From Candidatus Sericytochromatia bacterium (GTDB lineage Bacteria > Cyanobacteriota > Sericytochromatia > S15B-MN24 > VGJW01), in the NCBI GenBank assembly GCA_035285865.1, contig JAYKHS010000028.1, positions 1-64,000 of the forward strand: DNA of 64,000 nucleotides, in the 5' to 3' direction. The notes under the pieces were generated by a model. The model searched no databases. It was not told the DNA's origin and saw nothing but the letters and a program-made list of their open reading frames with translations. Positions within the stretch are counted from its first letter, which is position 1. Each line of letters starts with the position of its first letter. This document shows, piece by piece, positions 1-64,000 of this stretch. A program made the translations under genes and the position numbers.

Positions 1-229
1 CGGCGAGTTCCTCGTCCTTCACGTCCGAGATGTAGTTGCGGCCTTCGTTCACCGCAGCCACCCGTTCCGGGTTGCGGTCCAGGCCGACGACGGAAAAGCC
101 GACCTTGGCCTTCTCGACCGCGAGCGGTAGTCCGACGTAGCCGATGCCGATGACGGCAACACGCGCTTCGCGAGCCTCGATGGCCTGTTTAAGGCGCGCG
201 CCTGGCTCGCTCAGCGTCTTGTCCTGCAC
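1..229 (-). CDS. Nucleotide-sugar dehydrogenase (UDP-glucose/GDP-mannose dehydrogenase family), N-terminal part; runs off the window edge
   Basis: Manual translation from GTG at 229: MQDKTLSEPGARLKQAIEAREARVAVIGIGYVGLPLAVEKAKVGFSVVGLD; GxGYVGLP Rossmann motif typical of the family. Confidence 0.85.
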   Translation of the reverse strand, partial: MQDKTLSEPGARLKQAIEAREARVAVIGIGYVGLPLAVEKAKVGFSVVGLDRNPERVAAVNEGRNYISDVKDEELA

Positions 230-396
230 GTCACGGGTTCCTGAAGAATAGGCCGGCCGATGCCGTCAGCCTGAGGCCGTACGCTCCGGGCTCGGCCTGA
301 CGTCATTCCACCATATGCCAGCCTGCGCTGCACCTCGACGGGGCGCGGACCTTCAAGGGCTGACGGGCCAGACCTCTCCACATGCCGCCAGCGGCC

Positions 397-615
397 TCAC
401 CCCCTGCGGCTCGACCCGCTGCGGTTGTTCACTTCCAGTTGAAGGGTCGAACCGACTCCGCCCTGGGTGGTATCCATGAAGTCCTTGACGATGCTGGGGT
501 CGGCGGACCCGGCGGTATCCTTGGCGAGGCTGTCCACGAGGTCCTTGGCCGCACCCGAGAGCGGCGCCAGCCGCTGCGTCGTGCTGACCTGGGACGAGAT
601 GTTCTGCAGGCTCAT
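397..615 (-). CDS. Small hypothetical protein (72 aa)
   Basis: ATG at 615 preceded by AGGAGA; MSLQNISSQVSTTQ...; N-terminus resembles the protein starting at 34237. Confidence 0.6.
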   Translation of the reverse strand: MSLQNISSQVSTTQRLAPLSGAAKDLVDSLAKDTAGSADPSIVKDFMDTTQGGVGSTLQLEVNNRSGSSRRG

Positions 616-682
616 GCGCTTCTCCTGATGGGGATGTCTGCTTGAGGTGTACCCTTGATCCGGGACCCTGCTAACGACGGAC

Positions 683-1729
683 GTGGAGGGCAGAACGGTG
701 GCGAGCGGGCTGCGCACGCTGGGGTGGCTGCTCCTGTTGCTCTCCCTGCAGGCCGGTGTCCCTTCCGACGCGGCCCAGGCCGATGAAGCCGCGCTCGAGA
801 AGCGGCTCGATGCCCTGCGGGCTTGGCCCGGCGGCATCACGCCCCCTCGCCCCCCGGGACCTCCGACCGCGCTGCCCGATGGGGCGGACTGGGTCGCTGT
901 GGGCCGACGGCTCTTCAAGGACCCCCGGCTTTCGGGCGACGGCACCATGTCATGTGCGACCTGCCATCGTCCGGCGAACGGCTTCGCCGAACCGCGCGCA
1001 CTGGCCTCCGGTCATCGCGGCAAGCGGCTCGGCCGCCACACGCCGACGGTCGTCGACACGGCCCTGCTGTCGCGTTTCTTCTGGGACGGCCGCGCAGGTT
1101 CCCTGGCCGAGCAGGCCCTGGGGCCCATGCTCTCGCCGGACGAGATGGCCGGAGACCGTGCCTCAATCGAGCGTCTGCTGGACGCCGATCCGGCCTACAA
1201 GGCCGCGTTCCGCTCGGCCTTCGGCAGAGGCGGGACCGTCGAGGATGCCGCCTTGGCGCTCGAGGCCTACGAGCGAACCCTGGTCTCGCAGCCGTCTCGA
1301 GTCGACCGTTACCTGGCCGGGGACAAGCGTGCCTTGGACCGCCGCGAGAAGCTGGGCCTGTTCGTCTTCACGGGCAAGGGCTCCTGTACGGTATGCCACC
1401 TCGGACCTGCGTTGTCCGACGGTGCATTCCACGCCCTTGGCCAGCGGCCCGGCGAAGATGCCGCCCAAGCGGATACGGGGCGCATGGGTGTGACCGGCCT
1501 CGAAGCCGACAAGGGTGCTTTCCGGACCCCGCCCTTGAGGTCGGTTGCCCGGACGGCGCCCTACATGCATGACGGCCGCCTGCCGACGCTCGAGGCCGTG
1601 GTCGCCTTCTATGACCAAGGCGGGGGCCCCGGTCACGCGCCGCTCATCCAGCCGCTCGACCTGACGGCCGAGGAGCGGACGGCGCTGGTGGCCTTCCTCA
1701 AGGCCCTTGATGCGCCTCCTCGCCCCTGA
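683..1729 (+). CDS. Di-heme cytochrome c peroxidase / MauG family protein
   Basis: Signal peptide, CATCH and CTVCH heme motifs, GRRLFKDPRLS, FFWDGRA, FRTPPLR..TAPYMHDG. Confidence 0.9.
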   Translation: MEGRTVASGLRTLGWLLLLLSLQAGVPSDAAQADEAALEKRLDALRAWPGGITPPRPPGPPTALPDGADWVAVGRRLFKDPRLSGDGTMSCATCHRPANGFAEPRALASGHRGKRLGRHTPTVVDTALLSRFFWDGRAGSLAEQALGPMLSPDEMAGDRASIERLLDADPAYKAAFRSAFGRGGTVEDAALALEAYERTLVSQPSRVDRYLAGDKRALDRREKLGLFVFTGKGSCTVCHLGPALSDGAFHALGQRPGEDAAQADTGRMGVTGLEADKGAFRTPPLRSVARTAPYMHDGRLPTLEAVVAFYDQGGGPGHAPLIQPLDLTAEERTALVAFLKALDAPPRP

Positions 1730-2762
1730 GGGCGGACGGGAGGCGCCCTGGCGTGCCCTCGCCGCGCCCAGGCCACATCTACGTCTGGCTTGGGCGGGGG
1801 CCTGGGTGCGCATGGTGCTCTGGACCCTGCTGGCCGTCGGCGTGGCCATCTGGATCGCCGTGCCGGACCTGCGCGCCTGGGTCCGCGACCCGGTCGGTAC
1901 CTGGACGGCCGTCGAACTCGAGCAGGTCACCGATATCCTCGATCGCGAGGCGCGACGGGATGGCCCCGCTGTATCCCCGGTCCGGATTCGCGCGCGTTCG
2001 GGCGAACTGCGACAGATTGAGGACATGAGGATCCGCTGGCGGCGCCTGCGCCAGCCTATCGTGCGTCTATTCCTCGTCATGGGGGCCTGGGGTTGCGGTG
2101 GCCTGCTGGCCTTGGCGTTGGTCGATGCCGGCGGTCGCACCGCGGTTCGCGTGGCACGCTTCGGTGGTCTGCTGGCTGTGCTGTGGCTGGTGCTTCAGGC
2201 CGAGTGGGATGCCGAGGGCAACTGGTGGCCCGTGCTCTGGGTGCTGCCTGCCGCGCTGGCGATCGAGCGGGCCATGCTGTGGCTGCTGCTTTGCAACCGC
2301 TGTGCGTGGCCTTTCGGGGCATCTGCTCCGCCGGAATTCCTCTGGAGACCGGCAAGGACTCACATCGGATCTGCACCTGAGGGGTCCGGCCCGACGGAGC
2401 CACCCACGTCGTCCGGCGCTCGGGCCCTGTTGTCCGACAGGGCTCCGGGAGAGTCGCTGCAGGCCTTCGCCGCGCGCCTGCGGGCAGGAGCCCGGCAACA
2501 GGTCCGAGCGCGCCAAAACCGAGAATCTCCTGCACTGGGGCGCCGCTGGCGCGAGGCCTGCGCCACAGGAACGACCATCGGCCGTGTCGACCTGGCCCGC
2601 GAAGCCCTCGCGACACGTCCGGCGTGGCTTGGGCTGATGGCCCACGACGATCCCGATGCCGTGCGTCAGGCTTTGCTCGAGGATGCCCCCGGGCAGCACC
2701 CCGCCATCGCTCGTCCGCTCTGGCGCTTGCCGTTCCTCGGGCAGGGTGGGCCGTTGGTTTGA
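1707..2762 (+). CDS. Hypothetical membrane protein (start uncertain, possibly 1812)
   Basis: Long ORF with several hydrophobic segments filling the space between neighbouring genes. Confidence 0.5.
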   Translation: MMRLLAPEGGREAPWRALAAPRPHLRLAWAGAWVRMVLWTLLAVGVAIWIAVPDLRAWVRDPVGTWTAVELEQVTDILDREARRDGPAVSPVRIRARSGELRQIEDMRIRWRRLRQPIVRLFLVMGAWGCGGLLALALVDAGGRTAVRVARFGGLLAVLWLVLQAEWDAEGNWWPVLWVLPAALAIERAMLWLLLCNRCAWPFGASAPPEFLWRPARTHIGSAPEGSGPTEPPTSSGARALLSDRAPGESLQAFAARLRAGARQQVRARQNRESPALGRRWREACATGTTIGRVDLAREALATRPAWLGLMAHDDPDAVRQALLEDAPGQHPAIARPLWRLPFLGQGGPLV

Positions 2763-2798
2763 GAAGGTCACCTCCGGCGGTATGAAACCTGTGTGACC

Positions 2799-4457
2799 AT
2801 GCGACGACATTCTGGCTTTGCCTGGGCCCTTGTTGCCTCGATGGCCGCTGCGGCCTTGGCCGGTTGCGAAGATGCCGCCGCGGTCGCGACCGCCGCACGC
2901 GGTACGACGGCGCGTCTTGCGACCACCACCGCGACACCGGCCCCGGCCGCCCAGAGTGCGGCGGCAGCCTTCGCCGGCAATGTCCAGGGCCAGATCAAGC
3001 TGCCCGGTGGCAAGGCGTCGGCCTCGGGCATCGCCATTCACGTCTACCCGCTGGATCCCGGGGCTCCCGACACGGTTTTCCGCCAAGGCGTCGGCCTCAT
3101 CTCGAACTCCGCAGGGGCCCTGATCTCGAATTCGGCCGGTGCGCTGGTGTCCAACTCTGCCGGCCTGCGTCGCACTCAGGAGGTGTCGGATGCCCCGGGC
3201 GCCGTCACGTATACCGATGCCCAGGGCCGTTTCCAACTCGACGTGCCGGCGACCGTGCGCATCAATGTCGAGGCGGTGGCTTCGTCGGATCTGAAGGTCC
3301 TGCTGCGCGACATCGGGGCGGCCTCCGCCTCGCTCAATCTCGAACTCGCCCCCGTCGGCACCCTCGAAGGCGTCGTGACCACGACCGCCTCCGGCGTGAC
3401 GGATCTGCTGGATGCCGAGGTATTCCTGCCCGGCACGCCTTACATCGCCCGCGTGGGCAATGGCGGCGTCTTCCGTCTGCCGGGCATCCCGGCGGGCAAG
3501 CATCCGGTCGTGGTCATCCACCCGGTGCTGGGTCGCGGCAATGCCACCGTGGATATCGTCTCCGGCAAGACGGCCAAGCTGGCCAATCTCCAGATCGTCA
3601 CCAAGCCGCCGGTCATCCGGACCCTTTCGGCGCAGGTGGTGGCCCCCGGCATGCGGGTGCGCCTTGCGGGCGACGATCTCGGGATCGCGTCGGGCAAGCT
3701 GCCTGAGGTGTACCTGGGCGGTCTCAGGGCCGAGGCCTCGGTCATCGACGACGACGAGATTTCCTTCGTCGTGCCGTCGGCAGCCCGGACCGGTCCGCTG
3801 GTCGTGTCGGTTTCTGGCCTGACCAGTGCACCCGTGACCCTGCCCGTGCTGGCTTCGCTTGCCCTCGAGGCGCGTGATTCGACGGTCCATCAGGGGCCGG
3901 TCTTCTCGGACACGGTCTCGCTCGGCGTGCGGCGCCGCTACGTCGTGGTGTCGCGAGATACCGAGGGCGTTGTCCGGGAATTGGTCGACGTGCCCTGGTC
4001 CTCGACGCAGCCCGAGGTGGCGACGGTCGGCCAGGATGGCGTGCTGGCGGCGAAGGCTCCCGGCTTGGCTTGGATCCAGGTGCGGCTTGGTGACCTGACG
4101 CTGCCGTTGCCGCTGGGTGTCGCGGTCGTCGAGCCCGTTGCCGGTCTCGAGATATCCCGGGAGCCCTTGGGCTGGCTGCACACCCGGGCACCCGACGAGG
4201 AGCTGGTCGGCCTGCCGACCACGGCTACCTTGCTGGCCGTGCACCGGATGCAGGACGGTTCGGCCCGCGATCTGCCGGTGTACTGGTCGTCGGATGACCC
4301 GCGCGTCCGCATCGTGGATGCACGCCTGGAAGTCCTCGCGGACCAGGCGTCGGGTGATGTGGTCGTTTACGGTACGTCGATCGCGGACCCGTCTCGCATC
4401 GCGTCCCTGTCGATTCCGATTGAGCGTCTGGGTGGGCTCGAGGTGGGTATCCGATGA
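2799..4457 (+). CDS. Lipoprotein with carboxypeptidase-regulatory-like, IPT/TIG and Ig-like domains
   Basis: Lipobox LAGC; TDAQGRFQL; PPVIRTLS..GMRVRLAGDDLG (IPT-like); WSSTQPEVATV (Big_2-like). Confidence 0.7.
   Translation: MRRHSGFAWALVASMAAAALAGCEDAAAVATAARGTTARLATTTATPAPAAQSAAAAFAGNVQGQIKLPGGKASASGIAIHVYPLDPGAPDTVFRQGVGLISNSAGALISNSAGALVSNSAGLRRTQEVSDAPGAVTYTDAQGRFQLDVPATVRINVEAVASSDLKVLLRDIGAASASLNLELAPVGTLEGVVTTTASGVTDLLDAEVFLPGTPYIARVGNGGVFRLPGIPAGKHPVVVIHPVLGRGNATVDIVSGKTAKLANLQIVTKPPVIRTLSAQVVAPGMRVRLAGDDLGIASGKLPEVYLGGLRAEASVIDDDEISFVVPSAARTGPLVVSVSGLTSAPVTLPVLASLALEARDSTVHQGPVFSDTVSLGVRRRYVVVSRDTEGVVRELVDVPWSSTQPEVATVGQDGVLAAKAPGLAWIQVRLGDLTLPLPLGVAVVEPVAGLEISREPLGWLHTRAPDEELVGLPTTATLLAVHRMQDGSARDLPVYWSSDDPRVRIVDARLEVLADQASGDVVVYGTSIADPSRIASLSIPIERLGGLEVGIR
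3093..3164 (+). repeat. Three 24-nt coding repeats encoding (G/A)L(I/V)SNSAG
   Basis: GLISNSAG-ALISNSAG-ALVSNSAG with synonymous divergence between copies. Confidence 0.85.
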
Positions 4458-6640
4458 TGCGCCTGTGGGGAACGCTGGTGCTGGCCGTGGCGATGGCCGG
4501 ATGCCGTGTGACGCCGGAAGCGACGTCGCTGCCCGTGGCCTCTGGCGAGGCTCCGCTGGCCGCAAGTGTGCCGGCTGCCTTGGCAGACCTTCCGGTGCAG
4601 GGACTGCCCGGCAAGGTCGTGGTGAGCATTCAGTGGCCAGGTTTGGCTGCCCGGTCCACGCAAGTCATGCCGAATTCGGTCCAAGGCGTCAGGGTCACCA
4701 TCGAAAAGGTTGCAGGTCAGCCGTTGGCCGCCCAATGGGTCAAGCGGGGCACGACCGCCGTCACGACGGTGGCACTGGATGTTCCCGCCGGCGATGGATA
4801 CCGCGTCCGTGCCGGGGCCTATACCGGTTGGAATGAGGCGGATCCGGGCACCTTGCTCGCCTCGGGCGTCGCGGCCCAGATCTCCGTGCCGTGGGGCAAG
4901 ATGGCCCGCGTCACCCTCGAGATGGCGCCCGTGAATGCACCGCGCATCGTGTCCGTCGACCTGCCTGCCGCAGGCCCGGGCGCCCTGTTGGAGCTCGGCG
5001 TTGCGGGTGCCGGCGATGCCTCGGCCGGGGTGGTCGTCTTCCCGTCGGGCCGCGAGGTCGAGGTCGCCATCGCCGCTGGGTCTGCCAGCGTCAAGGTGCC
5101 GCAGGAGGCGGGTGTCGGCCCGCTTCGCTTGCGGGTGGACGGGATCCTGTCAGTCGAGGGGCCCGTGTTTCGGCAGTTGAGCGCGCTGCGCATCCTGGCA
5201 GCCGATGATCCCAGCAACGAGCTCCCCGGGCCGCGAAACGATCCGGATGATGCGGCCATTCATCTCTGGCCGGGTGCAGGGGCGCCACTGACCGTCGCGG
5301 GGACGGATGTGGAAGGCGGCGATGTTCCTGAGGTCAAAGGGGTGACCTGGAGCCGGCCCCTGCCCGGACCGTACTCTCTCTCGCCTGCGGGTCGCGTGGC
5401 GTGCCTCTCTTTGGGGCGCGGCCGCGTTCGAGCGGCTTCCGGAACTCTTACCACGGATCGCGAGTTGGAATTGGCCCCGTTCGAGGGTCCTGTCGTCAGG
5501 GTTTCCGACGATGCCGACGAGTCGAATGTCGGTCCGCGTGCGGTTTTGCTCGATGCAAAGCGGCTTCTGGTTCTCTGGAGGAATGGCAACGCTTCCAAGG
5601 TGCGTTGGCGGATCCTGACCTTGGGTGATGATGGAGTCGTCATGCGCGAACCAGTCGTTCGGGAGACCCTGGGGGCTGGCCTCTCCGAAGAGAAGCCCGT
5701 GGTGGCGGCGGTTGGCAGCACGATGGTGTTGATGCTTCACCGTCGGGGCGTCACGGCAGATGTCACGCCCGGCAAGGTTCGCGTCTCCTTTGCTATCCGG
5801 GCCCTCGATCTGATTTCCGGAGAGTTGCTTGCCTCACCCTCCCTGCACATCACGCCAAACACCGAGTTCGACTCGTACCGCCTCGGGGCAGTGGCTGCCC
5901 AGGGCGACAACTTCGAGATGGTCTACAGCAAGTGGGATGGCACCAAATACGCGAATCAATGGATCAATCTTGGCGTGGGGCCCCAACCCTTGGGAGCCGT
6001 CGCCATCAATGATCAGGGTGCAGCGCCCAAGGCCGCACGCGGTCCGATGGTAGACAACCCGGAGGTGGTGGCTCTGTCGGACGGCGGCTACATGGTCTTG
6101 GGCACGTATGAGGACGGGGGATCGCACATCCTGCAGTTCTCGACGCTGTCGGCAACTGGCAGTGCCCTGTCTTCTCGTTCCGTGGCCTACTCCTACGATC
6201 GTCCCATCAATCAGCCCAGCGTCGCGTTCGATGGAACCAATTTCCTGGTGGCGCGGTATACCGAGGGAACAGCCGGGCCCAGCGTGGAAGTTGCTCGTTA
6301 CAACCGGGACACCTTGGCTTCCCTCGATGTTCAGGCCAACTTCGTGGAAGCGGTCAACCAGCCTGCGTGGTCACCCGTAACAAAGCCTACGTCGGCAACC
6401 TATGACTCGGGCATCGGCCGGTTCCTGATCGGCTATACGCGAGCCATTCCCGGTGTAACGCCATCCGGCGTGACGGAGGGCTACCAGTCGGTCGTACGTG
6501 TCATCGATCCTTCCACAGGCAAGCCCGAAGGCAGTGCCTATCCGATGCAGACGCGCAGCCACTCGGGCACGGTGGTGCCCGGTTGGGCGGTCTACGTTCG
6601 GGACGGTGCCGTCGTGGCACGCCGTCTGAAGCTCAAGTAG
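4454..6640 (+). CDS. Large hypothetical lipoprotein (beta-rich)
   Basis: Lipobox MAGC; ATGA overlap with upstream gene; 728 aa. Confidence 0.7.
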   Translation: MMRLWGTLVLAVAMAGCRVTPEATSLPVASGEAPLAASVPAALADLPVQGLPGKVVVSIQWPGLAARSTQVMPNSVQGVRVTIEKVAGQPLAAQWVKRGTTAVTTVALDVPAGDGYRVRAGAYTGWNEADPGTLLASGVAAQISVPWGKMARVTLEMAPVNAPRIVSVDLPAAGPGALLELGVAGAGDASAGVVVFPSGREVEVAIAAGSASVKVPQEAGVGPLRLRVDGILSVEGPVFRQLSALRILAADDPSNELPGPRNDPDDAAIHLWPGAGAPLTVAGTDVEGGDVPEVKGVTWSRPLPGPYSLSPAGRVACLSLGRGRVRAASGTLTTDRELELAPFEGPVVRVSDDADESNVGPRAVLLDAKRLLVLWRNGNASKVRWRILTLGDDGVVMREPVVRETLGAGLSEEKPVVAAVGSTMVLMLHRRGVTADVTPGKVRVSFAIRALDLISGELLASPSLHITPNTEFDSYRLGAVAAQGDNFEMVYSKWDGTKYANQWINLGVGPQPLGAVAINDQGAAPKAARGPMVDNPEVVALSDGGYMVLGTYEDGGSHILQFSTLSATGSALSSRSVAYSYDRPINQPSVAFDGTNFLVARYTEGTAGPSVEVARYNRDTLASLDVQANFVEAVNQPAWSPVTKPTSATYDSGIGRFLIGYTRAIPGVTPSGVTEGYQSVVRVIDPSTGKPEGSAYPMQTRSHSGTVVPGWAVYVRDGAVVARRLKLK

Positions 6641-6644
6641 CCCG

Positions 6645-8324
6645 TTACCTGTAGGTGTCGCCCGCGAGGGCCCCTGCCGGCAGCACCGTCCAGTTCCGGC
6701 GGAACACGTCCCTCTGGCGGACGACCCGCTTCTGGCGCAGATAGTCGATCATCAGTTCGCGGACATTGTCCTGCCGATCGAACACCACCGGGCAGTCGCG
6801 GAACATGTCGAAACCGCCACCGCCACGCTGGCGGTAGGTGTTCACGGCCAGCGTGAACTGCTGGTCGTCCCGCACGGGCTTGCCCTGCCAGTTCAGCTTC
6901 ACGAGGCGCCTGCCGGGCGGACGACGCACGTCCAGCACGTAGTCGACGCCGCTGACCATGTCGTAGTTGTAGCCGCGCACGCCATCGGCCATGACCTTGC
7001 CGCCGGCCACGTAGGGTGCATAGAAGCGTGCCGACTGCTCGATGTAGGCACGCAGTCGACGGCCCGTGATGCGGACGGCGACGAGGCCGTTCTCATAGGG
7101 GTAGAGCGCGGCCACGTTGGCGATGGTCAGCGTTCCGGCGGCCAGGCCTGCTTCCGTCGTGAAGGCGGCGGCCGCCGAAAGTTGGGCACCGGTTCGCCAG
7201 CGTTGCACCTCGTTGATCAGGTCCACGATGGGCGTGTCCTCGAGCCGTGCGCGACCTGCAGGCCACTGGTCCGGGGTCCGGGCGATGGGGGCGGCGACGT
7301 AGCGGACCGTGGCCTCATGCACCCTGCGACTACCCTCGAGCACGTCCGGGTCGGGCGGCACGTCCTGCACGCCCAAGGTCGTGACGTCGCGGGCCACGAT
7401 GCGCCACGGCTCGCCCAGGCGGCGCGCCAGCTCCAGCCGGGCTACCGCCAACCGCTTGCCCCACATCTCGGCCTGCGCGAGCGACACGCCGTTGCGCTCT
7501 AGTCCGGGCACGTCCTGATGGCTATGGCCCGCAAAGACCACGTCCAGCCCGGGCACCTCGTCGGCGAGGCGCAGGACGACATTCTCGGGCGGCAATCCGG
7601 AGGATGCCGAGTACCCGCTGAAGGTCGGACCATGAGGGCCATCGCCGCCCAGACCCGAATGGGGGATGCCGAGGACCACCTCGGCGCCATGGGCCTTCAT
7701 CTCGGGGACTTCCCGCCGGAAGGCTTCCACGATGTCGCCGAAGTCGAGCTTGCCCTCGACATGGAAGCGATCCCAGATGGCGACACCCGGGGGCGTGGCT
7801 CCGATGATGCCTACCTTGACGCCGCCGACCTCGCGGATGATCCACGGGCGGAAGAAGGGATCCTTCGTGCCGTGGTGGTAGGCATTGGCCGAGACGAACG
7901 GATACCGTGCGTCCCTGCGGGCCTTGCCCAGGATGTCGAGGCCGTAGTTGAAATCGTGGTTGCCGACATCCCAGGCCGTGTAGCCCATCAGATTCAGCAC
8001 GTCGACCATGGGATGGGTGTGTTTGCGCGGGTCGCCGTGCCGGATGAACCAGTCCGTCAGGGGCGAACCCTGCAACAGGTCGCCCGAGTCCACCAGCACG
8101 ACGTTCGGGTTTTTCGCCCGTTCCCGCTTGACCAGCGTGGCCACCTTGGCGAGGCCCAGGTCTTCCGCTGCGTCGCCCTTCAGGTAGCTCGTCGGCCAGA
8201 TGTGGCCGTGGAGGTCGGTCGTGCCCAGCAGCGTCAACCGGGTCCGCTCCTCTGCTGGTGTGGCAACCGCAGCCATGAGGGGCACCGAGAGGGCCGTCAG
8301 GGCCACGAGCGGGAGGGACTTCAT
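6645..8324 (-). CDS. Bifunctional metallophosphatase / 5'-nucleotidase (2',3'-cyclic nucleotide phosphodiesterase family)
   Basis: TTDLHG, DSGDLLQG, GNHDFNYG, GHSH motifs; C-terminal YPYEN and NTYRQRGGGGF; signal peptide. Confidence 0.92.
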   Translation of the reverse strand: MKSLPLVALTALSVPLMAAVATPAEERTRLTLLGTTDLHGHIWPTSYLKGDAAEDLGLAKVATLVKRERAKNPNVVLVDSGDLLQGSPLTDWFIRHGDPRKHTHPMVDVLNLMGYTAWDVGNHDFNYGLDILGKARRDARYPFVSANAYHHGTKDPFFRPWIIREVGGVKVGIIGATPPGVAIWDRFHVEGKLDFGDIVEAFRREVPEMKAHGAEVVLGIPHSGLGGDGPHGPTFSGYSASSGLPPENVVLRLADEVPGLDVVFAGHSHQDVPGLERNGVSLAQAEMWGKRLAVARLELARRLGEPWRIVARDVTTLGVQDVPPDPDVLEGSRRVHEATVRYVAAPIARTPDQWPAGRARLEDTPIVDLINEVQRWRTGAQLSAAAAFTTEAGLAAGTLTIANVAALYPYENGLVAVRITGRRLRAYIEQSARFYAPYVAGGKVMADGVRGYNYDMVSGVDYVLDVRRPPGRRLVKLNWQGKPVRDDQQFTLAVNTYRQRGGGGFDMFRDCPVVFDRQDNVRELMIDYLRQKRVVRQRDVFRRNWTVLPAGALAGDTYR

Positions 8325-8328
8325 GCCC

Positions 8329-9663
8329 TCATTCTAGCGGAAGCCGGGCCAGCGTCCTCCGATCCCGGCCGAGCAGCCAGAGATGCTCCGCGCTGCAGGC
8401 CATCGCGCTGATGGCCGGCTTGCCCCGGCCGGCAAGCACCAGGCTGGTGCCGGAGCGACGGTCGAGCTGGACGAGGCGTTCGCCCACCTCGAGCCAAAGG
8501 CGCCCCTTGGAGTCCGTCGTGGCCTGGTTGGCCGGTCTCGGCAGAAGCCACCGTGCTTCGATGGTTCCGGTGCGGGACAATCGGGTCGCCACCGCGCCGC
8601 CCAGTGCCCAGCAGCTGCCGTTGCCTGCGGGCAGCAGACGCGTCGGGGGGGTCGGCAGGTCCAGCTCCCATCTTGCTTCCCCGACGGAGGCAAGGCCGAT
8701 CGCGCCCGTCGGCAGGCGAGCGCCATCCGGGGCCGCAAGGCCTGCGGCGGGCGCGTGCACGGGCAACTGGACGGCCAGAGGGCAGGCGCCCTGTGCGTCC
8801 AGGACATGCGCCGCGTGCCGGTTGCCATCCAGGGTCTGCCACCAGACCCGCCCGGCTTCCCCCGACGCCAGCAGCAGGCCGCGGCCCCGCGTCTGTCGCA
8901 CCCATCGCACCTGGTTCCGGCTGTCCCGGTAGCTCAGGGTCGACCGCCAGGCGTCTTGGGTCAGCAGGAGCAGGTCCGCGTCCCCGGGACCTGCTGGCAG
9001 CGCCGCGACCAATTCCTGGTCGATGCCACTCGCGACGGCCTCCGTGACCCGGCCCTGTTCGTCGATGCGCCACGCACGCTGTCGGTCGTGGGCCACCAGT
9101 TGCCGTCCCCCGGCAAGGTCACGGCAGGCGGCCGGGAGCGTGAAGAGCGAGACGGACCTGGCCTCGGGCTTGCCGTCGGGCCGCCACACCTCCAGCCCGG
9201 CGGTGTCGAGTCCGCCGATGTCCACGCGGCGCGCGGCAGCGCGTCCGTCGGCCTCGCCTTCGCGGAAGAGGGCCACGGGCAGGGGGCCGGTGGGTGCTCC
9301 TGCGGCCTTGGCAGGCAACAGCGTCAGCAAAATCGGACCCGCATCTAGACTGCCGAAGGCATAACGGCCCTGACGGTCGCTGCGGACCCTCGCCTCTGCG
9401 GTCCCTGACCAAGGCCGGCGTGCTTCGACGACCCAGTCGACAAGGGCCTTGCCCTGTCGGTCCGTCAGGCGGCCGTGCAGGCTCGTGCCCTCCGGAAGAG
9501 CCAGCGGCCTCGCATGCAGGTCTACCGTTCGTGCCGGCTTCGGGGGAAGCGGACCGTCCTGAGCCAGCGCCGGGATGGCGACGAGGAGGCCGGCGAGCGC
9601 CACCATCAGGGAACGGGGCGGAAAGGGGTCGGGACGCAGGCGAGGAACGGGATGGGCGCGCAT
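8329..9663 (-). CDS. Secreted protein with carboxypeptidase-regulatory-like domain
   Basis: GGAGG RBS before ATG at 9663; signal-like segment; GRLTDRQGKAL..SDRQGRYAF. Confidence 0.55.
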   Translation of the reverse strand: MRAHPVPRLRPDPFPPRSLMVALAGLLVAIPALAQDGPLPPKPARTVDLHARPLALPEGTSLHGRLTDRQGKALVDWVVEARRPWSGTAEARVRSDRQGRYAFGSLDAGPILLTLLPAKAAGAPTGPLPVALFREGEADGRAAARRVDIGGLDTAGLEVWRPDGKPEARSVSLFTLPAACRDLAGGRQLVAHDRQRAWRIDEQGRVTEAVASGIDQELVAALPAGPGDADLLLLTQDAWRSTLSYRDSRNQVRWVRQTRGRGLLLASGEAGRVWWQTLDGNRHAAHVLDAQGACPLAVQLPVHAPAAGLAAPDGARLPTGAIGLASVGEARWELDLPTPPTRLLPAGNGSCWALGGAVATRLSRTGTIEARWLLPRPANQATTDSKGRLWLEVGERLVQLDRRSGTSLVLAGRGKPAISAMACSAEHLWLLGRDRRTLARLPLE

Positions 9664-9739
9664 GGATACCTCCGCCCACCAGCTTCCGTCTGCGGAGTGA
9701 CTTTCCGGTGACAGGGGCCATGGGCCGACGCCCGAGGCC

Positions 9740-10420
9740 TCAGGCTGTCGTCGTCGGGTCCGCCACGCCGGCCTGGGAGAAGCCCTGAGCGCGCAACAGG
9801 CAGCTGTCGCAGTGTCCGCAAGGCTGTTCACCCCCGAGATAGCACGACCACGTCAGGCTGTGGTCCACCCCGATCTCGACGCCCAGCTTCACGATCTCGG
9901 CCTTGGACAGGTGCATCAGCGGGGCGAGGATGCGCGGCGCGCGACCTCCGTCCCCGACGGCCGTGCCCAGTTCGATCACCCGCGTGAAGGCCGCAATGAA
10001 GTCGGGCCGGCAGTCGGGGTACCCGCTGTAGTCCAGCGCGTTCACGCCGATATAGATGGCCTCGGCCCCGCGTGCTTCGGCGAACGACGTGGCGAAGGCC
10101 AGGAACAGCATGTTGCGCGCCGGGACGTAGGTGCTGGGGATCGTGCTGCCGATGCCGGAAACGTCCGCGTGCTGGGGGACGGGCAAGTCGCTGGTGAGCG
10201 ACGATCCGCCCCAGGCCCCCAGGTCGAACCGCATCACGACGTGCTCCACTGCATCCACGGCACGCGCGACGGCTTCGGCCGACCGGACCTCGCGGGCCAG
10301 GCGCTGCCCGTAGTCGAAGGACAAGGCATGGACGCGGTAACCGTCCCGCCGGGCCAGCCACGCACACGTGGTGCTGTCGAGTCCGCCGGAAAGCAGGACG
10401 ATGGCAGAGCGCGTGGTCAT
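9740..10420 (-). CDS. queC: 7-cyano-7-deazaguanine synthase
   Basis: LLSGGLDS, FDYGQR, YVPARN, YSGYPDCR, TWSCY..CGHCDSC. Confidence 0.97.
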   Translation of the reverse strand: MTTRSAIVLLSGGLDSTTCAWLARRDGYRVHALSFDYGQRLAREVRSAEAVARAVDAVEHVVMRFDLGAWGGSSLTSDLPVPQHADVSGIGSTIPSTYVPARNMLFLAFATSFAEARGAEAIYIGVNALDYSGYPDCRPDFIAAFTRVIELGTAVGDGGRAPRILAPLMHLSKAEIVKLGVEIGVDHSLTWSCYLGGEQPCGHCDSCLLRAQGFSQAGVADPTTTA

Positions 10421-12360
10421 CGGAACATCTCCGTGGGCGAGGCGTGGGCGTGCTCCGCGAGGGCCCGGACGAGGTCGGCTTCTTCCGCCAGGGCGTGGCG
10501 ACCGTCGGTCCCCGGGCGGATCAGGCGGGCGTCCTTGAGGAAGGCATAGGCCTCGCGCAGACCCTCATCGGAAAGGGGGACGTCGGGCCCGGCCAGGAAA
10601 AGGTCCATGCCGCTTCGCCCGACAAGGTGCGACCAGAGGACCCGCACGGAGGCTTCGAGGTCCGAGATGGGCTGGCTCGCCGCTTCGATCGGGGCCATCC
10701 GGTCCAGCGCGAGGTCCAGTTCTTGCCGGCCCTGCCACGTGCGAACCCGCAGGTCCACCGACGCGGCAAGTTCTGCTCCCGCGGCCAAGCCCCTGTCGGC
10801 GGCATTCCAGCATTTCAGGGGCAGATCCGCGGGCAGGCCCTCGACCTTCAGGAAGACGTGGCGCTCCTTGACGGTCCGGGCCTCGATGATCCGGGTCCTG
10901 CGCCAGCCGAGCCTTGCGGGTTCGTTGCCCCTGCCCGTCGGTTCGAGGCGCTCCAGTTCCTCGGCGAGGCTCATCGTCACGTCGCCCGGCGAGAGCTCCA
11001 CGTCCAGCGTGACCGTTCCCGTGGCGCGCGGGCTCCAGGCCTGGATGCGGGCTACATCATTCATGGCCTCGCGCAGGCCTGCCAGGTCCGCTTCTCGGAT
11101 GGAGCAGCCGGCGGCGTTGGAGTGGCCGCCGTGTCCGACGAGCAGATTGCCGCATGCGGTGAGGGCATCGGCGAGGTGGAATCCGTCCGGCGCGCGTCCG
11201 GAGCCCTTCCACATCCCGTCGTGACCGGGTGCCAGCAGCAGCGCGGCCGTCCCGAACCGTTCGACCAGTCGGCTGGCCACCAGCCCCGCGGTGCCGGGGT
11301 GGATGTCATGGCCCCAGAGCACCATGACGGGATGGCGATGCAGGTCCCAAGCCTCTGCCTGTGGCAAGATCCGGGCCACCTGTTGGTCCAGCAGGGTGCG
11401 GCGTTCGCGGTTGACCTCGTCCAATTGCCGGGCCAGCTCGGTCATCTCGTCCCGGTCGTTGCTCGTCAGCAGCCTGAAGCCGGCATCCGGCGTCTCGAGG
11501 CGTCCCGGCGCATTCAGGCGCGGCACCAGCTGAAAGCCCAGGTTACGGGCCGTGATGGTGCGGGCATCGACCTTGCATGCCTCGGCAAGTGCCAGCGTGC
11601 CCGGCGTGCAGCGGCCATCGCGAATGCGTCCCAGTCCGGCCCAGAGCAGCGGGCGGTTCACCCCTCCGACCGGAACCACGTCGCCCACGGTACCCAGCGC
11701 CACCAGGTCGAGCAGCCACATCAGCTCGGATGTAAGGCCGCCCTCAAGGGCCATCACGAGCGCGAAGGCCACGCCCGCGCCGCACAAGTCCGACCATTCG
11801 GGAAAGTCGAGGCCGGGGTGTACGAGGGCCCGGGCCACCGGAAGGCTCTTGCCGATCTGATGGTGATCGGTCACGACGAGGTCCAGGCCCAGATCTCTGG
11901 CGCGTTCCGCGGCCGGATGAGCCGAGATGCCGTTGTCGCAGGTCAGGATCAGCTTGCAACCTGCGTCCGCGAAGTGCTCCACCGCATCGGGTTTCAGGCC
12001 GTAGCCGTCGACGAAACGGTCCGGCAGGCGCAGCACGACTTCGGCCTTCCGCCTGCGGGCGAGGTAGCGCCAGAGGATGGCACTGCTGGTCACTCCGTCG
12101 CAGTCATAATCACCGTACAGGCCGATGCGCTCACCGTGACGGATGGCGTGCTCGATGCGGGCGACGGCAGCCTGCATGCCGCGGCTGGCGATGGGCGAGC
12201 GAAAGGCCGTCAGGTCTTCGCGGGCCAGCAGGAAGCGACGCGCAGCCTCGGCCGTGGTGTGGCCACGAGACACCAGGATGGTGCTCAGCGTCGCGGAGAT
12301 GCCGAGTTCGTCCTGAAGACCGGCGACCACCGCGGGGTCGTTCTCGCGCACCCGCCACAT
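10417..12360 (-). CDS. recJ: Single-stranded-DNA-specific exonuclease RecJ
   Basis: YGDYDCDG, DGYG, TDHH, LVALGTVGD, PRLNAPGR, GGHSNAAG. Confidence 0.93.
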   Translation of the reverse strand: MWRVRENDPAVVAGLQDELGISATLSTILVSRGHTTAEAARRFLLAREDLTAFRSPIASRGMQAAVARIEHAIRHGERIGLYGDYDCDGVTSSAILWRYLARRRKAEVVLRLPDRFVDGYGLKPDAVEHFADAGCKLILTCDNGISAHPAAERARDLGLDLVVTDHHQIGKSLPVARALVHPGLDFPEWSDLCGAGVAFALVMALEGGLTSELMWLLDLVALGTVGDVVPVGGVNRPLLWAGLGRIRDGRCTPGTLALAEACKVDARTITARNLGFQLVPRLNAPGRLETPDAGFRLLTSNDRDEMTELARQLDEVNRERRTLLDQQVARILPQAEAWDLHRHPVMVLWGHDIHPGTAGLVASRLVERFGTAALLLAPGHDGMWKGSGRAPDGFHLADALTACGNLLVGHGGHSNAAGCSIREADLAGLREAMNDVARIQAWSPRATGTVTLDVELSPGDVTMSLAEELERLEPTGRGNEPARLGWRRTRIIEARTVKERHVFLKVEGLPADLPLKCWNAADRGLAAGAELAASVDLRVRTWQGRQELDLALDRMAPIEAASQPISDLEASVRVLWSHLVGRSGMDLFLAGPDVPLSDEGLREAYAFLKDARLIRPGTDGRHALAEEADLVRALAEHAHASPTEMFR

Positions 12361-12463
12361 GCCATCGGCCTCCTTCCGTCCAAGCCTTCCATGATAGGTG
12401 GCTGTCGCTCTCCCCGCGATGCTTCGGGTTGCAAGTCAGGGGCTGCCGGGTAAGCATGGTCCC

Positions 12464-13123
12464 ATGCGGAAGCGCGGCGATCATGCGGACGGAGGACACG
12501 GGGAACCGTGGCTGATGACCTACGCCGACATGATCACGCTGCTGATGGCGCTTTTCATCGTCATGCTCTCGGTCTCGACCATCGACCAGCAGAAGGCCGA
12601 GGAGATCACGGCCGCGATGAAGCAGAGTGTCAGCAAGCGGAAGAGCCAGATGCCCTTCCAGGACATGAAGGCCCGTATCGACAAGATCGTCCGCGAGAAC
12701 AAGTTGGAACGGCAGGTCACGGCAACCCTGACACCCAAGGGCGTGGACATCGAGTTCGCTTCCTCGGTGTTCTTCGCGCTGGGGCAGGCGGACCTGCTGC
12801 CGGAGGCCGGGCCCATCCTCGACAAGACTGCCATCGCACTCAAGGGTCTCAACATCGCGGGCGTGACGATGAACATCGAGGGGCATACTGACGACACCCC
12901 CATAAACAGCCCGAGGTTCGCCTCCAATTGGGAGCTGTCCACGGCCCGTGCCACGAATGTCGTGCGCTACTTGATCGACCGCGGCGTGGACGAGAAGGTC
13001 GTCCAAGCCCTTGGTCTCGCGGCCACGCGCCCGAAGCTGCCCAATCGTGACGAGGCCGGCCACGTGATACCGAACAACCAGGCCGCCAATCGGCGCGTCG
13101 TCATTCGCCTCGTCCGAAGCTGA
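12464..13123 (+). CDS. motB: Flagellar motor stator protein MotB (OmpA-like PG-binding domain)
   Basis: WLMTYADMITLLMALFIVM transmembrane helix with conserved Asp; EGHTDD, NWELSTARA, NRRV. Confidence 0.9.
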   Translation: MRKRGDHADGGHGEPWLMTYADMITLLMALFIVMLSVSTIDQQKAEEITAAMKQSVSKRKSQMPFQDMKARIDKIVRENKLERQVTATLTPKGVDIEFASSVFFALGQADLLPEAGPILDKTAIALKGLNIAGVTMNIEGHTDDTPINSPRFASNWELSTARATNVVRYLIDRGVDEKVVQALGLAATRPKLPNRDEAGHVIPNNQAANRRVVIRLVRS

Positions 13124-13141
13124 TCCAGGAGGTTCTGATTC

Positions 13142-13960
13142 ATGACGCTTTTCGGCTTCGTGCTGGGTTTTGCCATCTTCATCGGTGCCATCCTGCACGA
13201 GACGCAGGAAGCGACGCTGTTCATCAACCCGCATGGTCTGCTGATCGTCTTCGGGGGGTCGCTCGCGGCCGCCTTTGCCGGCTTCCATGGCGGTGAGCTG
13301 GTTCGTTCCGTCACGTCGCTGAAGTTCATCTTCCGCAAGGTCAGCGAGGATCCGCGCAAGTACGTGTCGCTGTTCGAGGGACTGGCGCAGAAGGTGTCGC
13401 AGGGTGGCTTGTCGGCCATCGAGGAGGAGGTCTCCTCCCTGCCCGAAGGGTTCGCCAAGGATGGCCTCGACCTGCTGGTGAACGGCTTCAAGCGCGACGA
13501 GATCGTCGACATCATGGATACGCGGCTCGAAACCATGGCCCTTGCCGAGCAGTCGGACTCCAACCTGTTTCGTACGATGGCCACGCTTGCCCCGGGCTTC
13601 GGGCTGGTGGGAACCCTGATCGGCCTCATCATCATGCTGACCAAGCTCGAGGACGTCTCCAAGGTCGCGCCGTCGATGGCCACTGCCATGACGGCAACCT
13701 TTTATGGCGTCATCCTGGCGAACCTCATCTTCCTGCCGCTCTCGGTCAAGATTTCCCGTCGTCTCGATTCCAAGCTCTGGTTGTACGAGCTGATCAAGGC
13801 CGGCGTGCTGATGCTCTACGAGAAGCGCAATCCGCTGTACGTCCGCGAAAAGCTGGGCGCATACCTCGATCCTTCGGCCCGCAAGAAGATCTCGGCCGAG
13901 GCCGGGGCAGCGGTGCGCGCCTCCGTCGCCGCCCGTAGGCCCGTCGCGGCCAAGGCCTGA
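13142..13960 (+). CDS. motA: Flagellar motor stator protein MotA
   Basis: LIVFGGS, APGFGLVGTLIGLIIML, ATFYGVILANLIFLP; AGGAGG RBS. Confidence 0.9.
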   Translation: MTLFGFVLGFAIFIGAILHETQEATLFINPHGLLIVFGGSLAAAFAGFHGGELVRSVTSLKFIFRKVSEDPRKYVSLFEGLAQKVSQGGLSAIEEEVSSLPEGFAKDGLDLLVNGFKRDEIVDIMDTRLETMALAEQSDSNLFRTMATLAPGFGLVGTLIGLIIMLTKLEDVSKVAPSMATAMTATFYGVILANLIFLPLSVKISRRLDSKLWLYELIKAGVLMLYEKRNPLYVREKLGAYLDPSARKKISAEAGAAVRASVAARRPVAAKA

Positions 13961-15078
13961 TGGCGCTCAGGGTCACCCGGGCCGAGTCGCCCGAGACCCT
14001 CCTCGAGATCCAGCGATTTCGCTACGCGGTCTATGTGGATGAGATGGGCAAGCCAATTGCCCACGCCGACCATGACCGGCAACTGCTGGCTGATCCCGAG
14101 GACGTCACGGGTCAGGTCTTCGCGTGCCATGACGACGAGGGTCTGATTGGCACCATACGCCTGGCCACCGAACTGGATGAGCCCCGCGCCGGCCTCTACC
14201 GACTCGAACTCTTCCCGGATGTCCCGCGTACCGACCTGGCCTTCGCCTCTCGCTTCATGCTGCGGTCCGACCACCGCGGGGGCCTCGCGGCACACCGGCT
14301 CTGTCTGGCTGCGTTGGACGCGGCCTTGGCTTCTGGCGTGCGTCTGGTCTTCTGCCATTGTGCGCCCTACTTGGTCGGCTACTACGAGCAGCTCGGCTTC
14401 CGTCGTTACACCGACAACTTTCACGATGCGCTCGGCTACCGCGTGCCCATGGTGCTGGTCCTGCTCGACAAGGCGCATCTGGAGGCCGTCAGGTCGCCGC
14501 TGGCCGAGCGCGTCCCGGACGGTGGCACTGAGCCGTGGGCGGGTTGGTTCGGGGCGCGCTTCCCCGAGTTCGTTTTTCCGGCCAATGCACGGCTTGTGGC
14601 GACCGACGCCTTTTACGACTTGCTCAACCGCAAGCTGCATGACGACCCCCGCAAGACGATCCCCCTGCTTCGCGGGCTCGAGCAGGACGAGGCCGAGGCC
14701 GTGCTGCGCGCCGGGACCATCCTGAGTTGCGCGGACGGTGACCGCCTGCTGCGCGAGGGCGAGCTGAGCGGCGAGATCTACCTCAACCTGTCGGCACTCG
14801 TGGGCATCCGCCATCCGAACCGACAGGGTTGGCTCAGCCTGCTCGGTCCCGGGGAGCTCATCGGCGAGATGGCGTTCCTGATGCGCAGTCGACGGACGGC
14901 TGACGTCACGGTGATCGAGGGGGGCGAGATCCTGCTGCTTTCCGAGCGGACCTTGCAGCATCTGATGGAGCAGCGACCCGAGGCCGCCTCCAAGGTGCTG
15001 TTCAACTTGGCCAAGATCCTGTGCGAACGCCTCGCCTCGACGACACGCTCCTTGGTGGACACGGCTCGGGAGGCCTGA
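13960..15078 (+). CDS. GNAT-fold acyltransferase (FeeM/N-acyl amino acid synthase-like) fused to a cyclic-nucleotide-binding domain
   Basis: N-terminal IQRFRYAVYVDEMG, GTIRL, YYEQLGF; C-terminal GPGELIGEMAFL..RRTADV. Confidence 0.75.
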   Translation: MALRVTRAESPETLLEIQRFRYAVYVDEMGKPIAHADHDRQLLADPEDVTGQVFACHDDEGLIGTIRLATELDEPRAGLYRLELFPDVPRTDLAFASRFMLRSDHRGGLAAHRLCLAALDAALASGVRLVFCHCAPYLVGYYEQLGFRRYTDNFHDALGYRVPMVLVLLDKAHLEAVRSPLAERVPDGGTEPWAGWFGARFPEFVFPANARLVATDAFYDLLNRKLHDDPRKTIPLLRGLEQDEAEAVLRAGTILSCADGDRLLREGELSGEIYLNLSALVGIRHPNRQGWLSLLGPGELIGEMAFLMRSRRTADVTVIEGGEILLLSERTLQHLMEQRPEAASKVLFNLAKILCERLASTTRSLVDTAREA

Positions 15079-15092
15079 GGGCTTCCTTCGGG

Positions 15093-15107
15093 TGCCCTAC
15101 CCGGGTA
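15093..15107. promoter_or_regulatory. Putative CsoR/CstR operator (autoregulatory)
   Basis: TGCCCTACCCGGGTA, one mismatch to TACC-N7-GGTA, just upstream of the repressor gene. Confidence 0.6.
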
Positions 15108-15131
15108 TCATGTGCTCAGGGGGAAGCCTGC

Positions 15132-15380
15132 ATGTCGGACAGCCGGGTCATTCAGAGCCTCAAGCGCATCGAGGGCCAGGTCAAGGGCCTCCAGAAGATG
15201 GTCGCCGACGAACGGCCCTGCGAAGAGATTCTCGTCCAGATCATGGCGGCCAAGGCAGCCTTGGATCGCGTCACGCGCGATCTGGCCGACACGCACCTTG
15301 ATGCGTGCTTTGCCAACACGCCGCCCGAGGAACTCAAGGACAAGGTCGCCCGCACCATCCAGATGCTCTGCAAGATGTAG
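15132..15380 (+). CDS. CsoR/RcnR/CstR family transcriptional repressor
   Basis: LKRIEGQVKGLQKMV..RPCEEILVQIMA..HLDAC (C-H-C fingerprint). Confidence 0.92.
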   Translation: MSDSRVIQSLKRIEGQVKGLQKMVADERPCEEILVQIMAAKAALDRVTRDLADTHLDACFANTPPEELKDKVARTIQMLCKM

Positions 15381-15393
15381 CGGAGCATCGGCT

Positions 15394-16335
15394 TCAGAGC
15401 GGTCGGGGCCGGCGTTCCTCGGTCGTGGCCGGAGCGAAGCCGAAGGACGTGTAGGCCGCCTGTCCCTCCGGGCTCGTGAGGTGGTCCATCCAGCGGACCG
15501 CGGCCTCGGGGTGGCGGGCGCCGACCAGGGGACATGCCGTGTAGGCGACCTCTTGGCCTGCATTCTGGTCGGGTGGCAAGGGCACGCCCTCGACGGCTCG
15601 GCCGGCCCTCATGGCCTCGAGCGTTTCGGTCCGCCAGACCAGGCCCACGTCGGACTGTCCTCGTTCGATGCGCTCCGGAGTCTCGCGGTGGTGGACGGCG
15701 GTGAACCAGTGACCGGGCACAGGGGCACAAGCGCGACAGTCATGGTTGTCGGACAGGACCTTCCAGAGGCCCAGACGTTCGAGGACGGGCTTGCCGTGGA
15801 AGCGCATGATGCCTTCGTCGATCGGGTTGGGCAGGCTGCTGCGCAGCCCGGGCCGCGTCAGGTCCCGCATGTCCCGGATGTCCAGAGGGTTTCCCTTCGC
15901 GACCAGCAACTGCAACTCGTTGTGCGCGTAGGTCCGGCGCTCGCGGGCGAGGTTACTCTTTCGCAGGCGGTCGAGGTAGCCCTGGCCCACGGTCCCGTAA
16001 ACGTCCGGGCGTCCCGGCCAAGCCTGGCCGTCATAGCGGAGGCCGCCTGCCTCCAGGGCATCCAGAAGCAGCCCGGGCGGCAGCGTCAGCAGGCCGATGG
16101 AGGTTCCGGGATGCTTGGCCCGATAGCCGGCCATGACGGCATCCATCGCGAAGTACTGGTTTCCCGCGACCCAGACGACGAGGTCGGCCGACGCCATGGC
16201 CGAGAGCGCAGCGACCCCCTGGAGGCTCTGGCCGTCCTTGGCGATCCAGCGGATGTCGCTGTCCCTGCCCGACGGGACCACCGGCAAGGACTGGGTGGCT
16301 TGAAGGGCCGTCGCGGTCAGCGTGACGAGCAGCAT
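15394..16335 (-). CDS. Molybdate/oxyanion ABC-type substrate-binding protein (ModA-like)
   Basis: AGNQYF, LPPGLL, YAHNELQLLVAKGNP, VHHRETPERI, SPEGQAAYTSFGF. Confidence 0.75.
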   Translation of the reverse strand: MLLVTLTATALQATQSLPVVPSGRDSDIRWIAKDGQSLQGVAALSAMASADLVVWVAGNQYFAMDAVMAGYRAKHPGTSIGLLTLPPGLLLDALEAGGLRYDGQAWPGRPDVYGTVGQGYLDRLRKSNLARERRTYAHNELQLLVAKGNPLDIRDMRDLTRPGLRSSLPNPIDEGIMRFHGKPVLERLGLWKVLSDNHDCRACAPVPGHWFTAVHHRETPERIERGQSDVGLVWRTETLEAMRAGRAVEGVPLPPDQNAGQEVAYTACPLVGARHPEAAVRWMDHLTSPEGQAAYTSFGFAPATTEERRPRPL

Positions 16336-16348
16336 GTCCGGGAACCTC

Positions 16349-16807
16349 CTAATGGCCGGCCTTCAGGTAGGACCAGCCTTCTTCCTGCTTCAGGACGACC
16401 TCGGCCACGCCGGCAGGCACGACGGTCGCGAAGGGGTGCAGGTCCGATTCCGACAGGCTCTTGCGCTTCATGGTGTTGCGGCATGCCGCGAAGACGATAC
16501 CTTGCGCGGCCAGAGCCGCCATCCGCTCCTGTCCGGCCTGGTTCGTGCGCGTGAGCATGCCGATACCCGGTCCGTGCACGACCAGTTCGAGGCTGGTCTG
16601 CTCGGGACCAAGGGCCTTGCGCGCGTTCTCGAGGTTGTTCAGGACGCCTTCCCAGCTGGCCGGATCGGCCGCCGTGAGCTCCAGAATCACGCGGTGGCGC
16701 GGGTGCTGCGATGCAACGTGGGCTTCGCTTGCCGAACCTATGCGCGGAGCCAGAGCCAGAAGGCTGATTCCGGCGACCAGAGCGGGCAGCAGATCTCGCG
16801 AGCGCAT
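16349..16807 (-). CDS. DsrE family protein with signal peptide
   Basis: LNNLEN, ELVVHGPGI, FAACRNTM, VVPAGVAEVVLKQEEGWSYLK. Confidence 0.85.
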   Translation of the reverse strand: MRSRDLLPALVAGISLLALAPRIGSASEAHVASQHPRHRVILELTAADPASWEGVLNNLENARKALGPEQTSLELVVHGPGIGMLTRTNQAGQERMAALAAQGIVFAACRNTMKRKSLSESDLHPFATVVPAGVAEVVLKQEEGWSYLKAGH

Positions 16808-16837
16808 CGAGCAAGTCCTCAGGCAGCAGTCAGTTGA

Positions 16838-16852
16838 TACCCTGCCCCGGTA
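16838..16852. promoter_or_regulatory. Putative CsoR/CstR operator
   Basis: TACCCTGCCCCGGTA in the divergent dsrE/tusA intergenic region. Confidence 0.65.
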
Positions 16853-16905
16853 GGATAAATTTGTCAAGCACTATTGACGGCGGGGAAATTTTGCAAGAGT
16901 ATGGG

Positions 16906-16920
16906 TACCATACGGGGGTA
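16906..16920. promoter_or_regulatory. Putative CsoR/CstR operator
   Basis: TACCATACGGGGGTA, G-tract inverted repeat immediately upstream of tusA. Confidence 0.75.
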
Positions 16921-16927
16921 CTAAGTG

Positions 16928-17182
16928 ATGTCTGATCTGCAAGCGACCAAGGTGCTCGATGCGCAGGGGCTCAAGTGCCCGATGCCCATCGTCAAGGCGA
17001 AGAAGGAGCTCGACACGCTCTCGCCGGGTGACGTCCTGAAGGTCGTTGCGACCGACAAGGGATCGGTCCTGGACTTCCAGGGCTGGGCGCGCACCAACAA
17101 GTTTGCCGAGCTGCTGGGGCAGGAAACCGAACAGGCTGCCGATGGCACCGAGCGCTACCTGCACTTCCTGCGGCGGAAGTAG
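16928..17182 (+). CDS. tusA: TusA family sulfur carrier protein
   Basis: LDAQGLKCPMPIVKAKK, GDVLKVVATD. Confidence 0.9.
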   Translation: MSDLQATKVLDAQGLKCPMPIVKAKKELDTLSPGDVLKVVATDKGSVLDFQGWARTNKFAELLGQETEQAADGTERYLHFLRRK

Positions 17183-17191
17183 GAGGAAGTC

Positions 17192-17788
17192 ATGATCGAC
17201 GAGAAGACGACGGCTGATGGCAGTGCCCTGATGGGGCTGCTGGGTGAATTGCGGCAGCGGGTGGACGCACTCGAGACCCGCCTCGACACTGAAGTTGCCG
17301 ACATCCGGGAGCAGTTGCCCGCCGATCGCGCGGCCATCGTGCTGTTCTCGGGCGACCTCGACAAGGTGCTGGCAGCCTTCATCATTGCGACCGGTGCCGC
17401 CACGATGGGCCTCGAGACCACCATCTTCTTCACGTTCTGGGGCCTGACGGTGCTCAAGCGCAAGCGCGTCCTCGAAGGCAAGAACCTCATGGAGCGGATG
17501 ATGGCGGTGATGACGCCCGAAACGTCCAAGGGGCTCGATCCGTCCAAGATGGCCTACTTCGGCGCGGGTGCCGTGATGCTGCGCCAGATGATGAAAGCCA
17601 AGGATGTCGCCTCCCTCGAAGAGATGGTCGAGTTGTCCCGCGAGTGCGGCGTTCGCTTCGTCGCCTGCGAGATGAGTATGGACGTGATGGGCGTTCGTCA
17701 GGACGAACTTCGCTCCGATGCTGATTTGGGCGGCGTCGCCACGTTCCTGGGCGAGGCGGTGAACGCCAAGCTCTCGCTGTTCATCTGA
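17192..17788 (+). CDS. DsrE/DsrF/DsrH-like sulfurtransferase (DsrE2-type)
   Basis: FSGDLDK..AFIIATGA, FFTFWGL, ACEMSMDVMG, GGVATFL; AGGAGG RBS. Confidence 0.9.
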   Translation: MIDEKTTADGSALMGLLGELRQRVDALETRLDTEVADIREQLPADRAAIVLFSGDLDKVLAAFIIATGAATMGLETTIFFTFWGLTVLKRKRVLEGKNLMERMMAVMTPETSKGLDPSKMAYFGAGAVMLRQMMKAKDVASLEEMVELSRECGVRFVACEMSMDVMGVRQDELRSDADLGGVATFLGEAVNAKLSLFI

Positions 17789-17789
17789 C

Positions 17790-18794
17790 ATGAACCGATT
17801 GCCGTCCTGGTTGCCCGGGTTGGGGCTGGCGCTTCTGCTCGCCGTGGCCTCGACGATGCTGGCCTGGTTGCCTGGTCTGAAGGTCATGGGGGCGCTTACC
17901 GTCGCCTTGCTGGTCGGCATGGCCTGGCGGGCGGCGGCGGGCCTGCCGCCCGTCCTGGTGCCGGGCACGCGCCTTGCGGCGCGGACGGTACTCAGGGCGG
18001 GGATCGTCCTGATGGGCGCTCGGCTGGATTTCGCCTTGGTGGCGCAGGCGGGGCCGAGGATCCTTCTGCTCGACCTGTTGGTGATCGTGGTCGGGATTGC
18101 CGGCATCTCATGGCTGGCGCGACGATTCGGGGTGCCGGATCGGCTGGGCGTGTTGCTTGCAGTCGGTACGTCGATCTGCGGGGCCAGTGCAGTGGTCGCC
18201 GCGGCCCCGATTCGCAAGGCAGACGAGGAAGAGACTTCGCTTGCCGTGGCCCTGTGCGGCATTCTGGGTACGGTGGGCGTTCTGTTCTTCGTGCTGGTGG
18301 GGCCGCTGCTCGGGCTGACGCAGATGCAGCTGGCCGTGTTGTCGGGGTCGACGCTGCATGAGGTGGCGCAGGTGATGGCGGCGGCGTTCACCTGGGGGCC
18401 ACAGACCGGGGACATGGGCACGTTGGTCAAGCTCACACGGGTAGTCATGCTTGCACCCACCCTGCTGGTGCTTGCGTGGTTGGGTCGTGAACCGGGGACC
18501 GAGGGGACCCTGCGTTGGTCGTGGAAGGAGCCGCCGGTACCGTGGTTCGTCATCGGTTTTCTCGCGATCGGGGCCTTGGGCTCGGTGGGGCTCGTGCCAC
18601 TCGAGGTCAAGGAGAGCGTGGCGAAGGTCAGTGTGTTCCTGATGGTCACGGCCATGGCGGCCATGGGCCTTAACACTCAGTTGGCGGCCGTCCGGCGCGC
18701 AGGCATGAAGGTGATCCTGGCCGGTCTGCTCGGGTTCTTCGCTCTGGTGGCGATGGGCTGGCTGCTGATCAACGGCCTGGGGATCGCGGCGTAG
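17790..18794 (+). CDS. YeiH / putative sulfate exporter family membrane protein
   Basis: LRAGIVLMG, GTSICGASAV, TLHEVAQV, VKLTRV, PWFVIGF, MAAMGL. Confidence 0.88.
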   Translation: MNRLPSWLPGLGLALLLAVASTMLAWLPGLKVMGALTVALLVGMAWRAAAGLPPVLVPGTRLAARTVLRAGIVLMGARLDFALVAQAGPRILLLDLLVIVVGIAGISWLARRFGVPDRLGVLLAVGTSICGASAVVAAAPIRKADEEETSLAVALCGILGTVGVLFFVLVGPLLGLTQMQLAVLSGSTLHEVAQVMAAAFTWGPQTGDMGTLVKLTRVVMLAPTLLVLAWLGREPGTEGTLRWSWKEPPVPWFVIGFLAIGALGSVGLVPLEVKESVAKVSVFLMVTAMAAMGLNTQLAAVRRAGMKVILAGLLGFFALVAMGWLLINGLGIAA

Positions 18795-18803
18795 GCAGCG
18801 GAG

Positions 18804-19295
18804 GTGCTTCGGATGTGGTCTTGGCGCGCGGCCCCGGGGTGGCTGAGGCTGGGGGTGGCCTTCGGGCTTCTGGTGACGCTTTCGGTCGTCCTTTGGGGAC
18901 CGATCGGCGTGTCGTCGACTTATCATCGGTTGGCCATCTCCCTGCTGCGATCGCTCACGGGCGAGCACGCCGCGTGGCTGGCGGACGTCGCCCGGATGGG
19001 CGCACTGTCGGCACCGGAAACGTGGATTCTTCCGGGGCTGTTCATGGGCGGCTGGCTGGCGCGACGCTGTAAGGGACCCGTCCTGCCCGAAGAACGCACG
19101 CAGCTGTCGACCCCCTGGCCACGACGTCTGCTGGCGGGGGTGCTGATTGTTCTCGGTGCCCGGATTGCCGGGGGTTGCACCAGTGGACACATCATCTCGG
19201 GCATCAGCCAGCAGGCCGTGAGCGGGATGGTCTTCGGGGCCGTGGTCTTCACCTCGGCCATCCTTACGGCACGTCTTGCGGGAAGGTCGGCATGA
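18804..19295 (+). CDS. YeeE/YedE thiosulfate transporter family, half 1
   Basis: GARIAGGCTSGHIISG motif; multiple transmembrane segments. Confidence 0.85.
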   Translation: MLRMWSWRAAPGWLRLGVAFGLLVTLSVVLWGPIGVSSTYHRLAISLLRSLTGEHAAWLADVARMGALSAPETWILPGLFMGGWLARRCKGPVLPEERTQLSTPWPRRLLAGVLIVLGARIAGGCTSGHIISGISQQAVSGMVFGAVVFTSAILTARLAGRSA

Positions 19296-19825
19296 CGGCG
19301 ATTCTTGCGGCTTTCAGTGGCGTCGTCATGGGCTGGCTGATCCAGGAGGTCGGGGCTTCGGATCCGCGCCGGTTGTTGGCCAACCTGCGCCTCGAACGAT
19401 TCGACATCATCCGCTTCATGGCCGTGACCATCGCGGTGGCTGCGGTCCTGTTGCCCCTGCTGGGGTTCGTGACGCCCCTGCATACGGCCATCAAGCCCTT
19501 GCAGTGGGTTGGGGTCATCGTGGGCGGCGTGATTTTCGGGATGGGGTTCGGCCTTGCGGGTTTCTGTCCCGGAACTTGCGTGGTGGCGGCCGGGTCCGGG
19601 AGGCGTGAAGCGTGGCTGGTGGTCGTGGGCGGCCTGCTCGGTGCGGCGGTCTATCACCTGACTGCCCCGTGGCTTGTCGACGTCTGGCATCGATGGGACG
19701 TCGGCCGACCGGTCCTGCCTGATGTCGTCGGTTTGCCGGCCTGGGCCACGGGAGCCCTGCTCGGTGCCGGTCTGGTGCTGGCGGTTGTCCTGCTGCCGAG
19801 GGGCGTGCGGAACGAACCTTCATGA
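19292..19825 (+). CDS. YeeE/YedE thiosulfate transporter family, half 2
   Basis: GGVIFGMGFGLAGFCPGT motif; ATGA overlap with upstream half. Confidence 0.85.
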   Translation: MTAILAAFSGVVMGWLIQEVGASDPRRLLANLRLERFDIIRFMAVTIAVAAVLLPLLGFVTPLHTAIKPLQWVGVIVGGVIFGMGFGLAGFCPGTCVVAAGSGRREAWLVVVGGLLGAAVYHLTAPWLVDVWHRWDVGRPVLPDVVGLPAWATGALLGAGLVLAVVLLPRGVRNEPS

Positions 19826-20655
19826 GCCCATCATCTTTCCGGGTAGCCTCGGGTTTCAATCTCGGCCTCGCCCTCGGGGTGGCCGGACTTTTCGCTTCGT
19901 CGCTCCCTGCCGGTGCTGCCGCCCCAATCCCGGTGCCGATGCCGGTGCGGGATCCGGATACCTTGGGTGAGGACGCCCGGGACAGGGTGGTTCGAGATGG
20001 GCTCGACCTGCTTCAGCGCACGGCGATTCGCCTGCCGGCGCATGTCGGCAACCGCCTGAGCTGCACCAACTGCCATCTCGACCTTGGCCGCAGAGCCGGT
20101 GCGGCGCCGTGGGTGGGCGTGCATGCCGCCTATCCCCAGTACCGTGCGCGCACGGGGGGCATCGATACCCTCGAGGACCGCGTCAACGACTGCTTCGAGC
20201 GCAGCCTGAACGGCAAGGCCCTGCCGTCCGACGGGCCCGAAATGAAGGCGATTGTCACGGCCATGGCCTGGCTTTCCGAGGGCGTGCCGGTCGGTCGATT
20301 CGTCGCGGGACGCGGGGTCCCCCCCCTGAAGCCGGCCGAGCCCCCGGATCGTCAGCGCGGCAAGGTCCTCTATGCCAATCGCTGTGCCTCGTGTCATGGC
20401 AAGCAGGGTGAGGGGCTCGGGGACTTCCCGCCCCTTTGGGGTGCCCAATCCTTCAACGTCGGGGCAGGCATGGCCCGGCAATGGACAGCAGCTTCCTTCA
20501 TCCGGGCCAACATGCCGCTTGGACAGGGTGGGACGCTCACGGCACGCGAGGCACATGACATCGCGGCTTGGGTCCTCGCCCAGCCAAGACCAGACTTTGC
20601 GGCCAAGGACAAGGACTGGCCGATCGGCGGCAAGCCGCCGGATTGCCCTTACTGA
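19822..20655 (+). CDS. tsdA: Di-heme cytochrome c, thiosulfate dehydrogenase TsdA-like
   Basis: CTNCH and CASCH; RVNDCFERSLNG with active-site Cys; PPLWG.SFNVGAGM; ANMP. Confidence 0.8.
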   Translation: MSPSSFRVASGFNLGLALGVAGLFASSLPAGAAAPIPVPMPVRDPDTLGEDARDRVVRDGLDLLQRTAIRLPAHVGNRLSCTNCHLDLGRRAGAAPWVGVHAAYPQYRARTGGIDTLEDRVNDCFERSLNGKALPSDGPEMKAIVTAMAWLSEGVPVGRFVAGRGVPPLKPAEPPDRQRGKVLYANRCASCHGKQGEGLGDFPPLWGAQSFNVGAGMARQWTAASFIRANMPLGQGGTLTAREAHDIAAWVLAQPRPDFAAKDKDWPIGGKPPDCPY

Positions 20656-20703
20656 GTGACGGAGCCCGGGGAGTGGCGGGGCCATTCTGCGGGTTCGTCG
20701 TGC

Positions 20704-20731
20704 TTGACGCGCCTTAGGTCCGTGCTATGCT
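20704..20731 (+). promoter_or_regulatory. Sigma70-type promoter for the rhodanese-PDO gene
   Basis: TTGACG-N16-TATGCT with extended -10 TG. Confidence 0.55.
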
Positions 20732-20736
20732 CTTTA

Positions 20737-20751
20737 TACCCCTAGGGGGTA
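20737..20751. promoter_or_regulatory. Putative CsoR/CstR operator
   Basis: (A)TACCCCTAGGGGGTA(T), near-perfect inverted repeat between the -10 and the GGAGG RBS. Confidence 0.8.
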
Positions 20752-20767
20752 TTGGAGGCAGGGCGCG

Positions 20768-21904
20768 ATGGAGATGGTCTGGTCGGTCGAGCGGCTGTAT
20801 GCGGCCCTGAACAAGGGTGAGTCCCTGGCGATTCTCGACGTGCGCAACGAGGACGAGTTCGCTGCCGGGACAGTCGAGGGACGGCATGGGGTGCCCATGG
20901 CGCACGTACCCTACTTCGACTTCATCGATGATGCGGATGCGGCGCTCGCTCGAGTCCCCTTTGCGAAGGACCTGTCGGTGGTGGTCGTGTGTGCCAAGGG
21001 GGGCTCTTCCGAGTTCGTGTCCGAGCTGATGCGCGAGGCCGGCTGGAACGCCATCAACATGGAGGGGGGCATGGCCCGCTGGGCGGATGTGCTGATCCCG
21101 ACGCCCGTCACGCCAGCGGGTCACCCATGGACGCTGCTTCAGTTCAATCGGCCGGGCAAGGGTGCGCTGTCCTACATGATCCTTTCGGATGATCAGGCGA
21201 TGGTCATCGACCCGGCGCGCGACCCCGCGCCCTATGTAGCCGCGGCCGAAGCGCATGGGGCTCGAATCCGTCATGTGATGGACACGCACGTGCACGCCGA
21301 TTATGTGTCGGGCGGCGTCGAGTTGGCCCGCAGGACCGGCGCCACATACCATCTGAGCGGTGTCTGCGGTTATGAGGGCGATCTCGAGGTCGACGGTCAG
21401 CCGGGGTCGATTCGGGTCGGTGCCCTTTCGGCGGTCAAACTGGCTACGCCAGGGCATACGCCCGGGAGCATGAGCTTGCACGTGGATGGGCACTGGTTGT
21501 TGACGGGCGACACCCTCTTCGTGGCCAGCGTGGGGCGGCCCGACCTTGGGGGGCAGGTCGATCCCTGGGCGCGCGAACTCTACGCCACGCTCACGCAGGT
21601 TCTGGCGGATCTGCCGGACGACACCGTGGTGCTGCCGGCGCACTATGCGACGCACGCCGAGATGCGACCGGATGGCGTCGTGGCCGGTACGCTGGGTGCG
21701 CTTCGGCGCGACAACGAAGGCATGCAGGCCCGTGATCTGCCAGCATTCCTGACCTTCATCCGCGCCAACATGCGGCCTTCGCCGGACCATTACGCCACGA
21801 TCCGGCGCATCAACCTCGGGGCGCTGGCACCCAGCGATGAGCAGGTCACGGAACTGGACCAAGGCAAGAACCAGTGCGCGGCCAGCATGGCACGCAAGGC
21901 CTGA
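20768..21904 (+). CDS. Rhodanese domain fused to MBL-fold persulfide dioxygenase
   Basis: ILDVRN..VVCAKGGSS..MEGGMARW (rhodanese); DTHVHADY, TPGHTPG, TGDTLF..GRPDL, LPAH. Confidence 0.88.
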   Translation: MEMVWSVERLYAALNKGESLAILDVRNEDEFAAGTVEGRHGVPMAHVPYFDFIDDADAALARVPFAKDLSVVVVCAKGGSSEFVSELMREAGWNAINMEGGMARWADVLIPTPVTPAGHPWTLLQFNRPGKGALSYMILSDDQAMVIDPARDPAPYVAAAEAHGARIRHVMDTHVHADYVSGGVELARRTGATYHLSGVCGYEGDLEVDGQPGSIRVGALSAVKLATPGHTPGSMSLHVDGHWLLTGDTLFVASVGRPDLGGQVDPWARELYATLTQVLADLPDDTVVLPAHYATHAEMRPDGVVAGTLGALRRDNEGMQARDLPAFLTFIRANMRPSPDHYATIRRINLGALAPSDEQVTELDQGKNQCAASMARKA

Positions 21905-21918
21905 GACTGCGGGAATCG

Positions 21919-21946
21919 GAAGAGGGGCCTCATGGGCCCTTCTTTC
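21919..21946 (+). terminator. Hairpin after the rhodanese-PDO gene
   Basis: GAAGAGGGGCCT-CATG-GGCCCTTCTTTC. Confidence 0.5.
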
Positions 21947-22083
21947 GGCATTTGGGGGAATCCGAAAAAAGAATTCCTGTAAGCGATGCGAAAGCAGTCA
22001 CGACAGCGCTGCCGTAAGCCCGGGTCGGCAAGGTGGGGAGGTCACTCGGGGACACGAAAGCCCCCACCCAAGGAGACCCACAC

Positions 22084-22704
22084 ATGTTCAAGCGCACGCT
22101 GCTCGGTGCCCTGGTTGCCGGGACCCTCTCGGCCTGCGGCACCCTGCCCGGCGTCACGACCCTCGGTTCGGGCGACGATGCCACGACCGCAGCGACCCGC
22201 AACTTCTATTCGGTGATGGGCCTCGGCGATGCCGTCTCGGCAGAGGACGCCGCCACGGGCGATGTCTCGGTACCTGGCCAGCCGCCCGACCGCGAGGCAC
22301 GCATGAGGGCTCGGTTCGCCAGGTTCGATGCCAATGGCGATGGTCAGGTCAGCTATGACGAATTCCTTGCGGCCGCTCCCGGTCCCCGACAGGGAGTTCC
22401 GGATGCCGGTGCCGTCTTCGATCGGATCGATGATGATGCCAGTGCCGGGATCGGCAGTGACGAGTTCCGTGCGGGCTGCGACCGAAAGGGACGTCCGGGC
22501 CCCGGCGAGATGAAGCGCGGTGGCAAACGTGGTCACGGTCCAGGGCGGGGTGGGCGCCGCGGCCATCACGGTGCCAATATGGGCCGGCCACATCAGGACG
22601 GGCTCGAGGCTCCGCGTCCCGAGCCGTCTGCTTCCGTGCCCCCCGCAGTCGAGCAGCCCGCCCCCGACGCACCGGCGAACGAGTTGTCGGTCCTGCAGGG
22701 TTGA
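22084..22704 (+). CDS. EF-hand lipoprotein (paralog 1)
   Basis: AGGAG RBS; lipobox LSAC; DANGDGQVSYDEF and DDDASAGIGSDEF. Confidence 0.8.
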   Translation: MFKRTLLGALVAGTLSACGTLPGVTTLGSGDDATTAATRNFYSVMGLGDAVSAEDAATGDVSVPGQPPDREARMRARFARFDANGDGQVSYDEFLAAAPGPRQGVPDAGAVFDRIDDDASAGIGSDEFRAGCDRKGRPGPGEMKRGGKRGHGPGRGGRRGHHGANMGRPHQDGLEAPRPEPSASVPPAVEQPAPDAPANELSVLQG

Positions 22705-22710
22705 GGCTGC

Positions 22711-22753
22711 GGTCTTCGGCCCTTCCGAAGCGTATCCGGGAGGGCCGAAGACC
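22711..22753 (+). terminator. Long stem-loop between the EF-hand paralogs
   Basis: GGTCTTCGGCCCT...AGGGCCGAAGACC 13-bp inverted repeat. Confidence 0.55.
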
Positions 22754-22887
22754 AAGGGTCAAGGCCGGGTAAAGATTCCGCTCGGGCCTGCTTGAGAGCG
22801 GTCGTGTAAGCAGCCCTGTAAGCAGATATCGCGATGATGCTATTGTGGTTGTTGTTGCCTGATGGGCCGTGTCCGAAGGGATTGCCG

Positions 22888-23523
22888 ATGAGACTTTTGC
22901 TGCAGGGCGCCCTGGCGCTTTCCCTTCTGGCCGGTTGCGGCATGATTCCGGGCTTGCCCGGTGCCGCCGACGACGAGACCACGGCCCAGACCGAGGCTTA
23001 CTACCGGACGATGAGCGCTGACGAGGCTTCCGGTTCCGTTGCGGTCGATCCGCGGGCCGATCGCATGAGAGCGCACTTCGCGCGCATCGACGCCAATGGC
23101 GACGGTCAGGTCAGTTACGAGGAATTTCTCGCGGCCGTTCCCGCTGGCGGCCGCGGCATGCCGAAACCCGGTGACGTCTTCGATCGCATCGATGACGACG
23201 GGGACGGGCGCATACGCGGAGACGAGTTCCGTGATGGCCACCGGCGGGGCGGCCGCCCCGGCCCCGGAGCCCGCAAGCGCGGTGGCAGGCACGGGCGCGG
23301 CAAGGGTCACCCGTCGATGGGGCGTCCTCCTTTCCCTCCGCCTTTTCCCCCGCCCTTCGGTCATCCGGGACGTCCTCCTTTCCCGCCCCCGGCTTCCGGC
23401 GACCTGCCGCCAGCACCTCCGCCGGCATCGGGTGACCTGCCGCCCGCACCGCCGCCGGCCACCGGCGATCTGCCGCCTGCGCCGCCGGCAACGGAAGACG
23501 CACCGGTCGTTCCGGCCGAGTAG
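22888..23523 (+). CDS. EF-hand lipoprotein (paralog 2) with Pro-rich tail
   Basis: Lipobox LAGC; DANGDGQVSYEEF and DDDGDGRIRGDEF. Confidence 0.8.
   Translation: MRLLLQGALALSLLAGCGMIPGLPGAADDETTAQTEAYYRTMSADEASGSVAVDPRADRMRAHFARIDANGDGQVSYEEFLAAVPAGGRGMPKPGDVFDRIDDDGDGRIRGDEFRDGHRRGGRPGPGARKRGGRHGRGKGHPSMGRPPFPPPFPPPFGHPGRPPFPPPASGDLPPAPPPASGDLPPAPPPATGDLPPAPPATEDAPVVPAE
23386..23484 (+). repeat. Three 33-nt coding repeats PPA(S/T)GDLPPAP
   Basis: Visible in the translation of paralog 2. Confidence 0.8.
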
Positions 23524-23598
23524 CCGAGTCGAGATGGTGCATTCCGGCGCGTGCCGGGATGTACCAGCCATTCCAGCGGCTCTGTCGCGAGGTCACAC

Positions 23599-23838
23599 AT
23601 GTCCTTGTTGCGCGGCTTGGGTGTCTTGGCACTCCTGATGCTCGTTTCCCAGCCCGTGCTTGCGCGCGGTGGGGGCCAACGCGCTGATGGGCCCGGCATG
23701 CATCCTCCGCACGGCGAGCGCCCCGGCGGTCTCCCGCCCGGCATGGGTTGGCCTCCTCCTTATCCTGCGACCAGGTCTCCTCTGCCGCTCCAGAATCCGT
23801 CACTGCCCGGCCCGGTCGTGCCGCCCGCGCAGCGCTGA
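23599..23838 (+). CDS. Small secreted Pro/Gly-rich protein
   Basis: GAGG RBS; MSLLRGLGVLALLMLVSQPVLA signal peptide. Confidence 0.5.
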   Translation: MSLLRGLGVLALLMLVSQPVLARGGGQRADGPGMHPPHGERPGGLPPGMGWPPPYPATRSPLPLQNPSLPGPVVPPAQR

Positions 23839-23902
23839 CCGGCTCCAGTCGAGGTACCGTGGCTGAAGCCACAGGCAATCGGTGATCTCCGTCGCTTTTC
23901 TG

Positions 23903-23914
23903 GAACGCCTGTTC
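23903..23914. promoter_or_regulatory. Putative LexA (SOS) box
   Basis: GAAC-GCCT-GTTC, ending 17 bp before the ATG at 23932. Confidence 0.6.
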
Positions 23915-23931
23915 GGTCACGATAGAGGTTC

Positions 23932-24780
23932 ATGATCACCCCTTGGACCGAGGCGGCACAGGCCTTGCGGGAAGGCCGGTACGACGAGGCCCTGCCCGTG
24001 CTCCTCAAGGCTTCCGGCGGTCAGGTCGCGCGCCTCAGGCCGTTGGTGCGGGTCCTGTGCACGGCAGGCCTGCCATCCAGAGCCGTCGCCCTGATACGCG
24101 GCTTGCTGGCCGAAGGTCATGCGGCGACTGCCGAGGCCTTGGCTGCCGACATGCTGGATGCCGGCATCCATGAGGCCGCCGTCTACTATCTGCAGGCCAG
24201 CGCGACCGCGGCCATGGGGCGTGCGGAGACCGCCATCGACCTGATTCGCGTCGGCATGGCGTTCGATGCCGAACCCGCGCGTGCACAGGCGGAGCTTGCC
24301 TTGATCCTGGTGTCGCTGGGGCGCCATGAGGAGGCCTTGCTCGCCTTTGCGGAGGCCCGGGCCGAGCGGGGCCCCCTGCGTTGGCGCGAGGGCTATGGCC
24401 TGGCCCTCGCCATGACCGGACGCCAGGCTGAGGCCCGTCGAGTCTTCGAAGGCATCCTCGCCGAGCTACCCGGGCACGCGTTGGCCGAACGCGCCTTGGC
24501 TGCGCTTCGTCCACCCGGCCGCGAGGAATTGATCCGTCGCCTGCACGCCCGTCTCCGACCCAGGGGCAGTGTCCTGCTCAACCGCCTGATCGAGGGTCCG
24601 GCAACCGAGGCCGAGCTGCAGCAGGTCTTGCGGGACGCGTCCCATCCTGCCGGTCTGATTCGCGCGGTGATTGCGGAAGTGGCGCGTGCGCTGACGTTCG
24701 GTCACGCTTCACTGGTCGTCGCCCACGAAGGTACCTACGCGCTCGCCTGGTCCTTGCTGGACCTGGAGGGCAGCGCGTGA
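23932..24780 (+). CDS. TPR-repeat protein with possible C-terminal winged-helix
   Basis: AQAELALILVSLGRHEEALLAF, GLALAMTGRQAEARRVF; helical C-terminus ending in a beta-hairpin-like segment. Confidence 0.7.
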   Translation: MITPWTEAAQALREGRYDEALPVLLKASGGQVARLRPLVRVLCTAGLPSRAVALIRGLLAEGHAATAEALAADMLDAGIHEAAVYYLQASATAAMGRAETAIDLIRVGMAFDAEPARAQAELALILVSLGRHEEALLAFAEARAERGPLRWREGYGLALAMTGRQAEARRVFEGILAELPGHALAERALAALRPPGREELIRRLHARLRPRGSVLLNRLIEGPATEAELQQVLRDASHPAGLIRAVIAEVARALTFGHASLVVAHEGTYALAWSLLDLEGSA

Positions 24781-25115
24781 CGGGGGCGTCTTCCGTGGTC
24801 TCCGTTTCGCGGGTTCGCATGACCGATCGGGCTTGGCTGGCCGCTTTTCGCGCGGCCAAAGTGCTTTGTGCGGCCCTGAAGCCGGAGGACGAGTTCCTCG
24901 AGATTCGGGCCCTGCTCCGGATTGTGCCTGCCGTGGCCCGTGCTGCCGGTTGGTCGTGTCGTCCGCCCGAGGTCGAGGAGGCCTTCGGGAGGCTATTCCA
25001 CCTGCTCGACTGGGAGGCTCGCAAGGGTCGCGACGCCCGCAAGTTCGTACGCCTCGCCGATCGTTACGGCCAGTTCGAGCCCTTTGTCCTCATCAAACTG
25101 CAGGAGAACGCCTGA
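24777..25115 (+). CDS. Small hypothetical protein, translationally coupled on both sides
   Basis: GTGA overlap upstream and TGATG overlap downstream; GGAGG RBS. Confidence 0.65.
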   Translation: MTGASSVVSVSRVRMTDRAWLAAFRAAKVLCAALKPEDEFLEIRALLRIVPAVARAAGWSCRPPEVEEAFGRLFHLLDWEARKGRDARKFVRLADRYGQFEPFVLIKLQENA

Positions 25116-26476
25116 TGATTCCCGAAGCCACCGCAACCGCTGCCGTCGAGAGTCCCGTGCCTACCCGTGAGGAACGCTTCCTCGCCGAGGGCATCATCCG
25201 TGCCCTGAAGCTGGGCTTGGTGCCCCAACGGGGCGTCGAGCGCGTCGTCGTCGGGCGACGGCGCGAGATGGACCAGCTGCGGAGGGACCTCGAGTACGTG
25301 GCCCAGGGTGGGGCCGGCGTGAAGTTCCTGTCCGGCGACTACGGTTCCGGCAAGACCTTCCTGTGCAGCATGGTGCGCGAGGCGGCGTGGGAGCAAGGGA
25401 TGGTCGTCTCGGTGGTGGACCTCGGGCGTAACGTGGCCCTGCACAAGCTCGAGACCATCTATCAGCAGGTCATGGCCGGCATGAGGACCCGTGAATTGCC
25501 GGGTACGCCTGCCTTCGACAGTCTGGTGCAGCAGTGGCTCTTCGGGCTCGAGGACGAGGTTCAGCGTACCGAGGGTCTCGATCCACTCAAGGATGAGGAT
25601 CGGCCGGTCATCGCCCTGCACGTCGAGCGCCGCATCCAGTCCGCGCTCGCTCAGGTCAGTGTTTTCGACAGCAGCTTCGCGAACGCCTTCCGGGGTTACT
25701 ATGCCGCCATCCAGCGCGAGGACGGCATCACGGCCGATGCGGCGTTGGGCTGGCTCAAGGGCGAGCAGAACATCCCGCAGGAGCTCAAGGGCCGCCTGCA
25801 TGTCAAGGGTGGTGTCAGCCGGGCCAATGCCTTCGCCTTCCTGCGAGCGATGAACAGTCTGCTGCTTTCCATGGGTTACAAGGGCCTTGTCGTCATCTTC
25901 GACGAGACCGAGCTGGTGCGTGGCCTGAACCGCGCGGACCTTCGCCAGGCGGCCTACGAGAACATCAAGATGTTCCTCGATCGCTCGGCCATGGGCGACC
26001 TGCCCCACGTCTATGCGCTGTTCGCCGGCACCGAAGACCTCTTCGCCGACGAGCAGAAGGGCATCCCCAGCTATCAGGCCTTGCACGATCGCATTCGCCC
26101 GCGTCATCCCGGCATCGCCGATGGCACCGTTCAGGAAGTGCGTGGAGCCATCCTCAAGCTGGACGGGTTCTCAAGGGATCGCCTGATCGAGGTCGCCATC
26201 AAGGTTCGTGACCTTCATGGACGCGCCTATGCCTGGGAGCCGGCACATCGCCTCGACGAACCCTTTCTCGCGGACTTCGCCGATCACCTGTCCACGCGTT
26301 TCGGGAAGGCCGCGCCGACCTTCCCGCGAGGTTTCCTGAAGACGCTCGTCGACCTGCTGGACCTTTGCGAACAGGACACGGCCTATGATCCTCGTCGGGA
26401 TTTCGCCCCATCCGAGCGCACGGTCGAGGCCATCCGGGCGGTCGAGGAGCAGGAGGCGCACCTGCTTGACTTCTGA
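25115..26476 (+). CDS. DUF2791 / BrxD-like P-loop ATPase (Shango SngB-like)
   Basis: ALKLGLVP..VGR; Walker A GDYGSGKT; GYKGLVVIFDETE; GIPSYQALHDRI; PRGFLKTLVDLLD. Confidence 0.85.
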   Translation: MIPEATATAAVESPVPTREERFLAEGIIRALKLGLVPQRGVERVVVGRRREMDQLRRDLEYVAQGGAGVKFLSGDYGSGKTFLCSMVREAAWEQGMVVSVVDLGRNVALHKLETIYQQVMAGMRTRELPGTPAFDSLVQQWLFGLEDEVQRTEGLDPLKDEDRPVIALHVERRIQSALAQVSVFDSSFANAFRGYYAAIQREDGITADAALGWLKGEQNIPQELKGRLHVKGGVSRANAFAFLRAMNSLLLSMGYKGLVVIFDETELVRGLNRADLRQAAYENIKMFLDRSAMGDLPHVYALFAGTEDLFADEQKGIPSYQALHDRIRPRHPGIADGTVQEVRGAILKLDGFSRDRLIEVAIKVRDLHGRAYAWEPAHRLDEPFLADFADHLSTRFGKAAPTFPRGFLKTLVDLLDLCEQDTAYDPRRDFAPSERTVEAIRAVEEQEAHLLDF

Positions 26477-28688
26477 GGCCGTTGCCGGGAGCACCGAAGG
26501 GCGCGAGACCGACCTGCTGCATCCCCAGATGCGGCGCCGCATCGCCGACCGCCTCGGCTGGCCGGACTTGAGGCCGGCACAGAAGCTGGCCGTGCCGCCC
26601 ATCGTCTCGGGTCGCCACGCGCTCGTCATCGCACCCACGGCCGGGGGCAAGACCGAAGCAGCCTTCTTTCCGCTGTTGTCCCGGTTGCTCGAGGTCGGCG
26701 CGGCTCCGATGTCCGTCGTCTATGTTTCGCCCCTCAAGGCGCTCATCAACAACGTCGAGCCCCGACTGGCCCGGTATGCGGCCATGGCCGACCGGACGGT
26801 CTTCCGATGGCATGGTGACGTCGGTGCCGGACAGCGTGCTGCCTTCGTCCGCGAGCCGGCCGATGTCCTGCTGACGACACCCGAAAGCCTCGAGGCCCTG
26901 TTCATGGGGGGGCGCCAGGGCGTGTTCGCCGAGGTCCGGGCCGTGGTCATCGACGAGGCCCATGCCTTCGCGGGGACGGACAGGGGCGTGCAGTTGGCCT
27001 GCCTGCTCGAGCGCCTGGCTGCGGTCAGTCGCCATCACGTGCAGCGCATCGCGCTGTCGGCCACGCTGGGAAATCCCGAAGCCTTTCTGGATTGGCTGTG
27101 TGGCTCGGACAAGGGTGCGCGCGAGGTCGTCAATCCCGCCCGCTCTGGCATTCAGCGGCGGTTCGTGCTTCGTCACCTCGAGGACGGGGATGTCGGGGAC
27201 GTGGCCCGCGCGGCTGCGCCGCACCTGCGGGGTCGCAAGGCGATGTTCTTCACGGACGCCCGCCGTCTGGCAGAGGCTCTGGTCCCCGCGCTGTGCGCCG
27301 AGGGCGTTCCTGCCGTCATTCACCATGCCAGTGTCGATCGCAGCCTGCGCGAGGAGGTCGAGCAGGAGGTCGTGCGCGCCGAGGAGAGCTGTCTCGTGTG
27401 CACCAGCACGATGGAGATGGGCGTGGACGTCGGCGATGTCGAGGCGGTGCTGCAGCTGGATGCTCCGCTCAGCGTCGCGTCCTATCTGCAGCGCATGGGG
27501 CGTGCAGGCCGACGAGGCAAGCCGGGCCTGATGGTGGTGCTCACCGACGATCGCGACGCTTTTCTGCGTGCCGTGGCCCTGACGACACTGGCCTTGCGGC
27601 GCTGGGTCGAGCCCGTGGCATTGCCCGAGCGTGCCTGGACGGTCCTGGTGCATCAGGTGCTGGTGCGGGTCCTCGCGCGTCGTCGCGTCGCCGTGGATGA
27701 GCTGTACGCGGAGCTTGCCTGCAATGTCCCGTTCCGCGGTATCCGGGCCACCGAGTTTGCGGTGCTGGTGGACCACCTGTGCGGCCTTGGCCTGCTCGAG
27801 CGTGTCCGTCATCAGGTCCAGCTGGGCTACGGGGCCGAGCGTCAGTTCGGGCAGGCGCACTTCAGCAGCCTGTGTTCCGTCTTCGCCGAGGGCGAAGAGC
27901 AGTGGCAGGTCATGGCCGGCGGTCGTGCCATCGGCGTGATGGATGCGTCCTTCCTGCGCAAGGCAGCGGCCGAAGGCGGGTTCATGCTGGCCGGCAAGGC
28001 CTGGCGGGCCGTGCGTGTCGACGAGGGGCGGCGGCGCGTCGTGGTCGAGGGCATGTCGGCCGGCGAGGGCGGCCGGGCACCGCGCTGGCGACAGGCCGGC
28101 AGCGTCGCCATGGATGGTCGGGTTGCCGAAGAGATGCGGCAGCTTCTGGTTCAGGACGAAATGCCGTCGTGGCTTGATGCACCGGAACAAAGCCTCTTGT
28201 CCGAGCTTCGGAACGAGGCTGCCGTCCGGGGGCTTCGGCCGGACGCCTTCCCCGTCTGGAAGGCGCGAGGTGCCGTCGAGCTGCGCACGATGGCCGGCGA
28301 GTCGCGGAACCGTGCCCTTGCGCTTGCGCTTGCCGATGCTCTGCAGGCCCGAGCCACCGTGCGTTGGGATCGGGTGACGCTGCGGTCGGGTCGGCGGGGT
28401 GTTCGCCTGTCGGCCGGGGACATCGTCCGCATCGTGGACGACTGGGCCGAACATGGCCTGACGTCGTCGGATCGATCGGCCATTCTCCGCGGCATCGGGC
28501 CTACGCCCGGTTCCCGCTTCGAGCCCTATCTGCCGCAGGCCTTTGCCGAGGAAGTTCGTGCCGCCGAAAGGGCCGATGTCGAGGGCCTGGAAGCGTGGTT
28601 GCACACCTGTCGGCCAATCCTGGTGGTGCCGGCTGTCTACGAACCCGAAGGGGATGCCGAGGACGAGCTCATCGAGCCCACGGTTTGA
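26466..28688 (+). CDS. Lhr-like DEAD/DEAH SF2 helicase (Shango SngC / BrxH-like)
   Basis: TTG start with AGGAGG RBS; LGWPDLRPAQ, APTAGGKT, TTPESL, DEAH, SAT, HHAS, TSTMEMGVDVG, QRMGRAGR. Confidence 0.9.
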   Translation: MTSEAVAGSTEGRETDLLHPQMRRRIADRLGWPDLRPAQKLAVPPIVSGRHALVIAPTAGGKTEAAFFPLLSRLLEVGAAPMSVVYVSPLKALINNVEPRLARYAAMADRTVFRWHGDVGAGQRAAFVREPADVLLTTPESLEALFMGGRQGVFAEVRAVVIDEAHAFAGTDRGVQLACLLERLAAVSRHHVQRIALSATLGNPEAFLDWLCGSDKGAREVVNPARSGIQRRFVLRHLEDGDVGDVARAAAPHLRGRKAMFFTDARRLAEALVPALCAEGVPAVIHHASVDRSLREEVEQEVVRAEESCLVCTSTMEMGVDVGDVEAVLQLDAPLSVASYLQRMGRAGRRGKPGLMVVLTDDRDAFLRAVALTTLALRRWVEPVALPERAWTVLVHQVLVRVLARRRVAVDELYAELACNVPFRGIRATEFAVLVDHLCGLGLLERVRHQVQLGYGAERQFGQAHFSSLCSVFAEGEEQWQVMAGGRAIGVMDASFLRKAAAEGGFMLAGKAWRAVRVDEGRRRVVVEGMSAGEGGRAPRWRQAGSVAMDGRVAEEMRQLLVQDEMPSWLDAPEQSLLSELRNEAAVRGLRPDAFPVWKARGAVELRTMAGESRNRALALALADALQARATVRWDRVTLRSGRRGVRLSAGDIVRIVDDWAEHGLTSSDRSAILRGIGPTPGSRFEPYLPQAFAEEVRAAERADVEGLEAWLHTCRPILVVPAVYEPEGDAEDELIEPTV

Positions 28689-29106
28689 TGATGACGAGGG
28701 CGACGATCCCGATCATCAGCAGGGTGGGGACCTCGTTCAGGATCCGCAGGCGCGTGTCCGAGGGCACCGTCTCGTTTGCTGCGAGCTTGCGCCTGAGCGG
28801 AAGAGCGGCGTGGTGGACACCCGTCATCAGGACCACCAGGGCCACCTTCCCGTGCAGCCATGGCTGATGCCACAGGGAGGGTTGCACGGCGGTCATGCCG
28901 AGACCCAGCAGCCACGTCGCGACCATCGCCGGGTTGGCGATGTAGGTGTAGAGTCGGCGCTCCCACTCGACCAGGCGCGTGCGCACGACCGGCTCGGTCT
29001 CGGTGCCGTGGTAGACGAACAGGCGGAAGAGGTAGAGCAGGCCTGCCATCCAAGCGATGACCGCCACGACATGCGCGGTCTTGAGCACGACGTACAGGAT
29101 GTCCAT
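28669..29106 (-). CDS. hemJ: Protoporphyrinogen oxidase HemJ
   Basis: KTAHVVAVIAWMAGLLYLFRLFVYH, ERRLY..IANPAM, WLHGK, NEVP, IIKP. Confidence 0.92.
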   Translation of the reverse strand: MDILYVVLKTAHVVAVIAWMAGLLYLFRLFVYHGTETEPVVRTRLVEWERRLYTYIANPAMVATWLLGLGMTAVQPSLWHQPWLHGKVALVVLMTGVHHAALPLRRKLAANETVPSDTRLRILNEVPTLLMIGIVALVIIKPWAR

Positions 29107-29196
29107 GGCGCCATTCTAGCCCGGATTGTGAAGGGTTCTTGAAATCTGTGGCCTTCAGACGTTCAGCCGCACGATAGCCTTGCGGGGGGACGGCTC

Positions 29197-30135
29197 ATGA
29201 GCGTGGCGATGCGTGGCGTGGCGACTGCTGACCTGAGGGCGCGGACCGGAGCGATTGCCGTGCCTGCGGCTGCTGCCGAGGTGCCGCAGGTCGCGCGAGC
29301 GGCCACCGATGTCCTCTCCCTGTCCCGCGCCTCACGTCCGATGCCCTATGCCGGAGTGGCGGCTCCGTCCGTGCCCTCATCCGGCGTGCTTGGCCGCATC
29401 CAGCAGGGCTTCAGTCAGGCGACAGCGGGTGCTCGAGGGTTGCTCTCCCAGGTCTGGCAGCGTTTCCAGCAGGTTTTCCTCGGTGGACGCCGGAACATGC
29501 CGGCAGCCGTCGAGCAGCGCGCGGCACGCGCGTCCGTCAATCGGGCCGTGGCCGAGACCGCAGCGCGCAACGGCAATTCGGGCCTTGTTCGGGATCCGGC
29601 GACGCAGGCTCGTGTGCAAGGGGTCCTTGATCGCCTTGCTGCGGCGGCAGGCAACGGTCGCAGTTACAAGGCCGTCGTGCTTGATGATGCCCAGCCCAAT
29701 GCCTACTCGATGGGTGGCGGATACATCGCGATCACGCGGGGCATGCTGGGCAAGCTCCAGTCGGATGACGAGCTGGCTTTCGTGCTCGGGCACGAGGTGA
29801 CGCACGACCGCAATCGGGACGTCATGGGCGGTATGGCGCTGGACATGGAGAAGAATCGTCTGGCGGGTCTGCTCATGCGGATTCCGGGCGGCAGGCAGGT
29901 GGTGGGTCTGTTCCAGAAGATGACCGAAGCCATCACGCAGGCCGTGGAGTTCCAAGCCGACGCCGGCGGTCTTGACCTGGCGCGTCGGGCGGGCTACGAC
30001 GGGACGGCGTCCGTCCGCCTGAACCAGCGCTTCCTCGAAGAGCTCAAGGGTCAGGGTGGAGCAGACGTCGGGACGACCCATCCTCCCTTCGTGGAGCGCA
30101 TCCGGAAGCTGTGGGACCGCCTGCGCGGCGCGTGA
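29197..30135 (+). CDS. M48 family zinc metallopeptidase
   Basis: PNAYSMGGG, ELAFVLGHEVTH, EFQAD, THP..ERI. Confidence 0.85.
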   Translation: MSVAMRGVATADLRARTGAIAVPAAAAEVPQVARAATDVLSLSRASRPMPYAGVAAPSVPSSGVLGRIQQGFSQATAGARGLLSQVWQRFQQVFLGGRRNMPAAVEQRAARASVNRAVAETAARNGNSGLVRDPATQARVQGVLDRLAAAAGNGRSYKAVVLDDAQPNAYSMGGGYIAITRGMLGKLQSDDELAFVLGHEVTHDRNRDVMGGMALDMEKNRLAGLLMRIPGGRQVVGLFQKMTEAITQAVEFQADAGGLDLARRAGYDGTASVRLNQRFLEELKGQGGADVGTTHPPFVERIRKLWDRLRGA

Positions 30136-30163
30136 GGTTCGGGATGCTGCCATACTGGCAGGC

Positions 30164-31003
30164 ATGAACGTTCCGGCACCGACCTCGATCTCGGCTCGTC
30201 GTCCCATGGTTCACGGGGGCGAGATACCTTGGGTCGGTCTTGGCGTGTTCCGGGTTCCGGCGGGGGTGCCGGGCGTGAATGTCGTGCTCGAGGCCTTGGG
30301 GCAGGGGTATCGGCACGTGGATACGGCGCGCATTTACGGCAATGAGGTGGAGGTCGGGGAGGCCTTGCGGGCGTCGGGCCTGCCGCGTGGCGAGGTCTTC
30401 GTAACCAGCAAGGTCTGGAACGACGACCACGGCTATGACGCCACCCTGCGTGCCGTCGAGGGCAGTCTCGGCCGTTTGGATATCGGGCCCATCGACCTGA
30501 TGCTGGTGCATTGGCCGGTGCATGGGCTGAGGCGGGAGACTTGGCGGGCGCTTGAGCGATGCCTCGGGGACGGCATGGTCCGGGCCATCGGCGTGAGCAA
30601 CTACATGGTCCGGCATCTCGAGGAGATGACGGCCTATGCCAACGACAAGCCGGCCGTCAATCAGATTGAGGTCCATCCCTTCCTGCAGCAGCGGGATGTC
30701 CGGGCCTGGTGCCGGGCTCAGGGAGTGGTCGTCGAGGCTTATAGCCCGCTTGCCAAGGGACGGCGGATGGACCATCCGGTCCTCGGTGCCGTTGCCGCCG
30801 AAGTGGGTCGGACACCGGCGCAGGTGCTCCTGCGCTGGGGCCTCGAGCGGGACATGGTGGTGTTGCCGAAGTCCGTATCGCCCGAACGCATGGCCGAGAA
30901 CGCGGATCTGTTCGGTTGGGAACTCGGTCCCGCCCTGCTGGAACAGCTGGATGCGCTCGAGGAAGGGGCGGTGACGGGCTGGGATCCGCGCGAGGCACCC
31001 TGA
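30164..31003 (+). CDS. Aldo/keto reductase
   Basis: GYRHVDTARIY, FVTSKVW, IGVSNY, NQIEVHP, AYSPL, LPKS. Confidence 0.93.
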   Translation: MNVPAPTSISARRPMVHGGEIPWVGLGVFRVPAGVPGVNVVLEALGQGYRHVDTARIYGNEVEVGEALRASGLPRGEVFVTSKVWNDDHGYDATLRAVEGSLGRLDIGPIDLMLVHWPVHGLRRETWRALERCLGDGMVRAIGVSNYMVRHLEEMTAYANDKPAVNQIEVHPFLQQRDVRAWCRAQGVVVEAYSPLAKGRRMDHPVLGAVAAEVGRTPAQVLLRWGLERDMVVLPKSVSPERMAENADLFGWELGPALLEQLDALEEGAVTGWDPREAP

Positions 31004-31032
31004 GGACGGCGTACGGGCTCTGTTGGCTCATT

Positions 31033-31680
31033 TCAGCCCGTTTCGACCACCCGTCGGAACGTCAGGTTGACTCGCATGCCGACGGCTCGGGTCGAGCGGG
31101 GCAGGCAGTGCTCCCATGCCGTCTGGGTGCCCTCGGCCATCAGGAGGAGGCTGCCATGTTCCAGCATCATGTCCAGTCGCCGGGTCCTGTCCTTGCTGCG
31201 GAAGCGGAAGCGCCTCGGCGCCCCGAGGCTGATCGAGGCAACCACCGGATCGGGTCCCAACTCCCGTTCGTTGTCGGCGTGCCAGCCAACGCCATCTCGG
31301 CCATCCCGGTAGAGGTTCGCCAGCACGGCGTTGAAGCGTTGACCTGTCGTCTCTTCGATGCGCCTCCGCAGATACTCAAGGGTTGGTGTCCATGGTGCCG
31401 GCAGGTGAAGACGGCCCGAGTAGCGGTAATGGCATCCTCGCTCTCCGTGCCAAGCCGTGAGCCGAGGGGCCGGCACTTCCTTGCCGCAGATGCGCAGCAC
31501 TGGCTGCTCCCAAGGCAGGCTCGCGAGAAGATTGGCCAGGACTGCGTCCGCTTCCGGGCACCCCAGCCAGAAGGGCCAGAGCGTGACGGGCGGTTCCGAG
31601 GCCGTCAGGATCCCGGGCGTTGCCAGCTGCAGCGGGGTTTGCTCTTGATGCGCCGGGTGGCACGGGCGTGCTTGTAGCAC
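31033..31680 (-). CDS. alkB: AlkB family 2OG-Fe(II) dioxygenase (ALKBH2/3-like); start uncertain
   Basis: PRLTAW, YRYSG, FNAVLANLYRDGRDGVGWHAD, HGSLLLM, WEH, RVNLTFR. Confidence 0.9.
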   Translation of the reverse strand: MLQARPCHPAHQEQTPLQLATPGILTASEPPVTLWPFWLGCPEADAVLANLLASLPWEQPVLRICGKEVPAPRLTAWHGERGCHYRYSGRLHLPAPWTPTLEYLRRRIEETTGQRFNAVLANLYRDGRDGVGWHADNERELGPDPVVASISLGAPRRFRFRSKDRTRRLDMMLEHGSLLLMAEGTQTAWEHCLPRSTRAVGMRVNLTFRRVVETG

Positions 31681-31898
31681 GTCAGGACCGTGTCGCCCTT
31701 GGCCGTCACCAGGACCGTGAGGCCGACCAGATGGCCGTGGGTCCGCAGCAGGGCTGCCGTCAGGTCCTTGCGGCGAACGGTATAGAAGGTGGCTCCGGCA
31801 CGGTGAAGCACGTGGCCGAAGTGGCGTGCGAAAGCGATGGCTTCTTCCGCGATGGCGCGCTGGCTCATGCGCAGCTGGGCATGCTTCGTCAGGTTCAC
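31605..31898 (-). CDS. DUF4258-like small protein
   Basis: GGAGAAGG RBS before GTG; LTKHAQLRMSQRAI..FG..VLTCYK. Confidence 0.65.
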   Translation of the reverse strand: MNLTKHAQLRMSQRAIAEEAIAFARHFGHVLHRAGATFYTVRRKDLTAALLRTHGHLVGLTVLVTAKGDTVLTCYKHARATRRIKSKPRCSWQRPGS

Positions 31899-31953
31899 GG
31901 CCTTCTCCGTCGATGACTCGAGCTTACAAGGCATGTCATCCCCGAATATGCGG

Positions 31954-31965
31954 GAACCTATGTTC
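31954..31965. promoter_or_regulatory. Putative LexA (SOS) box
   Basis: GAAC-CTAT-GTTC in the AT-rich region upstream of DUF4258-alkB. Confidence 0.6.
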
Positions 31966-32048
31966 AGGGCATGAAAAATGTCTTTTGAGGGATTATGTTG
32001 CCTGAATTGACGGCCAAGTGCAGTCGGTTGGCCGTTCGCTGAGGACCC

Positions 32049-33326
32049 TCAGAGCGCCTTCGTGAAGAACTCCACGACGCGTTTTCTGTAACCTTCCGGG
32101 TCAGTGCCGTCGGAGTTCGCGTGCCCTGCTCCGGGGACGAGCCAGAGACTCTTGGGCTCCTGTGCGGCTGCGTAGTTCACGCGGCTGTTCTCGGCGATGA
32201 TGAACGGGTCCTCCTCGCCATGCACGATCTGGATGGGCCTCGGTGCGATGCGGGCCACCCACTTGTCGGGATCGGCTTCCGTGACGTCGGCGCCGACCTT
32301 CCGGTTGACCGATTCCAGCACGGCAGCGACCACGAGCCGGACGAAGGGCGCTTGGAACCTGGAGGCGGCGCTCAGAATGGCCATCCGTACCGAGGCGAAG
32401 CCGCAGTCGTCCCAGACGGCCTTGAAGTCCGGATCGGCGGCAGCCGCCCGAATCGAGGAGGCTCCACCGAGCGACAGGCCCAGAAGACCGAGCGAATCCA
32501 GTCCGAGTTCCCGGGCCCATGCCTTTGCGGCGGCGATGTCGCGAGGCTCGTGCAGGCCGTAGGTCACGTGCTCGCCGGTCGAGGCACCATGCCGGCGCAG
32601 GTCGATGGCAATCAGGTCGAAGCCGGCCTCATGGAGCGCCGGGACGACCACGGACCCCATCCAGATGGCCTTGCTCGCCCCATGGCCGTGCACGAGGATG
32701 ACGGCCTTGCCGGTCCGGTTGCGTGCGGGGATGTGCCATGCGGCAATCCTGACGCCATCTTCGGCGGTCAAGGTACGCGCGGTGTACGTCAGCCCCAGAT
32801 CACCCGGCGTGCGACGGTCTTCGTGGCGCTTGGGGTGAATCATGAACTCGGATCCGTGGTGCCCGACCAGACGCAGGTAGCGTCCCATCAGCCAGCCGCC
32901 TATGGTCCGGCCCTCTCGGGCATCGGCCACGGGCTCCGCTGCGCCCGGGGTTTCTGCAGAAGCGGCCCGGAAGGAACCGGCCTGCGTGGCGCGAATATGG
33001 TCGGCCAACCGGTTCATCTCCGCCCGGGCGGAGAGAGCCGATGCGTGGATGCCTGCATGCTCGATCGTCATCGGGCGAAGCAGTTCAGCGCGCGTCAAGC
33101 TGCCGTTGCCGTCCTTGTCCAAGGTGCGGAAGACCTGGCCGGGTAGAGGCAGCGTGCGGGCATCCAGGCTGCCGTGCTCGCGAACGAGACGCTCGAGGAC
33201 GGCCTCCGCGAACGGACGGTCCTGATCCGGGGCTGGCGCGGTTCGGACCGGTGTCGCCTGTCCGCAGCCAACACCCGCCGCAGCGATGGCTGCGACGAGA
33301 AGAAGGCGGAGGGCGTGGTGCAACAT
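32049..33326 (-). CDS. Alpha/beta hydrolase lipoprotein with an N-terminal EF-hand
   Basis: GVGC lipobox-like; DKDGNGSLTRAE; VHGHG, DLRRHGAS, GLSLG, HGEED, GAGH. Confidence 0.85.
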   Translation of the reverse strand: MLHHALRLLLVAAIAAAGVGCGQATPVRTAPAPDQDRPFAEAVLERLVREHGSLDARTLPLPGQVFRTLDKDGNGSLTRAELLRPMTIEHAGIHASALSARAEMNRLADHIRATQAGSFRAASAETPGAAEPVADAREGRTIGGWLMGRYLRLVGHHGSEFMIHPKRHEDRRTPGDLGLTYTARTLTAEDGVRIAAWHIPARNRTGKAVILVHGHGASKAIWMGSVVVPALHEAGFDLIAIDLRRHGASTGEHVTYGLHEPRDIAAAKAWARELGLDSLGLLGLSLGGASSIRAAAADPDFKAVWDDCGFASVRMAILSAASRFQAPFVRLVVAAVLESVNRKVGADVTEADPDKWVARIAPRPIQIVHGEEDPFIIAENSRVNYAAAQEPKSLWLVPGAGHANSDGTDPEGYRKRVVEFFTKAL

Positions 33327-33505
33327 GGGACTCCTTCATGTTGTCCTAACCTTGTCTTAACAACTTGCGTCCTTTCGGCGTTTGCGCGAGAAATATTTTC
33401 GGTGCGCCCGACCGATGGTGCCGGCGATTGACGCCGGAGGCCATGGCGGAGTACCCCTTGGGTGCCGGCTCGGCCGGCCTTGAACTTGACGGAGGCTTGT
33501 CCGGA

Positions 33506-34120
33506 ATGGCCCTACCCCCATCGCAAGCGGCACTTGATGCGGCCCATGCCAGAGTTTCGCGACGTCGTTTCCAGCCCGGACCCTTGTCACGGGAGGTGCT
33601 GTCCACCCTGCTTGAGGCCGTTGCCCAGGCTCCGTCGGCCTACAATGTGCAACCGTGGCGGTTCACGGTGGTCGAGGAACCCGAACTGAAGGGCCGCCTT
33701 GCAGAGGCTGCCTACGGCCAGCCTCAGGTTCACTCCGCGCCGGCGGTGATCGTGCTCCATACGGACATGCAAGACGTCATGGCGAACCTCGAGGAGGTCG
33801 CGAACCCGGCTTTCGGCGATGCGGGCCGTGAGGGTTTCGTCGAGCGCGTTCGGGCGGCTTACGGGGTGCTCTCTTCCGACGACCTCGAGACTCTGGGCGC
33901 GAGCCAAGGGGGGATTGCGCTCGGTTACTTGCTGTTGCTTGCCGGGTCCATGGGCCTGGGGACTTCGCCGATGCTGGGTTTCGACCCCGCAAAGGTGCGT
34001 GCGCTTCTGGGCTTGCCCGGCCACGTCCGAATCCCCGCCCTGGTGGCCATCGGCATACCGGCGGAGGAGGGGAGTCCGCGCCATAGGCACCCCCTCGGGC
34101 GGATCGTGACCTGGCGCTAG
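33506..34120 (+). CDS. Nitroreductase family protein
   Basis: GGAGG RBS; RVSRRRF, APSAYNVQPWRF, GLGTSPMLGFD. Confidence 0.9.
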   Translation: MALPPSQAALDAAHARVSRRRFQPGPLSREVLSTLLEAVAQAPSAYNVQPWRFTVVEEPELKGRLAEAAYGQPQVHSAPAVIVLHTDMQDVMANLEEVANPAFGDAGREGFVERVRAAYGVLSSDDLETLGASQGGIALGYLLLLAGSMGLGTSPMLGFDPAKVRALLGLPGHVRIPALVAIGIPAEEGSPRHRHPLGRIVTWR

Positions 34121-34236
34121 GCGCCGAGAGCCGGAGATCGGCGCTGAAGGCGTCTTCGGATCTTGTTTGCAGTTGTTGAAATCTAGCGAGAAGTGCCATC
34201 TGTCGGGTCATGTAGGGATCAGGAGGCATGATCCCG

Positions 34237-35475
34237 ATGACGCTTCAGTCCGTTAGCAGCCAGGTGGTTCGTACGACGATGTCCTCGGTGGCGATGCCTG
34301 CCGATACCTTCGTCCAGGCTTTCGGCGTCGAGGACACGCCTGAGCAGCAGGCCTTGCCGGCATTCCGCGACGAAGCCTCGGTCGTGCCGACCGGACAGGG
34401 ATCGGGCCTCTCGCTCGATGCACCCGTGCCGGCTGCGCCTGCACCCAAGCCGGAGGCGGCTTCCGTCGTCACGGATCTTTTGAGCCGCCATCCAGAGTTG
34501 CCTCGCGAGGTCGCCGGCGTCAACGTGGGCGGCGTGCTCAACGACGTGCTCTCTGGCAAGGTCAGTCAGGAAGATGCACTCAAGAACATCTTTCCGCTCG
34601 AGCTCCGCCAGATCATCGAGCGGTTGCTCTTCGCCCTCCGGCAGAATCCGCCCGATCTGGCCGAGGCCGGGAAGGCAGTCAAGGCGCTGTGTGACTTTGC
34701 CGCCAAGCAAGAGGCAGTCGACGACTTCCTGAGCGGCAAGTCCAATTCGGTTCCGCCAGAGATGATGGCTGAGCTGGAGCAGACCTTCGGGGACTGGAAG
34801 GGCTTCGGTCGGAACGTGGATCCGACGAAGGGCACAGGCCCTCAGGGCGGGGCGCGCCTTCGTTCCGCCATCGAGGCCTACCAGAAAGGCGACATGGAGG
34901 CCGCTAAGGCTTCCTACGCTTCGGCCCAGCAGACGGCCTCTCCCGTCGCGCTGGATCTGGACGGTGACGGCAAGATCGGCACGACTGGCGTCTCGACGGC
35001 CAAGAACCGTATCGATGGCGAGGTTGGCAAGACCGTCTCCTTCGACATCGACGGGGACGGCGACAAGGACCAGATCGAGTGGATGGCCGGCCAGGATGGC
35101 CTGGTCGTCGACGATCGGGATGGCGGGGCCACTGCGGCCGCGGCTGGCAACGGCGAGATCGACGGCAAGCGACTCTTCGGGGATGAGGGCGGGAAGTACG
35201 GAAGCGGCTATGACAAGATGCGCAGCCACGATGTCGATGGCGACGGACGCCTTACGGGGAAGGAGCTCGAAGGGCTCAAGACCTGGGTCGATGCCGATGG
35301 AGATGCCAAGGTCGACCAGGGCGAGCTCAAGACCATGGCCGAGCTGGGCATCACCGAGCTGTCCGTCCAGAACCACGCCGAGACCAACGCCCGGGGCGAG
35401 ACGCTGGACCGTTCCAGCATGGTTCGCAACGGCGAGCGCCAGATGACCGAGGACGTCTGGTTCGCCAAGCAGTAG
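34237..35475 (+). CDS. Calcium-binding protein with SPxxLDLDGDG and DxDGDG loops
   Basis: AGGAGG RBS; SPVALDLDGDG, FDIDGDG, DVDGDG, WVDADGDAKVDQGEL, DVWF. Confidence 0.75.
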   Translation: MTLQSVSSQVVRTTMSSVAMPADTFVQAFGVEDTPEQQALPAFRDEASVVPTGQGSGLSLDAPVPAAPAPKPEAASVVTDLLSRHPELPREVAGVNVGGVLNDVLSGKVSQEDALKNIFPLELRQIIERLLFALRQNPPDLAEAGKAVKALCDFAAKQEAVDDFLSGKSNSVPPEMMAELEQTFGDWKGFGRNVDPTKGTGPQGGARLRSAIEAYQKGDMEAAKASYASAQQTASPVALDLDGDGKIGTTGVSTAKNRIDGEVGKTVSFDIDGDGDKDQIEWMAGQDGLVVDDRDGGATAAAAGNGEIDGKRLFGDEGGKYGSGYDKMRSHDVDGDGRLTGKELEGLKTWVDADGDAKVDQGELKTMAELGITELSVQNHAETNARGETLDRSSMVRNGERQMTEDVWFAKQ

Positions 35476-35489
35476 TGTCGTCTGAAGGT

Positions 35490-35519
35490 ACGGGGCGGGT
35501 CCGGCAGGGCCCGCCCCGT
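35490..35519. terminator. Bidirectional hairpin between convergent genes
   Basis: ACGGGGCGGGTCC-GGCA-GGGCCCGCCCCGT. Confidence 0.65.
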
Positions 35520-35530
35520 CATGCTGGCCC

Positions 35531-36598
35531 TTAGTTTTCCAGCACCAGTGCCTGAGGCCCGTCGCCGACGCTGGTCCGGCTGATGATGCTCGCGCTGGCC
35601 AGATCCAGCACCGTGACCTTGTCCTCGCCGAAGTTGGGCACCCACGCGTGCTTGCCTTTGATCACGAGGCGCGAGGCCGAGGTGTCTCCGGGGTTCACCT
35701 TCCAGTCCTTTCGCGAATCGGTCAGGATCTGGCCCGAGGCCGGATCGAAGGCGATGAGCCCGTTGCCCCTGCCGTCACCATCCACCGAGGCCCCGAGCCC
35801 GGCCCAGCCCTTGCCGCTGCCGTCGACGGCAATGGAGGCGAAACGGGCACCCGCATCGAGCTTTGCCACGGCCTTGCCCTGTGCCGGGTCGACGATCAGG
35901 CCGCCGGTGACGGTGCCCAGTGCGAGACGCTTGCCGGGCAGCGTGGCGATGGCCCAGGGCGTGGCAGAGGCCTCGAGCGAGAGGGGAGTCACGAAGCTCT
36001 TCTGGTCGATGTCGTAGACCTGGATGCCGGACCAGGTCGTGGTGGCCCTGTAGGGTGGGGTCTCTTCGTAGGTGGTGTCGGCCGCCGCCATGTAGATGCG
36101 GTTGTCGATGCGCGCCATGGCGCCCTGGGTCTGATGTCCGTCGGGCAGATCGAGGGTCTTGAGCGTGGCTCCGTCGCTCAGGCGGACAAGAAAGGCTTTC
36201 TTGACCATCACGGAGCTGACGAGTATCTCGTCAGGGCCGGCGTCGAGCACTTCCATCGGATTGCTGCCCACCTCGAGGCTGATGCGTCGATCGATGGCGG
36301 ACGCTCCGAAGGGCCCCATGGCAATCTTGGCCTCCTTGGACTCCACGGTGAGCAAGGAGCTGCCGATGCGGACAAGCTGGTTCGGCCATTCACCGACCTC
36401 GAAGAGGCGCGTTACCTTGCCCGTCGCGGGCTCGACGCGCTCGACCGTCCGCCCGAGCCCGTGCAGGACGAGGAACGGGGTGTCTGCTTCAGGTGTTGGT
36501 GACGGATTGCCGGTGGTCGCGGAGGTCGTGGGCGCCTGGGCCTGGCAACCTGCAAGGCCCAGCGCAAGGGCAAACAAGGTGCGAAGGGAGTCGTGCAT
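35531..36598 (-). CDS. YncE-like beta-propeller lipoprotein (candidate B12-binding protein)
   Basis: Lipobox LAGC; VGEWPN, VGSNP, VGDGPQAL blade motifs; directly downstream of btuB. Confidence 0.75.
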   Translation of the reverse strand: MHDSLRTLFALALGLAGCQAQAPTTSATTGNPSPTPEADTPFLVLHGLGRTVERVEPATGKVTRLFEVGEWPNQLVRIGSSLLTVESKEAKIAMGPFGASAIDRRISLEVGSNPMEVLDAGPDEILVSSVMVKKAFLVRLSDGATLKTLDLPDGHQTQGAMARIDNRIYMAAADTTYEETPPYRATTTWSGIQVYDIDQKSFVTPLSLEASATPWAIATLPGKRLALGTVTGGLIVDPAQGKAVAKLDAGARFASIAVDGSGKGWAGLGASVDGDGRGNGLIAFDPASGQILTDSRKDWKVNPGDTSASRLVIKGKHAWVPNFGEDKVTVLDLASASIISRTSVGDGPQALVLEN

Positions 36599-36628
36599 GA
36601 GGGAGCCTTTCTCGGGTGGTTTGGGGGG

Positions 36629-38431
36629 TTAGAGTTCCTGTGTCCAGGTCAGTCGCGCCGTTCGTCCCGGTGTGGGATAGCCCGGCTGGTAGGTGGGCCG
36701 GGTGTCGGCCAGATCTTCGGTCGTCAGCAGGAAGGTGCCGTGGCGTTCCGATCGCCACGACACCTGCAGGCCGAGGACGGTGATGGGGTCCAGGCGTCCC
36801 GTTTCGCTTGCCGTGGCGAAGCGGCGTCCCTGATGGTCGATTCGAACCGTGGCGGCAAGATTCTCGGCGGCCTGCCACGTCAGGCTGCCGCCCGCCACAT
36901 GATCCGGACGGAAGGGCAGTTCCCTGCCGGCTGTCGCTCCGGTGGTTCGGCCGTCGACGGTACGGCTCCACGTCTCGTGAAGCGCAAGGGTGCACTCCGG
37001 AACAGGCTGCCACGACACATTGGCTTCCAGACCCTGCCCCAGTGTTCTGCCGATGTTCTCAGGCCGCCATTGACCCCCGGGGCCTGGTTGCCAGGCGATG
37101 GTGTCTGCACCATCCCTCCGGAAGAGGGTGGCCTGTGCGGCAATCGCGCGGTTCGGTTTCCAGTCTAGACCGAGCTCGTCCTGCCAGTTGCGTTCGGGCC
37201 GCAACCCGGGGTTGCCGGCAGCCTCGCGACTGCTCGGCCAATACAGGTCGTTCAGTGTCGGTGCCCGGAAGGTCTGCCCGCTGCGCCATCGGAGCGTGGC
37301 ACCGGGGAGGGCCACCCAGGCGAGACCGATCCGGGGCGAGAGCCCGCCTTGGCTGGCCTCTGCCCCGAACTGCTCGAACCGTACCGAGGCCACGGTCGTC
37401 AGGCCACGAATCGGTTGCCAGATATCCTCCAGGAAGACCGCCTGCTGCCCGCGGTCGCCAAGGCGTTCTGCCTGATGCCACGTGAGGGTCGCTCCCGTAT
37501 CGAGGAGGTGTTCCCTCAGGGCTGCCTGATGACGGAATCGTGCCTCGGTGGACTGGAAGCTCGTCTGTTCCAACGTCGGGCCGAAGACACGATCGGGATC
37601 GGCCAACGAGGTGCTCGCGCCCTGTCGCGAGACCTGCCATTCCTGTCCGAGTCCGCGTTCGTCCCGGGTGTCCCAAGTCAGGGCTCCGAGCCAACGGGCG
37701 TCGCTCTGCCCGGCCCGTGGCGTCGGTTGGTTGATGTCTCCAGGCAGGCCCTTGTCGAAGCCGCCGCCGACCCATTGGAAGAGCAGGCGTCCGCCTTCCA
37801 GCCGTCGTTCGAGGTCGAGCGTGCCCTGCAGTTGCTCGGTTCCGGCATTCTGGCGATTGCCGGCGGGACGTCCGTCCCGGTTGAACGGGTAGGCGTTCAC
37901 GGCCTGAAGATGCCGCAACGACAGCGAGAACCTGCCGTTGGCATCGGCGTCGGCAAGGGTTGCCCCGATGGACCGTTCCCCCAGACTACCGATCCCGAGG
38001 CTGCTCCGACGCACCGGCCGCCGGGCTGAGGTCAGAATGATCACGCCGCCCGAAGCGTCGGCTCCGTAGGGTCCGGATCCTCCTCCGGAACGGATCTCGA
38101 CCGCATCCAGGCCCTCCAGCGGCAAGCTGCCGAGGTCTGCCTGACCCAGGCGGGGATCATTCAGTCGGACCCCGTCCCGGACGACGAGCACGCCCTCTGC
38201 ACCGACTCCGCGCCACGATGCGGTGGCCAAGGCACCTGGCTCGCCATAACTCCGTATGGCAAGGCCTGCTTGTCGCGCCAGCAATTCACCGAGCGTCCGC
38301 GCTCCGGAACGGATCAGGTCGTCGGCTGAAAGGCGCGTGACTGCCTGCGTCTGATCTTCGGGACGCGGCCGATGAGCTGCCACCGTGACTTCGCCAAGGT
38401 CGGGCAGCTCTGGCGGGACAGCCAGCAGCAT
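36629..38431 (-). CDS. btuB: TonB-dependent receptor, probable cobalamin transporter
   Basis: EVTVAA TonB box, plug domain (RDGVRLN, YGADASGGVI), FRAPTLNDLYW..GNPGLRPE, PGRT; riboswitch upstream. Confidence 0.85.
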   Translation of the reverse strand: MLLAVPPELPDLGEVTVAAHRPRPEDQTQAVTRLSADDLIRSGARTLGELLARQAGLAIRSYGEPGALATASWRGVGAEGVLVVRDGVRLNDPRLGQADLGSLPLEGLDAVEIRSGGGSGPYGADASGGVIILTSARRPVRRSSLGIGSLGERSIGATLADADANGRFSLSLRHLQAVNAYPFNRDGRPAGNRQNAGTEQLQGTLDLERRLEGGRLLFQWVGGGFDKGLPGDINQPTPRAGQSDARWLGALTWDTRDERGLGQEWQVSRQGASTSLADPDRVFGPTLEQTSFQSTEARFRHQAALREHLLDTGATLTWHQAERLGDRGQQAVFLEDIWQPIRGLTTVASVRFEQFGAEASQGGLSPRIGLAWVALPGATLRWRSGQTFRAPTLNDLYWPSSREAAGNPGLRPERNWQDELGLDWKPNRAIAAQATLFRRDGADTIAWQPGPGGQWRPENIGRTLGQGLEANVSWQPVPECTLALHETWSRTVDGRTTGATAGRELPFRPDHVAGGSLTWQAAENLAATVRIDHQGRRFATASETGRLDPITVLGLQVSWRSERHGTFLLTTEDLADTRPTYQPGYPTPGRTARLTWTQEL

Positions 38432-38483
38432 GGGAGTGCGCGGATTCCTTGCCTCGAGGAGAGACCGAGCAGGGGGACAGGTC

Positions 38484-38563
38484 CTGATGCCGGTCGGGCT
38501 CGGGGAGGCTTCCCCATACCGTTGCGGGACAGCGCCGGGTTCTCACCGGACTTCACGCATCAG
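38484..38563 (-). ncRNA. Cobalamin riboswitch, compact class-II-like
   Basis: Minus strand CTGATGC-GTGAAGTCCGGTGAGAACCCGGCGCTGTCCCGCAACGGT..GAGCCCGA..GCATCAG; closing stem CTGATGC/GCATCAG; extended -10 TGCTAGACT just upstream. Confidence 0.85.
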
Positions 38564-38569
38564 AGAGCT

Positions 38570-38770
38570 TCAGTCTAGCACGAGGGGAGAGCCTTTGCCT
38601 CCTCGGCCCGGAGTGCCGTAGTTCCTGCGGCCGTCCAGACTTGCCTCATCGGGCAACTCGCGCGGCGTTTCCTCGAATGCGGGCTCTCCTCCGCCGGCGT
38701 CCTCCCGCCGGAGGCTGCCTGTGACCGATGTCAGCCAGCCTGTACCCAGAGCACTTCTGATGGCATCCAG
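38570..38770 (-). other. Open frame paralogous to 38850-39146 with no ATG/GTG/TTG start (CTG start or relic)
   Basis: Translates LDAIRSALGTGWLTSVTG...LVLD-stop; shares DAIR-x3-GTGWL with the upstream ORF. Confidence 0.4.
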
Positions 38771-38849
38771 CTTGCCGTCACCGTACCGTCGTGACGTTGA
38801 AACACGCTGAATTCACCAAGATTTCGGGCAGAAGACGCCCGTTGCGCCA

Positions 38850-39146
38850 CTACCCGCGACGAGCCCTGCCAGGAGAGGCGCCGAAGGTCTGCAGGCTTGT
38901 CTTGGTGATTTCGTTGTCTTGGGTGGTGGTTGGCAACTCGGGTGCCTTGTCGCTCGGGTCGAGGCGTACCGTGCGGTGCGCAGGATTCGCCTGACCACCC
39001 AGCAGGCGATTCCTGTCCTGCGAGTCGGCCTTCCCGTCATCCGGATGCGACGCCGGCGACTTCGGCACATCACCGACAGGCACGGGTGAGTCACCCTTGG
39101 CCCTCAACCAGCCCGTACCGCCCGATCCTCTGATGGCGTCAACCAT
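38850..39146 (-). CDS. Small hypothetical protein (98 aa)
   Basis: AGGAG RBS; MVDAIRGSGGTGWLRAKG... Confidence 0.55.
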   Translation of the reverse strand: MVDAIRGSGGTGWLRAKGDSPVPVGDVPKSPASHPDDGKADSQDRNRLLGGQANPAHRTVRLDPSDKAPELPTTTQDNEITKTSLQTFGASPGRARRG

Positions 39147-39196
39147 GTTCAACTCCTGCTCGAGACGTGACGCGCCAGATCATACTCACCAAGGTT

Positions 39197-40027
39197 TCAG
39201 AACTGCAGGTCCTTGTAGATCCCGCCCTGAGCATCCAGCCAGCGTTCCCGCACGACGTTGCCCACCTCGTCGTAATGGAACTCCTGGCTCGCGGCGAGGC
39301 GGTCCTTGGCCCCGCGCAGTTCCACCCGCGCGAGCAGACCCTGCTTGTTCCAGGAGTACTTCTGCCTGCTGGTCCTCTCCTTGCCGCCGCCCAGATGCCA
39401 GGCCCGTTCGGTGACGCGACCTTCCTTGTCGTAGGTGAAACGCAGTTCACCGACCATGCGGCCATCCGGGCCGCGCTCGGCCTGCACCACGATCTCGCCG
39501 GCCTTGTCGTAGGCGTACTCCAGGATCTTGACCACTTGCCCGTCGGCGTCCGTCCAGGTTTCCGAGGTGTTCTGGCCCTTCTCGTCATAGGTCGAGGTGA
39601 TCGCGTAGAAGAGTGCCCCGTTCTGGTCGTACTCGGCGCGCCAGACCAGCAGGCCCGAAACGTCGTCGTAGCGATATCGGTGATGATTGTCGATACGCCC
39701 ATACCGGTCGATCCAGATGCCATCCCGCAGACGATGCTCATGCTCGTCGTATCGGTAGACCCGTTGGCTGGGCTTGGTGAAGGTCCTCTCGAACTTCTCG
39801 AAGAACACCACCCGTCCCATCACGTCCAGGTGATGGGTCTGATGCTCGTGGGGCACCTTGCCTTCCGGATATTCGTCGATGCCGACGACCTTGCCGAAGC
39901 GGTCGATGCGTCCGGTCCTGTAGTGGCGGGTCCGGACGACCTGGGCCTTTGCGGTGGCGATCAGGGTTTCGGCAGGCTCGATGACGATCGAGGATTGGGC
40001 GGGCGCAGGCATGGCGGTCTCCGGCAA
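39197..40027 (-). CDS. YD/RHS-like repeat protein
   Basis: Repeated YRYDE, YDQNG, YDEKG, YDKAG, YDKEG, YDEVG units. Confidence 0.75.
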   Translation of the reverse strand: MPETAMPAPAQSSIVIEPAETLIATAKAQVVRTRHYRTGRIDRFGKVVGIDEYPEGKVPHEHQTHHLDVMGRVVFFEKFERTFTKPSQRVYRYDEHEHRLRDGIWIDRYGRIDNHHRYRYDDVSGLLVWRAEYDQNGALFYAITSTYDEKGQNTSETWTDADGQVVKILEYAYDKAGEIVVQAERGPDGRMVGELRFTYDKEGRVTERAWHLGGGKERTSRQKYSWNKQGLLARVELRGAKDRLAASQEFHYDEVGNVVRERWLDAQGGIYKDLQF

Positions 40028-40047
40028 GGCTGGGGGAAGGGGCGCGA

Positions 40048-41898
40048 TCAGTAGTACTGGCGTTCAGGGCGATCGTGGGTGCCGATCTTGCGGTCGCTGA
40101 CCCACGCCACGCCGAATTTCTGGACGTACAGGTGCATGAACTCCCGGTAGCGCAGGTAGAACCAGAGTCCGCGCCCGTATGCCTCCTCGCAGGAGGTCGT
40201 GCATCGGGTCATCATCTCGGACAGCTCATCGTCCTTCATGCCTTCGTCGGTCCGGATGGTGTAATGCGCATTGGCCGACAGCTCCTCGAAGCTCTCGTGG
40301 ACCTCGAGGATGCCTTGCTTCTCCGCCTCGCGGTAGAGGGCGGAGTGACGGCCCAGGGTAAAGACCGACCGACCATAGGAGTGAATGATGTCGGTGTTGG
40401 AGCAGATCATGTCGATGGTGGACTGGGCTTCCTCGCGGGTCTCCGTCGGGAAGCCGAAGAAGATGTAGGCGAAGTTCCAGATGCCGGCATCCGCCGAGCC
40501 CTTCAGTATGGGCAGGCGCCGCTCGAAGGCCACGCCTTTCTTGATCAGCTCGTGGATCCGCGGGGAGCCGGTCTCGACTCCCCAGAGCACCAGCCGCAGG
40601 CCGGATCGGTACAGCAGCTCCATCAGTTCGGCCGTGAATCCGTTCTCGAGACGACCGTTCGAAAACCAGGTGATGTCCAGTTTCTCGGCGATGAAGCGCT
40701 CGGCCATGGCGCGCATCATGGCTGGTCGAATGGCCTCGTCGATCAGCTGGAAGTGCCTGATCCCGTAGTTGTCCTTGAGGTGTCGGATTTCCTGAACCAA
40801 GCGATCCAGCGACTTCTCGTCCTCCGTGACGCCCCAGAAGCTGTCGCAGAACGAGCACAGGCCCCAGTAACAGCCCTTCCCGGCCTGGATGGTCAGCACC
40901 AACTCGGGACTCAGGTACTTGTCGAGCGGCAGGCCTTCCAGGTCCTGAATGCCGATGGCGTCCATCTTCGGGACGGGGCGAACGGGGGAAACACGCACGG
41001 TCTCCGCATCATGGGCCTTGTGCAGGAGATTGGGTACCTCGTCGAGGTCTCGTCCCTCGTGGACGGCCCGGGCCAGCAGCAGCATGGTGTGCTCGCCCTC
41101 GCCGATGGCGACGCTGTCGGCAAATTTCTCGAAGAAGCGCGGCCGTTTCGCGAGCGTGTCCTTCACGCGCTCGAAGAAGTTGCCGCCGATGGTGATGTGG
41201 ACATCCGGTCCGGCAGCCTCGCGCAACTTGCGGGCCAGCGTCAGGCCCGGCAGCACCTGCGAGAAGGCATTGATCGAGATGCCGATGATTTCCGGCCTCT
41301 CGGCCAGCATCGACGGGATGACTTCGTCATAGAAGGCCGCAAACATGTTGTTCGCGGCGTCTTCGGTGTGGACGACCATGTTCTCGACCGTCATCAGGCA
41401 GTCGGGCTGTTCGAAGTAGTTGAGCGCGAGACGCGCCGGATGGTACGGCATCGACACGGCCTGACACGCCAGGTCGAGCGTTTCCAGAGCATCGATCAGC
41501 AGGTCCGGGTTGTAGAACCGCCGGGGATCGCGCAGAGTCTCCACGGCATCGGCAATCTGGCGCGGCAGCGCTTCCAGCAGGTCGCCCTTCGCCGCCATGA
41601 AAACCTCGATGGCCTTGGCACGCTGGAGGTCGATGAGGACCTGCCGGTCGGTCTCGCCGAGCAGTTCCTTGAGGCGCGCCTCGACGCCCAGATATTCCTG
41701 CATCAGATGCAGGCGATTGCGGACCTCGGTCAGGTACTCCGGTTGGAAGATCCGATCGAACCATTCGATGTTGAGATCGCGGAGGACTACTTCTACCCCG
41801 TTGCGACGGAGATGCCCCGCGATGCCCCGAAGGGCGAAGTGGGGATTCTGCGCCGACCACTGGGGCGGAAAGGCGAGCAGGACCCTGGGTGACGACAC
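40048..41898 (-). CDS. B12-binding radical SAM protein
   Basis: N-terminal B12-binding region (DLNI, IIGISI, HITIGG); GCYWGLCSFC CxxxCxxC; GVETGS; FFGFPTET. Confidence 0.9.
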   Translation of the reverse strand: MSSPRVLLAFPPQWSAQNPHFALRGIAGHLRRNGVEVVLRDLNIEWFDRIFQPEYLTEVRNRLHLMQEYLGVEARLKELLGETDRQVLIDLQRAKAIEVFMAAKGDLLEALPRQIADAVETLRDPRRFYNPDLLIDALETLDLACQAVSMPYHPARLALNYFEQPDCLMTVENMVVHTEDAANNMFAAFYDEVIPSMLAERPEIIGISINAFSQVLPGLTLARKLREAAGPDVHITIGGNFFERVKDTLAKRPRFFEKFADSVAIGEGEHTMLLLARAVHEGRDLDEVPNLLHKAHDAETVRVSPVRPVPKMDAIGIQDLEGLPLDKYLSPELVLTIQAGKGCYWGLCSFCDSFWGVTEDEKSLDRLVQEIRHLKDNYGIRHFQLIDEAIRPAMMRAMAERFIAEKLDITWFSNGRLENGFTAELMELLYRSGLRLVLWGVETGSPRIHELIKKGVAFERRLPILKGSADAGIWNFAYIFFGFPTETREEAQSTIDMICSNTDIIHSYGRSVFTLGRHSALYREAEKQGILEVHESFEELSANAHYTIRTDEGMKDDELSEMMTRCTTSCEEAYGRGLWFYLRYREFMHLYVQKFGVAWVSDRKIGTHDRPERQYY

Positions 41899-41909
41899 GG
41901 TCGATGTTC

Positions 41910-43079
41910 CTAGGCTGCCTTGGGGCTTTCCTTGCGCAGGTATGCGGCCAGCTCCCCGACGATGGGCACGATGCCCTCCTGACGGATCTGACGGATGCGC
42001 GCGACGGCTTCGTCGTGCTGCTTGATCTGTTCTGCGACGGCTTCACACGTGCCGCCGACCTTGAGATCCAGCAGGAACTTCTGCAGCTTCTTCTCCTCGG
42101 CGAGCAACTCCTGAAACTTCTTGACCTTCTCCATCACGTCTTCCGGGGCGAGGTCGCCGCTGTAGGCGGAGGTGTCGACGTCCGCCGCGGAAACCGTGGG
42201 CATCGGCGTCGGCGCGTTGGGCAGGCCTTTGCTCGACAGACCGGCCGGATCCACCGAGATGACCGGCGTGACTACTTTCTTGCCCTTGACGGCACCGGCC
42301 TGACGCATGGCGGCAGCTTCCTCGGCTTCGGCCTTCGCTTTCTCCATCGCCTTGGTGATGACGTCCATCGCAAGCTTCCAGGAGTTCATGTCCGGCTTGA
42401 AGTCGGGATCGATGCCGGCCTTGAGGAGGGCCTCCTTGAACTGGAGATCCTCGAAGCCGAGGGCGCCGTTGCCCTCCGTGTCGACGGCGATGGCGTTGCC
42501 GGTTGCGCGATTGACCAGTGCGATGCGGCCATCCACGCGGGTGATGTCGGCATCGATGCCGTATTCGCTCTTGAGCAGCTCCTTGAGCTTTTCGGGCTTC
42601 AGGCTTCCGCCGTTGTCACGAATCAGGGTGTAGACCGCAAGGGCCTCGCTTTCGAGCATCGAATACTTCTTGGCTGCGCCCATGCCGGCACCCGCGACTT
42701 CAATCGTGCGCGGGCGGGGCGAGACCTGCTCGGGTTCCGCATAGCTGACGGACTGCGCGGGGGCCGGGCCCGAGATGACCTTGGGTTCGCTGTCGGAGGG
42801 GCGGATGGTCGACGGCGGACTGTTCAACTGCACGACGTTGTCGGAGTAGGTTCCGGATCGTGCAGGCGCCGGCCCCGGTACCGTGGCGGACGGTCCCTCG
42901 ACCGGCTTCGGGGCCGAGGGAGCCGAGCCCATGTCGACGGCCACGTCGTCGCTCGGGAAGGTCGGGGTCTGCCGCTTCTGGTTCTCGTCCATCTGGACTT
43001 CGTCGAACGACGGAACCGAGGTCATGCCGGCGTTCGGCAAGGGGCCGGTCGCCGGACGGTTGATTTTCATGTCGGACAT
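41910..43079 (-). CDS. Hypothetical protein with Pro-rich N-terminus and coiled-coil C-terminus
   Basis: GGAGGA RBS before ATG at 43079; typical codon bias. Confidence 0.7.
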   Translation of the reverse strand: MSDMKINRPATGPLPNAGMTSVPSFDEVQMDENQKRQTPTFPSDDVAVDMGSAPSAPKPVEGPSATVPGPAPARSGTYSDNVVQLNSPPSTIRPSDSEPKVISGPAPAQSVSYAEPEQVSPRPRTIEVAGAGMGAAKKYSMLESEALAVYTLIRDNGGSLKPEKLKELLKSEYGIDADITRVDGRIALVNRATGNAIAVDTEGNGALGFEDLQFKEALLKAGIDPDFKPDMNSWKLAMDVITKAMEKAKAEAEEAAAMRQAGAVKGKKVVTPVISVDPAGLSSKGLPNAPTPMPTVSAADVDTSAYSGDLAPEDVMEKVKKFQELLAEEKKLQKFLLDLKVGGTCEAVAEQIKQHDEAVARIRQIRQEGIVPIVGELAAYLRKESPKAA

Positions 43080-43222
43080 GAAAGGGAATCCTCCTCCGAA
43101 GGGGACACGTGCGTGCCTGTTCATGATTTCGCGGACTAACGTGCGCCACGCGATACGTTTCACATACCCTTCACGCCCCTCTTTCCACCCTGTCCGGTAC
43201 GGCTGGCGCGGTAGAATGGGAC

Positions 43223-44248
43223 ATGAAGCTCGCGACCCTCGAACAGCGTGATCCGGCGACAGGACGCTTGCGTCCGGATGGGCGACTCGTGGTGGTTTCA
43301 CCGGATCACCGGTGGGGCCTCGAGGTTCCGGGCGTGCCCGACATGCTCGCGGCGATGGAGCGCTGGGACGAGAGCCGTCCTGCGTTCGCGGCGGCTGCCG
43401 CTCGTTTGGCCGCCGGAGAGGTGGCAGGTGCGGTCGATCTCGAAGCCGAGACGTTCATGGCACCCTTGCCTCGGACCTGGTCCTGGCTCGACGGCAGTGC
43501 CTTCATCCAGCACGTCATCCTCGTGCGCAAGGCGAGGGGAGCCGAACCCCCCGAGGATCTCCGCACCGTGCCGCTGATGTACCAGGGGGTCAGCGACAAT
43601 CTGCTCGGACCTGCGGCGGACCTGCCCCTGCGTGATCCCACGGACGGCATGGACTTCGAGGCCGAGGTCGCGGTGGTCCTGGGCCCGGTGGCGATGGGGG
43701 CGACGCCGGCCGAGGCCGCCAAGGCCATCCGGTTGATCATGTTGATGAACGACGTCAGCCTGCGCAATCTGATCCCGCGCGAATTGGCCGCCGGCTTCGG
43801 CTTCTTCCACGGCAAGCCGGCCTCCTCGTTTGCCCCGTTCGCCGTCACGCCCGACGAGGCCGGGGAGGCTTGGCGCGACGGGCGTCTGCACCTGCCGATG
43901 CGGTCGTGGCTGAACGGCAAGCCTTACGGCCATCCCGACGCGGGAGAGATGTTCTTCTCCTTTCCCGAACTCATCGCCCACGCTGCGGCGACGCGCGATC
44001 TCTCGGCGGGTACCATCCTCGGCAGCGGGACGGTATCCAATGCCGACCCGGCCGTCGGTTCCAGTTGTCTTGCCGAGCAGCGGATGCTCGAGAAGATCGG
44101 GACGGGCACCATGGTCACGCCCTTCATGCAGGACGGCGATCGCATCGAGTTGGACCTGCTCCTGCCGGATGGCCGCTCGCTCTGCGGCCGCATCGACCAG
44201 AAGGTGGTGCCTGCGGCCCGCCGTGTCGTGGCCGGGAGCGCGGGGTGA
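43223..44248 (+). CDS. Fumarylacetoacetate hydrolase family protein
   Basis: MKLATL, DGSAF, PLMYQG, DFEAE, NDVSLR, GTILGSGTVSN. Confidence 0.92.
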   Translation: MKLATLEQRDPATGRLRPDGRLVVVSPDHRWGLEVPGVPDMLAAMERWDESRPAFAAAAARLAAGEVAGAVDLEAETFMAPLPRTWSWLDGSAFIQHVILVRKARGAEPPEDLRTVPLMYQGVSDNLLGPAADLPLRDPTDGMDFEAEVAVVLGPVAMGATPAEAAKAIRLIMLMNDVSLRNLIPRELAAGFGFFHGKPASSFAPFAVTPDEAGEAWRDGRLHLPMRSWLNGKPYGHPDAGEMFFSFPELIAHAAATRDLSAGTILGSGTVSNADPAVGSSCLAEQRMLEKIGTGTMVTPFMQDGDRIELDLLLPDGRSLCGRIDQKVVPAARRVVAGSAG

Positions 44249-45210
44249 GCCCCACGGGTCCTGAAGGCCTGCGCATCCTCGCGTCGGGACTCTTCGATCA
44301 CGCCGGCACCTTTCCGCCGGCGGCGCTTCCTTTCGACGAGGCTCTGGCCAAGGCTGCGGTCTTTCCGGAACGATTGGTCCGGCCGTGGCTGGTGGCAGCC
44401 GATCTCGTCGTGACGATGGCGCAGTTGGCCGAGCTCGACGCGGACCGCCTGCGCGCGGCTGGTTTCCGGGAGGGCCGCATGCTTCGCTGGGTCGTGCTGG
44501 GACCCGTGCTCAAGCCCGATGGGCCGGCCGCCGTGCATGCCGACCTGCTGGCGTGGCTGGCGGCACCATCGAATCCGTTGTTTCCACAGGTTGTGGCCAG
44601 TTACGAGGTCAGGGTCACCTGCCGACCCGGGGCCATCGGTTGGTTGCCCGAAGCCCTCGCGCCCATGGTGTCCGTGCTTGCGGACCGGGGCATTCGTCTC
44701 GTCGTCGAGCCGGACTGGGCTCCCGATGACTGGTTGGTCGGTGGATCCCAGCTGGCCGAATGCCTCGCCCGGATGCCTGAGCCTCGCCCCCTGCTCAAGG
44801 TCCGCGGATCCGGACCCACCGCCATCGACCTGCCCGCGCTCGCCCATGTGATCGCGCTCGTGGCCCGGCATGGCTTGGGCCTCAAGGCTACTGCGGGCCT
44901 CCATCATCCCGTGCGGGAGGAGCGGTGGGGGAACGATCTGGGCTTTCTCTCGCTGGCGGCGGCTTTGCGCTTCAGGCAGGCCCTCGGGAAGGAGGGCTTC
45001 CCGGATGCGGCTCTTCTGGCGTGTCTGGCCCAGGACGCTGTCCCCGGGGAGGATGCGTTCGGTTTCAGCCTGGACCAGGGCCTCGCGTGGAGGACCTGGA
45101 GCGTGGACAGCCTTGCCTTGGCCCGGATCGTTGGCCTGCAGCCGTTCTCGATCGGCAGCTGCAGCCTGGACGAGCCGGATGCGGATCTGGTCCGCGGTTT
45201 CGGTCGTTAG
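44245..45210 (+). CDS. Conserved hypothetical protein coupled to the FAH gene
   Basis: GTGA overlap; DHAGTFPPA, LKATAGLHHP, SIGSCSLDEP. Confidence 0.7.
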   Translation: MSPTGPEGLRILASGLFDHAGTFPPAALPFDEALAKAAVFPERLVRPWLVAADLVVTMAQLAELDADRLRAAGFREGRMLRWVVLGPVLKPDGPAAVHADLLAWLAAPSNPLFPQVVASYEVRVTCRPGAIGWLPEALAPMVSVLADRGIRLVVEPDWAPDDWLVGGSQLAECLARMPEPRPLLKVRGSGPTAIDLPALAHVIALVARHGLGLKATAGLHHPVREERWGNDLGFLSLAAALRFRQALGKEGFPDAALLACLAQDAVPGEDAFGFSLDQGLAWRTWSVDSLALARIVGLQPFSIGSCSLDEPDADLVRGFGR

Positions 45211-45216
45211 GGCGCT

Positions 45217-45870
45217 TCAGCGCACGCCGGCCATGGCGTCCGACATCCGGACCAGGCGATGTTCGGTGCCTTCGATGCCCAGCAAGGTCCGCTTGACCAG
45301 GTTCAGGGCGCGCAGTTCGGCTGGCGAAGGACGGCCAAAGGGGCTGCTGTAGAGATCCTCGTGCAGGGCCTTCATCTCGAGGGCGAGCAGACCATGGCGT
45401 TCGAGCGCCCGCTCGGTCACGGTCTGGGCGACGCCCATGGCCTTGCGTCCGTCCGGCATCGGGATGCCTGCCTCGGCGTGCCGGATGGCCTCGAGCACAC
45501 CTTGCATGTCGGTACGGATGTCCGCCAGAAGACCGATGCCGGTGAGCATGCGCGTCATCCGCATGTCCTCGTCCGCCTCTTCGCCGGGATCGGGGTAGGT
45601 CGCCGGCAGTATTTCCGCCAGGGCGGCCTTGAGCGTTCGGGTGTCTCGCTCTGCATCCGCGATGACCTGCAGCACCTGGCTCCTCAGCGCCGCGAGGCCC
45701 GGGTCTCGACGGCCAATCGAGAGGCTGTCGGGGCGAAGCGTGCTGCTGGTGCGTGCACGAGGGGTGCCGTCCGTGGTGCGCTCCGAGGTGGTCGGGGCCG
45801 TGGTCGGGGAACCGATGAAAAAGGAAAGCAAGGTCTTACTCCGAACAGTGTCATTGGCCTGGACGGCCAT
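45217..45870 (-). CDS. Hypothetical protein
   Basis: Ser/Thr-rich N-terminus followed by a helical region; fills the space between neighbouring genes. Confidence 0.55.
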   Translation of the reverse strand: MAVQANDTVRSKTLLSFFIGSPTTAPTTSERTTDGTPRARTSSTLRPDSLSIGRRDPGLAALRSQVLQVIADAERDTRTLKAALAEILPATYPDPGEEADEDMRMTRMLTGIGLLADIRTDMQGVLEAIRHAEAGIPMPDGRKAMGVAQTVTERALERHGLLALEMKALHEDLYSSPFGRPSPAELRALNLVKRTLLGIEGTEHRLVRMSDAMAGVR

Positions 45871-45961
45871 ACCGGAGTGTCGCGCGCCTCGCACCGCTTC
45901 GTGCGGCATCCTTGGCCAAGGCAGGGTTAAGCGACGCCCAAGGAATGTTGAACGGGCTGCG

Positions 45962-47518
45962 TCAGGAGCTGCAGGACAGAGTGGCGCAACCGGGCGTGTC
46001 GTCGGCCCATCGCGGGGGCTTCGCCATCAGGTCTGCGATGTCGCCGCGCTCCGTCCACGGGTCTCGCATGGCTTCGGCAAGACGTGCCAGGGGCCGCGTG
46101 TCTCCACCTTCCGCCGCACGGATGACCTCGAGCAGGAGATGGTTCCGCGGCAGCAGGATCGGGTTGCTTCGGTCCATGACGGCCCGACGTTCCGCCGTTG
46201 GCCACGCATCCTCCCGGACGCGGGCCTGCCATCGCGCGACCCAGGTGGCAAGCGCTTCCCGAGCCTTGTCCTCGGCCTCTGACGGCAGGGCGTCGTCCAT
46301 GGACTCCGCCCGGAATGCCTCGTGAGGGTCCACGCGCCCGAGGAGCCGATGGAATAGGGTCCGGTCGGCCCGGGATGTCTCCAGCATGGTCCACATGGCC
46401 TCGATCAGCGCATCGTCCTCGGCCCCGCGGTGCACGGCCAGGCCTAGTTTGGCGGCCATCCCGGCACGGTCCAGATCGGCATAACTGCGCTGGTACGCTT
46501 CGAGGCCCGCCTCGAGTTCCTTCAGGTCTAGACCGAGCGGCAGCAGGGCTTCGGCCAGGCGGGCGAGGTTCCATCCCGCGATGAGAGGCTGTCGAGCATA
46601 GCAGTAACGCCTGCCGGCGAAGTCCGTCGTGTTGGGCGTGAAGGCCGGATCGTAGGCGGACAGCCAGCCGAAGGGTCCGTAGTCGATGGTCAGCCCCAGG
46701 ATGCTCATGTTGTCGGTGTTCATCACGCCATGGACAAACCCCAGATGCATCCACCGCACGACCATGGCTGCCGTACGGCGACAGACCTCGTGGAACAGCG
46801 CCGTCCAGCCTTCACGTCCGGGCGCGCCCAGGCCCGGGTAGAGCCGATTCAGGACATGGTTGACAAGGGCTTCGAGTTGTTCGGTTTCCTGATGAGCGGC
46901 AAGGATCTGGAAGTGGCCGAAGCGAACGAACGAGGGTGCCACGCGGGTCACGACGGCACCGGGCTCGTGCCGGGGATGGCCATCGTAGAACATGTCCCGG
47001 ATGACGGGCTCTCCCGTGGCGACGAGGGCGAGGGAGCGCGTGGTGGGGACGCCCAGAGCGGCCATGGCTTCGCTGCAGAGGTGTTCCCGAATCGAGGAGC
47101 GCAGCACGGCGCGCCCGTCGGCATGGCGCGAGTAGGGCGTGCGACCGGCTCCCTTGAGCTGCAGGTCCTGCATGGTGCCAGCCACGTCCCGGAGTGCGCC
47201 GATGACCGTTGCCCTGCCGTCCCCCAGTTGTCCGGCCCACGTGCCGAATTGATGGCCGCCGTAGCGTGCGGCCCAGGGCATGGGGGCACCCGGGTCGAGC
47301 CGACCACCCAGTTGGGCGATGGTTTCAGCGTCCGGTTCCGCCAGGCCCAGGCTGTCGGCGAGCGGGCCGGACCAGTCGAGCAGCACGGGTGCCGGTGGAG
47401 GTTCAGGAGGCGCAGGCGACCAGATCACGTCTCGGACCTGGCGCGGCTCCGGCAGGACGTGGTCTTCTCCGGGCAGATCCGTGGCAAAAGGTGAGGGTTG
47501 GAGCGGCAGGTACGGCAC
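45962..47518 (-). CDS. selO: Protein adenylyltransferase SelO/YdiU
   Basis: YGGHQFG, QLGDGR, QLKGAGRTPYSR, DGRAVLRSSIRE, HGVMNTDN, TIDYGPF, C-terminal SCSS. Confidence 0.95.
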   Translation of the reverse strand: MPYLPLQPSPFATDLPGEDHVLPEPRQVRDVIWSPAPPEPPPAPVLLDWSGPLADSLGLAEPDAETIAQLGGRLDPGAPMPWAARYGGHQFGTWAGQLGDGRATVIGALRDVAGTMQDLQLKGAGRTPYSRHADGRAVLRSSIREHLCSEAMAALGVPTTRSLALVATGEPVIRDMFYDGHPRHEPGAVVTRVAPSFVRFGHFQILAAHQETEQLEALVNHVLNRLYPGLGAPGREGWTALFHEVCRRTAAMVVRWMHLGFVHGVMNTDNMSILGLTIDYGPFGWLSAYDPAFTPNTTDFAGRRYCYARQPLIAGWNLARLAEALLPLGLDLKELEAGLEAYQRSYADLDRAGMAAKLGLAVHRGAEDDALIEAMWTMLETSRADRTLFHRLLGRVDPHEAFRAESMDDALPSEAEDKAREALATWVARWQARVREDAWPTAERRAVMDRSNPILLPRNHLLLEVIRAAEGGDTRPLARLAEAMRDPWTERGDIADLMAKPPRWADDTPGCATLSCSS

Positions 47519-47527
47519 GACGGGATC

Positions 47528-48937
47528 CTAGCGCTTCCAGAGGTTTCGCCACCACGGCTCCGGCGTCGCGGTGGTCCCGAGGCCGGCGTCGCGCCTCAGC
47601 TTGGCGGTCGACCATCCTGTCAGGTTGGCGGCCGTGCGAATCTCCTCTTCCTGACGTCGCCGCAGGGAGTCCTTGTAGGTCTTGCCCTCGGGGCATGCGG
47701 CGGGCCCTGTGAAGGGGTGCTGGAGGACGAAGCGGACCTGGAAGTTCTCGCGATCCCGGGTCTCCTGGAAGATCAGGTCTTCGGGAAAGGTTTCGGCCGA
47801 ATAGCGGACGTGCAGGCGGGTTACCACCGCATCCACGGGACCGCCGCCCGGCACGGGCACGCGCCGACGGCCCGGGATCAAGCCGGGGCGTGTGTTCTCG
47901 GCACTCTCGTCGTCCAGCCACCATACGCCCAGCTGGCGAAGCTGGTCGGCGGAGAGCGGGTCCGCGGCGCAGGGATCGCACCACCCCATGTCCCAGAAGT
48001 GCTCGGTGAAGACTGCGCGCTGGTCTTCACGCTTCCACGCCGTCTCGAACATGGCCTTGTAGAACGCCTTGAAGTCCTTCTTCAGATGGACGGGAATCGT
48101 CTTGCCGGTCGGCAACTTCACCGTTCGATAGTTGGTGGTCTCGACGCGACCCTTTCGGGTGATCGCGTAGACCAGCATGTCCTGGGGGCCCTTGGCGTTG
48201 GCCATGCCCAGCCGGATGGGCAACATGAACTTCGGGCTCTCGAAGGCGAACTGCAGGGGCCGGAGGTGCTGCAGGCCGGTCTTGGCCTGTTCGCCCAGGT
48301 TGACCTTGGCGACGAAGAACTTGTGTCCGGTGCGGATGTAGGGTGCCAGCGCCCTTCGCGCCTTTGGGGGGATTCGGTAGCCGTTCTGGCGCAGCCAGGT
48401 CTCGAGGCCCGTGGACTCCCGGGCCGACAGGATCAGGATGTCGTATTCGCCGACGGTATATTGCGCCTCGATGACGACGCCAAGCTCGGCTGACTTGCGC
48501 GCGCTGCCAGCCATCGGGGCCGCTCCTGGGGCCGAGGACATGCGTTCATCCAGCATCCCCCTGCGGCGGATGTCATTGCAGGGATCGTCGTCGAAGTACT
48601 CGACGAGGCGCGGGGCCGTGAAGGCGTCCAGATGATCGAACACGGCGCGTTCGGCTACGTTGATCTGTTCGCGTTGCAGCACGGCGGGTACCGGCACGAC
48701 CATGGCGAACTCCTTGAGCGGTCCCTTGTAGTCGCTGGCCATGCCGATCACGGTGCGGTTGCCTTCCCGGACCATCACCACCCGCGAGGTCTCGTTGTAG
48801 AGGGAGGCATCCGCCTTGGCCACATAGAACCCGCAGAAAGCGCGGGCCTCAGGCGGTGCGGCAAGGCTGGCCGCGACCAGGAGGGCTGCGAGCAGGGCGG
48901 GGCGACGGCGCTCAGGCCGGGGCGACGACGGGGGCAT
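47528..48937 (-). CDS. DUF2330 domain protein
   Basis: Signal peptide then AFCGFYV, FAMVVPVP, APRLVEY, WLRQNGY, MLPIRLG. Confidence 0.85.
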   Translation of the reverse strand: MPPSSPRPERRRPALLAALLVAASLAAPPEARAFCGFYVAKADASLYNETSRVVMVREGNRTVIGMASDYKGPLKEFAMVVPVPAVLQREQINVAERAVFDHLDAFTAPRLVEYFDDDPCNDIRRRGMLDERMSSAPGAAPMAGSARKSAELGVVIEAQYTVGEYDILILSARESTGLETWLRQNGYRIPPKARRALAPYIRTGHKFFVAKVNLGEQAKTGLQHLRPLQFAFESPKFMLPIRLGMANAKGPQDMLVYAITRKGRVETTNYRTVKLPTGKTIPVHLKKDFKAFYKAMFETAWKREDQRAVFTEHFWDMGWCDPCAADPLSADQLRQLGVWWLDDESAENTRPGLIPGRRRVPVPGGGPVDAVVTRLHVRYSAETFPEDLIFQETRDRENFQVRFVLQHPFTGPAACPEGKTYKDSLRRRQEEEIRTAANLTGWSTAKLRRDAGLGTTATPEPWWRNLWKR

Positions 48938-49739
48938 CGGGATGGCCTCGCAGGGATGAGGGCGGCACGGGCCACTGATGGCGCGTTGCCCGGAGCAGAC
49001 GATCGAGGACGGGGACGAGCGGTGTACACAGGACGAGCGCCACGACAGGGCCGTGCGGACGGTAAAGGCCGTACTGCCAGAAGAATGCGACCAGCGCCAC
49101 GATGGCGGCGTGCATGAATCTGGCCCATCGGTGATCAGGCGTGGTGCGCGGGTCGGAAATCATGAAAAACGCGAACAGGATGAGCGAGCCGGTGGTGAAT
49201 TGATGGCCGAGCACGCCCCAGTTCTGCCCCAGCCAGCCGATCCGCCCGGCGCAGAGGGCAGACCAGCAAGCGAGGAAGCCGAGCGCGCTGTCCATGCGTC
49301 CGGCGCGCAGCGTGACACCCGTGCCCAACATCAGGATCCAGCCGGCCAGGATCCACGCGTGCCCCCACTGGCCGGGTGAGGTCCACGCACCCGGGAGCAG
49401 TGCCATGGCGACGACGACACCCAAGTTGGCCGGATTGAAGAGAGCCTTGTCCTGCCAACGCAGCGTGAACTTGGCCACGATGCCCAGCGTGGCACAGAGC
49501 GGATGAACCCAGAGGTTGTCCGCCCGGACAAGCAGGCTGAGGCCGAGGCCGGTAATGGCTGCGCTGGCCATATTCCTGCCCTTGCCCAGAAGGCCCTGCC
49601 AGGCAAGGGCCGTAGCGAGGCACAGGAGCACTTGCACCGGCTGCAGGGAAAAGTCTCGGACCAGCACGCCGAAGAGCAGCAGGGATCCAAGGAAAGTCAG
49701 TTGCAGGATCCTGGGGTCTTCGTGATGCAGCATCACCAC
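48912..49739 (-). CDS. RnfD/NqrB-like membrane protein
   Basis: DPRILQ, SAAITGL, LFNPANLG, SPGQWG, FFMISDPRTTP. Confidence 0.75.
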   Translation of the reverse strand: MVMLHHEDPRILQLTFLGSLLLFGVLVRDFSLQPVQVLLCLATALAWQGLLGKGRNMASAAITGLGLSLLVRADNLWVHPLCATLGIVAKFTLRWQDKALFNPANLGVVVAMALLPGAWTSPGQWGHAWILAGWILMLGTGVTLRAGRMDSALGFLACWSALCAGRIGWLGQNWGVLGHQFTTGSLILFAFFMISDPRTTPDHRWARFMHAAIVALVAFFWQYGLYRPHGPVVALVLCTPLVPVLDRLLRATRHQWPVPPSSLRGHPDAPVVAPA

Positions 49740-49770
49740 GCGGCGCAGCCCTCCGACGACGAGGGCAAGT

Positions 49771-50619
49771 CTAGATGCCGCAGTTCGAACAATCCTCGAT
49801 GGCCGGGACCACGGGATCCAGCGTCACGCCGACCTGGGTCCTGTCCGTGGAGACCCCTTCGTCCAGCACGAGGTTGAGCGCGATCGGGGAAGCACCCGAC
49901 CCGGAACTCACGATGGCGTCCGTGTAGCCGAGGACCTTGCGCTTGGTTGCATCGGGATGCGCATCCCAGGCCACCGCGAACGCCAGATAGCGGTGGGCAC
50001 CAGTGCCGTCATCCGCCGCGAGGTTTCCGAAGCGCAAGTTCGAGGGAGCACCTCCGCTCTGGAGCAGCGACTCGCCATCCAGAAAGTCACGGATCATGTA
50101 GCGCCGGGGTTCGATGCGGTACTTGTTGGAGTTGCCCAGATCCAGATAGGCGTTGCCGGCGAGGCTGTCACTGGGATGGCGGGTCGAGCCGTAGCTGCTC
50201 GGTGTACCCAGGATGGCGGGCAGGGCGGCTGCGTGAGGGCCGCTGAACCAGTCGTAGGTTCCGGACTGCAACTGCGAAGCAGTGGAGCCGTTCTGGTAGC
50301 TGCCGACCACGTACCAGCCGAGGCGTGCCACTTCGTTTGCCGAAGTGCCGAAGTCGAAGACGCCGGCCATGACCTTGCCGATGCCCAGATCGCTGGCCAG
50401 TCCCTGCGCCTTGCGCACGGTCGGCACGCCCAAGGCGAGGTCGACGGAGAAGGTGCCGGCAGATGCGGCCCTGACTTCATCACGCGCCGCCCGTGTTTCC
50501 GTAACCCCTGGACGGTCGCCAGGCACTCTCTGCTGCAGGGGTAACGCGGCACACCCCGCAGTCGCCGCGATGAGGCCGACGAGGCTCAGTGCACGCCCGG
50601 AGACATGGGGTCGGTTCAT
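49771..50619 (-). CDS. Hypothetical lipoprotein
   Basis: TAGC lipobox; C-terminal CSNC. Confidence 0.6.
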   Translation of the reverse strand: MNRPHVSGRALSLVGLIAATAGCAALPLQQRVPGDRPGVTETRAARDEVRAASAGTFSVDLALGVPTVRKAQGLASDLGIGKVMAGVFDFGTSANEVARLGWYVVGSYQNGSTASQLQSGTYDWFSGPHAAALPAILGTPSSYGSTRHPSDSLAGNAYLDLGNSNKYRIEPRRYMIRDFLDGESLLQSGGAPSNLRFGNLAADDGTGAHRYLAFAVAWDAHPDATKRKVLGYTDAIVSSGSGASPIALNLVLDEGVSTDRTQVGVTLDPVVPAIEDCSNCGI

Positions 50620-50649
50620 ATCGTCGACATGCCCGGCAGCCTGAGGTTT

Positions 50650-51597
50650 CTACCGAAGCTCGGAGAAGTCGTCCATGGCCCACGCCGACAACACGCGCCC
50701 CGTCGGCCACAAGCCGATGATGTGTCGCGAACGTCCCGATGGCGTGTACTTGTGGGCGAGGAAGCCATCCTCGGTCTGCCAGCTGCCGAGGATGGCATTG
50801 GGACCTCCCAGAACCCGATCAATCTCCGGCAGAGCGTCAAGTTTCCTTGTCTCAGGCTCGTAGGCGTGGAGGCCACGGGCCGACTCGAGGAGCAGCCGTC
50901 GTCCTGAAGGCGACATGCTGCAAGAGCGAATCGGGCCGAGGTCTCCCGTCCGCATGGTCCGGATCCGGCCGTCCTCGATGTCGACGAGGGCCACCTCGCC
51001 GCGTCGGTTGCGCACGAGTATTGTCCTGATCTCCGCGTCTCCCCAGGCTTCGGCGAGGCCTCCGCCCGGTGCCGCCCAGGCGGCTACGGTTGGCAGACGT
51101 GTCGTCCGGCCGCGCAGGGGCCAAGGACCGTGGTCGGGCCTGGGCACGCGGTGCCAGAGGCACAGCTGGTCCGGACCGTGGAAGGCGAGGCGCTTGCCGT
51201 CCGTCGAGACGGAGACACCCGAGAGGTTTCGCCCCGGCTCGCCCTCGATCAGGATGTTCCGGGCCGCAAGCATGTCCCATGCCAGAATCCGTCCGTCCCG
51301 GTCGTGGAAGATGAAGTTCTCCGGCGGGGGGCCGAGGACCGGATTGCCGATACCGCTGCCTGTGCCGCTGATGCGCAGGCATTCGGCCCGCCGAGGAAGC
51401 AGCAGGTACAGATTGGAGGCCGTGTCTGCCACGAAGGGCACCGTGGTGTCGAAAATTCCCGTCGGGCTGGGCTGGCTAGCCTCGGACACCGGGTCGTGAG
51501 CGTCGGCAGGGAGGGGCATGGTTCCATCCCCGGGGCCTGCCGCGCACGCAACCATCGCAAGTAGCCCCACGTGGCGCAGGGTGCAGGGACGCAGCAT
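50650..51597 (-). CDS. Hypothetical lipoprotein, beta-propeller-like
   Basis: MVAC lipobox; SVSTDGKRLAF and SMSPSGRRLLL motifs. Confidence 0.55.
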   Translation of the reverse strand: MLRPCTLRHVGLLAMVACAAGPGDGTMPLPADAHDPVSEASQPSPTGIFDTTVPFVADTASNLYLLLPRRAECLRISGTGSGIGNPVLGPPPENFIFHDRDGRILAWDMLAARNILIEGEPGRNLSGVSVSTDGKRLAFHGPDQLCLWHRVPRPDHGPWPLRGRTTRLPTVAAWAAPGGGLAEAWGDAEIRTILVRNRRGEVALVDIEDGRIRTMRTGDLGPIRSCSMSPSGRRLLLESARGLHAYEPETRKLDALPEIDRVLGGPNAILGSWQTEDGFLAHKYTPSGRSRHIIGLWPTGRVLSAWAMDDFSELR

Positions 51598-51726
51598 CGG
51601 GTCCCATGATCCGGGTGAGAACCTCCCCCTGTCCCTGCTCCATCTGACGACCTTTGCCGTCTGATCCGGTAGGGCCCTGCCCTGCCGGGGTACAATCGGG
51701 CGCTTTCGTGCGCGTCAGGAGGCTGC

Positions 51727-52698
51727 ATGATGTCCGCAATCGCCCCTTCCATCCCGGTGGTGCGCCTGGAGGATTACCGCGGTTCGGATCCGGTGCGGCG
51801 TGCCCGGTTCGTGCAGGCCCTCGGGGCAGGCCTCGAGCACTACGGCTTCGTCACGCTGGATGGTCACGGCGTGGACCACGCGCTCATTCGCAAAGCCTAT
51901 GGCCTGTTCGCCGAGTTCTTCGCGTTGCCCGAGGAGCTCAAGCTCACCTATGCCGGGGTCGAGGGCGGCCAGCGCGGTTACACCCCTTACGGCCGTGAAC
52001 ACGCCAAGGACAATCCTGTCGGCGATCTCAAGGAGTTCTGGCACGTGGGCCGGGACTTGCCCGAGCAGCATCCTTACCACGGCCACTACCCGGCGAACGT
52101 CTGGCCGAGGGAAGTGCCCGAGTTGGCCGAGACCATGCGCATGCTCTATGGCCAGCTGGATGCCTGCGTCTCCTCGCTGCTCGAGGCCCTCGCCGACTAT
52201 TTCGGCCTGGCGCGCCGTGCGTTTGCCGACATGGTCGTGGACGGCAATTCAATCATGCGGGCCATCCACTATCCCCCCGTGGTCGGGACCATTCCGCCCG
52301 GGGCCGTGCGCGCAGCCGCCCACGAGGACATCAACATCATCACGTTGCTCTGCGAGGCCACGTCATCGGGGCTCGAGCTCCTGACACGGGACGGCGATTG
52401 GCTGCCCATCTCGGCACTCGAGGGCCAGATCGTCGTCGACTCGGGCGACATGCTTCAGCGCGTCACCAACGGCCGGATTCCCGCCACCACCCACCGTGTC
52501 GTCAATCCTGACGACGGGCACCAAGGAGCGCGCTACTCGATGCCGTTCTTCGTGCATCCGTACAGCGCTTGCGATCTGTCCGTCCTCGATGCCTTCGTCA
52601 CCCCGGAGCAACCCGCGAAGTGGGCCCCGATCACGGCCGATGCCTACCTGAAGGAACGGTTGCGGCAGATCGGCCTGATGCGGGGCCCCGTGATGTAG
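51727..52698 (+). CDS. Isopenicillin N synthase-like 2OG-Fe(II) oxygenase
   Basis: GQRGY, DLKEFWH, HYPP, AAHEDIN, THRV, RYSMPFF; AGGAGG RBS. Confidence 0.92.
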   Translation: MMSAIAPSIPVVRLEDYRGSDPVRRARFVQALGAGLEHYGFVTLDGHGVDHALIRKAYGLFAEFFALPEELKLTYAGVEGGQRGYTPYGREHAKDNPVGDLKEFWHVGRDLPEQHPYHGHYPANVWPREVPELAETMRMLYGQLDACVSSLLEALADYFGLARRAFADMVVDGNSIMRAIHYPPVVGTIPPGAVRAAAHEDINIITLLCEATSSGLELLTRDGDWLPISALEGQIVVDSGDMLQRVTNGRIPATTHRVVNPDDGHQGARYSMPFFVHPYSACDLSVLDAFVTPEQPAKWAPITADAYLKERLRQIGLMRGPVM

Positions 52699-52708
52699 CC
52701 TTCGGAAA

Positions 52709-53089
52709 TCAGTCGACAGGCGTTCCGGCCGCGGCCCACGCTTTCAGCATCGCGATCTGGTCCGGGGTGATGGAGCCCGGCTTGCGGGGCGGCATGCGGC
52801 CGCTCTCGATGGCGGCGACCAGCCGGTCGATGTTGCCGGAGATGGCCTCCGTCCGGGGCGTGCCATCCTTCTCGAACATCGGCAACGGCGCGAAGAGGCG
52901 GCCGGCGTTGTGACAGGAGGCGCAGTTGTTCTTCAGCAGAGGCACCACGTCCTTCTGGAAGGAGGGAGCCTGCTGGCGGGCGCGCAGAACCGTGGTCGGT
53001 GCCTGGCGCAGTCCGGGTTGGGCGCCGCAGCCGGCAATCAGGACGGGCAGGACGAGCAGGGCACGGGTGGCGTGAGTCATAAAGGACAT
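52709..53089 (-). CDS. Monoheme cytochrome c lipoprotein
   Basis: IAGC lipobox; SFQKDVVPLL..CASCH; RMPP; LKAW. Confidence 0.8.
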   Translation of the reverse strand: MSFMTHATRALLVLPVLIAGCGAQPGLRQAPTTVLRARQQAPSFQKDVVPLLKNNCASCHNAGRLFAPLPMFEKDGTPRTEAISGNIDRLVAAIESGRMPPRKPGSITPDQIAMLKAWAAAGTPVD

Positions 53090-53190
53090 CAGTGTTCTCC
53101 GGAAAGGTCTCAGCGAGGACAGGAGAACAGTAACAAGGCCTTGGGGTGTTAATGAATATTTTGTTTATGGATTGTTTCGATTTTGTTTTT

Positions 53191-54270
53191 TCAGGGCTGT
53201 CCGAGGCCGATCTCGGCCACCAGTTGTCCTCCGCTCAGGTCGAGGCGCGACAGCGGCCACGCCGGGTCGGAGAGCGAGGCAATCGGCAGACGGATGCCAT
53301 CCTTGGTGACGTCCGCTTCGATGTCCTGAGCACGCAGCTGGTTGCGGATCGCGTCCCACAAGGCGCGGATGGGGATGTCGGGCTTGAGGATCAGGTGACG
53401 GCCGGTGGTGCGTGCGGTCAGCCCCAACTGCAGCCGTGCGTTGCCGGCGCCGGGCACAAGCGGGCCCAGAATCGCCCCCAGGCCAGGCAGCACGGTGCCT
53501 TCCAGGCGCCACTGGCCCTGGCCCGGCTGCAGGCGTTCGATGGTGATGGCACCGCTCAGGCGGCGCGCGAGCATCTCGCCCACGAGGGCCGGGTCCAGCC
53601 GCACCTGAGCCTTACGGTCGCCACTGACGGCCGGAAGGGCCCCGGGGGTGGCCAGCACGAGTCGGTCCGGACCTTCCGCCCGGATCTCGGGATCGCCTTC
53701 GAACGTGACGCCGGGAAGGATGGCCGTCAGCGGCATTTCGAAGGCTTTCTCGGCTGGATTCCAAGCCACCGGACGACCTCGGGCAGCGGCATCGCGTGCG
53801 GCCTTGGCCATGATTCGGTTGTCGAACCAACCCGGTCCGGGATGCCGGAACTCGCTCACGACGAGGCGAACCATCTGGCCGCGGACGGCCGGTCGTCCGT
53901 CGATGCGGAAGGGAACCCGGACCAGACCGCCGAACATTCGGTAACGACCGGCCAGGACGAAACTCTTGCCGTCCGGAGCAAAGGTCATCGACGTTTCCTC
54001 GAGGCCTCTCTGGGCCCGCAGCATCTGGTTGACGGCGCGTTCCACGAGGACCCGCGACAACTCGATGCCACCTCCGATCCTCAAGTTGCCCGGTCCGGCC
54101 GTCCGGACCCGGAGGTCGGCATCCCGAACCGTTGCCCGCCAGTCCGGACTCAGGACCGGCAGCGTCAAGGTCGGTGCGTTGCCCTTGCGAGGGCGCGCAC
54201 GACCCGAGGGCCCGCGTGGTGGCGGGGCCGCAAGAAATCGGGACAGATCACGGACAAGGGGTCGGGGCAT
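53191..54270 (-). CDS. Hypothetical protein (extended beta-rich)
   Basis: Long ORF with host-like codon usage; start uncertain. Confidence 0.5.
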   Translation of the reverse strand: MPRPLVRDLSRFLAAPPPRGPSGRARPRKGNAPTLTLPVLSPDWRATVRDADLRVRTAGPGNLRIGGGIELSRVLVERAVNQMLRAQRGLEETSMTFAPDGKSFVLAGRYRMFGGLVRVPFRIDGRPAVRGQMVRLVVSEFRHPGPGWFDNRIMAKAARDAAARGRPVAWNPAEKAFEMPLTAILPGVTFEGDPEIRAEGPDRLVLATPGALPAVSGDRKAQVRLDPALVGEMLARRLSGAITIERLQPGQGQWRLEGTVLPGLGAILGPLVPGAGNARLQLGLTARTTGRHLILKPDIPIRALWDAIRNQLRAQDIEADVTKDGIRLPIASLSDPAWPLSRLDLSGGQLVAEIGLGQP

Positions 54271-54344
54271 GGCTTCAGGACTTGTCGGGTCCTGACCACC
54301 CGTGCTGGTGTGTACCCGGTTTGTCTTCCGGCGTATTTTTGATG

Positions 54345-54361
54345 AAAAAAGCCTTAAGGCT
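54345..54361 (-). terminator. Putative intrinsic terminator of msrA
   Basis: Minus strand AGCC-TTAA-GGCT followed by a T-run. Confidence 0.45.
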
Positions 54362-54368
54362 CCCGAGC

Positions 54369-54917
54369 CTACCGCTCCTTGAGCCGACTGAGGAATTGCT
54401 TGCGGAACTTGGCGACCTTGGGCGCGATGACGGCCACGCAATAGGGCTGCGCCGGGTTCCTCGCCGCGTAATCCTGGTGGTAGGTCTCTGCCGGGTGAAA
54501 GACCGTCAGGGGCTTGACCTCGGTCACGAGCGGGTCCGGCCAGATGCGGGCGGCGCGTATGCTGGCCATGACCTCGCGCGCCGTGCGCTCCTGGGAGGCG
54601 TCATGCGTCAGGATGATCGACCGGTACTGGGTGCCGGAGTCGGCCCCTTGTCTATTCAGCGTGGTCGGGTCATGGACGGTGAAGAACACCTCGAGCAGAT
54701 CCCGGTAGGTAATTCGGGCCGGGTCGAAGTCGATGCGGACGACCTCGGCGTGGCCCGTGCGGCCTGAGCACACGTCTTTGTAGGTCGGATCGGGCGTGTG
54801 GCCACCGGCATATCCGGACACCACGGTCCGGACTCCCTTGAGCTCGCGAAAGACAGCGTCAAGGCACCAGAAACAGCCGCCGCCGAGCGTGGCCGAGGCC
54901 AGCAGAATACCCGTCAT
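54369..54917 (-). CDS. msrA: Peptide-methionine (S)-S-oxide reductase
   Basis: GGGCFWC, SGYAGG, TGHAE, HDPT, QYRS, AETYHQDY. Confidence 0.96.
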   Translation of the reverse strand: MTGILLASATLGGGCFWCLDAVFRELKGVRTVVSGYAGGHTPDPTYKDVCSGRTGHAEVVRIDFDPARITYRDLLEVFFTVHDPTTLNRQGADSGTQYRSIILTHDASQERTAREVMASIRAARIWPDPLVTEVKPLTVFHPAETYHQDYAARNPAQPYCVAVIAPKVAKFRKQFLSRLKER

Positions 54918-55011
54918 GTCGTTTCTTTCCTCGGGCAGCTCGTTTCCGGGGGGCGGGCGACCCGGGCCCACGAGCAGGCTTGTGTCAATAGCGTATCATG
55001 GGAGCTGTCCC

Positions 55012-55092
55012 GGGGGTGTGGCGGAATGGCAGACGCATCCGACTCAAAATCGGACGCCGCAAGGCATGTGGGTTCGACTCCCACCACCCCCA
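55012..55092 (+). tRNA. tRNA-Leu(CAA)
   Basis: Acceptor GGGGGTG/CACCCCC, discriminator A; anticodon stem TCCGA/TCGGA with loop CTCAAAA; long variable arm; GTGGG-TTCGACT-CCCAC; CCA not fully encoded. Confidence 0.95.
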
Positions 55093-55934
55093 CCTCTTCT
55101 CCCGTCCGCTGGACGCCCCCCGGTCTGCGCTTCGCGCGCCTTGCCAGCCGCCTCCTGGGGCGGCGTTTCCCGGGGTTGGTGGCGCAGGTGGCTCGTCGCG
55201 GCTTCCTGATGCCTCGGCGCTTGCCTGCACGGGAATGGGAGCTGGCCGGAATCGGCTGTGGTCAGCCCTTCGAGTTTCTGCCCGGCCTGGCCGGCCTGCG
55301 TTGGCCGGCCGCGGGGCCCCGCATCCTGTGCATTCATGGCTGGGAAGGGCGGTCGAGCCACTTTGTCGCCATCGCGGAGCGTCTGGCCGAATGCGGCTTC
55401 GACGTGATGTCGCTGGATGGCCCCGGCCACGGCCGCTCGGCTGGCAAGTTGGCCCATCCCGTGGCGTTTGCCGAAGCCTTGCTTGCGGTCGATGCGGTCC
55501 ATGGGCCTTTTCACGCCGCAATCGGGCATTCGATGGGGGTCTCTGCCCTGCTCTACGCGCGGATGCTCGGCTTGCGGATCGATCGCATGGTCTGCCTGGC
55601 CGGTCCTCTGCGCGCAGCCGAGGTCCTTGAGCGATTCATGGACATGATGGAACTGGTCACGCCGGCACGGGAGCGGTTCGTGGCGATGGTGGAGAAGCTC
55701 GTGCGCCAGCCCGCGTCTTTGCTCGAGCTCGACCTGCTGGCGCCTCATCTGGGCGTTCCCGGGCTGATCGTGCACGGGACGGCCGACCCCGATGTTCCCT
55801 GGACCGACTCCGAGCAGTTGGCTGCTGCCTGGCCCGATTCGGACCTGATGTTGCTCGAGGGCTTCGGCCATCGCCGCATTTTGCGCGAGGAGGCCGTGCT
55901 GGATCGCATCGAGGCGTTCCTGCAACTGGCGTGA
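55068..55934 (+). CDS. Alpha/beta hydrolase (start uncertain: 55068 GTG inside the tRNA, or 55209 ATG)
   Basis: IHGWEG, DGPGHGRS, GHSMG, VHGTAD, GFGHRRIL. Confidence 0.85.
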   Translation: MGSTPTTPTSSPVRWTPPGLRFARLASRLLGRRFPGLVAQVARRGFLMPRRLPAREWELAGIGCGQPFEFLPGLAGLRWPAAGPRILCIHGWEGRSSHFVAIAERLAECGFDVMSLDGPGHGRSAGKLAHPVAFAEALLAVDAVHGPFHAAIGHSMGVSALLYARMLGLRIDRMVCLAGPLRAAEVLERFMDMMELVTPARERFVAMVEKLVRQPASLLELDLLAPHLGVPGLIVHGTADPDVPWTDSEQLAAAWPDSDLMLLEGFGHRRILREEAVLDRIEAFLQLA

Positions 55935-55946
55935 GGGAGGGTGCTG

Positions 55947-56981
55947 ATGCGCAAGGCCGAGGGCAGTCGATTCTGGCGTCTCTTCACCATCGTGCAGTTG
56001 CTGCTCGTGAAGCCTCGCTGGTTCCGGGACCTGTTGGCGGACCTCGAAGGTGAAGGGTACCCGGTGGCCGAGAGCACGCTGGGAGAGGACCTTGCCGAGT
56101 TGGCCAGGATGGGCTGGCTGACCCCTCCGGGGCGTGGGTCCGGCAAACCGTACGCGTTGTGTCTGGAGCACGTGCCGCTGTTCCTGCCGGCCCAGGATTC
56201 GTTGTTCCTGCGACAAGCCGTCGAGCTCGCCGGACCCCCGGCTGCGATCCTGAGCGAACGCCTCAAGGCGGTTCTCAAGCGCGTGCCGACGCCTGTTCGA
56301 AAGCGGAACAAGGCCCTGGTCTGGCGCCCGCATGACCCTCGACCGGACAAGTCCCGTCCGGATATCCTGCTCAGTTTGCTGGGCCCGATGGGCGAGGGGC
56401 ATCAGTTCCGGTTCCGATACGCCTCCCCGACCCGACGCGAGGATCCGGTCTGGTACAGGGCTACGGCGGCCCGGTTCGTCAACGTTGATGGGGCGCTCTG
56501 TATCGTGGCGTGCGTTCCTGACCTGCCGACGCGGGATGCCGAGGGATGCGTGCCCGTCGAGCGCCGGGGCTCCCCCATCCAGCGCGAGTTCCGCCTCGAT
56601 CGCATCCAGGAAGTGCGGGAGATCGGGGGGAGGCCGGCTCCTTCCATGCGCATGGAAGACCTCGAGCCGTGTCGCTTCCTGTATCTCGTTTCCGAAAGCT
56701 TCCTGAGAATCTGGGCACCGCCACAGAATCATCGGCTGCTGGATCCTGCCGACGTCGGCGGGCTGGTCTGTCCGGCCGGGTGGAAGGTCTACCTCGGCGA
56801 ATCCGTTTCAGCTTTTCGTGCCGCCCGATGGCTGGTGGAGAAGGGCGACGGGGTCTTCGTTCCCGACCTGCCCGCACCTTACGAACCGGCAGGCCAGACC
56901 GGCGAAGTGCGGCAGGTGCTTGCGGAGCATGCGCGCAAGATTGCGGCTCTTTATGCCGGCAGCGATCCGCTGCCGTCGTAG
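55947..56981 (+). CDS. WYL-domain transcriptional regulator (HTH-WYL-WCX-like)
   Basis: HTH-like VAESTLGEDLAEL; FRFRYAS; REFRLDRIQEV WYL signature; C-terminal WLVEKGDGV..VRQVLAEHARKIAALY. Confidence 0.75.
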   Translation: MRKAEGSRFWRLFTIVQLLLVKPRWFRDLLADLEGEGYPVAESTLGEDLAELARMGWLTPPGRGSGKPYALCLEHVPLFLPAQDSLFLRQAVELAGPPAAILSERLKAVLKRVPTPVRKRNKALVWRPHDPRPDKSRPDILLSLLGPMGEGHQFRFRYASPTRREDPVWYRATAARFVNVDGALCIVACVPDLPTRDAEGCVPVERRGSPIQREFRLDRIQEVREIGGRPAPSMRMEDLEPCRFLYLVSESFLRIWAPPQNHRLLDPADVGGLVCPAGWKVYLGESVSAFRAARWLVEKGDGVFVPDLPAPYEPAGQTGEVRQVLAEHARKIAALYAGSDPLPS

Positions 56982-57057
56982 AACCCTGAAAACGCGGAGT
57001 CATGTGCGCTGCCGGGCACGCATGCTGGGGCTGTGACCCTTGGTGTCCGGAGGCAAC

Positions 57058-59010
57058 ATGTCCGACTCAACCCCGCGCCGTTCGCGCCCGGCTGCCGCCG
57101 AATCACCGGATGCGTGGCTGGATCTGCTGACCCGCCTCGTCCATCTCGACCTGCGCTGCCTTGGTATCCGGCGCGAGCTTCGACGACAGGCAGAGGCGCT
57201 CCAGATGGGAGACCTGCGGGCACCTGCACGAGCTGCGGGGCCGCTGCGAGATGAGCTGTCGGCGCTCGAGGCCGATGCCGTTCATCTGCGCCAGCTTCTG
57301 CCCGAGCAGCCTCGGCTCGAGCGTCTGCTCGAATACCTGGGGCTGGGGGACGATGGCCGTCACCTGCTCCACCTCATGTTGGTGTGGGATCGCATCGAGG
57401 CTCGCTCCATGGTCCTGTCCCAACTCGGGCCGCTGCGGCGTGCCGGCCGCGCGGCACATCTTCGGTCCGACCATCTCGTCGTCTGGCTGGATCGGGGTGG
57501 TCCGCCGACTGGACGCCACGCCACCCTGCTGCACGCAGACCATCCGATCTGGGCCTCGGGCGTAGTCGAGCAGAATCGCTCGGGCGTGCATATGTCCGAC
57601 ATCGTCAGGACGTGGTTGCTCGGGGCGGATTGTCCGGGCTTGACTGTGATGCGCCGCATCGGCCGTCCGGGTTCCGGGTTGCCGGGCCGTCTCGTCGTCG
57701 GTTTGCGGGAGTTGCTCTCGGGGGCCGGACCGCTCGTGCCCGTGGTCCATCTGCAGGGCTTCGCCGCAGAGCGCGCCGAACAGTTGCTGCGTTCTGCCTG
57801 GCGTGGCGTCACGGTCGTCCGGCTCGACTGGACCGTGCGTCCTGATTTCACCGCAGCTGGCCTTGCCGCGCCCGTGCGCGAGGCATGGGTCCACGCGGCG
57901 CCCTTGGTCGTGCTGCTGCCGGCATGTCCGCGCACCGGGTCCGATCGGCAGACCATCCAGGACGTCATCCGATTCCAGATCGAGGCCCGAAGGCTCGCGG
58001 TTCCCCTGGTCCTCGTGACGCCTCCGGGTGGCATCTCGTTCCTGCCCCTGCTGCCACACGCCGCGACGCTTCTGCCCGAGTCCGGGGGTTCGCGGTCCGG
58101 CCTCCGCGACCACGCTGCGCGTCCCGTCCCGGATGCACGCCGGCAGGCGTATCCGTTCGAGGAGGGTCCTGCGGTGGCCACCCGGACTGGGCGCAAGCGT
58201 CGTCCTGCGCGCCCCGTGGCTGCAGAGGGCCCGACGCTCGCGTCTCTCGTCCTCGCACCGGATCTGCGCGAACAGGTGGAAGAGTTGTGCTTTGCCGCCA
58301 GGGCCGGGGCCGAAAGGCTGTCGGCCGTGCGCCTCGGACCTGCCCCGTGGGGCAAGGCCGTGGTGGCGCTGTTCGCCGGCCCCCCGGGGACGGGCAAGAC
58401 GCTGCTGGCGACCGCGCTTGCCCAGCACTTGGGGCGACCGCTTGTGACCCGGACGCTGGGGCAACTGCTGGACAAGTTCGTCGGTGAGTCCGAGAAGCAG
58501 GTCGAGGCTCTGTTCTCGGAGGCACGCGAGCAAAATGCCGTGCTCTTCCTCGACGAAGTCGATGCCATGCTGGCTGCCCGTGGGGGGCACGCGCTACAGC
58601 GTCACGATGACCGCCTGGTCAACCACCTCCTCGTTCTCCTCGAGGCGCATGAAGGCCTCGTGCTCATGGCCACGAACCGTGCGGACATCCTCGATGAGGC
58701 CGTGCGCAGGCGCGTGATGTTCACGCTGACGTTCCGAGACCCCGGACCCGTGGAGGTCGAGGCGCTTTGGCGCCTTCATCTCGCACACCCGGACCTGCCG
58801 CTGGCCCCGGACCTGGACTTGACCGGCCTCGCCAGACGCTATCCCTTGCGGGGCGGCTATATCCTGCAAGCCTGCCGCAAGGCGGCCATACGTGGAGCGA
58901 TGCGCGGCGAGACCATCGATCAGGCCATGCTCGAACATCTGGCTGCCGAGGCCTTTCAGCAGGCGGGAACGGGACGCGGCCGGCCGATGGGGTTCGGCCG
59001 GGGCGCCTGA
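57058..59010 (+). CDS. AAA+ ATPase with long N-terminal region
   Basis: GGAGG RBS; Walker A GPPGTGKT, KFVGESEK, Walker B LFLDEVD, ATNR..LDEAVRRR, GGYI; C-terminal MGF. Confidence 0.85.
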   Translation: MSDSTPRRSRPAAAESPDAWLDLLTRLVHLDLRCLGIRRELRRQAEALQMGDLRAPARAAGPLRDELSALEADAVHLRQLLPEQPRLERLLEYLGLGDDGRHLLHLMLVWDRIEARSMVLSQLGPLRRAGRAAHLRSDHLVVWLDRGGPPTGRHATLLHADHPIWASGVVEQNRSGVHMSDIVRTWLLGADCPGLTVMRRIGRPGSGLPGRLVVGLRELLSGAGPLVPVVHLQGFAAERAEQLLRSAWRGVTVVRLDWTVRPDFTAAGLAAPVREAWVHAAPLVVLLPACPRTGSDRQTIQDVIRFQIEARRLAVPLVLVTPPGGISFLPLLPHAATLLPESGGSRSGLRDHAARPVPDARRQAYPFEEGPAVATRTGRKRRPARPVAAEGPTLASLVLAPDLREQVEELCFAARAGAERLSAVRLGPAPWGKAVVALFAGPPGTGKTLLATALAQHLGRPLVTRTLGQLLDKFVGESEKQVEALFSEAREQNAVLFLDEVDAMLAARGGHALQRHDDRLVNHLLVLLEAHEGLVLMATNRADILDEAVRRRVMFTLTFRDPGPVEVEALWRLHLAHPDLPLAPDLDLTGLARRYPLRGGYILQACRKAAIRGAMRGETIDQAMLEHLAAEAFQQAGTGRGRPMGFGRGA

Positions 59011-59012
59011 GC

Positions 59013-59900
<888 letters not shown>

Positions 59901-60039
59901 GGCTTTGCTCCGCAAGGCTCGGACCCGAATGGGCCCCCATGACCTCAGATTCGGCCGGGATGCGGTTTTCTTGAGTCTAAAGGCTGCTACAATCCGCCTC
60001 GGGTGACCGCCATCACGCTTGCCGTCACGCCGCGAGGGG

Positions 60040-61317
60040 GTGAGGGCCATCGGCGAGGAGAAGACCGAGCCCGCGACAGACCACAAGCGCCAGGAAGCGC
60101 GTCAGCGTGGTCAGGTCCTCAAGAGCCAGGACGTCATCATCGCCGTGCTGCTTTTTGCCGTGGCCTACAGCCTCGGGGCGCTGGGCGGTTTCTGGTACAA
60201 GACCCTTTACGGCTACGTCCTCGAGACCATCGAGTCTGTTCCTTCCCATGCCGCACTCGACTTCAACCTTGCGATGCGGCTCGTAGGCAAGGGCCTGCTG
60301 GTCGTCTTCATGTGCTCGGCTCCGATTGCCGCCATCGCATTCCTGATGACGTGGCTGGCGAACCTGCTGCAGGTCGGCGTGCTGTTCACCACCAAGCCCC
60401 TGTCCTTCGAAGAGGGCATCAAGAAGCTCAACCCGATCGCCGGCTTCAAGAAGATCTTCTCGATGAAGCAGGTCATCGAGGTTATCAAGGCCTTCGTCAA
60501 GATCATCGTGATCGGCTGGGTGATCTATGGCGTCATCCGCGATGCACTCGGCGTCATCCTGAGGTCGACGGAGATGCATCCCGCAGGGGCTCTGGGCTTT
60601 GCCGGAACCCTGATCGAGGCCATCGGCAAGAAGGTGGCTCTCGCCATGGTGCTGATTGCCGTCCTCGACTACTTCCTGCAGCGCTGGCAGTACGAGAAGT
60701 CGCTGCGCATGAGCCACAAGGAGATCAAGGAGGAATACAAGAAGCTCGAGGGGGATCCCCTGGTGAAGGCCCGTCAGCGCCAGAAGCAGATGGAGATGGC
60801 CATGAGCGCGATGCGGGGCAATGTCGAGATGGCCGATGTCGTGGTCACGAACCCCACGCACCTTGCCGTTGCCTTGGCCTACAAGCCCACGCAAGGCATC
60901 CGGACGCCCAGGGTCGTCGCCAAGGGCCAGGACAGGGCGGCACTTGAGATCCGGCGCATCGCGCAGGAGAACTTCATCCTCGTGGTCGAGGACATCGACG
61001 TGGCCCGGACGCTCTATGGTCAAGTCAAGGTCGACCAGGACATCCCTCCCGAACTCTTCCAGGCGGTGGCAAAGATCATCGCGCTGCTCTTCAAGGGGCG
61101 GCGACGTCCTGGCCCCGTGCGGCCGGGTGCCGCTGCCCCGCCACCGGCACCGACCGCCATCGACTTTCTGGGTTCGGGGCCTCGGCTTGACGAGGCCGAA
61201 GTGGCGGCCATGGCCGACGCAGCGCAACGCGAACTTGAGCGCATGGCCCGGGAGCAGGAGAGCCTGCGTCTGCCCCCCCCGGACGATGGACCGACATCGC
61301 CCGGCGTTCCGGTGTGA
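60040..61317 (+). CDS. flhB: Flagellar export substrate-specificity protein FlhB
   Basis: EKTEPAT..AR.RGQV, LNP..GFK, EGDP, NPTH autocleavage motif, AKG. Confidence 0.93.
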   Translation: MRAIGEEKTEPATDHKRQEARQRGQVLKSQDVIIAVLLFAVAYSLGALGGFWYKTLYGYVLETIESVPSHAALDFNLAMRLVGKGLLVVFMCSAPIAAIAFLMTWLANLLQVGVLFTTKPLSFEEGIKKLNPIAGFKKIFSMKQVIEVIKAFVKIIVIGWVIYGVIRDALGVILRSTEMHPAGALGFAGTLIEAIGKKVALAMVLIAVLDYFLQRWQYEKSLRMSHKEIKEEYKKLEGDPLVKARQRQKQMEMAMSAMRGNVEMADVVVTNPTHLAVALAYKPTQGIRTPRVVAKGQDRAALEIRRIAQENFILVVEDIDVARTLYGQVKVDQDIPPELFQAVAKIIALLFKGRRRPGPVRPGAAAPPPAPTAIDFLGSGPRLDEAEVAAMADAAQRELERMAREQESLRLPPPDDGPTSPGVPV

Positions 61318-61392
61318 GCAGGTGAGGCGAGGGGTAGGGAACCCCTAGTCCTTCCGGTTCGTCATCGGGTGGAAGGGTGGAGGTTTCCGAAG

Positions 61393-62517
61393 ATGCACCT
61401 CTTGCGCAGGTCCCTGTTGTCCGCTCTGTTTGCCGCAGGCCTCGGGGTTTCCAATGCCGGCCCCGCCTGGGCCGGGCAGCTCGCGGACGCACGTCGCCAC
61501 ATCGAGCGCGAGGACTACAGACGGGCCATCGACGTCCTTGCCGAGTACACTCAGAAGTTTCCCAATGAGCCCCGGGGCTGGGCGCTGCTCGCCGACTGCT
61601 ACCAAGGCATCTTTCCCCCGCGGGTCTCGGATGCCGAGGATGCCTTGAACCGGAAGGCCGCCGCCGAGAACAAGCGCAGCGCCATCTATCAGAGCTTCCA
61701 GAAGCTGGAGGCATCCGCGCTGTATCAGAAGATGATCAAGGACGATCCGGAAGATCCGGTGGCGAACCTGCTGCTGGCGATTGCCCTCGTGGTGAATGAC
61801 CGCGATGGCAATCGAGCCAAGGTTCAATTGGAGCGTTTCCTTGAGTTGGGGGGGGCGTCGGCCGATCTCGCGGACGCCGCGCTGGGCGCCCAAGGTCTGG
61901 TTTACACCGCGACCAAGCAGTGGGATGAGGCGCGCCTTGCTTATGAGCGCCTGAAGCAGCGCACGGGCAGCACCTTTGCCATGGTCAAGCTGCGTGAGGT
62001 GAGCCGGCTCGAGGCCGAAGATCGGGACGCCCGGTATGCGGCTGCAAACGACCCCGCGCGGGTGGCGGAGCGGCGCTACCTCCAGCTGATCGAGGGTGCC
62101 AAGGGCCTGATTGCCGAGGGCAACAGCTCGGGGGCGGTAGACCTGCTGGAAGAGGCTGTCAAGCTGCGTCCGGAGGGCAAGGAGGCACCTCCGCTTCTGG
62201 ACGAGGCTCGCATCCAGGGTGCCAAGGAGATGTTTGCCAAGGGCAAGCAGCTGACGGACGACAGCAAGTACGCCCAGGCATACGGATGTTTCGAACGGGC
62301 CATCCAGCTCGATCCGACCAACGAGGATGCCGTGCTCGGCTTGAAGCACGTTCAGAAGAGCCTGTCGGAGCTCGAGGGTCCCAAGGTGGTTCGGCGGATC
62401 ATCAGTGCGACGGAAAGCGTCGAGGCCTCCGCTTCCGTTCCGCCCTCTCCCTCCGTGGTGGTGACGCCACCGGCCAAGCCGCCCGCGAAGGGGCCGGCCA
62501 AGCCGGCGGGCAAGTAG
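61393..62517 (+). CDS. Secreted TPR-repeat protein
   Basis: GGAGG RBS; signal peptide ending AWA; multiple TPR helices; Pro/Lys-rich tail. Confidence 0.8.
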   Translation: MHLLRRSLLSALFAAGLGVSNAGPAWAGQLADARRHIEREDYRRAIDVLAEYTQKFPNEPRGWALLADCYQGIFPPRVSDAEDALNRKAAAENKRSAIYQSFQKLEASALYQKMIKDDPEDPVANLLLAIALVVNDRDGNRAKVQLERFLELGGASADLADAALGAQGLVYTATKQWDEARLAYERLKQRTGSTFAMVKLREVSRLEAEDRDARYAAANDPARVAERRYLQLIEGAKGLIAEGNSSGAVDLLEEAVKLRPEGKEAPPLLDEARIQGAKEMFAKGKQLTDDSKYAQAYGCFERAIQLDPTNEDAVLGLKHVQKSLSELEGPKVVRRIISATESVEASASVPPSPSVVVTPPAKPPAKGPAKPAGK

Positions 62518-62524
62518 ACAGGAC

Positions 62525-62559
62525 CGTTGGCCCGGTGGCCTTCCGTCACCGGGCCAACG
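62525..62559. terminator. Bidirectional hairpin between convergent genes
   Basis: CGTTGGCCCGGTG-N9-CACCGGGCCAACG. Confidence 0.65.
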
Positions 62560-62570
62560 ACCTCCTGCGT

Positions 62571-64000
62571 TCAGCGTTGGGCTGCTGCGGTGCCTTCGGC
62601 TTCAATGACGGCATGTGCCGCCGCCAGCCGGGCGATGGGTACCCGGTAGGGCGAGCAGCTCACGTAGTCGAGGCCCAGGCCGTGGGCAAAGGCGATCGAG
62701 GCGGGATCGCCCCCGTGTTCGCCGCAGATGCCCGTCTTGAGGTTCGCGCGCGTGGCCTTGCCGCCCTGCATCGCGAACCGCATCAACTGGCCCACGCCTT
62801 CCGTGTCCAGGACCTGGAAGGGGTTCGCGGGCAGCAGCTTGTGCTCCAGGTAATGGAACAGGAAGCTGCGCTCGGCGTCATCACGCGAGTAGCCCCAGGT
62901 CATCTGTGTCAGGTCGTTCGTGCCGAAGCTGAAGAACTCGGCATCCTCGGCCAGTGTGCCGGCGACGAGCGCTGCGCGCGGCACCTCAATCATCGTGCCG
63001 AACAGCACGGGCACCGTCATGCCACGGCGCGCCTGGACCTCGGCCGCCACCTGCTCGAGCTGGGCCTTGGCAGCTTTGAGCTCGGCAGGGTGGCCGACGA
63101 GCGGCACCATGATCTCGGGCGCGCAGCGCAGACCTTCGGTCAGGACATCACAGGCCGCATCGAGGATGGCCCGCACCTGCATCGTGTTGATGTCGGGGCG
63201 CGTGATGCCGAGTCGGCATCCCCTGAGGCCCATCATCGGGTTGACCTCGTGCATGGACTCGATCTGGCGAAGCATCCGCTGCTTTTCGGTGATCTCGTGG
63301 GCCGGGGCGCCGACGGCACGCAGGGCCGAGAGTTCCTCGTGCAACTTCGTCGCGTTGGGCAGGAACTCATGCAGCGGGGGGTCGAGCAGGCGGATGGTGA
63401 CAGGGTAGCCCTGCATCGCCCGGAAGATGCCCACGAAGTCCTGGCGCTGGAAGCCTTCCAGCGTGGCGAGGGCTGCCTGGCGCTCCTTCTCGGTGGCGCC
63501 CAGGATCATCTGCTGGACCACGGGCAGCCTGTCCGGGGCGAAGAACATGTGCTCCGACCGGCACAGGCCGATGCCCTCTGCACCGAATGCCCGCGCGCGC
63601 TCGGCGTCGTCCGGCGTATCGGCGTTCGCCCGAACCCCGAGGCGACGGGTCTCGTCAGCCCAGCGCATGATCTGCTGGAACTCGGTGCTGGGCTCCGGGG
63701 GAAGGGTCGGAACCAGGCCCCTGAGGACCTCTCCCGTCTCGCCGTTGATGGAGACGGCATCCCCCTTGTGCAGCACGGTGCCGTCCGGACACGTCAGGGT
63801 TCCTGCCTGCACGTCCACTTGCAGGGCTTCGCAGCCGACGACGCAGGGCTTGCCCATTCCCCGGGCGACGACGGCAGCATGGCTGGTGTTGCCACCGCGG
63901 CTCGTCAGCACGCCCTTGGCGGAGATCATGCCGTGGATGTCGTCCGGACAGGTCTCGGGCCTGACGAGGATGACCCCCTTGCCTTTCTCGGCCCACGCCA
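62571..64000 (-). CDS. ppdK: Pyruvate, phosphate dikinase, C-terminal part; begins beyond the window
   Basis: GGNTSHAAVVARG, GIGLCRSEHMF, NPMMGLRG, EFFSFGTNDLTQ, GICGEHGG. Confidence 0.96.
   Translation of the reverse strand, partial: AWAEKGKGVILVRPETCPDDIHGMISAKGVLTSRGGNTSHAAVVARGMGKPCVVGCEALQVDVQAGTLTCPDGTVLHKGDAVSINGETGEVLRGLVPTLPPEPSTEFQQIMRWADETRRLGVRANADTPDDAERARAFGAEGIGLCRSEHMFFAPDRLPVVQQMILGATEKERQAALATLEGFQRQDFVGIFRAMQGYPVTIRLLDPPLHEFLPNATKLHEELSALRAVGAPAHEITEKQRMLRQIESMHEVNPMMGLRGCRLGITRPDINTMQVRAILDAACDVLTEGLRCAPEIMVPLVGHPAELKAAKAQLEQVAAEVQARRGMTVPVLFGTMIEVPRAALVAGTLAEDAEFFSFGTNDLTQMTWGYSRDDAERSFLFHYLEHKLLPANPFQVLDTEGVGQLMRFAMQGGKATRANLKTGICGEHGGDPASIAFAHGLGLDYVSCSPYRVPIARLAAAHAVIEAEGTAAAQR

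Follow-up and report, generated by a model that had tools for sequence, protein, structure and literature searches.

A four-gene relative of the Shango and BREX motors in Candidatus Sericytochromatia, with predicted winged helices encoded ahead of its ATPase and helicase

Shango is described in passages of two preprints as an anti-phage system composed of SngA (TerB_N-TerB-TerB_C), the DUF2791 ATPase SngB and the helicase SngC; passages of a third preprint call the mechanism of TerB unclear. The brxD-brxHI dyad of BREX type 2 (Pgl) is treated in PMC12839542, sections of which place BrxD, an AAA+ ATPase of ORC/Cdc6 type that has no additional DNA-binding domains, in the same AAA+ clade as the ORC1/Cdc6 initiators, state that it possibly loads BrxHI, and report that type 2 PglZ ends in a winged helix-turn-helix (wHTH). 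Nowhere in its main text are Shango, TerB, TPR or SH3 mentioned. The architecture reported here was not described in the literature searched; Anantharaman 2012 or the supplement of PMC12839542 may list such loci.

The window analyzed is a 64,000-nucleotide stretch of contig JAYKHS010000028.1 from a Candidatus Sericytochromatia MAG (G000, 83% complete). An ORF check of the window confirmed four overlapping genes preceded by a GAAC-N4-GTTC palindrome, as a sequence-only reading had proposed (Table 1). The junctions are GTGA (TPR-W/X), TGATG (X/ATPase) and, if the helicase uses its probable TTG start at 26466 with GGAGG 9 nt upstream, an 11-nt ATPase/helicase overlap. Pfam matches to TPR_14, TPR_16 and TPR_19 bore out the assignment of the first gene as a TPR protein. 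The ATPase, encoded by the one PF10923 (BrxC_BrxD) gene of G000 (E 3e-107), has an intact Walker A motif, GDYGSGKT (25334-25357), and an intact Walker B motif, FDE. The helicase combines DEAD, Helicase_C and WH_Lhr matches with intact DEAH, SAT and QRMGRAGR motifs. By Pfam, the operon neighbors encode EF-hand proteins, a HemJ-like UPF0093 protein and an M48 peptidase. The two EF-hand genes just upstream (22084-23523) are paralogous and lipoprotein-like with proline-rich tails, and are present in one or two copies in congeners.

Table 1. Features of the operon and its upstream region, in window coordinates
Feature	Position	Strand	Basis or remark
Conserved upstream block, likely promoter/leader	23877..23931	+	Near-invariant in G000/G001/G003; in G004 by eye
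LexA-type palindrome GAACGCCTGTTC, medium score, not conserved as operator	23903..23914	.	17 nt before ATG
TPR-W protein, 282 aa, SngA-position partner	23932..24780	+	Pfam, AlphaFold2, W homology
X, 112 aa, stand-alone predicted winged helix	24777..25115	+	Family members, fold prediction
BrxD/SngB-family ATPase (DUF2791, PF10923), 453 aa, W/X-linked clade	25115..26476	+	Profile matches, trees
Lhr-like SF2 DEAH helicase (BrxHI/SngC-like), ~740 aa	26466..28688	+	Pfam, PADLOC, tree; start inferred from sequence

PADLOC scored the ATPase higher as BrxD (294 bits) than as SngB (224 bits). The downstream gene encodes an SngC-type DEAH helicase (427 bits, E 5e-128), though BrxHI scores higher (612 bits); the first two genes had no PADLOC match. 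The ATPase reached 290 bits with the NCBIfam BrxD model NF033438, below its 350-bit cut-off, and its profile matched none of the solved structures searched. In three trees (support 99, 83, and 95), all of them quick searches, ATPases linked to the W domain or to X formed one side of a branch apart from Shango and from the BREX-2 BrxD clade. One of the three left out a long Deinococcus row, and the earliest had the G005 row out of frame, the two later trees having been rebuilt. Among helicases, those of the f7 genomes grouped with that of locus L093 (support 95), and no supported grouping with them was recovered for those of f1. The RecA1-RecA2-WH core is shared with the Lhr-like group of repair helicases as set out in sections of PMC8301817; it differs from Lhr repair helicases in that Pfam matched neither Domain 4 nor HTH_42, that the NCBIfam Lhr models scored below their cut-offs and that the helicase is coupled to a DUF2791 ATPase. 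Further ATPase-helicase dyads, with unfamiliar upstream proteins, occur at L089 (G044), L036 (G022) and L120 (a Deinococcus plasmid); they are sister to BREX-2 BrxD in the trees, and the two tested had no W match. Two tandem, very divergent DUF2791-like ATPase matches were seen at each of L041 (G005:C155), L042 (G007:C47) and L043 (G004:C106).

The AlphaFold2 model of the first protein (pLDDT 89) consists of TPR helices (aa 4-191) followed by W (aa ~197-281), a predicted winged helix. A homologue search with TPR-W returned close kin only, and Foldseek with the TPR model returned only TPR-like repeats among the matches listed. Profile searches placed W behind other front parts. In five loci of ~60% GC the gene before X encodes SH3_3, a hydrophobic helix and a C-terminal W match (prob 94%), and in L093, of Halanaerobiales type, the order is BrxA-like gene, DUF6079 ATPase ending in W, X, ATPase and helicase. 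The stretch L093:1-9849 covers part of a BREX-like locus. A narrow W profile found nothing outside f1 at E<=0.001, and a broader one matched only f1 and f7 among 201 genomes of the phylum. The f7 match is the tail of a ~1,100-aa WD40 protein present in all six f7 genomes, its gene being unlinked to X+ATPase (four of six) or to the lone helicase (five of six). The f7 connection is less firm, with per-genome E values of 3e-5 to 9e-4 and P 0.1 for TPR-W compared directly with WD40-W; it gains support because W matches are confined to genomes with other module parts. The part in front of W thus varies between TPR, SH3 plus membrane helix, BrxC-like ATPase and, by the weaker match, WD40. Judged from these comparisons, it is the C-terminal winged helix W, rather than the TPR, that is conserved in the first gene.

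The 112-aa product, X, has no Pfam family and had been taken for an orphan. That label is contradicted by 35 family representatives, elsewhere mostly the C-terminal domain of 217-290-aa proteins, and by a predicted winged-helix fold. The family is small, and in bacteria only distantly related to one another its members immediately precede ATPases of a single BrxD-like clade. Cdc6/ORC1 was among the tied best fold matches, a match that is not specific, and an Atlas search gave only scores <=0.77; X is predicted to be a stand-alone winged helix. In P0036, P0038, P0039 and P0040, X is fused to an EVE-like N-terminal domain. EVE domains are readers of modified bases.

A gene-neighborhood survey established that the TPR gene and the small gene travel with the ATPase-helicase pair. 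The ATPases of Ca. Sericytochromatia / Tanganyikabacteria relatives are 89-96% identical. X is missing from G004, G005 and G007, where TPR-W, ATPase and helicase are present. Every clade ATPase with readable upstream DNA is thus immediately preceded by W, by X or by the two together. In f7 the W protein, X+ATPase and the helicase lie at three separate loci. GC content and neighbors look native, and no module member was found on the plasmids or viral contigs searched. W and X were not found in 33 genomes of the class outside f1 and f7; the distribution is therefore patchy. Together, the partner swaps before W and the dispersed f7 parts mark this out as a conserved module whose front end can be exchanged and which behaves like resident genes. 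The patchy but resident pattern fits either an old defense module turned resident or a repair module.

Within the operon, TPR-W and X (23932-25115) are closer to G002 (81/88%) than to G001/G003 (67/75%), and the ATPase, helicase, HemJ-like and M48 genes (25115-30135) have the reverse pattern; G000 and G002 also share a perfect palindrome. A recent swap of the TPR+X block was rejected: the amino acid identities are discordant, but four-fold sites give no support. The discordance may reflect a swap of older date or acceleration specific to a lineage. G007 (L031:5688-7454 (-)) and G005 (L032:1941-3515) encode an N6/N4 DNA methyltransferase on the strand opposite to the helicase, two genes beyond it. 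Short tandem GC-rich repeats lie upstream of the TPR-W gene of G004 (L030:2990-3250).

The palindrome had been read as LexA-type, and near-consensus copies of the motif do occur in G000 ahead of recA, of lexA and of a gene that by eye is imuA-like. On this evidence GAAC-N4-GTTC is the LexA motif of the organism, of Gram-positive type. The bare motif is not enriched genome-wide (44 copies with the 4-nt spacer versus 13-60 with spacers of 0-12). Regulon sites lie at C1:8046, C9:3410, C25:20975, C19:39607/39630, C20:54267/54295 and C4:43263-43303; tandem copies occur at two more loci, and the genes preceded by tandem boxes are two small ORFs that have no annotation and one that is IscA/HesB-like, also assigned by eye. 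The operon site ranks 15 of 276,433 intergenic positions by a weight matrix trained on a set with two doubtful sites and a duplicate entry, and scores ~13 bits versus 17-19 for the clearest SOS sites. Since the 15 positions reaching its score include training sites and shuffled intergenic DNA yields 5.4, chance is a possible source of the operon site. G000 and G002 carry the box in perfect form, but it scores 0.4-4.6 bits in G001, G003 and G004, three of four orthologous sites having decayed; the recA and lexA boxes, unlike the operon box, are kept in G001 and G003. No box was found before the G005 gene or at the f7 and SH3-type loci examined, and G030 (f7, 93% complete) has the module and no LexA match. 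The box sits within a 55-nt block conserved in position while the DNA further upstream diverges, its core being damaged in G001, G003 and G004. A sigma-70 scan upstream found no promoter. A short reading frame over the box was discarded because it is not conserved as a protein.

Of the proposed induction by DNA damage, then, the LexA-type motif and the perfect G000 and G002 boxes stand, and the decayed or missing boxes elsewhere weaken the rest. With a middling score and decay at three of four orthologous sites, SOS control is weakly supported and not general. LexA may control the operon in G000, which we put at slightly less than even odds, and such control is regarded as local, not as a general trait of the module. 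A second perfect palindrome (31954-31965; 10 bits) lies 19 nt before a 109-aa ORF (31605-31934 (-)) that has no Pfam match and adjoins an AlkB-like ORF (31033-31680, by eye).

Our tentative overall reading is that the four genes form one resident, Shango-like DNA surveillance machine, most likely directed against invading DNA. We think it probable that the parts work as a loader. The TPR front would sense a trigger as a sensor or adaptor, W and X would provide in trans the DNA-contact domain missing from the BrxD-type ATPase, and this ATPase would in turn place the Lhr-like helicase on DNA, most likely that of an invader. Supply in trans is proposed because BrxD is without the winged helix of its ORC/Cdc6 relatives. 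Like those AAA+ initiators, which carry a C-terminal winged helix, the module pairs such an ATPase with predicted winged helices; unlike them, it has these on separate genes, and its partner is an SF2 helicase rather than MCM. Alongside the observed gene structure, motor motifs, co-occurrence, domain exchange before W and separate ATPase clade, we infer protein-protein binding, DNA binding, helicase loading, a trigger and an anti-phage outcome.

As to purpose, defense is a serious candidate, short of an even call. Genome maintenance is a somewhat doubtful alternative, in which the machine would be a loader-helicase that has been domesticated to deal with stalled forks, R-loops or crosslinks and that LexA controls in some species. 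The module is resident, syntenic and kept after operon break-up, has no effector gene, was not found on mobile elements and carries a LexA-type box in G000 and G002; PMC9841417 reports that mitomycin induces the mycobacterial Lhr and that this helicase gives protection from crosslinkers. Against this stand the 33 genomes of the class in which W and X were not found, the degenerate boxes, the membrane-anchored SH3 and WD40 front ends, which repair alone hardly accounts for, and the tested relatives, which are defense systems.

Returning to the surveillance reading, the likeness to Shango lies in the order partner-ATPase-helicase, the two motor families, the lack of a methylase or nuclease, and a partner in the SngA position that ends in a small domain. 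The module differs in having TPR instead of TerB_N/TerB, an extra X gene (absent from the Shango loci examined), a separate ATPase clade (~30% identity) and a resident rather than plasmid- or island-borne setting in the data seen. The TPR protein had no TerB, TerB_N, TerB_C or SngA match in Pfam or PADLOC, whereas a true SngA (L039) matched all three TerB Pfam families, which upholds the view that this is no ordinary Shango: the module would work like Shango yet is without its defining TerB domain. It is improbable that TPR-W is an SngA that lost TerB_N/TerB and kept TerB_C in a highly diverged Shango. Pooled W does align in register with TerB_C (56 columns, prob 27%, P 7e-4), the LexA winged helix as a control giving P 0.046 over 14 columns, and a tree constrained to join the f1 ATPases to Shango was only borderline worse (p-AU 0.055). 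TPR-W alone gave no signal against TerB_C, one TerB_C alignment being mostly cyanobacterial, and BrxD and BrxHI outscore SngB and SngC.

BREX type 2 supplies the best PADLOC models and, in PglZ, another upstream protein with a terminal wHTH. As had been claimed, the locus is not BREX-2: tblastn of G000 (83% complete) found no PglZ, PglY, DUF6079, BrxA or SngA at E<=1e-4, and no pglX- or pglW-like ORF was seen next to the operon. W is weakly in register with the PglZ C-terminus (P 0.008-0.04; P 0.013 in one comparison), and its likeness to this and to TerB_C is a weak lead, homology not being established. That likeness and the BrxA and DUF6079-W genes of L093 would suit a brxD-brxHI dyad that outlived the decay of its BREX system and came to lie behind unrelated genes, a disfavored and very improbable reading given that all genes are intact, the ATPases lie outside the BREX-2 clade and are 91-97% identical among relatives while four-fold sites differ at about half, and conservation of W and X spans phyla.

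The module is thus a relative, as yet without a name, of the Shango and BREX motors, and in W and X it contributes two domain families that lacked annotation. The clade isolates a common grammar (variable front plus winged helix, ATPase, helicase) in small soluble parts. It raises the questions of whether a winged helix in trans makes BrxD a helicase loader and whether a front-domain swap brings a new trigger, and so bears on how Shango works and on what BrxD-BrxHI add to BREX-2. More speculatively, and rather unlikely as matters stand, Shango, BREX-2 and this module could be versions of one split bacterial ORC/Cdc6-like loader, of which this clade would be a minimal, resident and partly SOS-controlled form. 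The winged helix would sit on an exchangeable partner (TerB, PglZ, TPR, WD40, SH3-membrane or BrxC-like), and the partner would therefore set when and where the Lhr-like helicase is loaded. If true, this would account for the roles of SngB and BrxD.
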